Part shown: positions 1 to 64,000 of the stretch, piece after piece
How the letters are laid out: each line of letters opens with the position of its first letter
How positions within the stretch are numbered: position 1 is the first letter of the stretch
DNA from: Octopus sinensis
Lineage: Eukaryota
Direction: 5' to 3'
Assembly (NCBI RefSeq): GCF_006345805.1
Contig: NW_021834237.1
Coordinates: 6,150-70,149, forward strand
DNA length: 64,000 nucleotides
The notes under the pieces: model-generated
The model's input: only the letters and a program-made list of their open reading frames with translations
Databases searched by the model: none
Told to the model about the DNA's origin: nothing
Position numbers and translations under genes: made by a program

Positions 1-212
1 TCTGTGTTGGTCCCCCCAACATCGCTTGACAACCGATGCTGGTGTACTTACGTCCCCGCAACTTAGCGGTTCGGCAAAAGAGACCGATAGAATAAGTACA
101 AGGTTTACAAAGAATAGTCTTGGGGTCGATTTGTTCGACCAAAGGCGGTGCTCCAGCATGGCCGCAGTTAAATGACTGAAACGAGTAAAAGTGTAAAGTG
201 TAAAGTGTAAAA
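1..212 (+). mobile_element. SINE family A, 3' half (cut by window edge)
   Basis: Matches the 3' half of full copies (gcttgacaaccgatgctggtg...ggcggtgctccagcatggccgcagt...gactgaaac) and ends in a short repeat tail. Confidence 0.9.
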
Positions 213-220
213 ATGTATAT

Positions 221-256
<36 letters not shown>

Positions 257-377
257 AAGCCTTTGCGAAAATTACTTGATACAATTTTACTAAGTAGAAA
301 AAAAGCAATTTAAAAAAGATTTTTTAAAAAAAAGTTATAAATTCTTTATCAGAACGTCCCTAGCTTTTGTGGAAGAA

Positions 378-552
378 ATATACAACGGCTTCTTTCAGTT
401 TCCATCCATCAGGAACTAAATCCACTCACAAGGTTCTGATCGGCCCGGGACTGTGATAGAAGACACTTGCCTAAGGTGCTGTGCAGTGGGTCCGAACCCG
501 GAACCACATGATTGGGGAGCAAACTTCTTATCACACAATCACAGCAGCGTCT
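378..552 (-). mobile_element. SINE family A, diverged head fragment
   Basis: Diverged match to the family A head (ttctttcagtttcc...tccactcacaagg...gaagacacttgcc...aacccggaacca on +). Confidence 0.8.
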
Positions 553-651
553 ACATATAAGAACTTGGCTCTGGTTTTCATCTGCCTTTCACTCCGTCAC
601 CTGTTCTGACTAACAACCAATTCTTCGAAAGCCTACTTTGTTACATTCTCC

Positions 652-1066
652 CTCTTTACTCTTTTACTCTTTTACTTGTTTCAGTCATTTGACCGCGGCC
701 ATGCTGGAGCACCGCCTTTAGTCGAGCAACTCGACCCCGGGACTTATTCTTTTGTAAGCCCAGTACTTATTCTATCGGTCTCTTTTGCCGAACCGCTAAG
801 TAACGGGGACATAAACACACCAGCATCGGTTGTCAAGCAATGCTAGAGGGACAAACACAGACATACAAACACACACACGCATATACATATATATACATAT
901 ATACGACGGGCTTCTTTCAGTTTCCGTCTACCAAATCCACTCACAAGGCTTTGGTCGGCCCGAGGCTATAGTAGAAGACACTTACCCAAGGTGCCACGCA
1001 GTGGGACTGAACCCGGAACCATGTGGTTGGTAAACAAGCTACTTACCACAGAGCCACTCCTGCGCC
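652..1066 (-). mobile_element. SINE family A, full-length (tRNA-like head, internal TA/TG microsatellite, (gtaaaaga)n tail)
   Basis: Reverse complement of the copies at 10967 and 39154; head has A-box-like gtggctNtgtggtaag and B-box-like gggttcagtccc. Confidence 0.93.
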
Positions 1067-1835
1067 TGTTAGAAACAACTAACCAATCACCCTCTAAATA
1101 GCGGGGAAATACAATGGATAGTCCAAATTTATACATGCTATACTTGAGGATGGAGAAGGTATAGACATGGCCGATTTTAGACCTACTCAATTGGTACCGG
1201 CCTGGGGCTAAGCAGAAGCAGAAATAGCAGCAGCAGCAGCAGCAACAACCTCAGTAGCAGCAGTCACAACTTGCTGTTCTGTTTTTTTATTTGTACGAGC
1301 AACCGATGGACGACTTGTCCGTCCAGCCTGGTTATTGTGACACAACTGACGAGATTTATGTTGCTGAAATAATAAAACATTAGAAACGGCCAAAAACAAC
1401 AGAAAAATTATAAATACTCTTGATCACCGGTCATGTTTTTTTCCCATTTTTGTTTCATCATTGCAAACGAGTCAAGTCAGCGTTCTGGAATTAACTCATC
1501 GTATTACTGTAGTAGTTAGTTCTAATGCCACCAGACGGCGTTCCAGCTTCACTTTGTCTGACTCATTTATGACATGCAATTAATATATCACTTAGCAACG
1601 AAAACGCATTCTGTGATGAGTATAGGACTTTGCACAGATGATTTCATATTACTGTCAGGCCTGCAATAATACATTTAGATGTTGTTTGTAAGGGAATAAT
1701 CTTGTGTACTTTATATTTTCATACATTGACCTGTGTCATATTTTCTTTCAGTAATTTTGATATTACTTTTAATATCATACTAATTGTCATTTGTATCTTT
1801 GAACCCGAGCCTGTTGTATCAACATTCTACCCCAC

Positions 1836-1884
<49 letters not shown>

Positions 1885-2192
1885 ACACACACACACATAC
1901 ACACACATACACACACATACACACACACACACACAAAGAATATGTAACAAAACAATATGGAAGTGAATACAAAAGAAGAGTGCCATATATTCATATTCTT
2001 ATTATTGTACGGGTTTCAGTAATTGAACTAAATTAAGCTGGACCACCTGCATCAACGTATTTAATCGACTCCAGTACTTCGTCTGGTACTTCTTTTATCA
2101 TAACAAAACACTACAAGATATTTTTGCTTGGTATATCGATTTTTCTTCACAAAATTTATAAATGACAAAATTCATAAATGACAAAATTTTCC

Positions 2193-4727
2193 TAGGTGAA
2201 GAATGCACCCCACAACGACTTCAGGATCAGGGCTAAATGGATGCCCAGAAGACGACCGGCATGGTGGGGAAGATCTGGAATCTTAAGGAATGGACAAAGA
2301 TTTAAAGACATATTACTCGAAGCTTTTGACGAAATAAAGGGGATATATATAGCCTCACATAATGTGGAAGACAACTGGAGGTTTCTCCGAGACAGCCTGT
2401 TGAGGGCCACTGACCAGAACTTGCCAACTTGCGTCGTGAGGACCAAACACTTGAGGTTTTTTGTGTTGCAAGACAGTGCGTGAGAGAGAATCGTGATATC
2501 ATAGTAGAGAAATGTGTCCACATGGATGACGGCTGACTTACATTTAACGAGGCTGCAAGGAGAGAGACTTGGAGATAAATGAAGAGATTGAATGGGAGAA
2601 AGAGAGTTTGCCGAATGTCGACCCAACAGAGGGACCAGCTTTCCGAATCGACAGTACCCTGGTAGATAAAGCAATTAAGGGTATGAAGACAGGGAAAGCC
2701 CCCCGGCCCATCAGTAATCACCGCAGAGATGCTTAAAATATCTGGCGGTGTCGGCTATAGTCTAGTCACCCGTATAGTCAACCAGGTGATACATGAAGGA
2801 ATCATACCCAATGACTGGTGTAGCAGCACCATAGTCAACTGCTACAAAGGTAAAGGTGACGCATTAGATACAAATAATTACAGAGTTATCAAGTTGTTGG
2901 AACAGATAATGAAAGTAATGGAGAGGGTCATAGCCCAACTAATTAGGGAGAGAGTCAGTCTAGACGAGATGCAGTTTGGGTTTGTGCCAAGGAAAAGCAC
3001 TACCGATGCTATATTTCTGGTAAGACAGCTGCAGGAGGAATACCTAGCCAAAGATAAACATCTGTACCTGGTTTTCGTTGGCATGGAGAAAGCCTTTGAC
3101 AGGATCCCCCAATCCCTTATCTGGTGGTCAATGAGGAAACTAGGGATAGATGAATGGTTAGTGAGAGCTGTACAAACGATGTACAGGGACGCTGTCAGTA
3201 AGGTGAGGGTTGGCAACGAGTACAGTGAAGAATTCCAGGTAGGGGTAGGGATCAACCAAGGATCAATCCTCATCTCCCTCTTATTCATCATACTCCTTCA
3301 TACAATAACAGAGGAATTCAAGACAGGATGCCCCTGGGAGCTCCTCTATGCTGATGACCTTGCTCTAATTGCTGAGTCACTATCAGAACTAGAGGAGAAG
3401 TTTCAGGTGTTGAAGCAAGGATTAGAATCGAAGGGCCTTAGAGTCAACCTAGCTAAAACCAGCCTTAATAAGTAGGAAGGCAGACAAACCACAAATCCCT
3501 TCAGGTAGATGGCCCTGCTCGATCTGTAGAAAAGGCGTAGGTAGAAACTCCATAAGATGTACCCAGTGTAAGCTATGGACACATAAGAGATGCAGCAATA
3601 TCAAAGGAAGGCTAACTGAGAAGATAGTTTTTGTATGTGGCAAATGCTCAGGTGCAATAAACACTAAAAACGTTCAGAACAGCTTCCGTCACATTCCAGG
3701 GGGAAAAACTAGAAGTAGTTGATAGCTTCCGTTACCTAGATGACCAAGTCGGTAGCTTGGGTGGATGCTCTGAAAGTGTAGCAGCTAGAGTAAGGATAGC
3801 CTGGGTAAAGATCAGAGAGCTCCTACCTCTGCTAGTGACAAAGGGTCTCTCGCTCAGAGGTAGACTGTATGACGCATGTGTGCGAACAGCTATGCTACAT
3901 GTCAGTGAAACATGGTCGTCCGAGAACATGCGTACGCTTGCAAAGAATGAAGCCAGTATGCTCCGCTGGATGTGTAATGTCAGTGTGCATACTGAGTAAG
4001 CACCCTGAGAGGAAAGTTGGACTTAAGAGGTATCAGATGTGGTGTGAAAGAGAGACGACTATGCTTGTATGGTCATGTGTTGCGAATGGATGAGGACAAT
4101 TGTGTGAAAACGTGTCACACCCTAGTAGTTGAGGGAAACTTCGGAAGAGGTAGACCCAGAAAAACCTGGGATGAGGTGGTGAAGCACGACCTTCGAACAT
4201 TGGGCCTCCCCGACGCAATGACAAATGCCCGAGACCTTTGGAGATATGCTGTGTTTGAGAAGACCTGGCAAGCCTAGTGAGACCATAACCGTGGCTTATG
4301 TCAGTGCTGTATAACCAGCCCATTTAAGAATACCCTTCAATCATTGGACAATAAACTATGCTTGCGAAGATCTGTTGAGGCAAGGGAAATCAAAATCGCT
4401 GACGTGGCCGATGACAGTACCGCCTGATTGGTACCCATGCCAGTGGAACGTTAGAAGTATCATTCGAGCATGATCGTTGCCAGGGCTACTGACTGGCTCC
4501 CGTGTTGGTGGTACATAAAAAGAAATATTTGAGCGTGGCCGATGCCAGCACCGCCTTTCTGGCACTCGGGCCGGTGACACGTAAAAGCACCCACTACACT
4601 CTCGGAATGGTTGGCGTTAGGAAGGGCTGGAGACTGGTGCAGCCTTCTGGCTCGCCAGCCCTCAGTCAAACCGTCCAACCCATGCCAGCATGGAAAAGCG
4701 GACGCTAAAAGATGACGATGATGATGT
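2193..4727 (+). mobile_element. 5'-truncated, frameshifted RTE-clade LINE (reverse transcriptase, C4HC3 zinc finger, C-terminus, 3' UTR, (GAT)n tail)
   Basis: ORF 2729-3475 has RT motifs (NYRVIKLL, QFGF, EKAFD, GINQGS, LLYADD); further pieces at 3757-3999 and 4017-4277 include GRGRPRKTW; ends gatgacgatgatgatg. Confidence 0.93.
2729..3475 (+). pseudogene. RTE non-LTR reverse transcriptase fragment
   Basis: 248-aa ORF with YADD and upstream RT motifs; frameshifted on both sides. Confidence 0.9.
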
Positions 4728-4839
4728 AATAATTCTATTCATCATTAAAACTCGTTTTGAAACAGCTGAGTGAACCAATTTCCATCAGTTGTTATTTATT
4801 CATTACAGCCACACCACCCACCTACGTATAGACTGGTAG

Positions 4840-5010
4840 TCTGTCGGTTACGACGATGAACGTTTCACTTGATCCGATCAACGGAATAGTCTGTTCGTGA
4901 AATTAACGCGCAAGTGGCTGAGCGCACCACAGACATGCATACCTTTAGCGTAGTTCTCAGGCAGATTCAGCGTGACACAGAGTGTGACAAGGTCAGCCCT
5001 TTGAGTTACA
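4840..5010 (-). mobile_element. Diverged SINE family B 3' fragment
   Basis: gtcggttacgacga...cgtgaaattaacg...cagcgtgacacagag matches the family B body. Confidence 0.75.
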
Positions 5011-5132
5011 GGTGCTACTCATTTTTGCTAGCTGAGTGAAATAACGTATCTTGCCCAAGGACCTTACTACCTTGAGCTGCTTACCCTATCGACTAAACCA
5101 CATGCCTTCATATCTATCTATCTATCTATCTA

Positions 5133-5168
<36 letters not shown>

Positions 5169-5221
5169 CCTATCTATATGTGTGTGTGTGTACATGTGTG
5201 TGTATGCGCATACACGCACAC

Positions 5222-5260
<39 letters not shown>

Positions 5261-6172
5261 TGTATATATATATATATATGTGTTGTGGTGTGTGTGTGTG
5301 TATATATATATGTATATATATATATATATATTATATATATACAATAAATATAATATATATATAATATACACAATATATATATATATATGTGTGTGTGTGT
5401 TGTGTGTTGTGGTGTTGTGTGTGCGTGGTGTGTGTGTGTGCGCGCGCGCATTTGTGTTTGCGCTGTAATTGTCCCAACCACCGTTTGACAACCGGTGTTG
5501 GTGTGTTTACGTCTTCGTAACTTAGCACTTGTGCAAAAGAAAGAGACAGAATAAGTAACCGGCTTGCTTAAAAATAAGTACTGGGGTTAATTCGTTCCAT
5601 TAAATGACTTTGTTCTGCCCAACAGCTACAATGATATAATTTACGACGAGCTTTTCCTTGTACTGAAAGAGAATTATAATTTGGAAGTGTTGGCTTTTTT
5701 GGGGACGATTTAGTGTATGTATGTGAGCCATCAGCGACCGGGATAGTAAATTTCTGATTATATTGGTTGGTTGAAAAATATCTAAGTTCTGTGGGTTCTA
5801 AAACACGACGAAGACATGTTGAAAGTCGGAGAAGCAATGAAGAGAAATAATAAGAATGTTAATGATGTTGCTCCTCCTCCATCAGTTAGTTTGCTACCCC
5901 AGCCTAAATTTAACCTGGTTGAACAACCAGCTCCACTCAACAGAACAAAAAGGGGGAAAAAAAGGAACAATGGAAAACATTCTCCTGATTCCTGTCATTA
6001 CAAGGAAGGTTCTGTTCGCTTTTATCTCAGAAATGACCACACATCATTAGCCTGTTGACCCAGAAGCATAGAAAAATATCTGGGGACCAAATGAAATTAG
6101 CACTGGCGAAGCAGTGAATGAAACTACGTTAGTTGCAGATGACAACTTAGATTTAGGAAATTAACTATTTGA

Positions 6173-6325
6173 TGTGTGGTAAGTAGCTTGCTTACGAACC
6201 GCATGGTTCCGGGTTCAGTCCCACTGCATGGCACCTTGGGCAAGTGTCTTCTACTATAGCCTCGGGCCGACCAAAGCCTTGTGAGTAGATTTGGTAGACG
6301 GAAACTGAAAGAAGCCTGTCGTAAT

Positions 6326-6412
<87 letters not shown>

Positions 6413-6637
6413 TTGTGTGTTTGTGTGTCTGTGTTTGTCTCCCTAGCATTGCTTGACAACCGATGCTGGTGTCTTTATGTCCCCGTCACTTAGCGGTTCG
6501 GCAAAAGAGACCGATAGAATAAGTACTAGGCTTACAAAGAATAAGTCCCGGGGTCGAGTTGCTCGATTAAAAGGCGTTGCTCCAGCATGGCCGCAGTCAA
6601 ATGACTGAAACAAGTAAAAGAGTAAAAGAGAGAGTAA
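6173..6637 (+). mobile_element. SINE family A, near full-length
   Basis: Head, expanded (TA)n core, 3' half and gtaaaaga tail. Confidence 0.93.
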
Positions 6638-7077
6638 ATCTCTTAAGGGTACACATAGAGATTAATGGTCGACATATTGAAGTGAAAGTTAACAAAGGAT
6701 CAGTGCTTCAATGATCGGCTGTACCGCATTTGAAAATTTGTTGAGTGAATCTGATATGTCAAAACTCAAACTCCTAACAGAAATTATCAACCCATAAAAG
6801 GAAAAAGCATCTTACTGTGTGGTTTTTGAGGTGTCTGTGGGTTATGATGGGTGACATTTTTGTTTGCTGTTGATAAATATTCCTGCCGATGGCTCCATAC
6901 TTTTGGGAAGGAACTGGTTGCAAGACGTATTTTCAGCTGGAAGCACATCCACCAGTTAAAGGCTGTGAACCTGTTATCAAATATATTATAGCAAATTATT
7001 CTGATGTTTTTAAGACGAATTAGATATATTAAATAGCTTCATTACAAAACTAAGCGTTAATTTTGAAATGAAACCCG

Positions 7078-8420
7078 TAACACAATGTAACACATGTTTT
7101 ATTTATTTGTATTTTTAATGTTCACATATGCATTTTTTGCCACTAAATTAAAAAATTACATTCGTTTTGACGTAACATCGATAGTTATTTATTTATTCCT
7201 AATTTCATATTTGCTCGTTATATTTGTAACTTTTCTCTACAGCACTTTGTTGGTTCAATCTATTCTGTATTGTAAGGATAATTACACAACATTTAGTACT
7301 TCTTCATATATTGAAAGGTATTTAGGAATTATAATATTAGTTAGAACAAAAAGAAACAATAAAACTCTGCACTGTAAATGCCTTGATAACTCTTTTCTTA
7401 AGATGAAAAGTGCTTTGACGATCGAAATTTTCTGGAGTGTATACCTTCATCTCTTCTGACTAGAGACCATATATAATCTCCCATCATAGCAGTATTCCAT
7501 CGTCCTTGGTATCTTCTTTCCATAGTTGCGACGTCCTGATGAAATCTCTCACCATGATCCTCACTTCATGGCGTTTCCAGTACACAGATGTCTTGCAGTC
7601 TTCCCCCAGTAGATTCCATTCCTTCAACCTTCATGAAAGTTCAGCTCCTGGCTTAGTAAGACCCAGATCCCTGATTAAATCATCTAGCACACTCTGATTT
7701 GGAAAGTGAGGCTCTGAAGTCGTTCATGGTACGAAAGCTTCCTCCATTTCTTGGCTGCTGCTACTTGTTGACTCTTCAGATGAAATATTTTCTGGTGGTA
7801 GTGATACTCGTAAACTGTCAGGTGCTCTAGATGATGGTATGTCTGGATACTGAAGGGATTGTCTTCTTTTCACTTTTCTGTACTTTGTCACATCGATCAT
7901 ATAAAAGTAACAGTCATCGTGATGGTTCTTTGGCTCCCTCCATACCCTTGGAATGGCAAAAAGCATTGACCTTCCTGTACCTCTTAACCATCATAGAGTA
8001 GACTGACAGCTTCCACATATCACATGTTTGTTCTGGTCACCCATGGGCATCCCGAAATAGTCTGTACGCTATCCACAATATAGCACCTTTCACGATCTTA
8101 TGTAATACCTGCTTTTTTCCAATATAATAACCACACACATAGCAAAATGTATCTGGAGAATTTTTACATACTTCAGTAGCCATCCTGAAAATAGTAGAAC
8201 TTAGTAATTGGTCTGAAAGAGAAAATTAGACATACATTTAGTAGCGGAACATTATAACAATACCGAATATATAATAACATTGAAAGTCGACATATTTTTT
8301 TAACTGTTGATGATACACAAAAAATAATTTCATTTTTGGAATCAGCAGAAAAAATGGATTGATAAACAATAAAAAAATACAATAAACAAATTTTTTTTGA
8401 AAATTGTTACGTTGTGTAAT
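7078..8420 (-). mobile_element. Internally deleted cut-and-paste DNA transposon (superfamily uncertain)
   Basis: Minus strand encodes FCYVCG, FAIPRVWREPKNHHDDCYF..YPDIPSS and C-terminal HGERFHQDVATMERRYQGRWNTAMMGDYIWSL; imperfect TIRs acacaatgtaaca (~7080) and tgttacgttgtgt (~8405-8417), with TA at both ends. Confidence 0.8.
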
Positions 8421-9125
8421 CTGCAAAGCATGACATATACATTTTGCCTTGCGTGAACACTTGACCGTCTTGAGTGTCAGCATTACTGACTCTGTTCATT
8501 ATTCAGAATGGGTCACTCCTATAGTTGCGGTTGTTGAAACTGACAAAACTTCGTTTGTACGGGAATTACAGAGTTCTCTATCCTTGACTAATATCTTGTC
8601 CCACGAAACGATAATTTGTATGCAAAGTTAAGGATGGATAAAAAATTCACAAAACTTAATTTTGAGGTCTGCATTGTTACAAGTGATACTGGGTGAAGAT
8701 TTGAAACTACATCATAATCAAACCGCATAGTCATTATAGGTTCCGGCGCCTCAGTTTCTAGCTAAAGTCGGTCCCGAGTATCTGTCAATGTTATATGGAG
8801 AATCTGTTGATAGCATGAGACCGAGCATTAACATCGAGTTAACAGCATTTCGTTTTGCGTGTTCTCCTTCATAAGTGTAAGTTTATGACACCACTCGTCA
8901 CCTGTCTAGGTTATGGATTGACTCCAAAACCCAGATTATGGACAAAATTTGCGCTTTTCTAGATGCATCAGCTCATCACAGTGCGAAGAAACTCAAAACA
9001 ATTCTGGGATTTTTCCAGTTTTACTCTCGGTATGTTCCGAACGATAGGGTCTAGAAAGACAGGAGTGTCCGGCTAGATGACGGTACGCACCACCCTAAAC
9101 ATTAGGTCACAGATTTATATACATA

Positions 9126-9438
9126 CTAGCAGTATCGCCCGGCGTTGCTCGGGTTTGTAATGGAAATAACTATAAAGCATTCTTAGAGAGTTATAGCCAA
9201 AAAATAGCAAAAAAAATGCATTAAAAATGGAAAAAAAATTATGGTAAATTTCTTTTTAAATCGTTGACTCATCGTAGACATTTTTAGAGAGTTACTTCCC
9301 TTAAATATGCCAAAAATGCATTAAAATGGGGAAAATTGATGGTAATTTTTTTTTTAAATCGTAGACTCATCGTAGACGCGCGCTAATACCCAGAAGGGAT
9401 CGATATGAATCACGACTATAAGATACCCGGTTTTGGTT
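9126..9438 (-). mobile_element. Non-autonomous Helitron-type element, 5'-truncated
   Basis: CTAG terminus and subterminal hairpin cccgagcaacgccggg; body matches 11762-12154. Confidence 0.85.
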
Positions 9439-10184
9439 ATAAAAGGCTTCAAAAGTCTTGCGTGATGCTGTTTGACCTGGAGAATTAGAAATGAACATAA
9501 ATACAGACAGACGACAATGTCACTCTCTTCAGATATTTCTCTTGGACCTTCTTTATGTGTCGCCCTTTAAACTCCTTTAAAGCACCTCTCTTCTACTTTC
9601 CTTTGTATTTTAGTTGCTCCCTGTGTGTGTGTGTGTGTGTGTGTGTGCACGCGCGCGAATGCAAGTGCGTGACAGAGAAGAGATGTGTATAGGAGAGGCC
9701 TAGAGAGAATAGGAAGTTTGAGAAAATAGGAATACACGAGAGAAGAGAAAAAAGATGGAAGTGAGAGAAAGAGAGGCAGAAGAGAAAAAGGGAGGGGAAA
9801 GAGAGAAAGAGAAGAAGGAGAGGGAAAAGGGACAGGGAGGAAAGAAAAGGAGGTGGAAGAGAGAAAAAGAGGGAGTCATTTCTCTTGCTTGCTGACATCT
9901 GTGGGTTGTATTCCCTCTCCCCACATCGTATTTCTATGTTCGCGATGACAGATGCCGGATGCAAATTCATCTTCACGTCATTTCAACCAATCACTCATCA
10001 CCTTTGCAATCTCCCCCCCTCTCTCTCTCGCTCTCTCTCGCTCTCTCTCGCTCTTCCTCACAGATTCAAATCTTTCTCTAGACCTTACTCTCTCCTCTCA
10101 TTTCTCTCTCTCTTTCTCTCACCTCTCTCGTATTAATTCGCTTTCCTGTCGTTCTCTTATTCTTCCCTGTCTGTCTCTCTGTCT

Positions 10185-10217
<33 letters not shown>

Positions 10218-10595
10218 CCAGCTCGTCTCTCCCTTCTTCTCACGTTCTCTTTCTTTCTCTTCTTGTCCATCATCCTGTTCACTCAGTTTTCTTCTCTCAG
10301 CGAACTCAGTCTACAAGTAAAAAGCATGAACATCTCAAATTCCCATTTCCACAATTTTCCAAAATTTTCGTGTTTTCATATTCTTTATTCTTTCAATAGT
10401 TCCAGTCATTGGACCGTGACATGCTGCGACACAACTTTCAATTTTTTTTTCGAGTCGATGATATCGAAGTTAGTATTATGTCTAGCATATTTTATCGATC
10501 TCTAATTAGCGAATGACTAATAATTGGAAGGCAATAAATACCAGAAGACATTTTGTGTTTTGATGCATCAATTTATCGGCAATCCTTTGCTACTA

Positions 10596-10720
10596 CCAAC
10601 CACCACCACCAACCACCACCAAAACCACCACCAAAGCCACCACCACCACCACCACCACCACCACTACCACCACCAAAACCACCACCACCACCACCACCAC
10701 TACCACCACCACCACCATCA
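10596..10720. repeat. (CCA)n microsatellite
   Basis: Direct inspection. Confidence 0.95.
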
Positions 10721-10966
10721 CAAAAATGTACATGGAAACTGATTTTGGAAGAGTAAATAAAACTGTGTTAGAATAAACGAAGCAGTCCTTGAAATTCATT
10801 CTATAAAACAACACCCCAATCGTCATATTGGCCCAACGGTATCGAAAACAAAAACAAATACAAATTTATCCACTTCGACACAGAATATTATTAAATGTCC
10901 ATCAACCAGAATTTTTTTTATGACGCCATCAATTTCGCCAGAAAAATAATTAATATCATACACATA

Positions 10967-11375
10967 GGCGCAGGAGTGGCTGTGTGGTAAGTAGCTTGCT
11001 AACCAACCACATGGTTCCGGGTTCAGTCCCACTGCGTGGCATCTTGGGCAAGTGTCTTCTGCTATAGCCCCGGACCGACCAATGCCTTGTGAGTGGATTT
11101 GGTAGACGGAAACTGAAAGAAGCCTGTCGTATATATGTATATATATATGTGTATGTGTGTGTTTGTGTGTCTGTGTTTGTCCCCCTAGCATTACTTGACA
11201 ACCGATGCTGGTGTGTTTACGTCCCCGTTACCTAGCGGTTCGGCAAAACAGATCGATAGAATAAGTACTGAGCTTACAAAGAATAAGTCCCGGGGTCGAT
11301 TTGCTCGACTAAAAGGCGGTGCTCCAGCATGGCCGCAGTCAAATGACTGAAACAAGTAAAAGAGAGTAAAAGAGA

Positions 11376-11377
<2 letters not shown>
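10967..11377 (+). mobile_element. SINE family A, full-length
   Basis: ggcgcaggagtggctgtgtggtaag head through aagtaaaagagagtaaaagagag tail. Confidence 0.95.
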
Positions 11378-11422
<45 letters not shown>

Positions 11423-11761
11423 TATATAATATATTATAATATATATATATAATGTATATATATGTAACGGTAGAGTCATCAATTTGTAATCGATGCCTGT
11501 TATGGTGCAACGTCGGGATCGCCAATTTGTAACGGTAGAAGTTTATTTTTGTAACGGTTGAAATTAATTGATTGCCATTATGTAAAGATGAAAGAACAGT
11601 GATTGAAGTTGAAAAGAAAATATTTATTTTACCGTTACATTGCAACATACCTTGCCTGGACGGGCAGGGGATAAAATCGTAAAGCATGCGAAGTAAAGAT
11701 AGATGTCGTAGATTTTCCTTGTATAGTTTGTGTTTGTGTTCTCGTCATTGTATAGTAGTAA

Positions 11762-12154
11762 TCTTTATATATAAAAGTGAGGTTGTGTGCTGTCTGTCTC
11801 CTACGATTTAGATTCCTAACTACTCCCACATTTTGCGGTGCAGTTTAACGAAAACCAGGTATCTTAGTCGTGATTCATATCGAGCCCTTCTGGGTATTAG
11901 CGCGCGTCTACGATGAGTCTACGATTTAAAAAAAAATTACCATCATTTTTTCCCATTTTTAATGCATTTTTGGCATATATAAGGGAAGTAACTCTCTAAA
12001 AATTTATTATTAAATCTCAGAACGTAAAAAGCTACAGTAACACCCCCCCTTTGTGGTTAGCCATATTGAGATGGCTATTATACTTTACATCTCTAAAAAT
12101 GCTTATATAGTTACTTCCCTTACAAACCCGAGCAACGCCAGGCGATACTGCTAG
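11762..12154 (+). mobile_element. Non-autonomous Helitron-type element, full-length
   Basis: 5' TC, 3' CTAG, GC-rich hairpin just upstream of the 3' end, inserted between A and T with no TSD. Confidence 0.88.
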
Positions 12155-14750
12155 TTACAGATAGAAATAGAATGATGTTGTAAAAGAAAAGAAATTGAGC
12201 TAGTGAAAGTTGTAGAGTCGAGGGAAGTCGGGTCTCATAGTTGTTGACTGTAAACTTCTTTCTCCCTCTGACCATTTGTCTATATAAGCTGCCTGCTTGT
12301 GGCCCTGACTAGCTGTCCGTTCACTAACTGATGGTCACTCCTCTAACTCGGGTTCTCACTAACTCGAGTTGTCTCTAACTGACTTTTACTTGGGGGTTCT
12401 TGTTTTTATAACTATCCAGAAGGATAGATATATCGTTGAGAACTATGGATTTCGTTGGTGGTACTTGTTATCTTAATTCTATCTTTTTGTGAAATAGAAG
12501 AAGTTAGAAGGGTCAAGTGGCGAAGACATTATTTTGCTTAGCTAAGGCATCTGGCAAATGTAAACTGCTGTCACAGAAAGACTATTGTTTTACCATAAGA
12601 AAAGTGCTTTTGAAGTGTTAATTTAAATTTGGTTATCTAAAGTCGAATCTGCTTCATGCCTGCAAGATCCACTATATTATATATATATTATATATATATA
12701 TATATTATATATATATATTATAAATATTATATATATTGGTAAAAAAGGTAAGAACCCGAGTTAGAGGAGTGACCATCAGTTAGTGAACATTGTAGTACGC
12801 TGTTTAACCAAAATTACACCCTTATCATTGGACAAGTATATCTAGGACTATATTATCGGACATAGTATATCTAGAGCAACGTTATCATATTTTTTCAGTC
12901 TGCTTTATCAGACTTACACCGAAGATTAATTATCGAACATTTCTATCTTGGACTACATTAACAAACGAAATGAAAGGCATTTAGCTGCTGATTGTAACAA
13001 TTCTCCGGAGAAGATAATTTCCTTTTTTCACTAGTCGTGAGAAGAACCGTTGGGTGGTCGATGGACCTGGGAGAAATAGCTTAAAATTCCGATCAAACTA
13101 CAACCTGCCATCTTGTAAACAGACAACACATGAGGTGGTGTAGTCTTGGCTGTATTAAATAAAATAAGATGGTCATGCCTAGAACGCTTTGATCTTAGGT
13201 ATTCTCGAAAACAACAATAACAACAACGAAAAATAGTACTTTGGTTAATTGTTTGAGTTGTTTATGCCTGACCAAGCTGGTCCTGATCGAGTAAAACAAT
13301 GAACACGGGCATTGTAAACGAGACCATTCTGCCAATCCTCAGCATTGCGTATCAAGAACTACACTATATCCTTCATTTTCTCTTTCAAAGACAGTCGGAT
13401 GTTTTGAAGGATATTTAGCTGTTATTTCTACAGAAAGAGGGAACAAAATGATTCCCTCATAGTGCGGTTATTCGTGTTGTTTTTAATCCCAGGATTAAGA
13501 TAACCTATGATCAAAAGCATTCTGGTCCCATCTCGCCTTTTCTTCTTATACAAGATCATGGCTGGACTGTCATAAATTATAAGTGGACTATGATAGGGTT
13601 CGACTTAGGGTTAAACAACAATTATATTGCATATTTCGCCAGTTCAAATATCGTCTGTTCCTGTATCTTGTTTTATCTTTCTTTCCTTTTCAACCCTCTC
13701 TTTCATTATGCACTAATTTATCTCGGACTAATCTTGGACTAGTATATCATAGTAAAAAAGTTTGACTCTTGTACTCTACAGCCTTCTTCAAGCATTCGAT
13801 ATTTTCGAAATTTAAAACAAACCCTTCATTAAATTCCAACACTCATCTTCCCCCTTCGTTGTTCACACGAAGAACATTCTCCTTGTTAGTTATTCTACTA
13901 CTTGTGATGCCGCAACCTTCTTGTTTCAACCAGGCTTGACTGCCCTAGAGATTGAACTCAGGCCCACCAGCTAGACTACTACTTGATGCTAGCATATATT
14001 TGTTATTGACACATTTGACATTAACGGAGTGGAAATGAATCACTTTAAACTTAAGCCCTTTTTCATAACGGTCATAGGTTTAATGGTCTTTCTTAATTAA
14101 GCACCCCCACCCATTATGGTGTGTTAGATCTATCGAGATGGTTATCAAAGCCCAGCGCATGCGCTGATTCTTTCAGTCGTCTTACCTTATCAATGTTCCC
14201 TATATTATCTTAATCACTGATTACGGCTTTATGATGTCCTTTTAGTATTACTTTTTAAGGGAGCAGCTAGTCTCACCTTTATATTCACTGTCACAATTTC
14301 ATAGAATAGACTACATTCAGCTCTTGATCATGGTCTGACCTGATGGAGGATTTGTTCGTGTGAAATGATTCCGGAGGGAAGACATGATTTTAGATACTGT
14401 CTTGATGTTGTCTGTACCGCAAATGCTCTGAATTTTTTTCTGAAATGCCTCTATTATAAGGTAGACAGACCGTGGCAGTTTTTTTCTAATTTTTACTAAT
14501 TCTCTATCCTTATATCTCTGCTCTTGAGAACTAATGCGACGTTGCTTGTTGGGTAGTTGTTTCTTTGAAGTATAACAAACTAACGGCATTACAAGTAGTA
14601 GAATGACCAATGGAGAATAACCTTGGTATGGATAACAGAAAGAAGACAATCTACTCACATAAGAATACAAATAGGTTCAGTTTTAAATTCTAAGGACATT
14701 GCCGAATACGATAGGAACTAGAAGGCCGAAATGTCATAACTATAACAACA

Positions 14751-14864
14751 ATACATACATACATACATACATACATACATACATACATACATACATACAT
14801 ACATACATACATACATAATACATACATACATACATACATACATACATACCAATACATACATTAC

Positions 14865-14895
<31 letters not shown>

Positions 14896-15232
14896 CATAC
14901 ATACTTACATACATACATACATACATAATACATACATATATATAAAATACATAATACATACACATACATACATACATACATAAAATTACATACATACAAC
15001 TACATACATATATATATAAATACATAAATACTAACATACATACATACATACATACATACATAAAATACAACTAATATATATATAAATACATACATACATA
15101 CATACATACATACATACACTACTTACATACATACATAAATACTACATACATACATACATACAGACATATATATATAAATACATACATACATACATACATA
15201 CATACATACATACATACACTCATACATACATA
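14751..15232. repeat. (TACA)n microsatellite tract
   Basis: Direct inspection. Confidence 0.95.
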
Positions 15233-15239
15233 TGAAAAA

Positions 15240-16520
15240 TCTTGGTGGTGAAAAGTGAAGAGAACAGCGTCGTATGTGTTAGCAGTGAGCTCCTCAGAAA
15301 ATACTCTCTCCCTGACGACTTTCTATATAACACCAATAAAAACTGGACTAAAATACCCCGAAGAAGACTTGGATGTAAAAATGCTCAGCCTATCAAACAG
15401 AGACTCTACATGAGCATCTTTTCCGAAGAACTGATGATGACCCTAATATCAACATGACGTGCAGCCTTTTTGGATCGCTGTATTACATCACATTTCGAAG
15501 TCTAGGCATTTGTAATTCAAGCGTAGGAGATTGCTTCAAAATGCTTAATAAACAAAAGAGATGACAAAACCCTTCGAGCTTCAAAATACAACGGAAAATG
15601 TCAATTATGTCACATCTCAATGGAAGACATCATACATGTGATCAACCGCTGATCAAAACAGTCATCAATGTGGCATGACGTTGTTGCTGAAACAATATAC
15701 AATGCTATCCGAAAAAAAATTAAAAACTGTTCTGGCATAAACATAGAGAAATCTCCAGTTGTTGAATGCATACATAAACATTTACATAAAAAAATTCCCC
15801 CTCAAAATTCTCCCGAATGCATACATAAAAGGCCGGATATAGTTGTTTGAGACAGGCAAGAGAAAATCTTTATATATAAAAGTGAAGTTGTGTGTCTGTC
15901 TCCTACGATTTAGATTCCTAACTACTCCCACATTTTGCGGTGCAGTGTAACCAAAACCGGGTATCTTATAGTCGTGATTCATATCGAGCCCTTCTGGGTA
16001 TTAGCGCGCGGTCTACGATGAGTTACGATTTTAAAAATAATTTACCATCATTTTTTCCATTTTGATGCATTTTTTCGCTATTATATAAGGGAAGTAACTC
16101 TCTAAAAATGTCTACGATGAGTCAACGATTTAAAAAAAAAATTACCATAATTTTTTTCCATTTTTAATGCATTTTTTGCTATTATATAAGGGAAGTAACT
16201 CTCTAAAAATGCTTAGATAGTTATTTCCCTTACAAACCCGAGCAACGCCGGGCGATACTGCTAGTATTATATGTACTGTCCTAGAATCAGCAGCTGATGT
16301 GAATATCTTTTCGAAAATCAAAGAGAACTTCAGCTTCTACATTTAGTTTCTATTAAAAAATCACATTTATACCAATAATAATTGGTGTACTCGGTTTTGT
16401 TAAAAGCCTGACTGGCAATCTGGAAATCTTGTGCTTTTCAGAAAACGAAACAGCCCGGCTGAAACGCACATAGTACAGTCTGTAAGCGGATCAGGAAAAA
16501 GATGCGAAATTTCCATACGT
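15240..16520 (+). mobile_element. Decayed R4/Dong-type LINE 3' region (zinc knuckle plus restriction-like endonuclease), split by a Helitron
   Basis: CQLCHISMEDIIHVINR, WHDVVAETIY, RPDIVV before the insertion; IPIIIGVLGFV after it. Confidence 0.75.
15867..16264 (+). mobile_element. Non-autonomous Helitron-type element, full-length with internal duplication
   Basis: A|TC...cccgagcaacgccggg...CTAG|T. Confidence 0.88.
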
Positions 16521-17136
16521 GACTTTGTTTTGTCATCTCCATTCCAAGGATGAAGCTTTGTATGTTTGCTAGAAACAAGCTCTTTCCTTACAAAACGATT
16601 TAAAATAATTAAAAACAGAAGAGAAAATACACCCCGCGCACACTCAATGCTCTTCACCCTCGCCATGACTGCTCTACAATCTCTCCTCCTAACTAAAATA
16701 TCATTTTCTTTTAAATACCGAAAACATTCAAACCCGTGGCATATTACTGGTATTTGATGCATCCATCAAACGGAAGAAAGAATCACGGAAGTTAATGTCA
16801 TCCACCCCATTTTCACTTCACTACATGACAGCGTTTCTCAAATTTAAGTGCACCAAAGAAACCAAAACAAAAAAGATGAAAGGTAGCCATATACAATGAA
16901 ATTGTGATAAACTAGACAGCCGATCGTGACTATTCTGGATAATATAAGCACACACATGCATAACTGAGTGGTTAAGAAGTTTGTTTCGTAAACATGACTT
17001 CTGGGATAAATTCAACTGCATGTCATCTTGGGCAAGTTTCTTCATCATAGCTTCGGATCGACCCATACCTTGTGTGGAAATTGTGACTGTCAGAGGGATC
17101 GTACTTGTAATTCAAAGGTCAAGTCTCATCATATAC

Positions 17137-17622
17137 AATGATATGCATAAGATCTGGTCATCAAATCTAAGTAGAGATTTCAAACTTGAAATCTTCAAAG
17201 CCACAGTCGAACCAATTCTACTATATGGCTCAGAAACCTGGACGTTATCAAAGAAGCTTGAGAGGCGGTTGGATGGAACCTACACTCGCCTCCTTATGAG
17301 AGCTCAAAATCTCTCGTGGAAGCGTCATCCAACCAAAATGCAAATATATGGGAAACTACCACCTGTGTCATCTCTTGTGAAAGGTAAGAGAGTCCAGTTT
17401 GCTGGACATTGTTGTAGAGCTGAAAAAGAGATAATTTATACTCTTCTCCTCTGGAAGCCATCTACTCGCAATACTAGAGGGCACAAACTCTCCTACCCTG
17501 ATGTAATCTCCAGGGATACAGGCATCCAGCAACAGGACCTCCGTAATGCCATGATGGACCGTGAAGTCTGGCGTAGCATGGTAAATTCCATTGTCTCGAC
17601 CACGTTCGAACAATGATGATGA
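17137..17622 (+). mobile_element. 5'-truncated RTE-like LINE 3' end with 55-bp flanking direct repeat
   Basis: PILLYGSETWTLSKKLERRLDG..FAGHCCR..DREVWR, (GAT)n tail; 17082-17136 repeated at 17623-17677. Confidence 0.9.
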
Positions 17623-18661
17623 TGTGACTGTCAGAGGGACCGTACTTGTAATTCAAAGGTCAAGTCTCATCATATACTATGAAGCTGATTCTATTGGGGA
17701 ATTTTGTTCAGGATATGAATGCAGTCTCTCGTAGTCCGACGAAGATGGTTCTCCAATTATTTGTCGAAGAACCTGCACAAATGATTTGTTTGTAGTGTTC
17801 AAACGCTTGTGCTGTTCGTTAGCTCACTTTCTCCATGAAATCGACTTTGACTGAATAGGTTCAAGGTTTGCCACATGTCAGGTGTCGAAGTGATCACAGA
17901 GCAACGTGAAATGAAATGTCTTGCTCAAGAACATAATGCATTGTACGGGATCAAAGCCACGGTCTTGCAGCCATGAGTTCAGCACCATAACGACTAAGGC
18001 ATTTACCCACGCCGTTCAGGATGTGTGTGTGTGTATGGAGGGAGTATACGTATCTGTGGAATCCACAGCCACCTACGAATTAATTTAATGAGTCGGACGT
18101 TCAGTTGCTTTCAACAACTGAACGCTCAGTGTCGAAACCATCAGTCAGACTAACAGAAATTTAACAGGACAGGATGTTCATAGTTGGAATGTGTTTGATT
18201 ATGGATCTACTCAGAATCGACCGAGGGTTAAACAGCAACTGGAACTCACTTTATCAATTCACTAATTGCTGAAGGTCAGATTCGTGATTGTCTGGCTGAA
18301 TGTCAACTTAGAAACCCGAGAAACTGTATTACATAATCTAAGGTACTTTACTTCTCCAACCCGGCAGCATTTCTTCTGCCCCGTTTTAACACGAATGTCA
18401 CTTGCTTTCAGTCTTCCTCGAAAACATTTCTTATTTACCGTCGCCATTTCTTTTATTTGCTCCTCGTCTGTGGACGTTGTGCAAAATGACCGACTGACAG
18501 CGAGAGCAGTGAGTCACAAGCTACGTAAGGGAATATGTCGTGTAAGGAAATCTCTTTTCTCTTGTGGTTTACTCGCGATACTGTGAATATGGTGTGTCTC
18601 TCTTTGTCTGTCTGTCTTTTTCGCCATTCCTCATTCTCTTTTCTTCTTCCTTTTATTTTAC

Positions 18662-18742
<81 letters not shown>

Positions 18743-18805
18743 CATCTATCCATCTATCTATCTAAGATCTATCTATCTATCTATCTACCTATCTATCTAT
18801 TATCT

Positions 18806-18841
<36 letters not shown>

Positions 18842-18900
18842 CCTATCTATCTATCTAATCTATCTATCTATCACTATCATCTATCTATCTATCTATCTTC
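18662..18900. repeat. (TATC)n microsatellite
   Basis: Direct inspection. Confidence 0.95.
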
Positions 18901-19094
18901 TATCTCTTCTCACACTCTGACTTTTCTTCTTTATTCATCTGTGTGGGTGTGTGTGTGGTGTGTGTATATATATACATACACACACACAAAAACACACAAA
19001 GCATACATATATATATATATATATATATCTGTAAGTACTAATATACATATATATATACATATATATTATCTATATATAATCTACGTATATAATT

Positions 19095-19125
<31 letters not shown>

Positions 19126-19532
19126 CTATAGTGTGAATATATATATTATTGGTGTTTGGTGTGTGTGTGTGTGTGTGTAAAATTATATATATATATATTT
19201 ACTCATGACTTTCTTATTGCCCAATCTTCTCTTCCCTTTCCCTTTATATATCCCCCCTTAACACCGCTTCTTGCTTTTTTTTTCTGTGCTTCATGAATAT
19301 ATTTATTGCGTCGGTTTTGTGCGGTTGTGGTTGGCCAATATCTCTGTTGTACGAACGATGTCGGGTTATCTCAGTCATTTCCTGAATCGCATGTCCCTTC
19401 TATTTTCTCTTAATTTGTATCCTTTAACCACATACACACACACGTATATATAGATATTATATATTATATATAATATATATATATATACACATCTGTATAT
19501 ATGCATATGTATATTATAATATATATATATAT

Positions 19533-19588
<56 letters not shown>

Positions 19589-19639
19589 CAGGATATATAT
19601 AGCATATGCCTATATATATATATGTATATATATATATGT

Positions 19640-19851
19640 AAAAACTTACTTGGAGAACAGAAAAGAAACATTTCGTTGTTAAAAAAAAAGTCCGTTTCCA
19701 TGTTTGTTTTTACGTTTTCGTTTCTCGTGAGTTCTACGTCTATTTGTGGTATCCTGTACTCAAATATATATATTATATATGCATGTATATATACATGTAA
19801 ATGTAGGTTCGTACATATATGTATGTAAGTATGCATATATTTTATTTATTA

Positions 19852-19857
<6 letters not shown>
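19640..19857 (+). mobile_element. Partial copy of the permuted-hammerhead repeat family (ribozyme part absent)
   Basis: cgttttcgtttctc..gagttctacgtcta..gtggtatcctgtactca matches 37548-37600; flanked by (TA)n. Confidence 0.75.
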
Positions 19858-19891
<34 letters not shown>

Positions 19892-20225
19892 ATGTATGTA
19901 TGTATGTATGTATGTATATGTATGTATATACAGACACATATATTTACATATATATCGAGAATAATAATAAATCCATCATTTTTCTCACAGCTTCTCTGGC
20001 TTACTGTGCATTTGTGTGAGTCTGAGGCTGTATCATATACCTCTACAAATGTATGTGGAAAATAGGTAAGAAAATATGTATGTACTTGTGGTTGTATGTA
20101 TTCATGTATTTATCTTTTGTAATATATACACACAAATATGCATATGCAGACGTACACATACGCACATACATGCATGCGTATGAATATATACACACGCACG
20201 CATACACATATAGTATACACCGCCT

Positions 20226-20441
20226 CGAGCTGGCAGACACGTTAACGCGCCGGGCGAAATGCTTAGCGGTATTTCGTCTGTCGTTGCGTTCTGAGTTCAA
20301 ATTCCGCCGAGGTCAACTTTGCCTTTCATCGATAAATAAAGTACCAGTTTCGCACTGGGAGCGATATAATCGACTTAATCCCTTCGTCTGTCCTTGTTTG
20401 TCCCCTCTATGTTTAGCCCCTTGTGGGCAGTAAAGAAATAT
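20226..20441 (+). mobile_element. SINE family C
   Basis: gagctggcaga..gttctgagttcaaattccgccgaggtc..ctttgcctttcatc..ccccttgtgggcagtaaagaaata, as at 25366. Confidence 0.9.
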
Positions 20442-20639
20442 ACTTCTTACGATACAACAAACAAAAAACACGCTTACACAATCAAGAGAGTTGTTGTACA
20501 TGTGCGTGTATGTACGTCCATGTATGTGTCTGTATAATTCTATGTGTAAACGTCTATGTGTATCAAAGATGTATCGTTTGGTTTGTCGAGGTAATCAGTG
20601 CCCACTTGATTAAATTTCGTATAAATAATAATTATTATA

Positions 20640-20811
20640 GACGCAGGAGTGGCTGTGTGGTAAGTAGCTTGCTAACCAACCACATGGTTCCGGGTTCAGT
20701 CCCACTGCGTGACATCTTGGGCAAGTGTCTTCTGCTATAGCGTCGGGCCGACCAAAGCCTTGTGAGTGGATTTGGTAGACGGAAACTGAAAGAAGCCTGT
20801 CGTATATATAT
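20640..20811 (+). mobile_element. SINE family A head
   Basis: Head up to the internal TA run. Confidence 0.9.
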
Positions 20812-20922
20812 ATTTAGGTGTTTTCGCTCAATAAACACTCACAACGCCCGGTCTGGGAATCGAAACCGCGATCCTACGACCGCGAGTCCGCTGCCCTAAC
20901 CACTGGGCCATTGCGCCTCCAC
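20812..20922 (-). mobile_element. SINE family B head
   Basis: Reverse complement of gtggaggcgcaatggcccagtggttagggcagcggac...gaaaacacctaaa. Confidence 0.9.
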
Positions 20923-21768
20923 TGTCAATCTTCCATCTCTTAAGCCTCAATGGAAACGGCAACACGTCAATCTCAAATCGGACCGATCCTGCTGACATTG
21001 AAAGAAGATCGTTCCAGGAGATAAACATCTGACCCACTTTGTCCTACAGTACTCATACATACTGAACTCCTTGCTCCGCTGTTTTTGTGATACTTTCTTT
21101 TCATTCTCTTTCACAACTACCATTCTCCATCTGGTCTTCTGACCATGCATAAAGAACCACTGCTTCTTAGGCAAAAGGCCTCTACCTCTTCTGCCAGTTT
21201 CCACCGCCCCTATAATCTCCTTCCATGTTGCTCGTGAAACAGCTTCAACTGCGATTTCTTTTGTTGTTCACATTGCATCCTGTACGAATATTGGCCTTTT
21301 CAGTCTTTCTCATCATCGTAACCAGACGGTCAGTGCTTCTTTATATTTTTCAGCCAGTAATGTCAGTGTCAGCAGCAAAACAGGCAACAGCTACATCGGA
21401 CTACATTCTTGGCACATCCAGTCACTAAACCTTATAATTGTTACCGCGTACTCAAGAAATTGTCACATAACTCTAGATAGCAACCCGAGCTGACAGCAAC
21501 ATAACTTGGTTTCCCAGACAACAATACCTCATCAGTCCACTTGAAGTACTCGCTTACTTGCTCCTAAATCCTTACCCCAGAATGTCCATCATTCAGACTA
21601 ACCTCACTTCAACATTCTTGATCCTTTGATCCTCGGCAGGCACAATTTCACATGGGTCGTGAGTTCATCTCCAGGATGAAATAAGAAACAAAATATATAA
21701 GTTCTGTTCATTACATTAGTGTGCACATATGCATGTATGCATGTGTTACAGTGTGTATATTCTTGCCT

Positions 21769-22152
21769 GGAAGCACTCCGTCGGTTACGACGACGAGGTT
21801 TCCGGTTGATCCGAATCAACGGAACAGCCTGCTCGTGAAATTAACGTGTAAGTGGCTGAGCACTCCACAGACACGTGTACCCTTAACGTAGTTCTCGGGG
21901 ATATTCAGCGTGACACAGAGAGTGACAAGGCCGGCCCTTTGAAATACAGGTACAACAGAAACAGGAAGTAAGAGTGAGAGAAAGTTGCGGTGAAAGAGTA
22001 CAGCAGGGCTCACCACCATCCCCTGCCGGAGCCTCGTAGAGCTTTAGGTGTTTTCGCTCAATAAACACTCACAACGCCCGGTCTGGGAATCGAAACCGCG
22101 ATCCTATGACCGCGAGTCCGCTGCCCTAACCACTGGGCCATTGCGCCTCCAC
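21769..22152 (-). mobile_element. SINE family B, full-length, 8-bp TSD tcttgcct
   Basis: tRNA-like head (tggcccagtgg A box, gtttcgattcc B box); TSD at 21761-21768 and 22153-22160. Confidence 0.95.
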
Positions 22153-22429
22153 TCTTGCCTCTAATGATTGAGCAAAATATAAGGAAGTATGTCATTCCAT
22201 TAGGTGTTTAGAATAGTAGTAATAAACATACTTATACATACATACATACTGATTATTCTATCTTCGCATATGTGCTTCTTCGTTGTCAATGGCGTTTCTG
22301 ACTTTCCATCGATGACTTCCATCCATACTTGTTTCAGTCACTGGATTGCAGCCATTCTTGGACACCGCCTTGAAGGCTTTAGGTAAAATTTTAAAAAATT
22401 GACACTCGTACTTACTTTTAACGTCTATC

Positions 22430-22831
22430 GGCATCTTTTAAGGAAGCAAGCCAACTCCTGTTGTCCAGCAATATGCGTGTGTGTCTTTGTGTTCATGTGT
22501 GTCCCCTTCCCTGCCACCGATTGACAGTCCCTGTTGATCTGTTTAAGTCCCCGACAAAAGGGACCAATACAGAGAGCGATTTGTTCGTCTGAAGTTCTTC
22601 AAGGCGCTGCTCCCGCATGTCTGCAGTCTAATCATTGCAGTCCGGGTTCAGTCCCACTGTGCGGCAGTGGGATTGTTTACGTGCCTGTAACTTAGCGGTC
22701 TGGCAAAAGAAATCGATTGAATTAGTATTAGGCTTTAATAAATAAGTATTGGGGTCGAATTATACGACTAAAATCTCTTCAAGGCAGTGCTCCAGCATGG
22801 CCAGAGCTTAATGACTAAAACAAGTAAAAGA
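22430..22831 (+). mobile_element. Diverged SINE family A-related fragments
   Basis: Two degraded 3' halves and a gggttcagtcccactg piece. Confidence 0.65.
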
Positions 22832-22863
22832 TACACGCGCGCACACATACACACGCGCGCAAA

Positions 22864-22983
22864 CATGGTTCCGGGTTCAGTCCCACTGCGTGGCACCTTG
22901 GGCAAGTGTCTTCTACTATAGCCTCGGGCCGACCAAAGCCTTGTGAGTGGATTTGGTAGACGGAAACTGAAAGAAGCCCATCG

Positions 22984-23019
<36 letters not shown>

Positions 23020-23244
23020 GGGTGTGTGTGTTTGTGAGTATGTTTGTGTGTCTGTGTTTGTCCCCCCAACATCACTTGACAACCGATGTTGGAGTCTTTA
23101 CGGTTAGGCAAAAGGAGACTGATAGAATAAGAACTAGGCTTACAAAGAATAAGTCCCGGGGTCGAATTGTTCGACTAAAGGTAGTACTCCGTCATGCCCG
23201 CAGTCAAATGACTGAAACAAGTAAAAGAATAAAAGAATAAAAGA

Positions 23245-23245
<1 letters not shown>
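22864..23245 (+). mobile_element. SINE family A, 5'-truncated
   Basis: catggttccgggttcagtccc through aagtaaaagaataaaag. Confidence 0.9.
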
Positions 23246-23288
<43 letters not shown>

Positions 23289-23974
23289 ACACACACGCAC
23301 GAATACACAGAGAGAATGCATCAAGAGAGTGCTCTGCATCATAAACATCACTGAAAATGGAAATAAAAATTCTCTCTTAGGTGCCTTAAAATCTAAAAAT
23401 TTGAGCAAGAGAGATGATTCAAATAGTATCAAGTAAGTGAAATGTTATGAAAATAAAACTCATGCACATAGATAAATTTCGTTAAAGTCAACAAGTGAAA
23501 GCAACGGGCAAGGAAATGGAAGATGGAATAACTCAAAATTTGCAATTTATATCAAGCAATTGAAAGAAAACGCTTCAGACTTTGATATCAACTGGATTAT
23601 GCCTGAAAAATCCAGATCATGAATAAAGGCTATCAGGATATGCAGGATACGCATAACTGAAGAACGAATAATTTTAGGACATTTGCGGAAGCCAAACTTC
23701 ATCTCAACATAAAAGTGAGAAATATTCAGCCCCTGTATGCACGAGAGAAAGTTCCTTTTCAGACATCATCACTATAGGCCACAAATGGCTCTTCTGATTC
23801 CTATAATTTTTGTGTGGAGTTAGGGCATTCATTTTAAGCGTTTCTTTGTCAGTGTTCTCATTTCTTCATTCAGTTACCTTCTTCCTCCTCTTGCCCAATT
23901 TCTTATATTCCTTCCCTTCCTCTCTCTTCTTCCCTCTATCTATTCTACTTTTCTTATTTGTTTTTTCTTTCTTT

Positions 23975-24040
<66 letters not shown>

Positions 24041-24046
<6 letters not shown>

Positions 24047-24432
24047 AAAGTGAGGTTGTGTGCTGTCTGTCTCCTACGATTTAGATTCCTAACTACTCCC
24101 ACATTTTGCGGTGCAGTAGTTTAACCAAAACCGGGTATCTTATAGTCGTGATTCATATCGACCCCTTCTGGGTATTAGCGCGCGTCTACGATGAGTCTAT
24201 CATTAAAAAAAAATTTACCATCAAGTTTTCCCATTTTAATGCATTTTTGGCATATATAAGGGAAGTAACTCTCTAAAAATTTATTATTAAATCTAAGAAC
24301 GTAAAAAGCTACAGTAACACCACCCCCTTTGTGGTTAGCCATATTGAGATGGCTATTCTACTTTACATCTCTAAAAATGCTTATATAGTTATTTCCCTTA
24401 CAAACCCGAGCAACGCCGGGCGATACTGCTAG
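24041..24432 (+). mobile_element. Non-autonomous Helitron-type element
   Basis: Same body as 11762; hairpin plus CTAG end; 5' end merges with a (TA)n run. Confidence 0.88.
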
Positions 24433-25365
24433 TATTATATATAATATATATATTACATTATACACACACACACATATATATAAGATATATTTTATATATA
24501 TAATATATATTATATATAAATATATATCATATATAATATATATATATAAACAGAGAGAGAGAGAGAAAAAAGAGAGAAGAGAGAGATTGATAAAAGATAT
24601 ATATATATATACACACACATACGCATATTTGAACATAGATGTGCGTATGTGTTTGTGTGTGTGTGTGTGTGTGTGAGTATGTGAGTGTGTGTATGTGTAT
24701 GTGTGTGAGTGTGTGTGCGCCCGTGCATGCGTATGAAGTAGAAAGAGAAAGAAAGAGAAGAGTAAATGGGGAGTGAAGCATAAAAAAGTGAAGGCGAAAG
24801 TTAACCAAGTAAAGGAAGAAAGGCCGGCAGTATGTATGGAAGAGGAGCGAATAAGGAAAAATGAAAAGTGGTGAAAGTAAAAAGGAAAGGGGGAAAAGGA
24901 AGAAGCAACTGAATGTAAGAGAAATATTGACGCAGAAAAGAAAGGATACAACAGCATGATTAAAACGTAGTGACTATCCGTTTTATAAACCGACAATATA
25001 TATTGCGACATTATTTATTGTCGTCGTTTAGCCACAGTCATCTTGATCCATTAATCCTATGTTTGTCATAGGATTATTTGCGAATGGGAGGCAAATATCC
25101 ACTCGCTGGATAGGACAACAGTCTCTTGCAGACAACTTCTTTCTATCGGGGCGTGTTTAGTTTACAGAGCTTTTGTTACTTATCTCTGTGAAAGTTCTGT
25201 TTCATTAACCCTGGGTCAACTCTGATCCTGCAGCCCTATGATCAAGATCATTCCAACCACCATCATCACATTTTCGCTATAGTTATCATGACTTAGATTG
25301 CGCAATGTTTCCTTGTTATGTAATTCAAAGTCAACCCTGGTTGAGTGGATCTATAATTAAATCTA

Positions 25366-25782
25366 AAGGCGGCGAGCTGGCAGAAACGTTAGCACGCCGG
25401 GCAAAATGCGTAGCCGTATTTCGTCTGTCGCTACGTTCTGAGTTCAAATTCCGCCGAGGTCGACTTTGCCTTTCATCCTTTCGGGGTCGATAAATTAAGT
25501 ACCAGTTATGCACTGGGGTCGATGTAATCGACTTAATCCGTTTGTCTGTCCTTGTTTGTCCCCTCTGTGTTTAGCCCCTTGTGGGTAGTAAAGAAATAGG
25601 TATTTCGTCTGCCGCTACGTTATGAGTTCAAATTCCGCCGAGGTTGACTTTGCCTTTCATCCTTTCGGGGTCGATAAATTAAGTACCAGTTACGCACTGG
25701 GGTCGATGTAATCGACTTAATCCGTTTGTCTGTCCTTGTTTGTCCCTTCTATGTTTAGCCCCTTGTGGGCAGTAAAGAAATA
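25366..25782 (+). mobile_element. SINE family C with tandem duplication of its 3' ~180 bp; 13-bp TSD tataattaaatct
   Basis: Full copy 25366-25599, then repeat from gtatttcgtctg to gtaaagaaata; one TSD brackets both units. Confidence 0.92.
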
Positions 25783-25982
25783 TATAATTAAATCTTCCAA
25801 CGATGACTACCGCGTTCTCTTAGATATTGCGTTTCTAAGGTTACATTATCAAATTTATACTTTTTATGACAGTAAAATGCGATTTGATGGAGATTTCGTT
25901 GCTAATTCCAAAAGTTCGTACGACCACGTAGGCGCCTCCTTCGTTGGCTTACATTAGTAAAGTGTTATTATTCTGTAGTATA

Positions 25983-26205
25983 AAGGCGGCGAGCTGGCAG
26001 AATCGTTAGCACGCCGGTGCAAAATGTTTAGCGGCATTTTCGTCTGTCTTAAGGGCTTTGAGTTCAAATTCCGCTGAAGCTGGCTTTGCCTTTCATCCCT
26101 TGCGGGATTGATAGAATAAGCATCAGTTGAAGCCTGGGGTCGATGTAATAGACTTACCCCTCCCCTAAAATTGTTGGCCTTGTGCCAAAACTTGAAACCA
26201 ATATT
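25983..26205 (+). mobile_element. SINE family C-related, diverged, alternative 3' end
   Basis: Same head; tail ggccttgtgccaaaacttgaaacc. Confidence 0.8.
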
Positions 26206-26264
26206 CTGAAGTACGAAGCGCTTAAGGGACAGTCAGCAACACAACGCAGTAGCTGAATTCGAAC

Positions 26265-26671
26265 TCTCTCTTTTACTCTTTTACTCTTTTACTTGTTTCA
26301 GTCATTTGACTGCGGCCATGCTGGGGCACCGCCTTTAGTCGAGCAAATCGACCCCGGGACTTATTCGTTGTAAGTCCAGTACTTATTCTATCGGTCTCTT
26401 TTGCCGAACCGCTAAGTGATGGGGACGTAAACACACCAGCATCGGTTGTCAAGCAATGCTAGGGGGACAAACACAGACACACAAACATATACACACACAT
26501 ACATATACATATATACGACAGGCTTCTTTCAGTTTCCGTCTACCAAATCCACTCACAAGGCATTGGTCGGCCCGGGGCTATAGCAGAAGACACTTGCCCA
26601 AGATGCCACGCAGTGGGACTGAACCCAGAACCATGTGGTTTGTAGGCAAGCTACTTACCACACAGCCACTC
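26265..26671 (-). mobile_element. SINE family A, near full-length
   Basis: Reverse complement of the 39154 copy. Confidence 0.93.
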
Positions 26672-26852
26672 AGTTAAAAATGTACGGAGGATGAGAAAAC
26701 GAAGAAGAAAGAGAGAGAAAGATGGAGATTGTGTGTGTATGAGTGTGTGTGAAAGAGAGAAGAAGAGAGAGAAAAGAGAGAGAGAGAAGAGAGAGAGTAA
26801 CGAAAAATACGTAAATGTAGAGAGGGAAAAGGTGACAGACAAGAGAGTGATG

Positions 26853-26920
<68 letters not shown>

Positions 26921-27264
26921 TGTATGAGTCTGTGTGGATATATAAGAGGGTAAGAGGGCGAGGTAGAAATAAATCCAATACAGAGTAAAAGACACAGAGA
27001 AAAGCAGTATGAGTCATCATGTCATATTTTAAAAGTTGGTGTCATTCACATATCTTTTTCCTTTCTTCAGCTCTTACCATCACAACCACCACCACCACGT
27101 CATCATCATCATCATCATCAACAACAACATGACCGGTGACATAACTGTTGTCTTATTTCCAACATTACACTCATACACATGCACATACTAAGCACACACA
27201 CACAAGTATATATATGCGTGTATGTATGTATGCATGCATGCATGTATGTATGTATGTATGCATG

Positions 27265-27296
<32 letters not shown>

Positions 27297-27712
27297 TGTA
27301 TGTATGTATGTATGTATGAAATATAGACAGAGAGAGGCACACCCACACCCGTCCTCGGCATTACAGCCACCTCAGGTTACGAAATTTTGCGCTTGCAGAA
27401 ATTGTAATGGATGACCACTAATTTCAGGATACGGTCTGTAATTTCGCGCTTACTCGGATAAATTTTCACACTTTCAAATTTACAGGTTTTTTGTGGCTAA
27501 AATGCCATTTTCGGAGTTTTATGTAAGATCAAAGTAAAGTTAATAAATTGAAAAATGATAAACATGATACATACAAACATACATACATACATACATATAT
27601 TCATACATACAGATGTGTGTATGTGTCAGTGCGTGCATGTGCATACAAGTGTTTGTGTATACGTCAATATAGGAGAACAGGGTGGAATTATTGAAAGTAA
27701 ATATTTGTTTGA

Positions 27713-27717
27713 GTCTG

Positions 27718-27780
<63 letters not shown>

Positions 27781-27791
27781 GTCTGTCTGTG

Positions 27792-27864
<73 letters not shown>

Positions 27865-27885
27865 GTCTGTCTGTCTGTCTGCCTG

Positions 27886-27938
<53 letters not shown>

Positions 27939-27982
27939 TTGTCTGTCTGCCTGTCTTTCTGTCAGTCTGTCTGTCTGTCTGT
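27713..27982. repeat. (TATC)n/(TGTC)n compound microsatellite
   Basis: Direct inspection. Confidence 0.95.
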
Positions 27983-28414
27983 ACACGTATAAATCAAATT
28001 CACCACCAGCAACACCATCTATCGTCAACACCAACACAACCACCAAAGCAAAGACAATTACCGCTTTTAGCACCCCTCCAACTCTTTAATTATTTATAAC
28101 GATAGCAACAGTAGTATGAACAAGTTAAGCAACTCCATCTAAAAGAAAAGGCAATAAAATGAAATAATGCGGTACGCTGGTGTATGTTGACTACTCCAGC
28201 CATCACTGTCACCACCATGACAACTACCAACCACAAAAACTATTGAATTGACAACAGTAATATTAGTATCAACATGTTAGCAATGACTGTAGCTACATAT
28301 GTTGTACGTTAACACAACTCTGCGTGAGTATGTGTTCGTGTGACTGTGAGAGTATAGTCACGATACGTATAAACATGTATACGTACATACATAATAATAG
28401 AACTAATAATAACT

Positions 28415-28576
28415 ATTTCTACTATAGGCACAAGGACTGAAATATGGTGGTCGTGGTGGGTGGGGGTAGTCGAATCGACCCCAGAGATACTTATTTTATC
28501 GACTCGGTAAAGAAGGGCGAAATACCGCTAAGTATTTCGTCCAGCGTGCTAACGATTCTGCCAGCCCGCCGCCTTA
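28415..28576 (-). mobile_element. SINE family C-related, internally deleted
   Basis: gctaacgattctgccagcccgccgcctt is the reverse complement of the head. Confidence 0.7.
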
Positions 28577-28626
28577 ATATAATAATAAAAATAAAAATAA
28601 TAATAATAATAATAATAAGGACGATA

Positions 28627-28674
<48 letters not shown>

Positions 28675-28695
28675 GATGATGATGATGATGATAAT

Positions 28696-29225
28696 GATTC
28701 AGTGCGACCATGAGATTGAGAATAGGAAGCCGGACATAGTCTTAATTGAGAAAGAAAATAAACTATGCTGGATCATAGACATAGAATGCCCAACCGACAA
28801 CAAGGTATGCGATAAGGAAGAAAGAAAAGTCGAGAGAGATGACTGGTTAGCTTGGGAATTTAAGCAGTTGTAGTCGATGAAAAGGGTAGTAGTAGTAGTA
28901 CCAATAATTGTCGGAGCCCTGGGAACAGTTAGCAAAAATCTCGAGAAGTACGTGGAACAAATAGGGGCTGCAATAAAGGGTGGAGCACTTGCAGAAAACA
29001 GCACTACTTGGAACCGCCCGAGAAGTACGTGGAACAAATAGGGGCTGTAATAAAGGGTGGAGCACTTGCAGAAAACAGCACTGCTTGGAACCGCCCGAAT
29101 ACTCCGGAAGGTGCTCGAAATATAAGAGGTATTACCTTAGTTCACTTGTAGTGAACATAGACACCGTGGTACATCCCCAGCGTTAGAAACTGTGCAAAGG
29201 TAATAATAATAATAATAATAATAAT
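28696..29225 (+). mobile_element. R4/Dong-type LINE 3' fragment in TGA/TAA microsatellite
   Basis: NRKPDIVLIEKENKLCWIIDI, VPIIVGALG, LQKTALLGTAR; internal ~79-bp tandem duplication; (TAA)n tail. Confidence 0.85.
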
Positions 29226-29281
29226 CCGTTCTACTAAAGGCATAAGGCCTGAAATTTTGGGGGATGGGATAAGTCAATTAC

Positions 29282-29570
29282 GGGCATATGACGTAGTGTT
29301 GAAGAGCGCGAGCTACTAACCCCAAAATTCCGAGTTCGATGCCAGGCTGTGACCTGAATAATAATAATAATAATAATAACAATAATTACATCGAAAAATA
29401 CCTTAGGAATGAGTTCCCAGGTTCGAAATTTCCCCAAGACACCTGATGAAGGTTAGAGGGTATATCAGCCAAAACGTTGTGTTAACAACAAACAAGATGA
29501 GGACAAATATCCGTCAAATGCAAATAATGTACATAATGTACATAATTCCGCATCTCTTATAAACAGAACT
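29282..29570 (+). mobile_element. tRNA-headed SINE-like element containing a degenerate minimal hammerhead
   Basis: A-box-like tgacgtagtgtt, B-box-like gagttcgatgcc, (AAT)n spacer, then gacac-CTGATGA-a-ggttag..tcagcc-aAAAC-GTT-gtgtt. Confidence 0.65.
29437..29483 (+). ncRNA. Minimal type I hammerhead motif, probably inactivated (G12 to A)
   Basis: Stem I gacac/gtgtt, CUGAUGA, imperfect stem II, AAAAC in place of GAAAC, palindromic AACGUU. Confidence 0.55.
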
Positions 29571-29649
29571 GGGGTTGGTGTTATCCACTTAACCCGTCTC
29601 TCGAATTTGCTAGCCTTGTGCCAAAATTATTATTATTATTATCATTATT

Positions 29650-29680
<31 letters not shown>

Positions 29681-29704
29681 TTATCATTATTATTATTATT
29701 ATTA

Positions 29705-29739
<35 letters not shown>

Positions 29740-29744
29740 GTTTT

Positions 29745-31010
29745 ACGCTAGTGTATGCTAATTTCGTCAGCAGGTATTTTATCTTGAGGTTTGGTGACAA
29801 CAAGTCTCCTCAAACCTTAAGACTTTTTTAAAAGGATTTTTGCAGAATATAGGATAGCACTTTTCTACAGGCTGACAATGCAAATTTTAATTGCAATTTC
29901 TTTCAGTCTTTTAGGTAGCATTTTGGGTGTTGTGTCAAGTGCACCTATTGCCATAGGAATAATTGTTGTCTTCGTCTTCCATAGTCTCCTCGGCTCTCTG
30001 GCAAGATCGTGGTATTTCTCATTTTGTTTCATTTCTCTGATTTCGACTCTGTTATCATAGGAAATTGTAAAATCTATCATCTTACACTGTTAGTTTATTT
30101 AATCTCTATAATCATGTCTGGTCTTCTTGCCTCAATAGTATGGTCAGTCTTTATGGTTAAGTCCCACAAGAGCTTGTAATTCCCATTTTTTTCATCACAG
30201 TTTCTGGTTCATATGCATACAACTTTTCTATTGCTCCAAAGTCACACAAATCCCAATGCACTATTTTGCCTATTGGAAGCACTCCGTCGGTTACGACGAC
30301 GAGGGTTCCGGTTGATCCGAATCAACGGAACAGCCTGCTCGTGAAATTAACGTGTAAGTGGCTGAGCACTCCGCAGACACGTGTACCCTTAACGTAGTTC
30401 TCGGGGATATTCAGCGTGACACAGAGAGTGACAAGGCCGGCCCTTTGAAATACAGGTACAACAGAAACAGGAAGTAAGAGTGAGAGAAAGTTGTGGTGAA
30501 AGAGTACAGCAGGGATCACCACCATCTCCTGCCGGAGCCTCGTGGAGCTTTTAGGTGTTTTCGCTCAATAAACACTCACAACGCCCGGTCTGGGAATCGA
30601 AACCGCGATCCTATGACCGCGAGTTCGCTGCCCTAACCACTGGGCCATTGCGCCTCCACATTTTGCCTATACAGTCATGACTGCGCTTGTAAATCTTTTG
30701 TGCTAGTATACTGCACTCACTGAAAATGTAATTTGATACTCTCGTCACCTTTTCTGCAGATCCTAAGTTTACTGTCTGACTGAATATTGCCTTGTTCTAA
30801 GGGCTTGTTCCTGAGCGGTTTTAAATAACGTTTGTGGTTCTCGTTTCAAGTTCCCGCCCGTCAACCAAAGCCATCGGGTTTCTCTTCCAGCATTTTCGTT
30901 TTTTTTTACATAAATTGGCCATGCAGTTTTATTTCTTTATTTTGTACATTCTATTTTCTTCCTTTTCTTTTTAATTTTGTGAGTGGCACAGCTGGATTTA
31001 GGTGTAGTAA
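29745..31010 (-). mobile_element. Decayed R4/Dong-type LINE 3' region, split by a family B SINE
   Basis: LHGQF, AQEQALRT, ECSILAQKIYKRSHD, ARRPD, IDFTISYD, IIPMAIGAL; abuts (ATT)n. Confidence 0.85.
30274..30659 (-). mobile_element. SINE family B, full-length, 11-bp TSD attttgcctat
   Basis: Nearly identical to the 21769 copy; TSD on both sides. Confidence 0.95.
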
Positions 31011-31029
31011 TATTGCCGTGTGGGGTTAA

Positions 31030-31505
31030 TATTTCTTACTTGTTTTTTAGTCTAGTGTTGTGAATGTGCGTAATTTTGTCGGAGAATCCATAAGTAAGAA
31101 GGTATTAGTTATAGTCAGGGGAGTGATTATTGAAAATGAATTTGTTTGTGGAAAGTTAGAAATTCGAATAGAAACATTGTTGACGACGCTATTTAAGACA
31201 GAGCTACGGTGTTTGGATACAACCTTAATATATTGGAGGCATGCATTAGTTTTTATTGTAGGAATAGTATAAAGCGGAGTTTAAGTTAAAGTAACGTCTA
31301 AAATGTTGGCTATTGTGAGGATATTTTTGAAAAGGTAGAAGGGTTATGCTTGTTAAAGAATTTACGGAGAGCTTTCCAGGTGCGTTCCAAACTCGACTTT
31401 GAATATCGAGTAGCTCTGAAAAGAGCGCCGTCCCTATAAAGACCTAGCCTAGGAAGATGTGTGCTAATTTGATATAAAAGAAAAAAGCCTACCGGTCGGT
31501 AACTT
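31030..31505 (-). mobile_element. Penelope-like element reverse transcriptase relic (Neptune-type motifs)
   Basis: LGLYRDG (cf. GLYRDDG), SLERTWKALRKFF, then frameshifted ILDVTL..YYSY..LQYIKVVSKH..VSIRISNF. Confidence 0.75.
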
Positions 31506-32054
31506 GAGCGAAACTGAAAGAAACCCATCGTATATATATATATGCGTGTGTGTCTGTGTTTGTCCCACCACATCACTTGACACCCGATGCTGGTGTTTTT
31601 TACGTTCCCGTAACTTAGCGGTTCGAAGAACCGATAGAATAAGTACTAGTCGATTTGTTCAACTATGGCTACAGTCAAATGACTGAAACAAGTGAAGGAA
31701 TGTGGCCATTCTGGAGCAACGCCTTTAGTTGAACAAATCGACTGGTACTTATTCTATCGGTTCTTCGAACCGCTAAGTTACGGGAACGTAAAACCACAGC
31801 ATCGGTTGTCAAGTGATGTGGGGGGACAAACACAGACACACACGCACATATATATACGATGGGTTTCTTTCAGTTTCGCTCAAGTCACCGACCGGTAGGC
31901 CTTTTTCTTTTATATCCAATTAGCACACATCTTCCTTTGCTAGGTCTTTATAGGGACGGCGCTCTTTTCAGAGCTACCCGATATTCAAAGTCGAGTTTGG
32001 AACGCACCTGGAAAGCTCTCCGTAAATTCTTTAACAAGCATAACCCTTCTACCT
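31333..32054. repeat. ~330-bp inverted repeat with 60-nt spacer (PLE plus SINE A fragment in each arm)
   Basis: 31333-31665 is the reverse complement of 31726-32054 with scattered mismatches. Confidence 0.95.
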
Positions 32055-32719
32055 AACATATGTAAGTATGTATGTATGTATACATATGTAAGTATGTATG
32101 TATGTATACGACTATGTTATAGAATGTGCTCTTAATTCTTTAAGAGGATAGGGTCGGATTTCTGGAAAATTTGGGTGTTAATTCTAGCAAGTCAAACGAT
32201 CATATATAGACCTTATCGCTACTGTTGGTTCGATAATCTTATATTTTTCAAAAGCGGGGATTATCAGAAACTAGAGATCGATTGATTAAATAAAATTCTT
32301 GTCATATGCAATTATATTTATTTAGATTTTAAGTTTTTTTCGGGTACTAAAATCGATTAGATCGAACATACACTAAAAAATTTACTCTTGCGCCTATTTT
32401 TGAAAATGTTATACTTTTCTCATTACTTTCTGATCTTATCTTCCTCTGCAGTTGAATTCCATTTCATCCATCAAGGATCGATAAAACATTTGTTTCATTG
32501 TTACAAATCTATATTTACTCATGAAGGAAAATAAATCGTGTTGATGTATCCAGTGTTGCACTTAGGCATAAGCTTAAGAAGCTACAGCTTAAAGCTTCAT
32601 CGTCCACAAATAGTTCAAAACAGTTGTGTACTTTACAACACAACAAAGTACTTTTTTCATAATAGAACAACAAATACATGTATGATCCACTTTTACGAAA
32701 CTGAAAACAGTACGTGAAA

Positions 32720-33200
32720 TAACTGAGTGAAATAAACATCAGGAACTGATGCCCCACCCAGGAACTGCAGGACTTGCTCAGAGGTTTTGCAAACTCTTCT
32801 AAAGCTTTTGCATTGCTGGAAACTTTTCCATATTGTCAGCAGGTGTTTCAGGGTCACAAACATTTCGCTCTTTAGCCTGTACGCTTCTTCTCAGGGGGTA
32901 CTGAGGACTGGGCCGTTTTGAGATACTTTCAGCTGCCCTGCTTATATCCTTGGTGGCTTTCTTCAGTAGTCTTCTTACAAGAAACACTGTACTGATCTAG
33001 ATGGAAAGCCGCGGCAGCCGACTTCAGTGGAGAATGAGGCAGCATGCTAGTCCTTAATAAGGGCCTCATTGACTAAGTACTGATATTTCGAATTCTTTAC
33101 CTGGTGGGAAATATCGAGTCTGTCATCCCAGGGGGTTGTAAGTTCGACCGCAATGATTGTTTTTGTATTCTTGAAGATCAGGAATAAAAGTGAAGCATTG
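32720..33200 (-). mobile_element. Hero/NeSL-like non-LTR element, endonuclease 3' relic
   Basis: IIAVELTTPWDD..KNSKYQYLV..EVGCRGF..ISRAAE motifs. Confidence 0.7.
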
Positions 33201-33799
33201 ACAAAAACAACTAACAACGCGCGTGTGCATACAAGCATATATATATATATATATATATACACGAGCAAAACGCCCCCCGTCCAATGGACGATGCTGAGTT
33301 GTCAAACATTTAAACCAAATTTTCTCAAAACAATTTGTCCGACCGTCCCATAGGCCTCCCCTTTGGGAAACACTGATACACTGATTTAACCTAAATTTGA
33401 GGCACCAGCAAAAGAAGAAATAAAGATGGACTTTTTTCTATTCCAAAGAAAAACAATTTTATTCACACAAACATGCAACCGAAGAGTTTAAAGTACCAGT
33501 AATAATAAGGCTGTTGCCTGGGAGAACACAAACATGGTTTAAACAGTAAGCTTGGCAGGAAAGAAACGTGCCTTTAAGCTGTACAAAAACAACAAAAAAT
33601 GGAAGGTGCAGTTATGTATAGGTTGACGGAAGAAAAGCAGGACAAAAACGATGCATGCAAATCGGTTGCTGGAGGCAAGTCTAGATGGCAAAGCATAAGG
33701 ATTTTTTTGCGCAAACTGCACGTACATACACACGTACACACATACACACACACACACACACACTTACACAGACACACACACACACACACACACACATTT

Positions 33800-33964
33800 A
33801 AGACGGGTTTCTTTTAGTTTCCGTCTACCAGATCTCTTCACAAGGTTTTGGTCGGCCCGAGGCTATAATAGAAGACACTTGCCCAAGGTGCCACGCAATA
33901 GAACTGAACCCAGAACCATATGGTTGGGAAGCATGCTTCTCACTACACAACCACGCCTGCGCCT
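33800..33964 (-). mobile_element. SINE family A-related head
   Basis: gtttccgtctacca..gaagacacttgcccaaggtgccacgc..cctgcgcc on +. Confidence 0.85.
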
Positions 33965-34020
33965 ATATATATATATATATAATATATATATATATATACA
34001 TATACATACATATACATACA

Positions 34021-34056
<36 letters not shown>

Positions 34057-34170
34057 TATATATAATATATATATATATTAGGGAATAAATCCAAACTTAC
34101 AGGGAAAAATGAGATTTAGGATTAAATCCAATTTTATAGTAAAATATATTATATTATATTATATTATATT

Positions 34171-34380
34171 CGCAATGGCCTAGTGGTTAGGGCAGCGGAC
34201 TTGCGGTCGGAGGATCGCGGTTTCGATTCCCAGACCGGGCGTTGTGTGTGTTTATTGAGCGAAAACACCTAAAAGCTCCACGAGGCTCCGGCAGGAGGTG
34301 GTGATCCCTGCTGTACTCTTTCACCACTCTAAAAGGCGGTGCTCCAGCATGGCCGCAGTCAAATGACTGAAACAAGTACA
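34171..34380 (+). mobile_element. Chimeric SINE: family B head joined to family A 3' tail
   Basis: B sequence to ctctttcaccactct, then aaaaggcggtgctccagcatggccgcagtcaaatgactgaaacaagta. Confidence 0.85.
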
Positions 34381-35083
34381 AAAAAAAAAACACTATTAGG
34401 CAAATCAAACAGAGAAAACATAAGCCAATACATAAAATTAATTTAAAAATATAAAAGTTAAAAATAAAAAAATTATTTAAATAATTTAAACTTATAAATT
34501 TTATATATATATACAAATATATATATGTATGTATGTATATTTTTATATTTATATATTATTTTATTAATTAGTTAATTTATTAATTAATTAATTAATTAAT
34601 TTATTTATTTTATATATCAAAAGTATTAAAAGTTTAATAAAAGATAAAGAGTAAACCACTACGATCTTTTCATGGCTGTACCAATTCGAATAACAATAAT
34701 TTAAATTCAATTAATAATTCGAGTTATGGTTACAGTCAATCTTCACGTGAATTGAAATATTTTAAAAATAATCAGAAATATTTAAACAATATTTTTAAGA
34801 TATAAATAATATAATAATTTTACTTATAATAAACTCTATTATCAAACTAGAAACTTAAAACTTAATAATTATGATTATATCAAAATCAATTATAAAGTTA
34901 AATATTAATTTTAATTTATAAGGTAGGAAACCCACCAATAATTTAATATCGGTAATAGTCTATATCTAATTACATAAATATTTAAAAAAAACAAACTATT
35001 ATATATAAATTATCAATGAAAATATATAAACTATAATAAATATTATAATTAAGATCTAAAATATCTCTATAATATATATATAT

Positions 35084-35125
<42 letters not shown>

Positions 35126-35148
35126 GATTCGTAGATATATATATATTA

Positions 35149-35471
35149 CTAGCAGTATCTCCCGGTGTTGCTTGGGTTTGTTTCGACCCTTTAGAATTGA
35201 AATTTTTTGAAGTAAAAATTTGGCATTATGCAACTTGTTATTCTCTTCAACTGAACGTTTTTCCAGTTGAAATACGCCGAAAAATAGTGACACAGCAGTC
35301 AAAAATCCGTAAAAAATAGAGATTTTCATAGAAAAAAAGCACCTTTTAAGTGACCCATTTTTGGTGGTTCTACGATTTGTTGGCTAGGAGGAGATGTGCC
35401 GGGAAGTTAAACTCTCAGACACACACACAGATGCACACACAGACACACAAGTTGAGTTTTATATATAGAGA
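35149..35471 (-). mobile_element. Non-autonomous Helitron-type element, second subfamily
   Basis: Same termini (TC...tatataaaa; hairpin; gatactgCTAG) but a different interior. Confidence 0.8.
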
Positions 35472-35673
35472 TTTATATGGGATTTAATTCATATTTAGTG
35501 ACAATTATAGTTTTCCTTTTTTTGGTAAAACATTGTAAACTGCTGTCTATTTTAATTATGTGTGTGTGTGTATAAATATATTTTTATGTCTATTTCTCTC
35601 TATATATATATACACATACACCCACACATATACATATGCATACATGTATTCAAGAATACACACATATATATAT

Positions 35674-35742
<69 letters not shown>

Positions 35743-35779
35743 ATATATATATCTATATAGATATATATATATATATATA

Positions 35780-36120
35780 TATATAAAAGTGAAGTTGTGG
35801 GAGTGTCTGTCTCCTACGATTTAGATTCCTAACTACTCCCACATTTTGCGGTGCAGTTTAACCAAAACCGGGTATCTTATAGTCGTGATTCATATCGAGC
35901 CCTTCTGGGTGTTAGCGCGCGTCTACGATGAGTCTACGACTTATTGCCATCATTTTTTTCTAAAAATGTCTACGATGAGTCTACGAATTAAAAAAAATGA
36001 CCATTACTTTTTCCATTTTTAATGCATTTTTTTGCTATTCTATAAGGGAAGTAACTCTCTAAAAATGCTTATATAGTTATTTCCCTTACAAAGCCGAGCA
36101 ACGCCGGGCGACACTGCTAG
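35780..36120 (+). mobile_element. Non-autonomous Helitron-type element
   Basis: Body matches 15867; ends ctgCTAG|T. Confidence 0.88.
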
Positions 36121-36173
36121 TATATATATATATATAGACGTAGTCTGATCAATAAGTATCCGGACTGTTGACA

Positions 36174-36625
36174 TAGCTTAAGGCGATGGCCTCATGGAGC
36201 TAATCAGCGACAGCTTTAGTCTTATATCTATAAGACTGCCCTATTAATATGGTGATAACTATTAATTTCCAGTAACGCTGCCGTAATCTCTTTTAGAGAG
36301 ACTTAGTAATTTCAATATTTCTATTATTGAAAACAAGTGGATGTATTCCACCGAAACTAGGTAAATAAAGCCTTCGAACAGAGACGATCAGTAGCGACAC
36401 CTGCAAGTCTGACTACGCTGCATTGATAAGGGGCAAAAACCCTGAAACGTCGTCTGTAGCTGTCTGACTGGCAAGGTGAAGCGGCTGACCTCCCTTGTTC
36501 GAAGGTTATAATGGACGCAGTTTGTGTGTGAAATAGCTAGCTTAAGGCGATGGCCTCATGGAGCTAATCAGCGACAGCTTTAGTCTTATATCTATAAGAC
36601 TGCCATATTAATATGGCGATAACTA

Positions 36626-36631
<6 letters not shown>
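36174..36631 (+). mobile_element. Terminally redundant retrozyme-like element (364-nt period, 94-nt direct repeat)
   Basis: 36174-36267 repeated at 36538-36631 with 2 mismatches; central hammerhead; no ORF; abuts (TA)n. Confidence 0.75.
36408..36468 (+). ncRNA. Type I hammerhead ribozyme, U3-A8 core variant
   Basis: gctgca-TTGATAA-gggg-caaaaa-ccct-GAAAC-gtc-GTC-tgtagc; stem I extends into a long rod; predicted cleavage after C36454. Confidence 0.72.
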
Positions 36632-36658
<27 letters not shown>

Positions 36659-37434
36659 ACAAAGTGGAGTTGTGGGGTACCGCACGAGTGGAATTATATA
36701 CGAAAGAAGGTTTGAAAATGCAATTTAAAAGATGTTTATTCACTTTACCGGTTTCACTCTTTGGAAAAAGATTGTCAAAAGTAACATGTGGAAGTTTGTT
36801 TGCGTTAATTATTGGTTGTTGCAAATTGCTACATTACACATATATATACAGTCTTTGGTAACAGGGACATGTTAAGGACATAAAAAAAGTTCAACAAGTT
36901 CCTTAAAATATTGGGCAAAAAAGATTACATAAATAATCGTTCTCAAGGACATACTTAAGATAGTTTCCAGAAGGAATTGATATTGGTACTGTATCTGTAT
37001 ATTCAAACATGCACAGAATATTGTTTGACACAGAGTACTATAATCCATATAAATATACAGTCTTTGGTGACAACAGTATGTTGAGAATATAAAAAAGTTT
37101 AACAAGCTCATTGAAAAAATGGGCAAAAAAGATTAAAACAAATATATTATACATCTCAGGGTAATTTCCAGGAGTAATTATTAAAAAAAGTTCAGTATAC
37201 ACATACAGAATATTATGAGTTCAAAAAGATTTACATTATTGTAGTGGTGAAGTTGTCACTAACCTGTCCGTTTTAGCAGAAATGTGGAATTGAAAAGAAT
37301 GTACCCTTTTTTTTCTTTTTTTGGCTCTCCTTCAAGCATCAATGATTTTGGGGTTAGGATGAGGTGAGTATGTGTGTCTCTGTGTGTATGTGTGTGTGCA
37401 TACATATACATGTGGTGTGAATAGATATATATAT

Positions 37435-37750
37435 ACGCTAGAGTTGAACCTAGGGACAGCTGATGAAGGGGATTTTTCCTTGTGTAGTTTGTCTTGTACT
37501 CTGTTTTTCTGTTGTAAAAAAATTGGTTTGTTCCATGCTTGTTTTTCCGTTTTCGTTTCTCATTGAGTTCTACGTCTAGTTGTGGTATCCTGTACTCATG
37601 TATATATATTTTTATATGCATGTATATATACATGTACATATATGTTTGTATGTATGCATATATTTTATTTATTACACTATTGTTTGACAGCGCCCTCGCG
37701 TCGATTCGATTCGATTCGTTCGTTTCGTTCCGTTCTTATTCTCCAAGTAC

Positions 37751-37756
<6 letters not shown>
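37435..37756 (+). mobile_element. 5'-truncated copy of the permuted-hammerhead repeat family
   Basis: Keeps linker and agggacag-CTGATGA-agggg only; 3' end ttctccaagta before (TA)n; homologous to 49030-49390 and 55951-56245. Confidence 0.8.
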
Positions 37757-37829
<73 letters not shown>

Positions 37830-38104
37830 CATTTAGTAGTTTGGAAATGGAAATCAGACGAAATGTTCATGACGCGAATGGTTTTGACTATAGGTCAGCT
37901 ATGTCAAGGAAGATTTGCTGTTAAACAACATTATCAAAATTAACAACTGTAAGAATTATTGATGGCAGTCAAAATTATTGATGGATTGTTATCCAACTTT
38001 CAAGCAATCATTTTCTCCGCGGTTCAGACGATATACTTTGCGGTTCTTTTATATTTAAAGCTTATGAACTGTTAGTTTCGACTTCGTCTTTTACCTTTCC
38101 CTAG

Positions 38105-38569
38105 TAAACGTTAACAAAGGGGATCTACTACGAGCAGCTTGAGAGTTTAAGTCAGCGCTAGAAGAAAAAGGATCATCTTTGGTTTCAAAATGAAAGGTGT
38201 TCTTCCATCAAGATAATGCTCGTCTACATACAGCGAGGACTACATTCCAAAGGCTGGAGCGATGCCCCCCCCCCCCCACCATATTTGCTGGATGTTGCCC
38301 CATCGAATTATCATTTTATCCGCCGTCTACAAAATCATTTGGACGGAAAAATATGAATTCTGTAGACGAGGTCAGAACAGTACTGGAGGAGAATTTTTCA
38401 TCACGGACAAGTGAATTTTGGAAGAGGGGCTTTGCAAGTCTACCAGATAGATGGAAGAGCATTGTAGAAAATGAAGGAGAGTATATTTTAGATTAAAAAG
38501 GAACTTTGTTTATTTTAACTTTGAAAAATAAAAGTATAAAAACCGCATTATTTATGGGATGGCTCAATA
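38105..38569 (+). mobile_element. Mariner transposase 3' relic with probable right TIR
   Basis: FHQDNARLHTA, frameshifted PPY.LDVAPSNYH, FWKRGFASLPDRWKSIVENEGEY; ends gcattatttatgggatggctcaata. Confidence 0.85.
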
Positions 38570-38726
38570 CAATCCAGAGAGGGGGGAAGACAAAGGGAGA
38601 TAGAGAGAGAGAGAGAGAAGGAGATGGTGCGGGAAAGAGAAAGAGAGAGAGAGAGGAGAGAGGAGATAGATAGAGAGAGAGAGAGAGAAGGAGAGAGGAG
38701 ATAGATAGATAGAAAGATAGATAGAT

Positions 38727-38821
<95 letters not shown>

Positions 38822-39153
38822 AAGTGAGAGAAAGTGAGAGAAAGCGAGCCGAAGACTGGACTAATACTCTATCGATTCTGAAAGAATGAAAGCCTGATGG
38901 CTCATCGATTTGGCCGATTCGATTTGGTCTTACGTAATATGGTAATTGGAGAAACAGTTGGGCATTCATTTAATTATCGCTTATATTTTATTGTTATTAC
39001 GGCAAAAACTTCCATTGTCCCAGGGTCGATAAAATAAAGTGTCAGTCCAGTTCCTGGGCTGATATATTCTACTTTTCTTTTTCCTCATATTCGTGTGTTT
39101 TCTTTTTCAATTTTAGAAATCATTATGGACTCAAAAAATTATTAGTCATTAGT

Positions 39154-39572
39154 GGCGCCGGAGTGGCTGTGTGGTAAGTAGCTTGCTAACCAGCCACATG
39201 GTTTCGGGTTCAGTCCCACTGCGTGGCATCTTGGGCAAGTGTCTTCTGCTATAGCCCCGGGCCGACCAATGCCGTGTGAGTGGATTTGGTAGACGGAAAC
39301 TGAAAGAAGCCTGTCGTATATATGTATATATGTATATATGTGTGTGTATGTGTGTTTGTGTGTCTGTGTTTGCCCCCCTAGCATTGCTTGACAACCGATG
39401 CTGGTGTGTTTACGTCCCCGTCACTTAGCGGTTCGGCAAAAGAGACCGATAGAATAAGTACTGGGCTTACAAAGAATAAGTCCCGGGGTCTATTTGCTCG
39501 ATTAAAGGCGGTGCTCCAGCATGGCCGCAGTCAAATGACTGAAACAAGTAAAAGAGTAAAAGAGTAAAAGAG
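39154..39572 (+). mobile_element. SINE family A, full-length
   Basis: Complete head, core and (gtaaaaga)3 tail. Confidence 0.95.
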
Positions 39573-39669
39573 AATGCTCCTAAAGTTACAGGAGAAAAAG
39601 CGTTAGTAGGAACTTTGTAATGCTTAATAAGCGGCTTTGTGGTATTTAGCTACATCTTTTTGCATTGTC

Positions 39670-39812
39670 CCAATTTCGGTACTTATTTCATCTACCCCGA
39701 CACGATGCGAGGTATAGTCGACCTTGAAGAATTTGCAATCAGGACGTAAAGACGAACGAAATACTGCTAAGCATTTCGTCCGGTGTGCTAACGGGACTGC
39801 CAGCTCGCCGGC
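39670..39812 (-). mobile_element. Diverged SINE family C head
   Basis: gctaagcatttcgtccggtgtgctaacg..ctgccagctcgcc on +. Confidence 0.7.
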
Positions 39813-40273
39813 TCCCCAATACCAATAATAATGGGAACATTGAATCAACCAACTTCACGTTTCCCATAAATTTGTAGCCTTGTAAATTGTGTAACATTAA
39901 GGAGCAGTGGAGAGACTAGCGGATACTGCATCATTGCTTTTAACTTCGTGCATTCAATTTTTATTTCAAATTCCGTTGGGTTTGATCTTGAAGGTTTTTC
40001 TTGTATCAAATAAGTACCAATTATAACCTGAGCTCATGTCAATCGTTTACAACGATTTTCCTATTAACATCTGACTTTCTGTTAATAATGTAAAATTATT
40101 ATTATTATTATTTGGCTTCGCGAAATTATTATTATTTGACTTCGCAAACCGTAAAATGTAAGAAATACTTTTAAACTAATGGCCGCGGACAACAACCATG
40201 CGTAAAGTAAGACCAGAAAAAATGTCCCTTAAGAGACAGTAAAAGAAAAAAAGATGAAACCACACAGCGAGTT

Positions 40274-40389
40274 TTCTTCTTCTTCTTCTTCTTCTTCTTC
40301 TTCTTCTTCTTCTTCTTCTTCTTCTTCTTCTTCTTCTTCTTCTTCTTCTTCTTCTTCTTCTCTTCTTCTTCTTCTTCTTCTTCTTCTTC
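40274..40389. repeat. (TTC)n microsatellite
   Basis: Direct inspection. Confidence 0.95.
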
Positions 40390-41018
40390 TCCATCCTCCT
40401 ACTTCTCCATCCTCCTACTTCTCCCTTTTTATATTTTTTATGTCATTTGCTTCATTTAATCTTTGTTCCCCTCCAGATACCATCGGAGTGCTACCACCCA
40501 CCATAACCACCAACAGAAGTGTTGTTATCTCTGTCTCTGAATCTGCATTTAACTTTTTAATTCTTTCTTTTACATTGAATCCTCTCCGCCTCACTCTCCA
40601 CCACTAATCTTACCTTTTATCTAGTCAGCCCTTCCTCAGCTCACTGTCTCTTTCTTATGGTTTCTATATTACCCCTCTCATCTATTATCTCTACGTCTTT
40701 CCATCTTTTCTCTTGCTTACCCTCCCTCCCTCCTTCCCTCTCCTACTCTTTCTTTCTCTCTCTTATACATTTAGAATCTCCTCAGTAAATGCTTTTTTTC
40801 CATTTCACAATATTTCCCACTCACAACCCCTATATCCCTTCTCACTACTCTTTTAGTCCCAACGTAAATGTGGGATCCTCAGAAGTCGCACGACCTTGTA
40901 GGAATAGTAGCCAAATTACTTTTAGATAACAGTCTGTGCCTCTTTAAAAAGAAGGACAAATTGGAATCTGAGAAATACAGCATCTGAATCAAACAACCCA
41001 CTTAGCAAAAATAAAAGA

Positions 41019-41123
41019 CATTCTAGCCATGACCATCCTGGTTTTATGCTTGCTTTTTCTGTTTGTTTGTTTTTTGCTAACAGAAAAAGCAAGCATAAAA
41101 CCAGGATGGTCATGGCTAGAATG
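41019..41123. repeat. Perfect 45-bp inverted repeat with 15-nt loop
   Basis: 41019-41063 is the exact reverse complement of 41079-41123. Confidence 0.95.
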
Positions 41124-41353
41124 CCTTTCCTCAAAAGAACTGAACAAATAAATCCATTCATTCATTTATTTGCTCTCCTATTAATGTACTCATCTTACTC
41201 TTTTTTCTTCTACTCTTCTGAATTCCTCATTTCTGTTTCCTTGCTCATTTGACGGTTTACACAACTTTTAAAAAACAATTTTCCAATCCCTCTTTTACGG
41301 CTTTAAAAAAAAATATATATTTCCTGATTCTTCCACCCTCTTTCCAACCAAAT

Positions 41354-41748
41354 GGATGGATGGATGGAAGCACTCCGTCGGTTACGACGATGAGGGTTCC
41401 GGTTGATCCGAATCAACGGAACAGCCTGCTCGTGAAATTAACGTGTAAGTGGCTGAGCACTCCACAGACACGTGTGCCCTTAACGTAGTTCTCGGGGACA
41501 TTCAGCGTGACACAAAGAGTGACAAGGCCGGCCCTTTGAAATACAGGTACAACAGAAACAGGAAGTATGAGTGAAAGAAAGTTGTGGTGAAAGAGTACAG
41601 CAGGGATCACCACCATCCCCTGCCGGAGCCTCGTGGAGCTTTAGGTGTTTTCACTCAATAAACACTCACAACGCCCGGTCTGGGGATCGAAACCGCGATC
41701 CTATGACCGCGAGTCCGCTGCCCTAACCACTAGGCCATTGCGCCTCCA
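41354..41748 (-). mobile_element. SINE family B, full-length with (TCCA)n tail
   Basis: Nearly identical to 21769 and 30274; ccaaccaaat repeated at both ends. Confidence 0.95.
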
Positions 41749-42221
41749 ACCAAATAACTTTCATTAAATGGCCTGATGTATACATTTCATCATCCTTCAT
41801 ATCTTCTCCTGTATCTGCGAGTTAGAAAGTGCAGTACGGCTATAGTGTCCTAGATAAGAAATGATTATGCCCTATGCAATCGCCATATGGGCATTTGAAG
41901 CTATTTACATAATTTGCAATATTCCTAAGAATCCAAACGTTTGTACTCTGTGTATAGCATAAAAATAAACATAATAATTGGGAAGCTTCCTAAAACATGA
42001 TAATTTATAATCAATGAATCAAAATAGAATACAGAATTTTATATCGATATTTCTTTCAAACAAAAAACAGACACATCAGGGAAGTGAAGCTTGTATGATT
42101 TGGCAAGATCTGTATGATAAGATGATATCAAATGTGAGAAGCTTTATCAAACAAATGAAGGTTCACCAAGGTTCACATTTAATTGGTTAAAACTTGACTA
42201 ATGATGGATATAGTACAACTC

Positions 42222-42593
42222 TTAGTGGAGGCGCAATGGCCCAGTGGTTAGGGCAGCGGACTCGCGGTCGTAGGATCGCGGTTTCGATTCCCAAACCGGG
42301 CGTTGTGAGTGTTTATTGAGCGAAAACACCTAAAGCTCCACAAGGCTCCGGCAGGGATGGTGGTGATCCCTGCTGTACTCTTTCACCACAACTTTCTCTC
42401 ACTCTTACTTCCTTTTTCTGTTGTACCTGTATTTCAAAGGGGCCGGCCTTGTCACTCTCTGTGTCACGCTGAATATCCCCGAGAACTACGTTAAGGGTAC
42501 ACGTGTCTGTGGAGTGCTCATCCACTTACACGTTAAATTCACGAGCAGGCTGTTCCGTTGATCGGATCAACCGGAACCCTCGTCGTCATAACC
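42222..42593 (+). mobile_element. SINE family B, full-length
   Basis: Head gtggaggcgcaatggcccagtgg; gtacaactc repeated on both sides. Confidence 0.95.
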
Positions 42594-43469
42594 GTACAAC
42601 TCACCATTTGTACAGTAACTGAAAGTTAAAGTGAAACTAATTGGAATATAGATATGTGCCTTGGATCTCTGTACCTAGATCAATATAGTTCTCAATGACG
42701 GAATGTCTTTAAAAGATTAAATAGATTTTTGGAAAATATATTTTGGAGCATATTGAACTGTCAGATTTTAAACAGATTAAAAAAACAAAAAAACTAATGA
42801 TCTGACGTCTCTTCGATATTAAGGGTAAAAAAAATCATAAAAAACATTGTTCTGTAAACTTTACCGACAGACTTGGGGATAATATCAGTCAACACTAATG
42901 CTACTTCTTGCTTTCAACATCGATACCCCATTTTGTTATGTCAGCAGTCCAATTTTAATTACAGTCTCTCACTGAGGTTCAAATTAATTTCGTGATGTCC
43001 TCTAGTTCACCTCTCAACTTGAGTAACATAAAAAAAAAAGAGACGACTGTGATCGCAGAGCGTTATAAGAGATGACTGATTAACTTACCTTCACAATATT
43101 AATCATTAACATAACGTTTTTATGATTATCACACACGGAATACGATTGAAACTATGTGATTAGTCAACTTTAATAATCATGTGGGAAAGAGAAAGAGAAA
43201 GTCAAAGAGAAAGAGAAATAAAGATCGATGAACACTGAAATATCACAACAGGAAAATGTAAATCCAATGGAGTCAGTTCAGAATTCTAGCAGATAATTTA
43301 TTGTATCTCAATGCCATTCTTCTTGACTTAAGCACCAGTAACATTACATACACGGGGACTCATTAAGTTAAGTCCGGGGCCGCTTCCATTTCTAACTTCT
43401 CTAAACATCTTAGCTCTTGAAAAAACATGAACGACTCTTTCTCCATTGGAAGCTGTAGATTTTTCTTTT

Positions 43470-43709
43470 TATCTTTTTTATCTTTTACTGGTTTCAGTCA
43501 TTAGACTGGGCCATACTGGAGCAGCGCCTTGAATCTTTAGTTGAATGAAACGACCCCAGTACTTATTTTTCATGCTTCGTACTTATTCTATCGGTTTCTT
43601 TTGTCGAACCACAAAGTTACAGGGACGCAAACACACAAACACTGGTTGTCAGTGGTCGTGGAGGGACAAACGCTGACACGGAGATTCACATGCATATATA
43701 TATATATAT

Positions 43710-43770
<61 letters not shown>

Positions 43771-43960
43771 CATACATACATACATACATACATACATACA
43801 TACATACGACATGCTGTTTTCAGTTTCCGTCTACCAAATCCACTCACAAGGCTTTGGTCAGTCCGAAGCTATAGCAGAAGACACTTGCCCAAGGTGCCAC
43901 GCAGTAGGACTGAACCCGGAACCATGTGGTTTGGAAGCTAGTTTCTTATCACACACAGCC
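43470..43960 (-). mobile_element. SINE family A, diverged full-length copy
   Basis: Tail, expanded TA/TACA core and head all recognisable. Confidence 0.85.
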
Positions 43961-44967
43961 AACGGTTTCTACTAGAATTCACCGAGAAATAGTTTATATA
44001 CTGAAGCAACGCTGCTAGCAATTGTACTGATGTCTGTCGTATACACCATAATTAGAATGATACTAAACATGTGCTATTTTGGGAAGATGTACACTTTTTT
44101 AAACATTCAGTACCAGGCCGCAATATGTAGATTACTATAAAGTATATATGTATATATATAAGCTAAACTACCTGTGACCCGTTGGGTCACCGGGAAACTC
44201 TGAGTTTCCCAGCAACAGAGTTTTGTTTCGTGGGTTGGAAAGATCTGGCTGCTATTTTTTGCACGCCCTGCTACCACGTAACAGGAATTTCGGGCCCTTT
44301 ATCGCAAATAGCTGTTACATTGTAGCAGGGCGTGCTAGAAATAGCAGCTAAATCTTTGGAGGGGAGATACGTTGAATGCACTAAAAAAAAACTATTTCAC
44401 ACTGAGGTTACGTAATATCTACCGTATCTTAAAAGTTATTTTCACTTTAGAATATTTTTAAATATGCCAAAAGAATTCTTTGTAATGATATTCACTTGAA
44501 AATAGTAAAAAAAAAACAACATAAAAATATTGTCTGTTTAAAGAAAGCTAAAATATAAATACTTACTGTACAAACAACTTACATTTTTGAAATAACATTC
44601 ACTTTAAAATATTTCTAAATGATTAAAATATTGTGTTTAGCAAAAGCGACAATAGAAATTGTAAAAAAAAAAAAAAAAAAAAAAAAATCGTTTTGTTTTC
44701 GTTGTCAACTCACTGTCTAGTAGAAAGATAAGAGTTTCTTCCGTTTCAGAATGAAGATTATTTTCGGAACATTTTCCGATTATGCACCATTTTGGGTATT
44801 TATAATCTGAAAATTTCTAATATCTTGAAAACTACTTTACCGATTCACGCGAAACTTGTTTCATTCGATTCGTATTAATATTCAGGGTAAACTTAATTCT
44901 GGTATTTCCCTATTACGTGCCAGTTTCGCTGAGTAACATTACAAGCAAGAAAGCAAGATTGAAACTG

Positions 44968-45885
44968 ACTTTTGAATGAGGGAAAATTTGAGCTGATGCA
45001 TTTTGGAAGAAATTCCTCACTAAAACAACCATACTCTCTTCCTTCAGGGGAACCGCTCACAGCCTCTAACAATATCAGAGACCTGGGTGTAATTGTTGAT
45101 GACGATCTCAGTTGGAGTGCACACATCAACATGAAGGTCGATATAGCTCGTAGGATGAGTTCCTGGATCTTAAGAACTTTCCGGTCCAGAGAACAAGGTG
45201 TCATCATACCACTTTTCTCCTCTTTTGTACGGCCACACCTTGAATACTGCTGCCCACTGTGGTCTCCCCATACAAAACAAAACATCTCCAGGATTGAATC
45301 ACCCCAGAGGGCACTCACTAAACGAATTGAAGGCATGGCTGCTCTCGATTATTGGGATCGCCTTAAAGCCTTGAAACTTTACTCCCTCCAGCGTCGCCGT
45401 GAGCGGTGCATCATTTGTACGATGTGGAGAATATACCGCCAACTTTGCCCAAACGACCTTAACATTAGCTTCAAGGTTCATCCAAGACTGGGACCACGGG
45501 CCATACGTCCCCTGCCCAATTCAAGATCACAACATACATGTACACTGCAACATAATTTCTTTTCCTCAACAAGCCCTGTCCTATTTAACATTGTCCCGAG
45601 GGAGATCAAAGAGGAAAAGGATCCCATCAACTTTAAACGGAGTCTGGATAGATTCCTTCAAAGAATACCAGATAAACCACCCATAATTGGATACAACTCA
45701 CCTAACAAGAACTCACTACTTGAACAAAGTTTGATACAACTCACCCAACAAGAACTCACTATTTGAATAAAACTTGACTTAAACAGGATTCGAATAATCC
45801 TATCAGGTGGTGCTATTAAGTTAGACATGGCCTAGACCAATCTTTGGTTGAAACATATCTAAGTTATCTAAGTTATCTAAGTTAT
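44968..45885 (+). mobile_element. 5'-truncated CR1-group LINE 3' end
   Basis: ORF 44972-45766: RDLGVIVDDDLSW, FVRPHLEYCCPLWSPH, LYSLQRRRER; tail (atctaagtt)3. Confidence 0.92.
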
Positions 45886-45911
45886 ATATATATATATATA
45901 TATATATATGT

Positions 45912-46120
45912 AAAGTTAATCCAAACATGAAAGCACAAAAAAACACAACAACGCGAGGACGTGGAACAAATATAGTATTATTGGACGCTCAGGAAAGAAG
46001 GAAAGAAGGAGGGCTTAACGTTTCGAGCGGAGCTCTTCGTCGGAAACATAGGAGAAGGAAAGATCCAGAGAAGGGAAGACAGAGGGAAAAAAATCGCCAA
46101 CGGTACACACGCGGTCACAT
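45912..46120 (-). mobile_element. ~205-bp TA-inserted repeat with minimal hammerhead (PLE terminal-repeat-like)
   Basis: Second copy at 49738-49942; both flanked by (TA)n. Confidence 0.8.
46013..46047 (-). ncRNA. Minimal type I hammerhead motif
   Basis: gttt-CCGACGA-a-gagc-tcc-gctc-GAAAC-GTT-aagc. Confidence 0.65.
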
Positions 46121-46175
46121 TTATATATATGGACTACTGAATTTTAATCTAACTTTGGCGTGGAATTAATCAAAT

Positions 46176-46526
46176 TAAGCATGGATGTGGCTAAGAGCTT
46201 TGATTCCCAACCACATGCTTTCGCGTTCAGTCCCACAACGTGGTACCTTGGGTACTATAGCCCTAGACCGACCAAAGCCTTGTGAGTAGATTTGGTAGAC
46301 GGAAACTGAAAGAAACCAGTCGTATGTAAATATAAATATATATTTATTTTGTGTGTGTCTTTGTCTCCTAGCACTGCTTGACAACCGGTATTGGTAACAG
46401 CTGTTGGGTAAAGAGACTGATTAAATAAGTACAAGGGTCGATTCATTCAACTAAAATTCTTGAAGGCGCTGCGCCATCATGGCTGCAGTCTAATGACTGA
46501 AACAAGTAAAAGATAAAAGATAAAGA
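46176..46526 (+). mobile_element. SINE family A-related, diverged
   Basis: gttcagtccca, gatttggtagacggaaactgaaagaa, gactgaaacaagtaaaaga. Confidence 0.85.
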
Positions 46527-46529
46527 TCT

Positions 46530-47790
46530 GTCGGAAGTTTTCGATGTAATTATTCAAGAATAGTTGGTGCAAGTCTTCCAGTCGACCATATTCCATATAT
46601 TCAGGATCACAATGACTTATTCTTGATATTTGTTCGATCATCAAAGTAGATAACCTCGCTGTACAATTTGGGACAAAACTTGACATCTGAGAGTAGGGCT
46701 ATCAAAGCAGGTTGAAAAAACAAAACTTTTGAAAGTGTTCAATGATTTGATAGGAATATTGATGAACAACAATGATGATTAGGGCACGAAATAAACATAG
46801 TTGAAGAATTCGGCACATACTACCGGTTGATGTAGAAGTATTTAGCTAGTTTACATCATCTGTAGAAATTTGTGATCGGTTATTGTTGTGCATCCAATGA
46901 GTCGTCCTTGTTGGAGCGGTCTTATAAAGCTTGCATATTGTAAGCCGAACAACGAATCCATGTCGTCAGATATCACATGTCTCATGACATGTGATATACA
47001 ATTCGACATTGTGTCTGGACATGTACACTCTCCATGGTCCAGTGATTTCTGTAAGTCTGCAAATTTCGGTGGTGACTACACCATAGGCGACTGTTGCTAT
47101 TTTTCTGAATTTATTGTTGGTGTACATCCCAGCACAGTATTTGAGGCCAGTAAGGTTATTGATGTTGGAGCTATTCCTGTGCTTTAGCAGCTTTCTTTTT
47201 GCGTAGAACTTAACTAAGTAGATGAGAGGATAGAGACTTGTGGTTTCCTATTCAAATCGCTGCATGTTCTGGCGATGTTCTGGATTATTAGATCAGTTGT
47301 TAGTTTGTTAGGCAACGCTTTGTGTTGTTTAAGATGGTGTTGAAGACTCTTTGTATTAATGGAAAATAGAATGAACTGGAAACCTTTGTTGACATCGATG
47401 TTAGGTATCATGTCTATAATCATTACGTTCAATGTATAATATACAGCAGTGTCTATGTTGGAAATTGTTGTGTTGTTGAATTCTAAAAAAAAAAAAGCAA
47501 AAACAAAAAAAACTTGACTCTTTTTCTAAGGTGAATTCGTTTTATTCGGTGTTTTTGAAGTTTTTAACGATGTTTCTGTTTTCAGTTTTGTAGTTAGTTT
47601 CGTGAAATACGTGTGTTGTTGCGAAACACTTACAAAGCATTCGAAGTTGTGATGATATTATGTAAACTCCTTTTGTTATCTCTGCTATTTGAAAACTAGA
47701 TGCTGATTGCGTTGAAATCCTTTCAATGATCCTGAGAATGTCAGTGTTGATTGGTGTGTGAAGTCTGGTGGGAAGGTTGGTGATTTTGGT
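46530..47790 (-). mobile_element. Highly decayed Penelope-like reverse transcriptase
   Basis: Ordered degenerate motifs LPTRLHTP..LRII, DMIPNIDVNKG, a Q..G..MG-like region and ISDD; many stops and frameshifts. Confidence 0.5.
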
Positions 47791-47893
47791 GGTAGTATAT
47801 ACAAACTTATCTACATATATACATACATACATACATACACACATTCATATCTATATCTATACCTGACTCTCTCTCTCTCCCTCTCTATCTATA

Positions 47894-47947
<54 letters not shown>

Positions 47948-48330
47948 ATCTATCTATCTATCTATCTATATCTATATCTATATCTATATATATGCACAGC
48001 ACCACCGGATTCACCAATCTTCTCACCAAATTGCACAGTATATATATATATATATACACACACACAATCAACAGGTCAAATCTAGAGATACTCAATGTAG
48101 AAAACATAGTGTAGTACTCAAATGATTTGAACTTAAACTCCGAAGCCTTTATCAAGGTCCAGACCCACGATGTAATGAGTAGCTATAAGGGAAATCCAGA
48201 TGAGCTGATATGGAGATAGTGATACAGATAAACATGATTAGGCTTGGTATGTATAAATATACATACATTACACACACACACACATACACACACACACACA
48301 TACACATACACACACACACACATACACACA

Positions 48331-48361
<31 letters not shown>

Positions 48362-48371
48362 CATATGGATA

Positions 48372-48715
48372 TATGTAGTGGGCAGCGATTTTCTTCACTA
48401 CTTCAGGGAGTGACGACCCTGTCTGACACGAGTCCCGGGCTCAGCTGGCTCCAGCTGACAGTACCCGATATGGGCCTCTATCCAGGGCTACGGAAAAGAG
48501 ACAACCTTCAGAGAAATCCAGGTGGGGCCCCGTAGGCGGTTTAGTGTTCTATTCGACACTCTTCCGGCAGCTCCTGCAACCAAGCTGGTGCCAAACGTAA
48601 TGCTCTGCACTCCTTTGGATTACGTCAGCAAGGTCGAGAGATGAATCCTAACGATTGGGCTACCCAGGATTTTCTTACATCTAGCCCAGGCCTGCACAAA
48701 ACTGGAGAGGACATG
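48372..48715 (+). mobile_element. GC-richer segment resembling an RTE-type LINE 5' UTR
   Basis: caagctggtgccaaacgta..cctttgga resembles RTE 5' regions as I recall them; no second copy in the window. Confidence 0.35.
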
Positions 48716-48963
48716 AAATGTAAAAACCAGACTGGATTAGTTTATGCGCAAATCCATTGTCTCTCGAGACAAAAGGATGTCAACAATGTAGATACAAAAA
48801 CTAGATATATTCAGAAGATAAACATGTGTACAAGCTTACGGAAATTATATGTATTGATAAATATGAAAAATACAGAAAACTAGAGGGCGAGGAAGATATG
48901 TTGAGGTAGAGAGAAAGTTACAAAGAGAATAGATAGATAGATAGATAGATAGTATATACATAT

Positions 48964-48998
<35 letters not shown>

Positions 48999-49029
48999 CA
49001 TATACATACATATATATAAAAAAAAAATA

Positions 49030-49390
49030 TATAACCTACTTGGAAGTGGATGCGTGGCGTTCGATCATATAATAACAAATTAATAAATAAAACATATGCA
49101 TACATACATACATATATGTATATACCTACATCTATATGTATATATATACATGCATATATGGGTACAGGACACCAAAAAAAAACGTAGAACACAACGAGAA
49201 ACGAAAACATAAAAACAAAATCATGGAAACGGACTTTTTCAAACAACGAAAAAACAGAGTACAAGACATACAACACAAGGAACATTCCCCTTCTTCAGCT
49301 GCCCCTGCTTCGACTACTCCGTGTTTCGAAGGTAAGGGCAAGACACGACTTCATTGAAATAATCCTTCCCGCTAAGCAAATTAAATAAAA
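49030..49390 (-). mobile_element. Permuted-hammerhead repeat family copy
   Basis: Homologous to 37435 and 55951; 3' end ccaagtaggtt next to a TA-rich tract. Confidence 0.8.
49287..49347 (-). ncRNA. Candidate non-circularly permuted hammerhead ribozyme
   Basis: cgtg-TC-ttgccctt-a-ccttc-GAAA-cacg-(13 nt)-aggggcag-CTGAAGA-a-gggg. Confidence 0.68.
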
Positions 49391-49737
49391 GGCAGGTAGG
49401 CAGGCAGGTAGGTAGGTAGGTAGGTAGGTAGGTAGGTAGGTAGGTAGGTAGGTAGGGAGGTAGGTAGGTAGGTAGGGAGGTAGGGAGGTAGGTAGGTAGG
49501 TAGGTATGGATGTATGTATGTACATATATATGTTGAAAATTTATGGCGAAAATATCAAGGCACGAAATGAAGTGAAAAGAAAGTGTAATTATTAGTTAAG
49601 CGCTAAATGAATGATCAGTGAAAAAAGAAATGGAAGCATTCTAGACGTTTCGAGCTAAGAATCTTTCGAAAGATAGATAGACGCGATATTATATATATAT
49701 ATATAATTATATATATATAATATATATATATATCTAT

Positions 49738-49942
49738 ATAGTTAATCCAAACAAGAAAACACAAAAAAAACACAGCAACGCGAGGACGTGGAACAAATAA
49801 AGTATTATTGGACGCTCAGGAAAGAAGGGAAAAGACGGAGGGTTTAACGTTTCGAGCGGAGCTCTCGTCGGAAACATAGGAGAAGGAAAATCCCGAGAAG
49901 GAAGACAGAGGAAAAAATCGGCAACGGTACACACGAGGTCAT
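49738..49942 (-). mobile_element. Second copy of the ~205-bp minimal-hammerhead repeat
   Basis: Aligns end to end with 45912-46120. Confidence 0.8.
49842..49875 (-). ncRNA. Minimal type I hammerhead motif
   Basis: gttt-CCGACGA-gagc-tcc-gctc-GAAAC-GTT-aaac. Confidence 0.68.
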
Positions 49943-50519
49943 ATATACATACACATACATACATATATGTGTGTGCCTGTGTATATGCAGCTGTATGTAT
50001 ATGAATTTGTGTATATGTGTAGATACCTACCTACCTACCTACATACATACATACATACATACATACATACATACACATACAACAAGCACAAATACGTAAA
50101 ATCTGTGCAAAATCACACGCCGTTTAAGCACTTTGTAACGCGTTTTGTATTAAATGCAGAAGCCCTTGTGGCAAATAGTGTGAAAGAATTATTATTATGG
50201 CACCTAGATTAAATTACGTAGAAGAAACAAAAGCTGCTCTCATTGACACATGCTCACACATTTCAGAAACACGCGCGTGCGCGCAAATAGAAACACACGC
50301 ACACACACATTGACATGCACTCAGGCACACAAACATCACACGCACACAAACACACACACAATTACAGCTAGACAAGGGCATTACCATATCAAAGCAGCCA
50401 TCAGAAGATATTGCACTGCAAATAAATAAATAAATAAAACGTAAAAAAATAGTCAACAACAACACCATCGACTGCAAAACTATAAATTTAATAGCTCTTA
50501 CAGGCATTAACAAGTATCA

Positions 50520-51760
50520 TTCCCCCATCCACGATCATCAACACACCATCATCACCTCCAGTATTATCATCACCATCTTACTATCATCATTGCCATCACC
50601 AGCAGCAGAAGCAGCAGCAGCACCACCAACACCACCATCGTCATCATTATCATCATTATCATCATTATCATCATCTGTACGTTCTCTTCTTCACTAGAAC
50701 TACCATCAGCGCGAAGATGACAACGACAACGACAACGACGCCGACGACGACAAAGACGACGATAATGACAACAACGTCGTTGACGCGATGACCACCACTA
50801 CCACACCACCACCACCACCAACCACCACTACCACCGACTCAACCAACACCACCACCACCACTACCGACGCCACCACCACCAACCACACCACCACTACCAC
50901 CACCACCACCACCAACCACCACTACCGACGCCACCACCACCACCACCACCACTACCGACCGCCAACCACCACCACACACACGAACACCACCCACCACCAC
51001 CACCACCACCACCCACCACTACCCCACCACACCACCAACACCACCACCACCACCACCACCACCACTACGACGCCACCACCACCAACCACCACCACACTAA
51101 CACCACACTACCGCCGCCACCACCACAACCACCACCACCACCACTACCGCCGCCACCACCACCACCACCACCACTACACCACCACTACGCCGCCACCACA
51201 CCACACCACCACCACCACCACACACTACGCCGCCACCACACACACGACAACACTACCGCGCAACCACCACCACCACCACCACCACTACCACCTCCACTAC
51301 AGCCGCCACCACCAACCACCACCACCACCACCACCCCACCGCCGCCACACCACCACCACCACCACCACACCTCACCAGCATCCGCCCATCATCGCCACCG
51401 CCGGTATTGCCATCGCCGCCGCCGCGGTGGCCGTAACCACCACCACCACCACCTTCACCGTCACCACCTTCACCGCCACCATCACCATCACCACCACCAC
51501 CACCACCACCACCTTCACCGCCACCATCACCGCCACCACCACCACCTTCACCGATACCATCACCACCACCACCACCACCACCACCACCACCTTCACCGCC
51601 ACCTCACCACACCACCACACCACCACCACACCACCCACCACCCCCTACCTTCACCGATACCATCACCACACCACCACCACCACCACCTTCACCGCCACCA
51701 TCACCACCACTACCGCCGCCGCTGCTATCACCACCACCGCCGCCACTATCAGTATCATCG
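50520..51760. repeat. Long degenerate (CCA)n-dominated trinucleotide tract
   Basis: Direct inspection; source of the Thr/His/Pro-rich ORFs. Confidence 0.92.
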
Positions 51761-52171
51761 TCAAAAGCCATCACGAGATAGCCTCTAACACAATCGTTCA
51801 ACCCCGCCAGAAATAGCAGCATCCATGTAATTCACACCCTATCATCTTTTAAAGGCGAAGGACATGGAACAATGTGGTAGTCTAGCGTACGCTCTAAAAA
51901 GAGAAAAGAAAAAAAAAGATGGGGTAGTGGGTAATTTTTCAGCTGAAGATGGGATAGTCATTACCGGAACATTTTTGAACATAAGTCCTTTGGCTCAGCA
52001 CTGTCTGGCGCTAATCTCCAACGTCAATGGCTGTCAATGGGCTAAGCAAGAGCGCTAGAGCCAAACACCACTACCACCGCCTCGACCAGCTCTCCTTCTT
52101 CCTTCTCCCCTCCTCCTCCTCCTCCTCCTCTTCCACGACCCCCCCCCCAGTAACAATTGATCACCAACATA

Positions 52172-52401
52172 TATTTCTTTACTACCCTCAAGGGGCTAAA
52201 CATAGAGGGGACAAACAAGGACAGACAAACGGATTAAGTCGATTACATCAATCCCAGTGCGAAACTGGAACTTTATTTATCTATCTCGAAAGGATGAAAG
52301 GCAAAGTCGACCTCGGCGGAATTTGAACTCACAACGTAACGGCAGACGAAATACCGCGAAGCATTTCGCCGGCGCGCTAACGTTTCTGCCAGCTCGCCGC
52401 C
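52172..52401 (-). mobile_element. SINE family C, full-length, 16-bp TSD attgatcaccaacata
   Basis: TSD at 52156-52171 and 52403-52418. Confidence 0.93.
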
Positions 52402-52634
52402 CATTGATCACCAACATAATAACACCGAGGCAATAAAGGGGCCACTAGGTGGTGGTCGCTGGGTCTTACTAGAAAAGCAGCCAGTTTCTCATTAAACAAT
52501 ATTTGAACATTTTAAAAACGGAAGGACATAAATTGAATAATGTCACGGATGCGTTGTTTAAAAATAAGGTTGGATTGCCATGTCTGGAAATAACTTTGAT
52601 CATTGTTTTACTCAAACAGGATTAACCTGGAACC

Positions 52635-52917
52635 AAACCACCACCACCACCGCCATCAGCAACGGCGGCATCAACATCAACATCATCATCATCATCATCA
52701 CTGCAAGCGCCACCAGAATAACCATTACCATTCCAGTACACTAACTGCCATTATGACTATCACGGTCATCACTATTACCACTTCATTCGTCACCATCGAT
52801 TCCGCCGCCACTACCACGCTGGCCGCCATATTCCTGTAACCACTACCCGAGTGACCGTCACCGTCAGTGTCACCACCAACGCCGCCATTACAATGACCAT
52901 CGCTGCTGCTGCTGCTG

Positions 52918-52972
<55 letters not shown>

Positions 52973-53006
52973 TACTACTACTACAACTACTATTACAACT
53001 ACTACA

Positions 53007-53056
<50 letters not shown>

Positions 53057-53075
53057 AACTACTACTACTACAACA

Positions 53076-53110
<35 letters not shown>

Positions 53111-53510
53111 GTCCGCACAAGTATTTACCATCTGTATCCCTAACATCAACACTACAACCTTAAAAACAGCCACTTCTACTCTCACCACCACCACCACCAC
53201 CACCACTTCCATAACAACCACAATAACAACCACTCCCACTACTAACACGATCCCTGCCGCCACCGCTGCCCCCCGCCGCCGCTGCCACCGCCGCCGCTGC
53301 CACCGCCGCCGCTGCCACCGCCGCCGCTGCCACGCCGCCGCTGCCACCGCCGCTGCTGCCGCCACTGCTACCGACACCAATTCCACGGCTACAACAACAA
53401 CAACAACAACAAAACAATCTCCCCCACCACTATTACAATATCTTGGCTAACATCACCACCTACACTGAAGCCACTACCACCGCAACCATCACCACCACTA
53501 CCGTCTACAA
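52635..53510. repeat. Compound CAT/GCT/CTA/GCC/CAA trinucleotide tract
   Basis: Direct inspection. Confidence 0.9.
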
Positions 53511-54089
53511 TAGCCACCTCCGCCATCTTTATTTACTACACGCGACTCTTCCGCCATATTTAACAGGCTTCGCTCCTCCATCCAGATTCTGTACTCTACT
53601 CTGTGCCCTTATACCACCATCTTCACCCTTCACTTACCCTTACACATCCCTTCTCTCTCTCCCCCTGCTCCTCACTCAACCTACTCCTACTACCTCCCTT
53701 CCCTTCCTCCCCCAGCCTCCTCCTCCTCCTCCTCCCTCCAACAAAGGTTTCAGTAATTAGCTGCCAACTCTTGTGTACTGGAAACGTAACCCTCACCAAA
53801 TAAACCAGCATTCTCAACTTGCTGCATGTTTTATTGATTCCACCATTCTTGCCTCCACACAGTTCGCCCCTTGATTGATAGCCCTTTTGGGCCACCCCAC
53901 CCCCCACCATCTGCCCCACTGTCCCTCTCAGCCCCCTCGCCTCATATGCACTTTCTCCCCTCCCCACATCCCTTCCTTCATAAACACAATCTCTTTCTCA
54001 TCTTTCATTCTCTCATTTTTTCTTTCCTCTTTCCTTTATTCTCTTCCATAGTTCCTTCACTCATTTCTTTGTCTTTAACTTAGCTTTCA

Positions 54090-54590
54090 TTCCTTCTTTC
54101 CTTCCTTCTTTCTTTCTTTCTTTCTTTCTTTCCTTCTTTCTTTCTTTTTTCCTTCTTTCTTTCAAACATTTTTTCTCCTTTTTTCTTTTTTCTTTCTTTC
54201 TTTCTTTCTTTCCTTTTTTTCCTTCTTTCTTTCAAACATTTTTTCTCATTTTTTCTTTTTTCTTTCTTTCTATCTTTTCTTTTTTTCCTTCTTTCTTTCA
54301 AACATTTCTTCTCCTTTTTTCTTTTTTCTTTCTTTCCTTCTTTCTTTCTTTCAAACATTTTTTCTCCTTTTTTCTTTTTTCCTTTCTCTTTCTTTCTCTC
54401 TTTCTTTTTTTCTTTCTTTCTTTCCTTCTTTCTTTCTTTTTTTCCTTCTTTCTTTCAAAGATTTTTTCTCCTTTTTTCTTTCTTTCTTTTTTCTTTCTTT
54501 CTTTCTCTTTCTTTCCTTCCTCCTTTCTTTCAGGCTTCCTTTCAAACGTTTTTTTCTTCTTTTTTCTTTTTTTCCTTGCATTTTTCTTCA
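54090..54590. repeat. Polypyrimidine minisatellite (TTTC-rich, recurring ttcaaacattttttctcc unit)
   Basis: ttcaaac/ttcaaag recurs at ~54161, 54231, 54297, 54350, 54454 and 54541. Confidence 0.85.
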
Positions 54591-54820
54591 ATAAATCATA
54601 CAAGTATCTTATCTCCTTTACTTTTTTCTATTCAGTCTCACAATCGTTCTCTCTCCCTGTCTTCACTCGTTTTCTGTTCCCCCTGTTTCTACAAACTCTT
54701 CCCTTTTTTTCTCTGATGCTAATCCAAGAATCTTGCACCCTGTTCCCTAACGCATTCTTTGAGGTGGTATGATAGAAATCCAGAGCAGGAACCGAGTAAA
54801 ACTTTAGATTCGAATAAATT

Positions 54821-55200
54821 ATGCATGCATGCATGCATATATACATACATACATACATACATACATACATACATACATACATACATACATACATACATGC
54901 ATACATGCATACATACATACACACACACATACATACACACATACATACAGACATACATACATACAACATACTTACATAATTACATATTAGCATGCCATAC
55001 ATACAACATACACACACACATACATACATATATTACATACAGCACATACATACATACACAACATACATACCTACATACATACTTACATACATACATACAT
55101 GCATGCATACATACAGACATAACTACATCAGACATACGTACGTACATACACACACATACATACATACATACACACATACATACATACATACATACAACAC

Positions 55201-55231
<31 letters not shown>

Positions 55232-55377
55232 TACATACATACATATAATACATACATACATTACATACATACACACACATAAAACATACATACATACAAT
55301 ACATACATACATACAACACACATACATACATATATACATACATACATACATACATACATACATAATACATACAACAT
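54821..55377. repeat. (TACA)n microsatellite tract
   Basis: Direct inspection. Confidence 0.95.
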
Positions 55378-55593
55378 AGTCAATTACTGAAAGGTTGCAA
55401 GACACGATGAAATTTTTAGAAAAATAAATAAGAAATGAGTGGAAATTTGTACCGGTGTGTGTGTTAAAGTTTAAGGCACTAAAAGAGAATGACTCTCACC
55501 AGACACAACAGAATATGCTCAAACACACGAACTCACATAAAGAATCTTGTAAACCAAATCCCCAAACGAAAGCATATATACACACACACACAA

Positions 55594-55646
<53 letters not shown>

Positions 55647-55675
55647 AATACATAAATAAATATATACAATATATA

Positions 55676-55910
55676 CTCTTTTACTCTTTTATTTGTTTCA
55701 GTCATTTGACTGCGGCCATGCTGAGCACCGCCTTTAGTCGAGCAAATCGACCCCGGGACTTATTCTTTGTAAGCCCAGTACTAATTCTATCGATCTATTT
55801 GCCGAACCGCTAAGTGACGGGGACGTAAACACACACCAGCATCAGTTGTCAAGCAATGCTAGAGGGACAAACACAGACACACAAGCATATACACACACAT
55901 ACATACAATA
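55676..55910 (-). mobile_element. SINE family A, 3' half
   Basis: Stops at the internal microsatellite, where the next element begins. Confidence 0.9.
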
Positions 55911-55950
55911 CATATATATATATATATATTATATATATATATATATATAT

Positions 55951-56245
55951 AAACTTACTTGGAGGAGATGAACGAAACGAATCGAATCGACGCGAGGGCG
56001 CTCCAGTCATACAATAGTGTAATAATAAAATTATGCATCATTCAGACATGACATATATGTACGTATAACTACATTAAATGTGATATACATGCATATATAA
56101 AATTATATACGTGGTCAGGTTACACCACAAAAAATAGGCCAAGTCAAAACAAACATGGAAAAAGGACCCCTTCATCAGCTGTCCCTAGTCAACTCCAGCG
56201 TGTTTCGAAGGTGAGGACAGAACACGACTCGTCGAAGTAGCCCTT
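55951..56245 (-). mobile_element. Permuted-hammerhead repeat family copy
   Basis: gcgccctcgcgtcgattcgattcg shared with 37690; abuts (TA)n. Confidence 0.8.
56167..56226 (-). ncRNA. Candidate non-circularly permuted hammerhead ribozyme
   Basis: cgtg-TT-ctgtcct-ca-ccttc-GAAA-cacg-(12 nt)-agggacag-CTGATGA-a-gggg. Confidence 0.68.
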
Positions 56246-56248
56246 GTT

Positions 56249-56350
56249 GTTGCAAGTTTTTTCCATATCGGAGTTCGATAAGATGAAAAAAGTTATTTTA
56301 TAGTTTACGGCTAGCCGGTGTTGCTGTGCATGCGAATAAAAATCCTAAAT
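56249..56350. repeat. Dispersed repeat shared with 63038-63139
   Basis: gcaagttttttccatatcggagttcgataag.tgaaaaaagttattttatagttta occurs twice; class unknown. Confidence 0.75.
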
Positions 56351-56575
56351 TAGGGAATGGAGTAGATAAATCCAAGCTACAAATGTTTCATAGCCAGCAG
56401 AACCACAGAAGTACATGTATGTATGTATGTGTTTATATATTGTTTGCACAGTTAGGTATACGATTACAGCTGTATGAACTAGAGCTCCATGTACTTTATC
56501 ATTATCCAGCCAGCCTCCAATAAATTGGTCATTCTACAACTGTACTTTGTTGAGTGTCTAGTTATGATATATGAA

Positions 56576-56810
56576 ATCCAGTTTGCTGGACATTGTTGTA
56601 GAGCTGAAAAAGAGGTAATTTCTACTCTTCTCCTCTGGAAGCCATCTACTCGCAATACCAGAGGGCGCACACTCTCCTACCCTGATGTAATCTCCAGGGA
56701 TACATGCATCCAGCAACAGGACCTCTGTAATGCCATGATGGACCGTGAAGTCTGGCGTAGCATGGTAAATTCCATTATCTCGACCTCGGTCGAACAATGA
56801 TGATGATGAT
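56576..56810 (+). mobile_element. RTE-like LINE 3' fragment, same family as 17137-17622
   Basis: QFAGHCCRAEKEVISTLLLWKP..DREVWR and (GAT)n tail. Confidence 0.9.
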
Positions 56811-57059
56811 ACGTAGGGGAAAATTAAAATAATTCACACTTATGTTTTCCCTAATTTTCCATTATCAATTGTTTCCTGTCAATGTGCTTGCCTTTTCTGG
56901 CTAATATATGTAAATTTATATCGCGACCTTCTCAGTATATCGTGGATTTCTGCGGCCGATAGGTATTTATATTCTTTCAGATTTTAATTATTTCTGTGTG
57001 AAGTTTTGGAACGTAACGCTCTCGATAGTCGAGGGATTACTGTATATATTATATATATA

Positions 57060-57103
<44 letters not shown>

Positions 57104-57635
57104 TGTGTATGTGTGTGTGTGTGTGTGTGTTTTAGAAAATGGAGGTGAACACCTTTTTCCAAGTGATCGGCTGAAAAAGTGTTAAAACACCAGGATATTT
57201 TCCTACTTTTCTTACATGAAACCAATGGTAGCCTTAATTAACAAATAAAGAAATTATATCCACCAATGCCATGTTGAGCACTCATTTTCATCGTTCGACA
57301 GTTACACACACACACACACACACACAAACACACACTCACACACAGATATACGGAAAGAGAGAAAGAGAGAAAGAGAGAGTGAGAGAGACACATACATACG
57401 TATGTATAAAGTACTTACAATAAATACGGAGGATAATACTTCTGCACAGTTTTGCAGCATATTTGATTTGCCTGACGTACGTTTCTGCTGCATAGACATC
57501 TTGCAACTGTATTTGTACCCATTTTCATTCATCTGGTCAAGACTTTATGCAGCTTTATCCAAAGTTTAGCTCCTGTCGTAGTTTGAAGCAGATTGGTATA
57601 TTGGTTTAGCTAGCGTTATATTGGTTTATAAAGTA

Positions 57636-57933
57636 CTAGCAGTATCACCCAGCGTTGCTCGGGTTTGAAGGGAAATAACTATATAAGCATTTTTAGAGAG
57701 TCACTTCCCTTATATCTAGCAAAAAATGCATTAAAAATGGAAAAAATATGATGGTAAATTTTTTTTAATCGTAGACTCATCGTAGACGCGCGCTCTAATA
57801 CCCCAGAAGGGCTCGATATGAATCACGACTATAAGATACCCGGTTTTGGTTAAACTGCACCGCAAAATGTGGGAGTATTTAGGAATCTAAATCGTAGGAG
57901 ACAGACACACAACCTTACTTTTATATATAAAGA
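57636..57933 (-). mobile_element. Non-autonomous Helitron-type element, short full-length form
   Basis: TC start, hairpin and CTAG end on the minus strand. Confidence 0.88.
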
Positions 57934-58214
57934 TATCTCTTCTATTTCTCTATCCACAAATCTCCGATTGTTTACATTTCGACTACACTCTCAAGTTTTC
58001 GTGTTATTCTTTCTCCCGTTTATTATTTATGGTTCAGCTTAATTAGGTATTGTATCTGTTGCTTCCCTTCCACTGCTCGCCTCCATTATGACCTACGTTT
58101 TCTAATCATTGTCTGAAAGTGCTGTGTTCAAACCCCACTCAAATTCACTATTTATCTTTTCAGCACAATGCACATGGTTGTTATTATTATCATCATCATC
58201 GTTATTATTATTAT

Positions 58215-58770
58215 TGAGTGAAAGAGCAGTGACATCAAAGTGTCACTGGGGAACAAATATACGAAGCCCAATATACCTATCATGACTACCTATCTCATAA
58301 GGGTACTCCAAGCACATGCATCACAACCATATGTGCGCGACATGGTGATCTTATATCATGATATACAGCGCATGACCTTGCCGGTAGGGCCCAGTTAGAA
58401 TTTTCTTCTGGTCGAGTAGCCCATCCCGCTCAAAAGGTCCTCGAATAAGGGTTGTTCAAGGATGTTGAACGGAATGCTCATATTTCCAGAGATGAATGAT
58501 TCAAATCCCAAAAGAATTCCTATCAACGCATGGCTACGATGCTCCCCACTACTTCTGCTTGTGACCAGAGATGCACATACTGCCAACCACCAAGGGATAT
58601 GCTCAACTGGTTAAGGCCAAACAACTGACAAGCAAATCTGTGGTATTGAGTTGAAAATTTGCTGTAGCCCACCTTTTATACCAAGACAAAACATGTATAT
58701 GATAATACTTCCAACCAGTTAAGATCAGAAGCCATGAGAGCTAGTGTCTCGTATTGACCAGAGCATCTAT
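58215..58770. mobile_element. ~550-bp (ATT)n-inserted non-coding repeat, copy 1 (most diverged)
   Basis: Aligns with 58811 and 60088; ATT repeats on both sides. Confidence 0.85.
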
Positions 58771-58810
58771 TATTATTGTTGTTGTTGTTATTATTTATAT
58801 TATTATTGTT

Positions 58811-59277
58811 GAGTGAGAGAACAGTTCATGCCATCAAAGTGACACTGGGGTAAAATATACGAAGCCCAATATACCCATCATGACTACTCGTCTGATAAGG
58901 GTATACCAGGCACATGCATCACAACCATATGTGCGCGACATGGTGATCTCATATCAAGTTAAACAACGCATGATCTTGCAGGTGGGGCCCAGTCAGATTT
59001 TCTTCTGGTCGAATAGTCCATCCTGTTTAAATGGTCCCTGAATAAGGGTTGTTTAAGGATGTTGAACGAAACAGCCATGTTTCCAAAGGTGAATTATTCA
59101 AACTCCAAAGAATTCATCTCAACACATTGCTATGATGCTCCCCCACTACTTCTGCTCGTGATTAGAGATGCGCATATCGTCCGCCACAAAGGGACATGCT
59201 CAACTGGTTACGGTCAAACAACTGACAAGCAAATCTGTGGTATTGAGCAGAATATTTGCTGTAGCCCATCTTTTTAT
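58811..59277. mobile_element. ~550-bp (ATT)n-inserted repeat, copy 2, truncated at a SINE
   Basis: Same sequence to gtagcccatctttt, then SINE A tail. Confidence 0.85.
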
Positions 59278-59643
59278 CTCTCTTTACTCTTTTACTCTTT
59301 TACTTGTTTCAGTCATTTGACTGCGGCCATGCTGGAGCACCGCCTTTAGTCGAGCAAATCGACCCGGGACTTATTCTTTGTAAGCCCAGTACTTATCCTA
59401 TCGTCTCTTTTTGCCGAACCGCTAGGGTGACGGGGACGTAAACACACCAGCATTGGTTGTCATCAATGCTAGGGGGAGGGGACAAACACAGACACACAAA
59501 CATACACACACACACATTATATATACATATATACGACGGGCCTTCTTTCAGTTCCGTCTACCAAATCCACTCACAAGGCATTGGTCGGCCCGGGGCTATA
59601 GCAGAAGACACTTGCCCAAGATGCCACGCAGTGGGACTGAACT
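59278..59643 (-). mobile_element. SINE family A, missing the first part of the head
   Basis: Tail through gtgggactgaac. Confidence 0.92.
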
Positions 59644-60087
59644 AAATATTATTATCTTCTTTCAATTTTTTTTCCATTTCTTGCCGAGTGCTCAAAGAAA
59701 CTCACGGTATACATTGGTAGACTATTAGAATAAACACACCAGATTGTTCATTTACAAAGTCATGTGATAAAAAAAAGGGGAAAGAACGAAAGAAAATGAA
59801 AAGAGCAAAAAATAAGAAAATAGGAAAAATTAAAAAAGAAAGTAAAGAAAATAAAGAGGAAAAGGAAAGGATATTCACAGCGGCAATGCTCTTCTCAATA
59901 CGTGTGACATACGAGTTATTATTGTTATTGCTATCATTTTGTTGTTATTGTCATTGTTGTTTTTGTTGTTGTTGTTGTTGTTGTTATATTATTATCATCA
60001 TCATCATCATCATCACATCATACATCATCATTATTATTATTATTATATTATTATTATTATTATTATTATTATTTTATTATTATTATT

Positions 60088-60644
60088 GAAGTGAGATAGA
60101 GCAGTTCATGCCATCAAAGTGACACTGGGGTAAAAATATACGAAGCCCAATATACCATCATGACTACCCGTCTGATAAAGGTACACCAGGCACATGCATC
60201 ACAACCATATGTGGCGCGACATGGTGATCTCATATCAAGATAAACAGCACATGACCTTGCAGGTGGGCCCAGTTAGAATTTTCTTCAGGTCGAGTAGCCC
60301 ATCCCCTCAAACGGTCCCTGAATAAGTTTGTTTAAGGATGTTGAAGAACCACCCCTGTTTCCTCCAGAGTGAAACTATTCAAACCCCAAAGAATCCCTCT
60401 CAACACATGGCTATGATGCTCCCCACTACTTCTGCTCGTGATCAAGATGCACATATCGTCAGCCACTAAGGGACATGCTCAACTGGTTAAGGTCCAACAA
60501 CTGACAAGCAAATCTGTGGTATTGAGCAGAATATTTGCTGTAGCCCATCTTTTATACCAAGACAAAACACTGGACATGATAACACTTCCTAACAGTTAAG
60601 TATCAGAAGCCATGAGAGCCACTGCCTGTACTGCATCAGGGCAT
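60088..60644. mobile_element. ~550-bp (ATT)n-inserted repeat, copy 3
   Basis: gtgagatagagcagttcatgccatcaaagtgacactgggg...ctgcatcagggcat with ATT/ATC repeats on both sides. Confidence 0.88.
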
Positions 60645-60733
60645 TATTATATTATTATTATTATTATATATTATTATTATTATTTTATTATTATTAGTAT
60701 TATTATCATTATCATCATCATCATCATCAATCA

Positions 60734-60764
<31 letters not shown>

Positions 60765-60798
60765 CATCATCATCATCATCATATCATCATCATCATCA

Positions 60799-60830
<32 letters not shown>

Positions 60831-60904
60831 TATTATTATTATTTCATTATTATTATTATTATATATTATTATTATTATATTATTATTATTAGTATTTTTA
60901 TTTT

Positions 60905-61472
60905 TTTTATTTTTATTTTATAGCGTGCTTTCACTTCACTAACCGAGCGCAGCTCTGTGGTGCCTTGGGTATGTGCTGTGATTTGTTGTGATGCTCTGAT
61001 GGTTATTGTATGAAAGTGTTCTGCGTAGGATGTGTGCAGTGCCTAGTAGTGCAATTTTCTGTATGTTATATGTGTTGTAAGTCCTGGTGTTTTTGTTATG
61101 TATTGTGTCTGAATATTTTTTTATCATGCCTAATGCACCTACTATGATAGGAATTGTTTCTGTTTTCAGATTCCACATTCTAGTTACCTCTATTTCCAGG
61201 TCTTTGTATTTTGAGAGTTTTCCTATTTTTCTTTTAGAGACACGTTTTCATCTCCGGTACTGATACATCAATTAGAAAGCATTTTTTTTTCTTCATGTCT
61301 CTGACAACTATATCTGGTCTGTTGGCCTTAATTTCTCTATCTGTGTGTATCGGCATATCCCAGAGTATGGTTCTTTCTCGTTTTCTGTGACCTTTTCTGG
61401 GTGTGGTGCCTATACCTCTTTTTTCTGTTTTGTTATTCCATAATGTTTGCATAGCTTTCCAATGTATGTAAG
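60905..61472 (-). mobile_element. R4/Dong-type LINE 3' fragment in (ATT)n
   Basis: ILWDMPIHTDREIKANRPDIVV..FLIDVSVP, MWNLKTETIPIIVGALG, IQKIALLGTAHILRRTL. Confidence 0.9.
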
Positions 61473-61537
<65 letters not shown>

Positions 61538-61540
<3 letters not shown>

Positions 61541-62015
61541 TCAGTAGTTTTATTTTTATAGTGTGCATTCACTTCACTACCCGAGCGCAGCTCTGTGTGC
61601 CTTGGGTATGTGCTGTGATTTGTTGTGATGCTCTGATGGTTATTGTGTGGAAAGTTGTTCGGCTAGGATGTGTGCAGTGCCTAGTAGTGCAATTTTCGTA
61701 TGTATATGTGTGTTGTAGTCCTGGTGTTTTTGTTATGTATTTGTCTGAATATTTTTTTATCATGCCTAATGCACCTACTATGATAGGAATTGTTTTCTGT
61801 TTTTAGATTCCACATTCTGGTTACCTCTATTTCCAGGTCTTGTATTTTGAAAGTTTCTCTCTCATTTCTTTTAGAGACACGTTGTCATCTGCCGGTATTG
61901 ATACATCAATTAGAAAGCATTTTTTCTTCATGTCTCTGACAACTATATCTGGTCTGTTGCCTTTATTTTCTCTATCTGTGTGTATCAGCATATCCCAGTA
62001 TGGTTGCTTTTCTCA
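61538..62015 (-). mobile_element. Second R4/Dong-type 3' fragment, same family and orientation
   Basis: Near copy of 60905-61472 with a shorter 5' extent; (ATT)n on both sides. Confidence 0.9.
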
Positions 62016-62027
62016 TTATTATTATTA

Positions 62028-62071
<44 letters not shown>

Positions 62072-62090
62072 TATTATCATCATTATATTA

Positions 62091-62139
<49 letters not shown>

Positions 62140-62240
62140 TATTATTATCATTATATTATTATTATTAATATTATTATTATTATTATATTATTATTATTAT
62201 TATTACCTCCTCATCATCATCAGCATCATCATAATTATTA

Positions 62241-62279
<39 letters not shown>

Positions 62280-62304
62280 TTAGTATTATTATTATTATTT
62301 TATT

Positions 62305-62600
62305 GCGGTCTTTTTTGTTAGGCATTCAGATGTTTTCCGAATGTTTATACGCTGCAATATTTTGGGTTAAATTTTTGCTAGTAGAGAATGCTAATCTGAC
62401 AGTGTGCCGACAAGGTTTATATTGTATTTATTGGATTTAGGAAAATGGTTGCCTACAGCGGGCGGAAAATTTTGTAGGATTGTTAGCATCTGTTTTCCTA
62501 CTGAATACAACATTATATCATAAGGCATAAGTATATGTGTTGTGGGGTCGATTTTATCGACAGCAGGGCTCAACTGGAGTTTATTGTATCGATGCTGAAA
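62305..62600 (-). mobile_element. Possible Penelope-like (Neptune-type) C-terminal relic
   Basis: VGNHFPKSNKY resembles the HFPK linker between PLE RT and GIY-YIG; weak. Confidence 0.35.
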
Positions 62601-62649
62601 AGATTTAAGGTGAAGTTGAACTCGACTATTTGAAGCAGAAATGTCACAT

Positions 62650-62925
62650 AAGTATGTATTATCATGTATGTATGTATGTATGTATGTATGTATGTGTATG
62701 TATGTATGTATGTATGTATGTATGTATGTATGTATGTATGTATGCATGCATGTATGTATGTATGTATGTCGTATGTATGTATGTATTGTATGTATGTATG
62801 CATGCATGCATCATGTATGTTGTATGTATGCATGTATGTATGTATGTATGTATGTATGTATTAGGTATGTATGCATGCATGTATGTTTGGTATGTATGTA
62901 TGCATGTGTATGTATGTATGTGTGT
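62650..62925. repeat. (TATG)n microsatellite tract
   Basis: Direct inspection. Confidence 0.95.
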
Positions 62926-63314
62926 AAGGCAAGAGCGAAGGATCAAGGCGTAGGAAGCTAGTAAGTCTCAAGCAGTCTGTAGAAGGTAAAAAGTAAAGCA
63001 ACTTTCAGGAACAATAGTGGTTCATTGGCGCATGTTGTGCAAGTTTTTTCCCATATCGGAGTTCGATAAGCTGAAAAAAGTTATTTTATAGTTTAGCGGC
63101 TATCCGGTTGCTTTGCATGCGATGAAAAAAACTCCTAAAGTCCGCGGGGTAACTGTTCTACCCTCAGATTTCTTAAATATGAGTATAGAAAATTGTAACC
63201 GATCAAACGTTTCCATAAGTAAATAAAAACAACTTTCTCAGCGGAATCGAAAACGACTCTATACCCCTTTACAAACTGTTTTAATATAACTGTTTTATAT
63301 TCTTTAATCTGATA

Positions 63315-63510
63315 TTTGTTTCAGTTATTGGACTGTGGCCATCCTGGGTCAACCACGCCTTCAAGGGTCGGTGAAACAAATCGACATCAGTACTTATTAC
63401 TTTTTAAAGCCTAGTCCTTATTTTACCAGCTTCTTTTACGAAACGCTAAGTTACGAGGATGTAAGCAACTAACACCAGTCCCAAGAGGGGGTGGGGGGGC
63501 GCAAACACGT
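63315..63510 (-). mobile_element. Diverged SINE family A 3' half
   Basis: tttgtttcagt..actgtggccat..cgccttcaagg..cgctaagttacg. Confidence 0.75.
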
Positions 63511-63619
63511 ACATTGTGTGTGTGTGTGTGTGTATGTGTGTGTGTGTATGTGTGGTGTGTTTAAAAGCCAAAACACAATGCAAGTTATTGTAATACTTCA
63601 GGTTGATAGTTTTCCTGGT

Positions 63620-63659
63620 ATTTTAATATTTCACGGTTAGGAGCCCTTCATCAGGAAAT
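63620..63659 (-). ncRNA. Degenerate minimal hammerhead motif
   Basis: atttc-CTGATGA-aggg-ctcctaa-ccgt-GAAAT-ATT-aaaat. Confidence 0.45.
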
Positions 63660-63794
63660 CTTTGGAGAAAAATTTGGTATTCGCAGACCAGAGCTGCCTG
63701 CAGGCGATTGGATACTATTGTGACCACATATCAACCCTTTATAAAAAAAAAAAAAAGACAAAAACAAACACACACACACACACTCACTAATCTT

Positions 63795-64000
63795 TAATGT
63801 TGTGGTATATATGTGTTCTTGAGCAAGACACTTTATTTCACGTTGCTGCTCCAGTTCACTCAGCTGTAGAAATGAGTTGCGACGTCAACAGGTGCCACGC
63901 TGTATCGTCCCCTTGCCTTTCCTTTGGATAACACTGGTGGCGCGGAGAGGGAAGCCGGTATGCATGGGCGACTGCCTTGTCTTCCATAAACAAACTTTCC
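63795..64000 (+). mobile_element. SINE-like body of a further family (cut by window edge)
   Basis: ttgagcaagacactt..ctccagttcactcagctgtagaaatgag resembles conserved SINE central domains. Confidence 0.55.

What the first reader, a model, noticed from the sequence alone, without database searches (positions are those of the whole stretch)
49287..49347. Repeat family with a non-circularly permuted (pseudoknotted) hammerhead ribozyme
Seen: on the minus strand all hammerhead core pieces are present, in the order [III-GUC-I], [II-GAAA-III], [I-CUGAAGA-II]. Sequence: cgugUC uugcccuu a ccuuc GAAA cacg (13 nt) aggggcag CUGAAGA a gggg. Stem III is a perfect 5 bp (cgugu/acacg) and stem I is 8 bp with two G-U pairs. 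Established: types I, II and III are circular permutations of these strands, and this order is none of them, so standard HHR descriptors would miss it. Inference: linker lengths suit the known 3D fold. The link between the neighbouring distal ends of stems I and II is 1-2 nt, and the link from stem III back to stem I is 12-13 nt. Weak point: stem II is only gggg/cuuc with two G-U pairs, and a competing GAAGG/CCUUC pairing would sequester G8/A9. I recall that natural non-circularly permuted hammerheads have been reported, so the novelty of this family needs checking.
Basis: partly seen in the sequence, partly recalled or inferred. Interest (0 to 1): 0.88.

Follow-up and report, generated by a model that had tools for sequence, protein, structure and literature searches.

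The report
Split-core hammerhead ribozyme in jumping genes
Thousands of copies of a small mobile element in this genome carry all the pieces of a hammerhead self-cutting RNA in a rearranged order not found in the literature searched, predicted to be rejoined by a four-way junction, which would likely supply the missing self-cutting signal of several Naiad retroelements.

Summary
The site lies in a 5'-truncated copy of a non-coding Penelope-like repeat (740-835 nt head-to-tail unit; 5,601 exact-core hits against 2 in the control). Stems I and III covary across subfamilies. The strand before GAAA pairs with a strand upstream of the cleavage block (Watson-Crick, five sequence versions). The G-run after CUGANGA pairs still further upstream, beside a hairpin. 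The A9-G10.1 link is thus predicted to be replaced by a four-way junction: a non-circular order opened inside block C, outside the six types of Eckert et al. 2023. Copy 5' ends pile up just 3' of the predicted cut, indirect evidence for cleavage in vivo. By eye, published 3' ends of octopus, coral, box-jelly and one arthropod Naiad show this layout, and eight nematode Naiads show textbook type CSG, although Naiads were reported to lack canonical hammerheads. Cleavage is untested. This copy lacks the 5' arms of helices IV and V. Mobilisation by Naiad is inferred. An unchecked scan note reports a permuted hammerhead in a Penelope-like tail in another genome.

The parts
49030..49390 (-). 5'-truncated copy of a non-coding Penelope-like repeat (subfamily A); 5' side abuts a (CCTA)n microsatellite, 3' side a (TA)n run
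   Evidence: homology to other copies runs 49390 to about 49067, with tail to about 49028; sequence
49369..49375 (-). 3' strand of hairpin V; its 5' strand and the 5' strand of helix IV are missing in this copy
49364..49368 (-). GAAGG, proposed 5' strand of stem II (G10.1 = 49368)
49354..49361 (-). 5' strand of the helix in the position of the stem I-II interaction helix; two mismatches in this copy
   Evidence: covaries in alignment A1 (helices 2-3)
49343..49347 (-). stem III 5' strand (U16.1 = 49343)
49342..49342 (-). C17; predicted scission 3' of this base
   Evidence: position 17 is C/U/A in 67 of 67 aligned copies, never G; 5'-end pile-up
49334..49341 (-). stem I strand following the cleavage site
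49328..49332 (-). CCUUC, stem II 3' strand (C11.1 = 49328)
49320..49327 (-). GAAA core (G12-A15.1) and stem III 3' strand
49306..49313 (-). 3' strand of the I-II interaction-position helix
49299..49306 (-). stem I strand preceding the core
49292..49298 (-). CUGAAGA core (C3-A9)
   Evidence: N7 varies A/U/G
49287..49291 (-). AGGGG, 3' strand of helix IV (partner absent in this copy)
   Evidence: first pair U:A in 28 and G:C in 7 of 40 complete copies
49030..49067 (-). optional 3' tail (about 40 nt), present in only some copies; in tandems it runs directly into the start of the next unit
55951..56246 (-). second, diverged copy (subfamily C) in the same window, GUU site at 56221, truncated at the stem II 5' strand

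Best explanation
This is the 3'-terminal RNA module of a non-coding Penelope-like element, predicted to fold into a hammerhead ribozyme whose backbone is opened between A9 and G10.1 and predicted to be resealed there by a four-way junction, and it likely cuts the element's tandem transcript into unit-length RNAs for reverse transcription. Strand order 5'->3': IV-a, hairpin V, II-b, Y, III-a, NUH, I-a, II-a, GAAA, III-b, Y', I-b, CUGANGA, IV-b. Shown by comparison: stems I, III, V and Y, and II across families; IV by its first pair and between some families. Inferred: stem II stacks under the A9.G12 pair as in all hammerheads while IV stacks on V, since all three links at this junction are 0 nt; Y/Y' holds the far ends of stems I and II together, like the interaction helix of types SGC and CSG. 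Closing the chain through IV gives the cyclic order C-S-G, so it is a re-opened type CSG. Inferred life cycle: scission gives linear or circular monomers; an RT supplied in trans, probably by a Naiad, primes at (TA)n. It runs off at the cut 5' end (copies ending at the site) or continues round (partial and multiple tandems). The window copy itself is a truncated, probably crippled relic.
For: Stems I, III and Y: 89.9% of cells paired, 16 of 24 pairs with both-side changes, 0/500 shuffles as high on percent paired and covariation score, slid controls 37-45% paired (67 sequences). Complete copies: IV 93.5%, V 91.0%, II 100%, III 95%, I 99% paired (40 sequences). RNAalifold, given no structure, returns IV, V and upstream II as a multiloop. 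Upstream stem II >=4 WC pairs in 18 of 71 diverged loci against 1-4 in shifted windows and a mean of 3.9 (max 13 in 2,000) with swapped partners. All 11 family clusters have upstream II >=4 WC, in five distinct sequence versions that pair only with their own partner. Zero-linker junction (V,IV>=4) in 43 of 104 copies against 10.9 (max 17) when the downstream strand is swapped, and in 6 of 11 clusters. Position 17 is never G in 67 copies although not selected. 5' ends among 94 downstream-anchored copies: 12 within -10..+1 of the site (0.0235 per copy-nt) against 0.0023 downstream and 0.0017 upstream, none in +2..+13; binomial p 8e-8 and 3e-7. Penelope-like anatomy: variable 5' truncation, optional tail and (TA)n flank, tandem spacings of 737-835 nt, tail leading to the next ribozyme in 24 of 30 loci. 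By eye, the same layout at the 3' end of published Naiad_Obim, Naiad_Ovul, three Acropora, one Morbakka-region and one ostracod/crab-region consensus, and type CSG in 8 of 8 nematode Naiads (supplement of PMC8557442). The Naiad_Obim motif has 477 hits in this genome against 0 in the control.
Against: No cleavage assay and no RNA-end data. Eckert et al. state that known alignments allow at most 1-2 inserted nt next to CUGAnGA, so activity of a split block C is unprecedented in what I read. Within subfamilies A-D stem II is invariant and was selected by the pattern, and IV is a C/G run whose register rests on its first pair (sliding by 1 gives 40 against 43). Among 34 old non-CCTTC copies only 5 keep a perfect junction, against 4.0 in the control. 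In one search the swap control for the S block (mean 7.8, max 16) nearly reaches the observed 15 of 71. 'Further pair types' is not above shuffles, and relatedness inflates shuffle tests. Single-sequence folding of an intact subfamily A copy favours stem I, V and a competing hairpin, not II or III (pseudoknots not modelled). The 5' ends lie mostly a few nt 3' of the site and the rate already rises over -45..-11 (0.0061), so RT stalling contributes. The window was fixed, and about 8 of the 12 ends are copies shared with that sample (my comparison of the two lists). No Naiad ORF was found linked to subfamilies A-D, and there is no sequence similarity to the Naiad_Obim tail beyond microsatellites.
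Confidence: 0.7

Rival explanations
1. One reading: a plain type-SGC hammerhead in which the G-run after CUGANGA forms a weak stem II with CUUC; the upstream pairings are an off-state or incidental.
For: The 4 pairs can form in 95.6% of cells in subfamilies A-D. One-nt insertions after A9 occur in known Penelope hammerheads (File S2 rows), and very weak stem II is known (PMC3088659).
Against: No compensatory change; at most 1 WC pair in all 11 clusters; never above 3 pairs in 71 diverged loci, while the upstream partner covaries.
Confidence: 0.1
2. The conserved six-helix fold is an RT-binding or packaging structure descended from a hammerhead but no longer cutting; 5' ends pile up because the RT stalls in the knot.
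For: No assay; the end rate rises across the whole 3' half of the structure; several Naiads show no recognisable hammerhead in the passages seen.
Against: The rate falls about tenfold across the predicted site although the structure continues 80 nt further upstream. U16.1 and the not-G rule at 17 are kept across families that differ in every stem.
Confidence: 0.13
3. Activity needs two units (dimer, or neighbouring tandem copies exchanging helix IV or stem II strands), as proposed for minimal Penelope hammerheads.
For: Tandem arrangement is common; dimer activity is proposed for PLE hammerheads (PMC4209133); subfamily B has a palindromic Y segment.
Against: Stem III is long (4-6 bp) and all helices can close within about 135 nt of one strand.
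Confidence: 0.07

Closest known systems
Type-SGC and type-CSG non-circularly permuted hammerheads (Eckert et al. 2023, PMC10085705)
   Same: Same core, same non-circular cyclic order of S, G and C pieces, and a helix joining the far ends of stems I and II.
   Different: There block C (CUGAnGA plus both flanking stem strands) is assumed unbroken. Here the stem II strand lies 5' of the S block and two extra helices (IV, V) sit at the A9-G10.1 link. Theirs came from metatranscriptomes and metagenomes; none was in a genome of a known organism except one bacterial GCS candidate.
Type I hammerheads in pLTRs of Penelope-like elements and in non-LTR retrozymes (PMC4209133, PMC7229834, bioRxiv 10.64898/2026.07.22.740005)
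   Same: Ribozyme near the 3' end of a head-to-tail, protein-free unit; proposed cut-circularise-reverse-transcribe cycle.
   Different: Those are type I (order C-G-S), often with minimal stem III, in units of about 170-400 nt. Here the order is non-circular, stem III is long and units are 740-835 nt.
Naiad Penelope-like elements (Craig et al. 2021, PMC8557442)
   Same: 5' truncation, partial tandems, optional tail, (TA)n preference; the octopus Naiad tail has the same strand layout.
   Different: Reported to lack canonical hammerheads ('HHR_core', 'HHR_half_core' only). Subfamilies A-D encode no protein and share no detectable sequence with the Naiad_Obim tail.

Membership tests
Hammerhead ribozyme | Core C3-U-G-A-N-G-A9, G12-A-A-A15.1, U16.1-H17 | tested here: met
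   (C and G blocks were selected by pattern; U16.1 and H17 were not)
Hammerhead ribozyme | Stems I and III flanking the site, covarying | tested here: met
Hammerhead ribozyme | Stem II starting with a 10.1:11.1 pair next to G12 | tested here: met
   with the upstream partner; the C before GAAA was required by the patterns
Hammerhead ribozyme | A9 covalently followed by 10.1 (at most 1-2 nt inserted) | tested here: not met
   A9 is followed by helix IV; 10.1 follows hairpin V
Hammerhead ribozyme | Site-specific self-cleavage | not testable with these tools
   indirect only: 5'-end pile-up
Types I/II/III (circular permutations) | Cyclic order C-G-S | tested here: not met
   order is S-G-C; Rfam finds nothing
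Type SGC (HRIMA-1 and variants) | Linear order S, G, C | tested here: met
Type SGC (HRIMA-1 and variants) | Stem II partner 3' of CUGAnGA (intact block C) | tested here: not met
Type SGC (HRIMA-1 and variants) | Helix joining distal stems I and II | tested here: met
   Y/Y' covaries; its 3D role is inferred
Non-autonomous Penelope-like element / non-LTR retrozyme | Head-to-tail unit, no ORF, 5' truncation, ribozyme in each unit | tested here: met
Non-autonomous Penelope-like element / non-LTR retrozyme | Type I hammerhead | tested here: not met
   order differs
Non-autonomous Penelope-like element / non-LTR retrozyme | Expressed as linear and circular monomer RNA | tested here: inconclusive
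   only contigs of guessed RNA runs were available
Naiad clade | ORF with N-terminal GIY-YIG and C-terminal RT upstream of the tail | tested here: not met
   none in subfamilies A-D loci; only isolated Naiad EN fragments in the genome
Naiad clade | (TA)n insertion preference, tail, partial tandems | tested here: met
   these features are not unique to Naiads

The most novel reading that the evidence does not exclude
A seventh natural hammerhead topology (backbone opened inside the 'indivisible' C block, A9-G10.1 replaced by a perfect four-way junction) is active and is the hidden ribozyme of Naiad retroelements from cnidarians and probably ctenophores to cephalopods and an arthropod, while nematode Naiads use type CSG. 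Non-circularly permuted hammerheads are then abundant in animal genomes.
Probability: 0.6. Interest if true: 0.93.

Novelty: new variant of a known kind. Interest (0 to 1): 0.88.

Why it matters
If the fold cuts, it breaks the stated assumption behind the six-type classification of hammerhead permutations and moves non-circular forms from rare metatranscriptome RNAs to thousands of copies in an animal genome. It would also resolve the reported absence of canonical hammerheads in at least part of the Naiad clade and make the cut-and-circularise model of Penelope-like transposition testable with natural sequences. The 5'-end pile-up offers a genomic read-out of ribozyme cleavage.

Tried and rejected
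Rfam scan of the window: no hit. Local direct-repeat and tandem finders were swamped by microsatellites. An outer helix between upstream GGAAGG and downstream UUUCC was considered and dropped once GAAGG proved to be the covarying stem II partner; it may be an alternative state. No RNA holder on record was listed; contigs of four guessed RNA runs cover 49160-49393 but cannot show ends or strand. Search for an autonomous partner: the Naiad EN motif gave 4 hits, and the two extended to about 6.5 kb were fragments without a linked ribozyme. EN-like pieces near L035, L140, L176, L203 and L330 belong to separate insertions with C-terminal endonuclease. A planned Pfam scan upstream of 14 diverged loci gave no result, so an RT link for those families is open. 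The metagenome scan gave 2 hits in coding-looking DNA without the flanking helices, treated as chance. PMC5785218 and PMC4509812 are not held; the second is cited for hammerhead variants with additional helices, so a precedent there is not excluded. Several arthropod Naiad tails with a CUGACGA motif could not be parsed by eye. My scripted overlap count between the two 5'-end samples was unreliable and is not used.

Full report
Observation. A descriptor for the order S-G-C with stem III >=4 and stem I >=5 finds 2 sites in the window against a mean of 0.007 in 150 resampled windows. The second site is a diverged copy at 56206. Rfam reports nothing.

The element. The genome is 2.72 Gb and probably an octopod's (inference from the Naiad_Obim motif). 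The window copy aligns to others from 49390 to about 49030. Relatives extend by variable amounts up to about 650 nt further 5'. 3' ends fall at a short or a tailed end next to (TA)n. Same-strand cores recur at 737, 805, 833 and 835 nt, three in a row at L072/L073/L090, and two copies lie 826 nt apart in L033. In 24 of 30 loci found with the tail junction, the next ribozyme follows about 380-480 nt later. The longest ATG-started frame in the L033 unit is 99 codons. These are the features Craig et al. list for Penelope-like insertions (PMC8557442, passages), here without a protein. Exact-core counts: 5,601 against 2 for the reversed control; a further 643 against 74 with other bases before CGAAAC; 3,367 against 1 for the upstream IV/V/II module.

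Stems I and III. The 30 loci and 60 fetched regions were selected only on the G and C blocks. In alignment A1 (66 copies that keep the upstream context plus the window copy; 3 of 69 candidates were left out as misparsed or deleted), the proposed structure pairs 89.9% of cells, 16 of 24 pairs change on both sides, 0 of 500 shuffles reach the percentage or the covariation score, and slid controls give 37-45%. Position 17 is C 37, U 24, A 6, never G; U16.1 is kept in 66 of 67. Relatedness inflates shuffle tests, and 'further pair types' is not above the shuffles.

The gggg/cuuc pairs show no compensatory change in 40 complete copies. In 71 diverged loci that register never exceeds 3 pairs, whereas a partner 31-47 nt upstream of GAAA gives >=4 Watson-Crick pairs in 18 of 71, against 1-4 in shifted windows and a mean of 3.9 (max 13) with swapped partners. 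RNAalifold on the 40 copies, given no structure, returns upstream II, hairpin V and helix IV.

The junction. Directly 5' of the stem II strand lies hairpin V, and directly 5' of V a run that pairs with the bases after A9 (helix IV). In 40 complete copies IV is 93.5% and V 91.0% paired; the first pair of IV is U:A in 28, G:C in 7 and unpaired in 5. A zero-linker junction with V and IV >=4 bp occurs in 43 of 104 copies that have upstream II, against 10.9 (max 17) with swapped downstream strands, and in 6 of 11 clusters, with a 10-bp IV in one. Against: sliding the G-run by one gives 40, and the 34 older non-CCTTC copies give 5 against 4.0. Inference: core arm, II, V and IV form a four-way junction in which II stays stacked under A9.G12. 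The Y/Y' helix links the strand after II-b to the strand before I-b, the same place as the I-II interaction helix in Eckert et al. (PMC10085705; parts 1 and 3-6 of 8 read, supplements not seen). Closing the chain through IV yields cyclic order C-S-G. Eckert et al. assumed block C cannot be interrupted.

Indirect evidence of cutting. In copies selected on the core, 22 of 94 begin between -9 and +1 of the site. To remove that selection I anchored 94 copies about 180-260 nt downstream (taken from the first 90 of 100 listed places out of 4,167). End rates per copy-nt: 0.0023 (-165..-46), 0.0061 (-45..-11), 0.0235 (-10..+1; 12 ends), 0 (+2..+13), 0.0017 (+2..+88); p 8e-8 and 3e-7. The window was fixed, about 8 of the 12 ends are shared with that sample, end positions are uncertain by a few nt, and RT stalling probably adds. 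The sharp fall across the site fits templates that begin there.

Link to Naiads. Craig et al. report no canonical hammerheads in Naiads but eight 'half-core' cases, including Naiad_Ovul. Reading passages of their File S5 by eye: the tails of Naiad_Obim and Naiad_Ovul, three Acropora Naiads, a record in the Morbakka part and one in the ostracod/crab part show S-G-C with a 6-bp upstream stem II, a hairpin before it, and a helix after A9 (weak, about 3 pairs, in the octopus pair). The first record of the file, probably the ctenophore one, shows a longer variant. All eight nematode Naiads show type CSG with 4-5 bp stem II, seven with a clear I-II helix. Names were assigned from neighbouring headers or file order. 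I saw search passages, not whole sequences; several arthropod tails could not be parsed and no such motif appeared for bivalves or hemichordates. The Naiad_Obim motif has 477 hits here and forms one of the 11 clusters, where the automatic IV/V parse failed. Subfamilies A-D share architecture, not sequence, with it, and no ORF was linked, so mobilisation by a Naiad is inference.

This copy. It starts at about 49390 inside hairpin V, lacks IV-a and V-a, and has two mismatches in Y. Nested folding favours a competing hairpin in subfamily A. It is probably impaired; assays should use complete copies.

Prior art. Seven full-text searches found no report of non-circular hammerheads in Penelope-like elements or of a split block C. 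A July 2026 preprint (part 1 of 5 and passages) still lists three folds and type I in PLEs. Passages were also seen from PMC4209133, PMC7229834, PMC3088659, PMC13725137, PMC10162972, PMC8370743, PMC6962438 and PMC13159263. Two relevant papers were not held, and most subscription journals are not searched. Scan notes from other genomes mention a permuted hammerhead in a Penelope-like tail and a twister-like motif in a clam-type Naiad; I did not test them. Hammerhead numbering and the stacking argument are from my own knowledge.

Verdict. New variant of a known kind; interest 0.88.

Noticed in passing
window 49871-49849 and 46043-46020, minus strand: Two copies of another repeat with a decayed type I-order hammerhead core (CYGANGA, 4-bp stem II, GAAAC), so canonical-order and split-order hammerhead families coexist in this window.
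   Followed up: partly
window 25416-25782 and many dispersed sites: 184-nt tandem pair and dispersed copies of an abundant SINE-like repeat family.
   Followed up: no
L140:300-1270, L330:363-1070, L176:600-1350, L203:1500-1900: Fragments of Penelope-like elements with a C-terminal GIY-YIG-like domain; L140 and L330 end in a short type I-like hammerhead remnant.
   Followed up: partly
L335:818-1394, L303, L304, L336: Broken Naiad endonuclease fragments; Naiad ORFs in this genome appear only as remnants.
   Followed up: partly
L010, L043, L136/L137, L190, L347, L382: Inverted, 5'-truncated partner copies next to the main copy, typical of Penelope-like insertions.
   Followed up: no
supplement File S5 of PMC8557442, parts 16-19: Spider and ostracod Naiad tails carry CCCC-CUGACGA motifs with flanking helices that fit neither layout by eye; possibly further ribozyme variants.
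   Followed up: no
L032:7640-8716: Array of an 83-nt unit, about 13 copies.
   Followed up: no

Follow-up and report, generated by a model that had tools for sequence, protein, structure and literature searches.

A truncated copy of a non-coding Penelope-like repeat, the intact units of which are predicted to form a scrambled hammerhead with a split core

The DNA analysed here is a 64,000-nucleotide stretch (hereafter ‘the window’), in which an earlier note had described two permuted hammerhead motifs near 49.3 kb and 56.2 kb. We believe, with a probability of roughly 0.7, that the 56.2-kb sequence belongs to a high-copy, non-coding Penelope-like repeat, of which it is a 5'-truncated and likely inactive copy, and that intact units of this repeat carry all of the hammerhead core bases in scrambled order within a predicted, likely self-cutting fold that places a four-way junction between A9 and G10.1. 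From 5' to 3', the first half of an intact unit's fold comprises a strand of helix P0, hairpin Pj, and strands of stem II, helix PX, stem III (with the UH cut site) and stem I; the second half comprises the stem II partner, GAAA, the partners of stem III, PX and stem I, CUGANGA and the P0 partner. This fold is well supported by comparison of related sequences, and catalysis is what we infer for it.

The motif was searched for in a 2.72-Gb genome (G000), where each window copy has at least 40 near-identical relatives. The pattern CCTTCGAAA-N20..40-CTGANGAAGG gave 5,021 exact matches (2,485 + 2,536), and the reversed pattern gave none (0 + 0). More families, their stems differing in sequence, came to light with looser patterns (135 and 1,073 matches, with 5 and 12 for the controls), and a pattern in which the two bases after A9 were freed returned 319 matches (control, 31). 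Upstream arms are retained by 2,254 copies. Clustering of 249 distinct instances produced 17 families, corresponding to 15 groups of at least three copies and two singleton pools (of 5 and 4); one further three-copy group, its upstream part scrambled by truncation, was dropped, and other singletons and pairs were left out of the 17-family counts. Within the window, the pattern CGAAA-N18..40-CTGANGA matches the two copies only and is weak by itself (chance mean 0.47; two matches reached in 8 of 100 shuffles), while Rfam reported no ribozyme family anywhere in the 64 kb up to E = 1.

The core of the motif is that of a hammerhead: CUGANGA, GAAA and a UH cut site in which H is not G, surrounded at the family level by three covarying stems. 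Positions C3–A6, G8, A9, G12–A15.1 and U16.1 are invariant in 17 representatives, with the letters of CUGA.GA and GAAA having been fixed by the search patterns and U16.1 and H17 left free. H17 is C in 65, U in 58 and A in 44 of 167 copies, with no G among them. In copies that retain the 5' side, N7 is in most cases A or U. The blocks occur in the order S (cut site), G (GAAA), C (CUGANGA), which excludes hammerhead types I, II and III (circular order C, G, S).

Stems I and III covary across the 17 families, in agreement with the earlier suggestion that the source elements had been selected for a hammerhead-like fold, and we regard such selection as well supported by these comparisons. Two-sided changes were found at all six pairs of stem I and at four of the five pairs of stem III (17 real representatives), and in the 17 consensuses 84 of 85 stem I cells and 66 of 68 stem III cells are paired. 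In the count of compensatory changes among subfamily consensuses that the note had called for, stem I pair 4 is C-G in 9/17, U-A in 8/17 and a hybrid in none. Among individual copies (167 of 205 distinct copies that retain the 5' side, related rather than independent) the same pair is C-G in 99, U-A in 60, a hybrid in 6 and something else in 2; with six hybrids among 167 copies, the independent segregation of the two stem I substitutions that would have spoken against the note's proposal was not seen.

The units that carry this motif are non-coding and about 740 nt long (740–880 bp), with three of them spaced 737 nt apart at one locus (L007). Most copies are solo and truncated, and tandem units bear one hammerhead each. 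Their 3' ends are fixed: all 28 printed ends from 30 loci run into TATA, the other two continuing into a next unit. Their 5' ends are variable, and inverted pieces occur. Neither a reading frame in the CCUUC units, nor a shared one upstream, nor a coding partner for the CCUUC subfamilies was found, and no frame was found within 1.5 kb upstream of 20 copies of family F51. A GIY-YIG element considered as the coding partner was rejected, as it lies upstream at 2 of 397 loci and looks like a nested insertion. At two loci (L028 and L108) copies sit directly behind the 3' end of one GIY-YIG-bearing Penelope-type element (upstream 190–1360 nt), an arrangement that probably reflects a shared (TA)n target. 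At four others (L191, L203, L205 and L379) inverted duplications turn at, or close to, the palindrome UUCGAA within the predicted ribozyme, and at L282:1325-1500 a GGUGC-type copy is fused to the 3' part of F20 just after the F20 core, which could represent either a nested insertion or a template switch between families.

We mapped 5' ends relative to the predicted cut in 30 copies that had been selected by their far 3' end only. Eight of them begin at −2 to +25, one at +26 to +100 and two at −60 to −3. The excess at −2 to +25 corresponds to 8.5 times the rate elsewhere (0.015 after correction for any 28-nt window); the starts are scattered across 25 nt, and a single copy falls exactly at +1. 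A second set of 30 copies, six loci of which are shared with the first, placed 10 near the cut, and a further subfamily placed 6 of 29 there by eye. The pile-up fits either an RNA pool cut at the site or a copying enzyme that stalls on the fold. In four of the 30 copies the sequence continues beyond the start of the unit and into the one before it, which is what multimeric or circular RNA would be expected to give; a second pile-up one unit upstream was not seen among the long copies, which are too few for one to appear. In 25 copies compared for decay after insertion, changed non-CpG positions number 2/249 in the core, 9/624 in the stems and 24/943 in the flank, the last figure including source-element variants. 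Part of the unit is also represented in contigs from four sequencing runs, presumed to be of RNA, in which no joints or ends are seen.

It is conceivable, if unlikely, that the fold is conserved and no longer catalytic, serving instead as a protein-binding or packaging structure for the element RNA, with the core bases kept for folding. A9 and G10.1 lack a covalent link, enzyme stalling would suffice for the pile-up of 5' ends, and one Penelope hammerhead is described as having needed protein for cutting and as being dispensable in vitro. Against such a structure stand the invariance of the core bases, including U16.1 that the search did not fix, and the avoidance of G at H17. Stalling is further at odds with the distribution of ends in the unbiased set, in which eight fall at −2 to +25 and none at +26 to +87, despite the presence of 3' helix strands in the latter range.

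The strand that pairs with the bases preceding GAAA proved to lie elsewhere than was originally drawn. The true 5' strand of stem II is found 21–29 nt upstream of H17, where it is the best match in 16 of 17 consensuses. Across families stem II takes the forms GAAGG/CCUUC, GCACC/GGUGC, GACAC/GUGUC and GAGCA/UGUUC, and the bases after CUGANGA do not track the GGUGC, GUGUC or UGUUC strand. Upstream pairing accounts for 84 of 85 cells in the 17 consensuses (81 Watson-Crick, 3 G-U and 1 mismatch), as compared with 30 Watson-Crick, 33 G-U and 5 mismatches in 68 cells for the gggg/cuuc stem of the earlier note. The covariation score is 0.443 for the upstream strand (reached in 0 of 500 shuffles) and 0.268 for the downstream one (37 of 500); since the families share ancestry and the structure was derived from the very sequences compared, these and all other shuffle counts given here are not probabilities. 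Stems I, upstream II and III together have 91% of cells paired and two-sided changes at 13 of 16 pairs in the 17 representatives, in an alignment that misplaces the upstream part of the Naiad row, to the disadvantage of the fold. Their joint score is 0.606, versus at most 0.161 for slid controls, of which 35–44% of cells are paired.

The downstream pairing is the basis of an improbable alternative, by which the motif would be a plain type-SGC hammerhead as first drawn, running from A9 through a bulged base into GGGG/CUUC, and the upstream helices would form a second, regulatory fold. Type SGC is a validated natural fold, a viroid hammerhead accommodates a single additional A or U at the A9/G10.1 step, and every CCUUC subfamily, like both window copies, can form the pairs G-C, G-U, G-U and G-C; downstream stem II cells are 91% paired in alignment A1. 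Half of these pairs are G-U, however, and the helix is interrupted in the GGUGC families (at pair 2) and in the Naiad family (at pair 3). The invariant G behind the downstream pairing had been fixed by the search patterns before the freed-base search, and once subfamilies with other bases after A9 were included the score fell to 0.198 (144 of 500 shuffles).

A chance resemblance carried by the repeat, with common ancestry passing for covariation, would be in keeping with a tree in which the subfamilies are related and with isolated 76-nt fragments that fold no better than shuffles, but we consider it very improbable in view of the near-complete pairing of stems I, II and III across the consensuses, the several different sequences found for each helix and the poorly paired slid controls. 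Folding of single pieces of 76–146 nt gave no signal, and RNAalifold applied to alignment A1 recovered stem I alone.

In intact units the GGGG that follows CUGAUGA pairs instead with an upstream CCCCU, forming helix P0, and the P0 strand, hairpin Pj and stem II strand follow one another from 5' to 3' with no gaps. The freed-base search identified a subfamily with CCGGG after A9 and CCCGG upstream, in which stem II is unchanged. Stem II is likewise unchanged in subfamilies with one to three extra bases after A9 (L381-L386, L367-L377 and L387-L392), one of which also has two additional bases before G10.1; as read from these variants, the predicted junction tolerates slack on both exchanging strands. 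Full-domain analysis relied on an alignment of 14 copies that omits F16, F19, F17, F32, F4 and F51, for which the locator failed, and that contains a substitute copy for F37. In these copies all five P0 pairs show two-sided changes, and P0, Pj and stem II together show them at 11 of 14 pairs (0 of 500 shuffles). P0 is 5–7 bp only and is the top partner in 14 of 21 consensuses; its per-family shuffle values, where it was found, range from 0.04 to 0.75, a weakness that reflects the shortness of the helix. For F16 and F19, P0 was located at its expected place in a rerun, and it is imperfect in the young Naiad family F51. An initial extension of the model, in which A9 was followed by a small hairpin and the closing helix was rich in G-U pairs, was abandoned once longer flanks revealed Watson-Crick P0 and Pj.

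Helix PX is formed between what had been described as a freely diverging linker and the segment that follows the stem II strand, with two-sided changes at four of the five pairs counted, so the linker does not diverge freely. It directly adjoins the stem II strand at its start and the stem I strand at its end, and an internal loop separates it from stem III. Depending on the family, this loop resembles a kink-turn or a loop-E motif (AGUA/GAA). With these helices included the fold extends over about 130 nt, rather than the roughly 60 nt first assigned to it. The minimum-energy fold of an intact F20 unit consists of exactly P0, Pj, PX and III, leaving the pseudoknot strands free (z −2.0); P0 and Pj appear together in the minimum-energy folds of two of five full units, the other three gave different folds, and the z-scores are modest.

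Two further sets of sequences have a similar appearance. An old family (L393-L396), which was not counted, has another P0 sequence that fits by eye, and its stem II seems to be disturbed at the base by a bulge or a mismatch. A different repeat (L128:4440-4560 on the forward strand, and also L129-L132) shows, by eye, the split-core wiring with fully Watson-Crick P0 and junction hairpin; in L128 the motif lies about 500 nt downstream of a reading frame to which Pfam has no match.

In the reading that we prefer, P0, Pj, PX and III would form a nested scaffold, and the closure of stems I and II would add two pseudoknots to it. With P0 stacked on Pj, and stem II on the core, the exchange of strands would unite A9 and G10.1. 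The RNA would excise itself by cutting from multimeric transcripts, and a Penelope-type (probably Naiad-like) enzyme would initiate copying at a fixed internal TA-rich site. Cut RNA would give rise to short copies, and uncut or re-joined RNA to longer or tandem ones. We also lean, if only by a little, toward a more far-reaching version of this reading, in which the fold would be a seventh natural hammerhead wiring that is active, with its catalytic strand broken between A9 and G10.1 and re-registered by the four-way junction. It would then be the ribozyme that Naiads reportedly lack and an end-shifted relative of the type CSG of nematode Naiads, and it would re-ligate itself to provide a circular template without a host ligase; about 20 bp would hold both cut products together, leading to re-ligation.

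The comparisons with known systems that follow draw on the accessible parts of the cited sources. The block order S, G, C is that of type SGC, treated alongside types CSG and GCS by Eckert et al. 2023 (PMC10085705); type SGC is described there from metatranscriptomes and not from genomes of known organisms. HRIMA-1 and its variants likewise contain all of the core bases, with cut-site block, GAAA and CUGANGA in that order, and likewise form stems I and II as pseudoknots; the linker between those stems is typically 3 nt in type SGC and 2–5 nt beyond its paired part here. Judged from the text of that source, PX may act much like the extra helix that in type SGC links stem I to stem II on their outer sides, in a different wiring. 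In the type-SGC scheme CUGANGA leads straight into stem II with at most 1–2 extra bases (PMC10085705), so that block C is unbroken. In the present family the stem II strand instead precedes the predicted cut by about 25 nt, and the gap from A9 to G10.1 is spanned by two additional helices. The split-core form is, on its predicted structure, distinct from type SGC, and was not found in print. Other hammerheads interrupted at this point are described as having one extra base between A9 and G10.1 (the CChMVd (+) hammerhead; PMC3705267) or an unpaired base before stem II (Penelope minimal hammerheads; PMC4209133), where the present fold has two helices and, at A9/G10.1, the RNA's own ends.

Two octopus Naiad consensuses in the literature (PMC8557442) have 3' ends to which family F51 of the searched genome is almost identical, a link that rests on the published consensus, and both of those 3' ends display the same strand order and the upstream stem II. 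Craig et al. 2021 (PMC8557442) flagged one of the two as ‘HHR_half_core’ and, in the parts of the paper available, reported no canonical hammerhead in Naiads. The repeats studied here resemble Naiads (PMC8557442) in their (TA)n insertion, fixed 3' ends, 5' truncation, partial tandems and inverted 5' pieces, and differ from them in that the CCUUC subfamilies have no reading frame, and hence no N-terminal GIY-YIG and reverse transcriptase of the kind that define the Naiad clade. In the supplement of PMC8557442, the three nematode consensuses preceding the headers Naiad-2_Nbra, Naiad-3_Nbra and Naiad_Hpol have 3' ends that read by eye as intact type-CSG hammerheads; their order (unbroken block C, cut site, GAAA) is cyclically the same as that seen here with the ends placed elsewhere, and type CSG has otherwise been described from two sequences of metagenomic origin.

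Metazoan non-LTR retrozymes (Cervera and de la Pena 2020, PMC7229834; Li et al., bioRxiv 10.64898/2026.07.22.740005) are also non-coding, high-copy elements with tandem or solo units that bear one hammerhead each, and have been proposed to be Penelope-derived. They have type I hammerheads and units of 150–450 bp, with demonstrated cleavage and circular RNA, whereas the units described here are of 740–880 bp and have another topology and a predicted cut site. It is mainly a protein ligase that circularizes retrozyme RNA (PMC7229834). For another Penelope element, internal initiation at AT-rich targets has been described, and hammerhead cleavage was unneeded for insertion in vitro (PMC11167929).

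The two window copies themselves (Table 1) both start inside the fold. From 56226 to 56167 on the reverse strand, the 56.2-kb copy reads letter for letter as transcribed in the earlier note, and cleavage would be expected between 56221 and 56220. The copy is 82–87% like the tandem unit, has an internal deletion of about 70 nt near 56131 and ends in (TA)n at about 55951. It holds the 3' part of the fold only: its first base is the second of the stem II strand, and where G10.1 should stand (56246) there is a foreign C that marks the insertion junction, so that pair 10.1-11.1 is C.C; hairpin Pj and the P0 5' strand are lost with G10.1. Helix PX bears two changes. The 49.3-kb copy begins at about 49390, within Pj; it retains the stem II 5' strand (49368-49364), and its P0 5' strand is gone. 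By their sequences both copies are likely inactive, and the 56.2-kb copy, which could in principle use the weak downstream stem II pairing, is a poor choice for a cleavage assay because it lacks G10.1, Pj and the P0 5' strand.

Table 1. Positions of the repeat copies in the window and of the predicted fold elements within the 56.2-kb copy
Feature	Positions	Strand	Remarks
Whole 56.2-kb copy	55951..56245	-	5'-truncated ~740-nt non-coding repeat, subfamily F20
AAGG, remnant of true stem II 5' strand	56242..56245	-	
Strut helix PX, 5' strand	56231..56240	-	one substitution vs subfamily
Stem III upstream strand	56221..56226	-	U16.1 = 56222, H17 = U56221
Stem I strand 3' of predicted cut site	56214..56220	-	pair 4 base = U56217
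Stem II 3' strand CCUUC	56207..56211	-	
Core GAAA and stem III downstream strand	56199..56206	-	G12 = 56206
Internal loop and PX 3' strand (the earlier ‘linker’)	56185..56198	-	1-nt deletion in 56.2-kb copy
Stem I partner strand	56179..56186	-	
Core CUGAUGA (C3-A9)	56172..56178	-	C3 = 56178
AGGGG, closing helix P0 3' strand in intact copies	56167..56171	-	upstream partner absent here
(TA)n run at element's 3' end	55905..55950	.	usual insertion context
Second window copy, subfamily F18	49027..49390	-	core 49298-49292, predicted cut 49342/49341

The letter changes reported between the 49.3-kb and 56.2-kb copies are all present: in stem I, pair 1 goes from U-G to C-G, pair 4 from C-G to U-A and the outermost pair (pair 8) is lost through a change from U-A to C.A; N7 goes from A to U and H17 from C to U; and stem III and CCUUC are identical. 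As judged from the subfamily sequences, these are subfamily differences inherited from the source elements, and they are silent on the function of either inserted copy. The 56.2-kb copy is a real, ordinary, truncated member of an unusual and probably functional family of predicted ribozymes, and matters only as a pointer to that family.

In the literature searched (including PMC3088659, PMC4209133, PMC3705267, PMC8370743 and the Eckert supplement, in their accessible parts, with most subscription papers outside the search), no hammerhead with helices between A9 and G10.1 was found. Within the same scope, with figures and bioRxiv supplements outside it, no scrambled hammerhead in an animal retroelement was found, and the accessible part of the supplement of PMC10085705 has no match to octopus, Naiad or these motifs. 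Hammerheads that are not circular permutations are known from environmental sequence, and their classification assumes an uninterrupted core strand. The thousands of copies and dozens of subfamilies in an animal genome would provide a natural counter-example, with compensatory variants ready to hand. Such a form would explain why descriptor searches miss ribozymes in Naiads, and the family would make a role of the hammerhead in Penelope-type transposition testable. An insertion point between A9 and G10.1 that accepts two helices might also provide a handle for ribozyme switches.

Several other features of the window were observed in passing. An abundant dispersed repeat at 55700-55880 adjoins the 56.2-kb copy and recurs throughout the window (for example at 751-1074, 6173-6571, 10958-11313, 26267-26671 and 39154-39573); it is presumably a SINE. 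A long, near-perfect hairpin at 41020-41122 has Rfam microRNA matches below threshold, and an inverted repeat at 31333-32054 has 234-nt arms that are 93% complementary and lie 254 nt apart.
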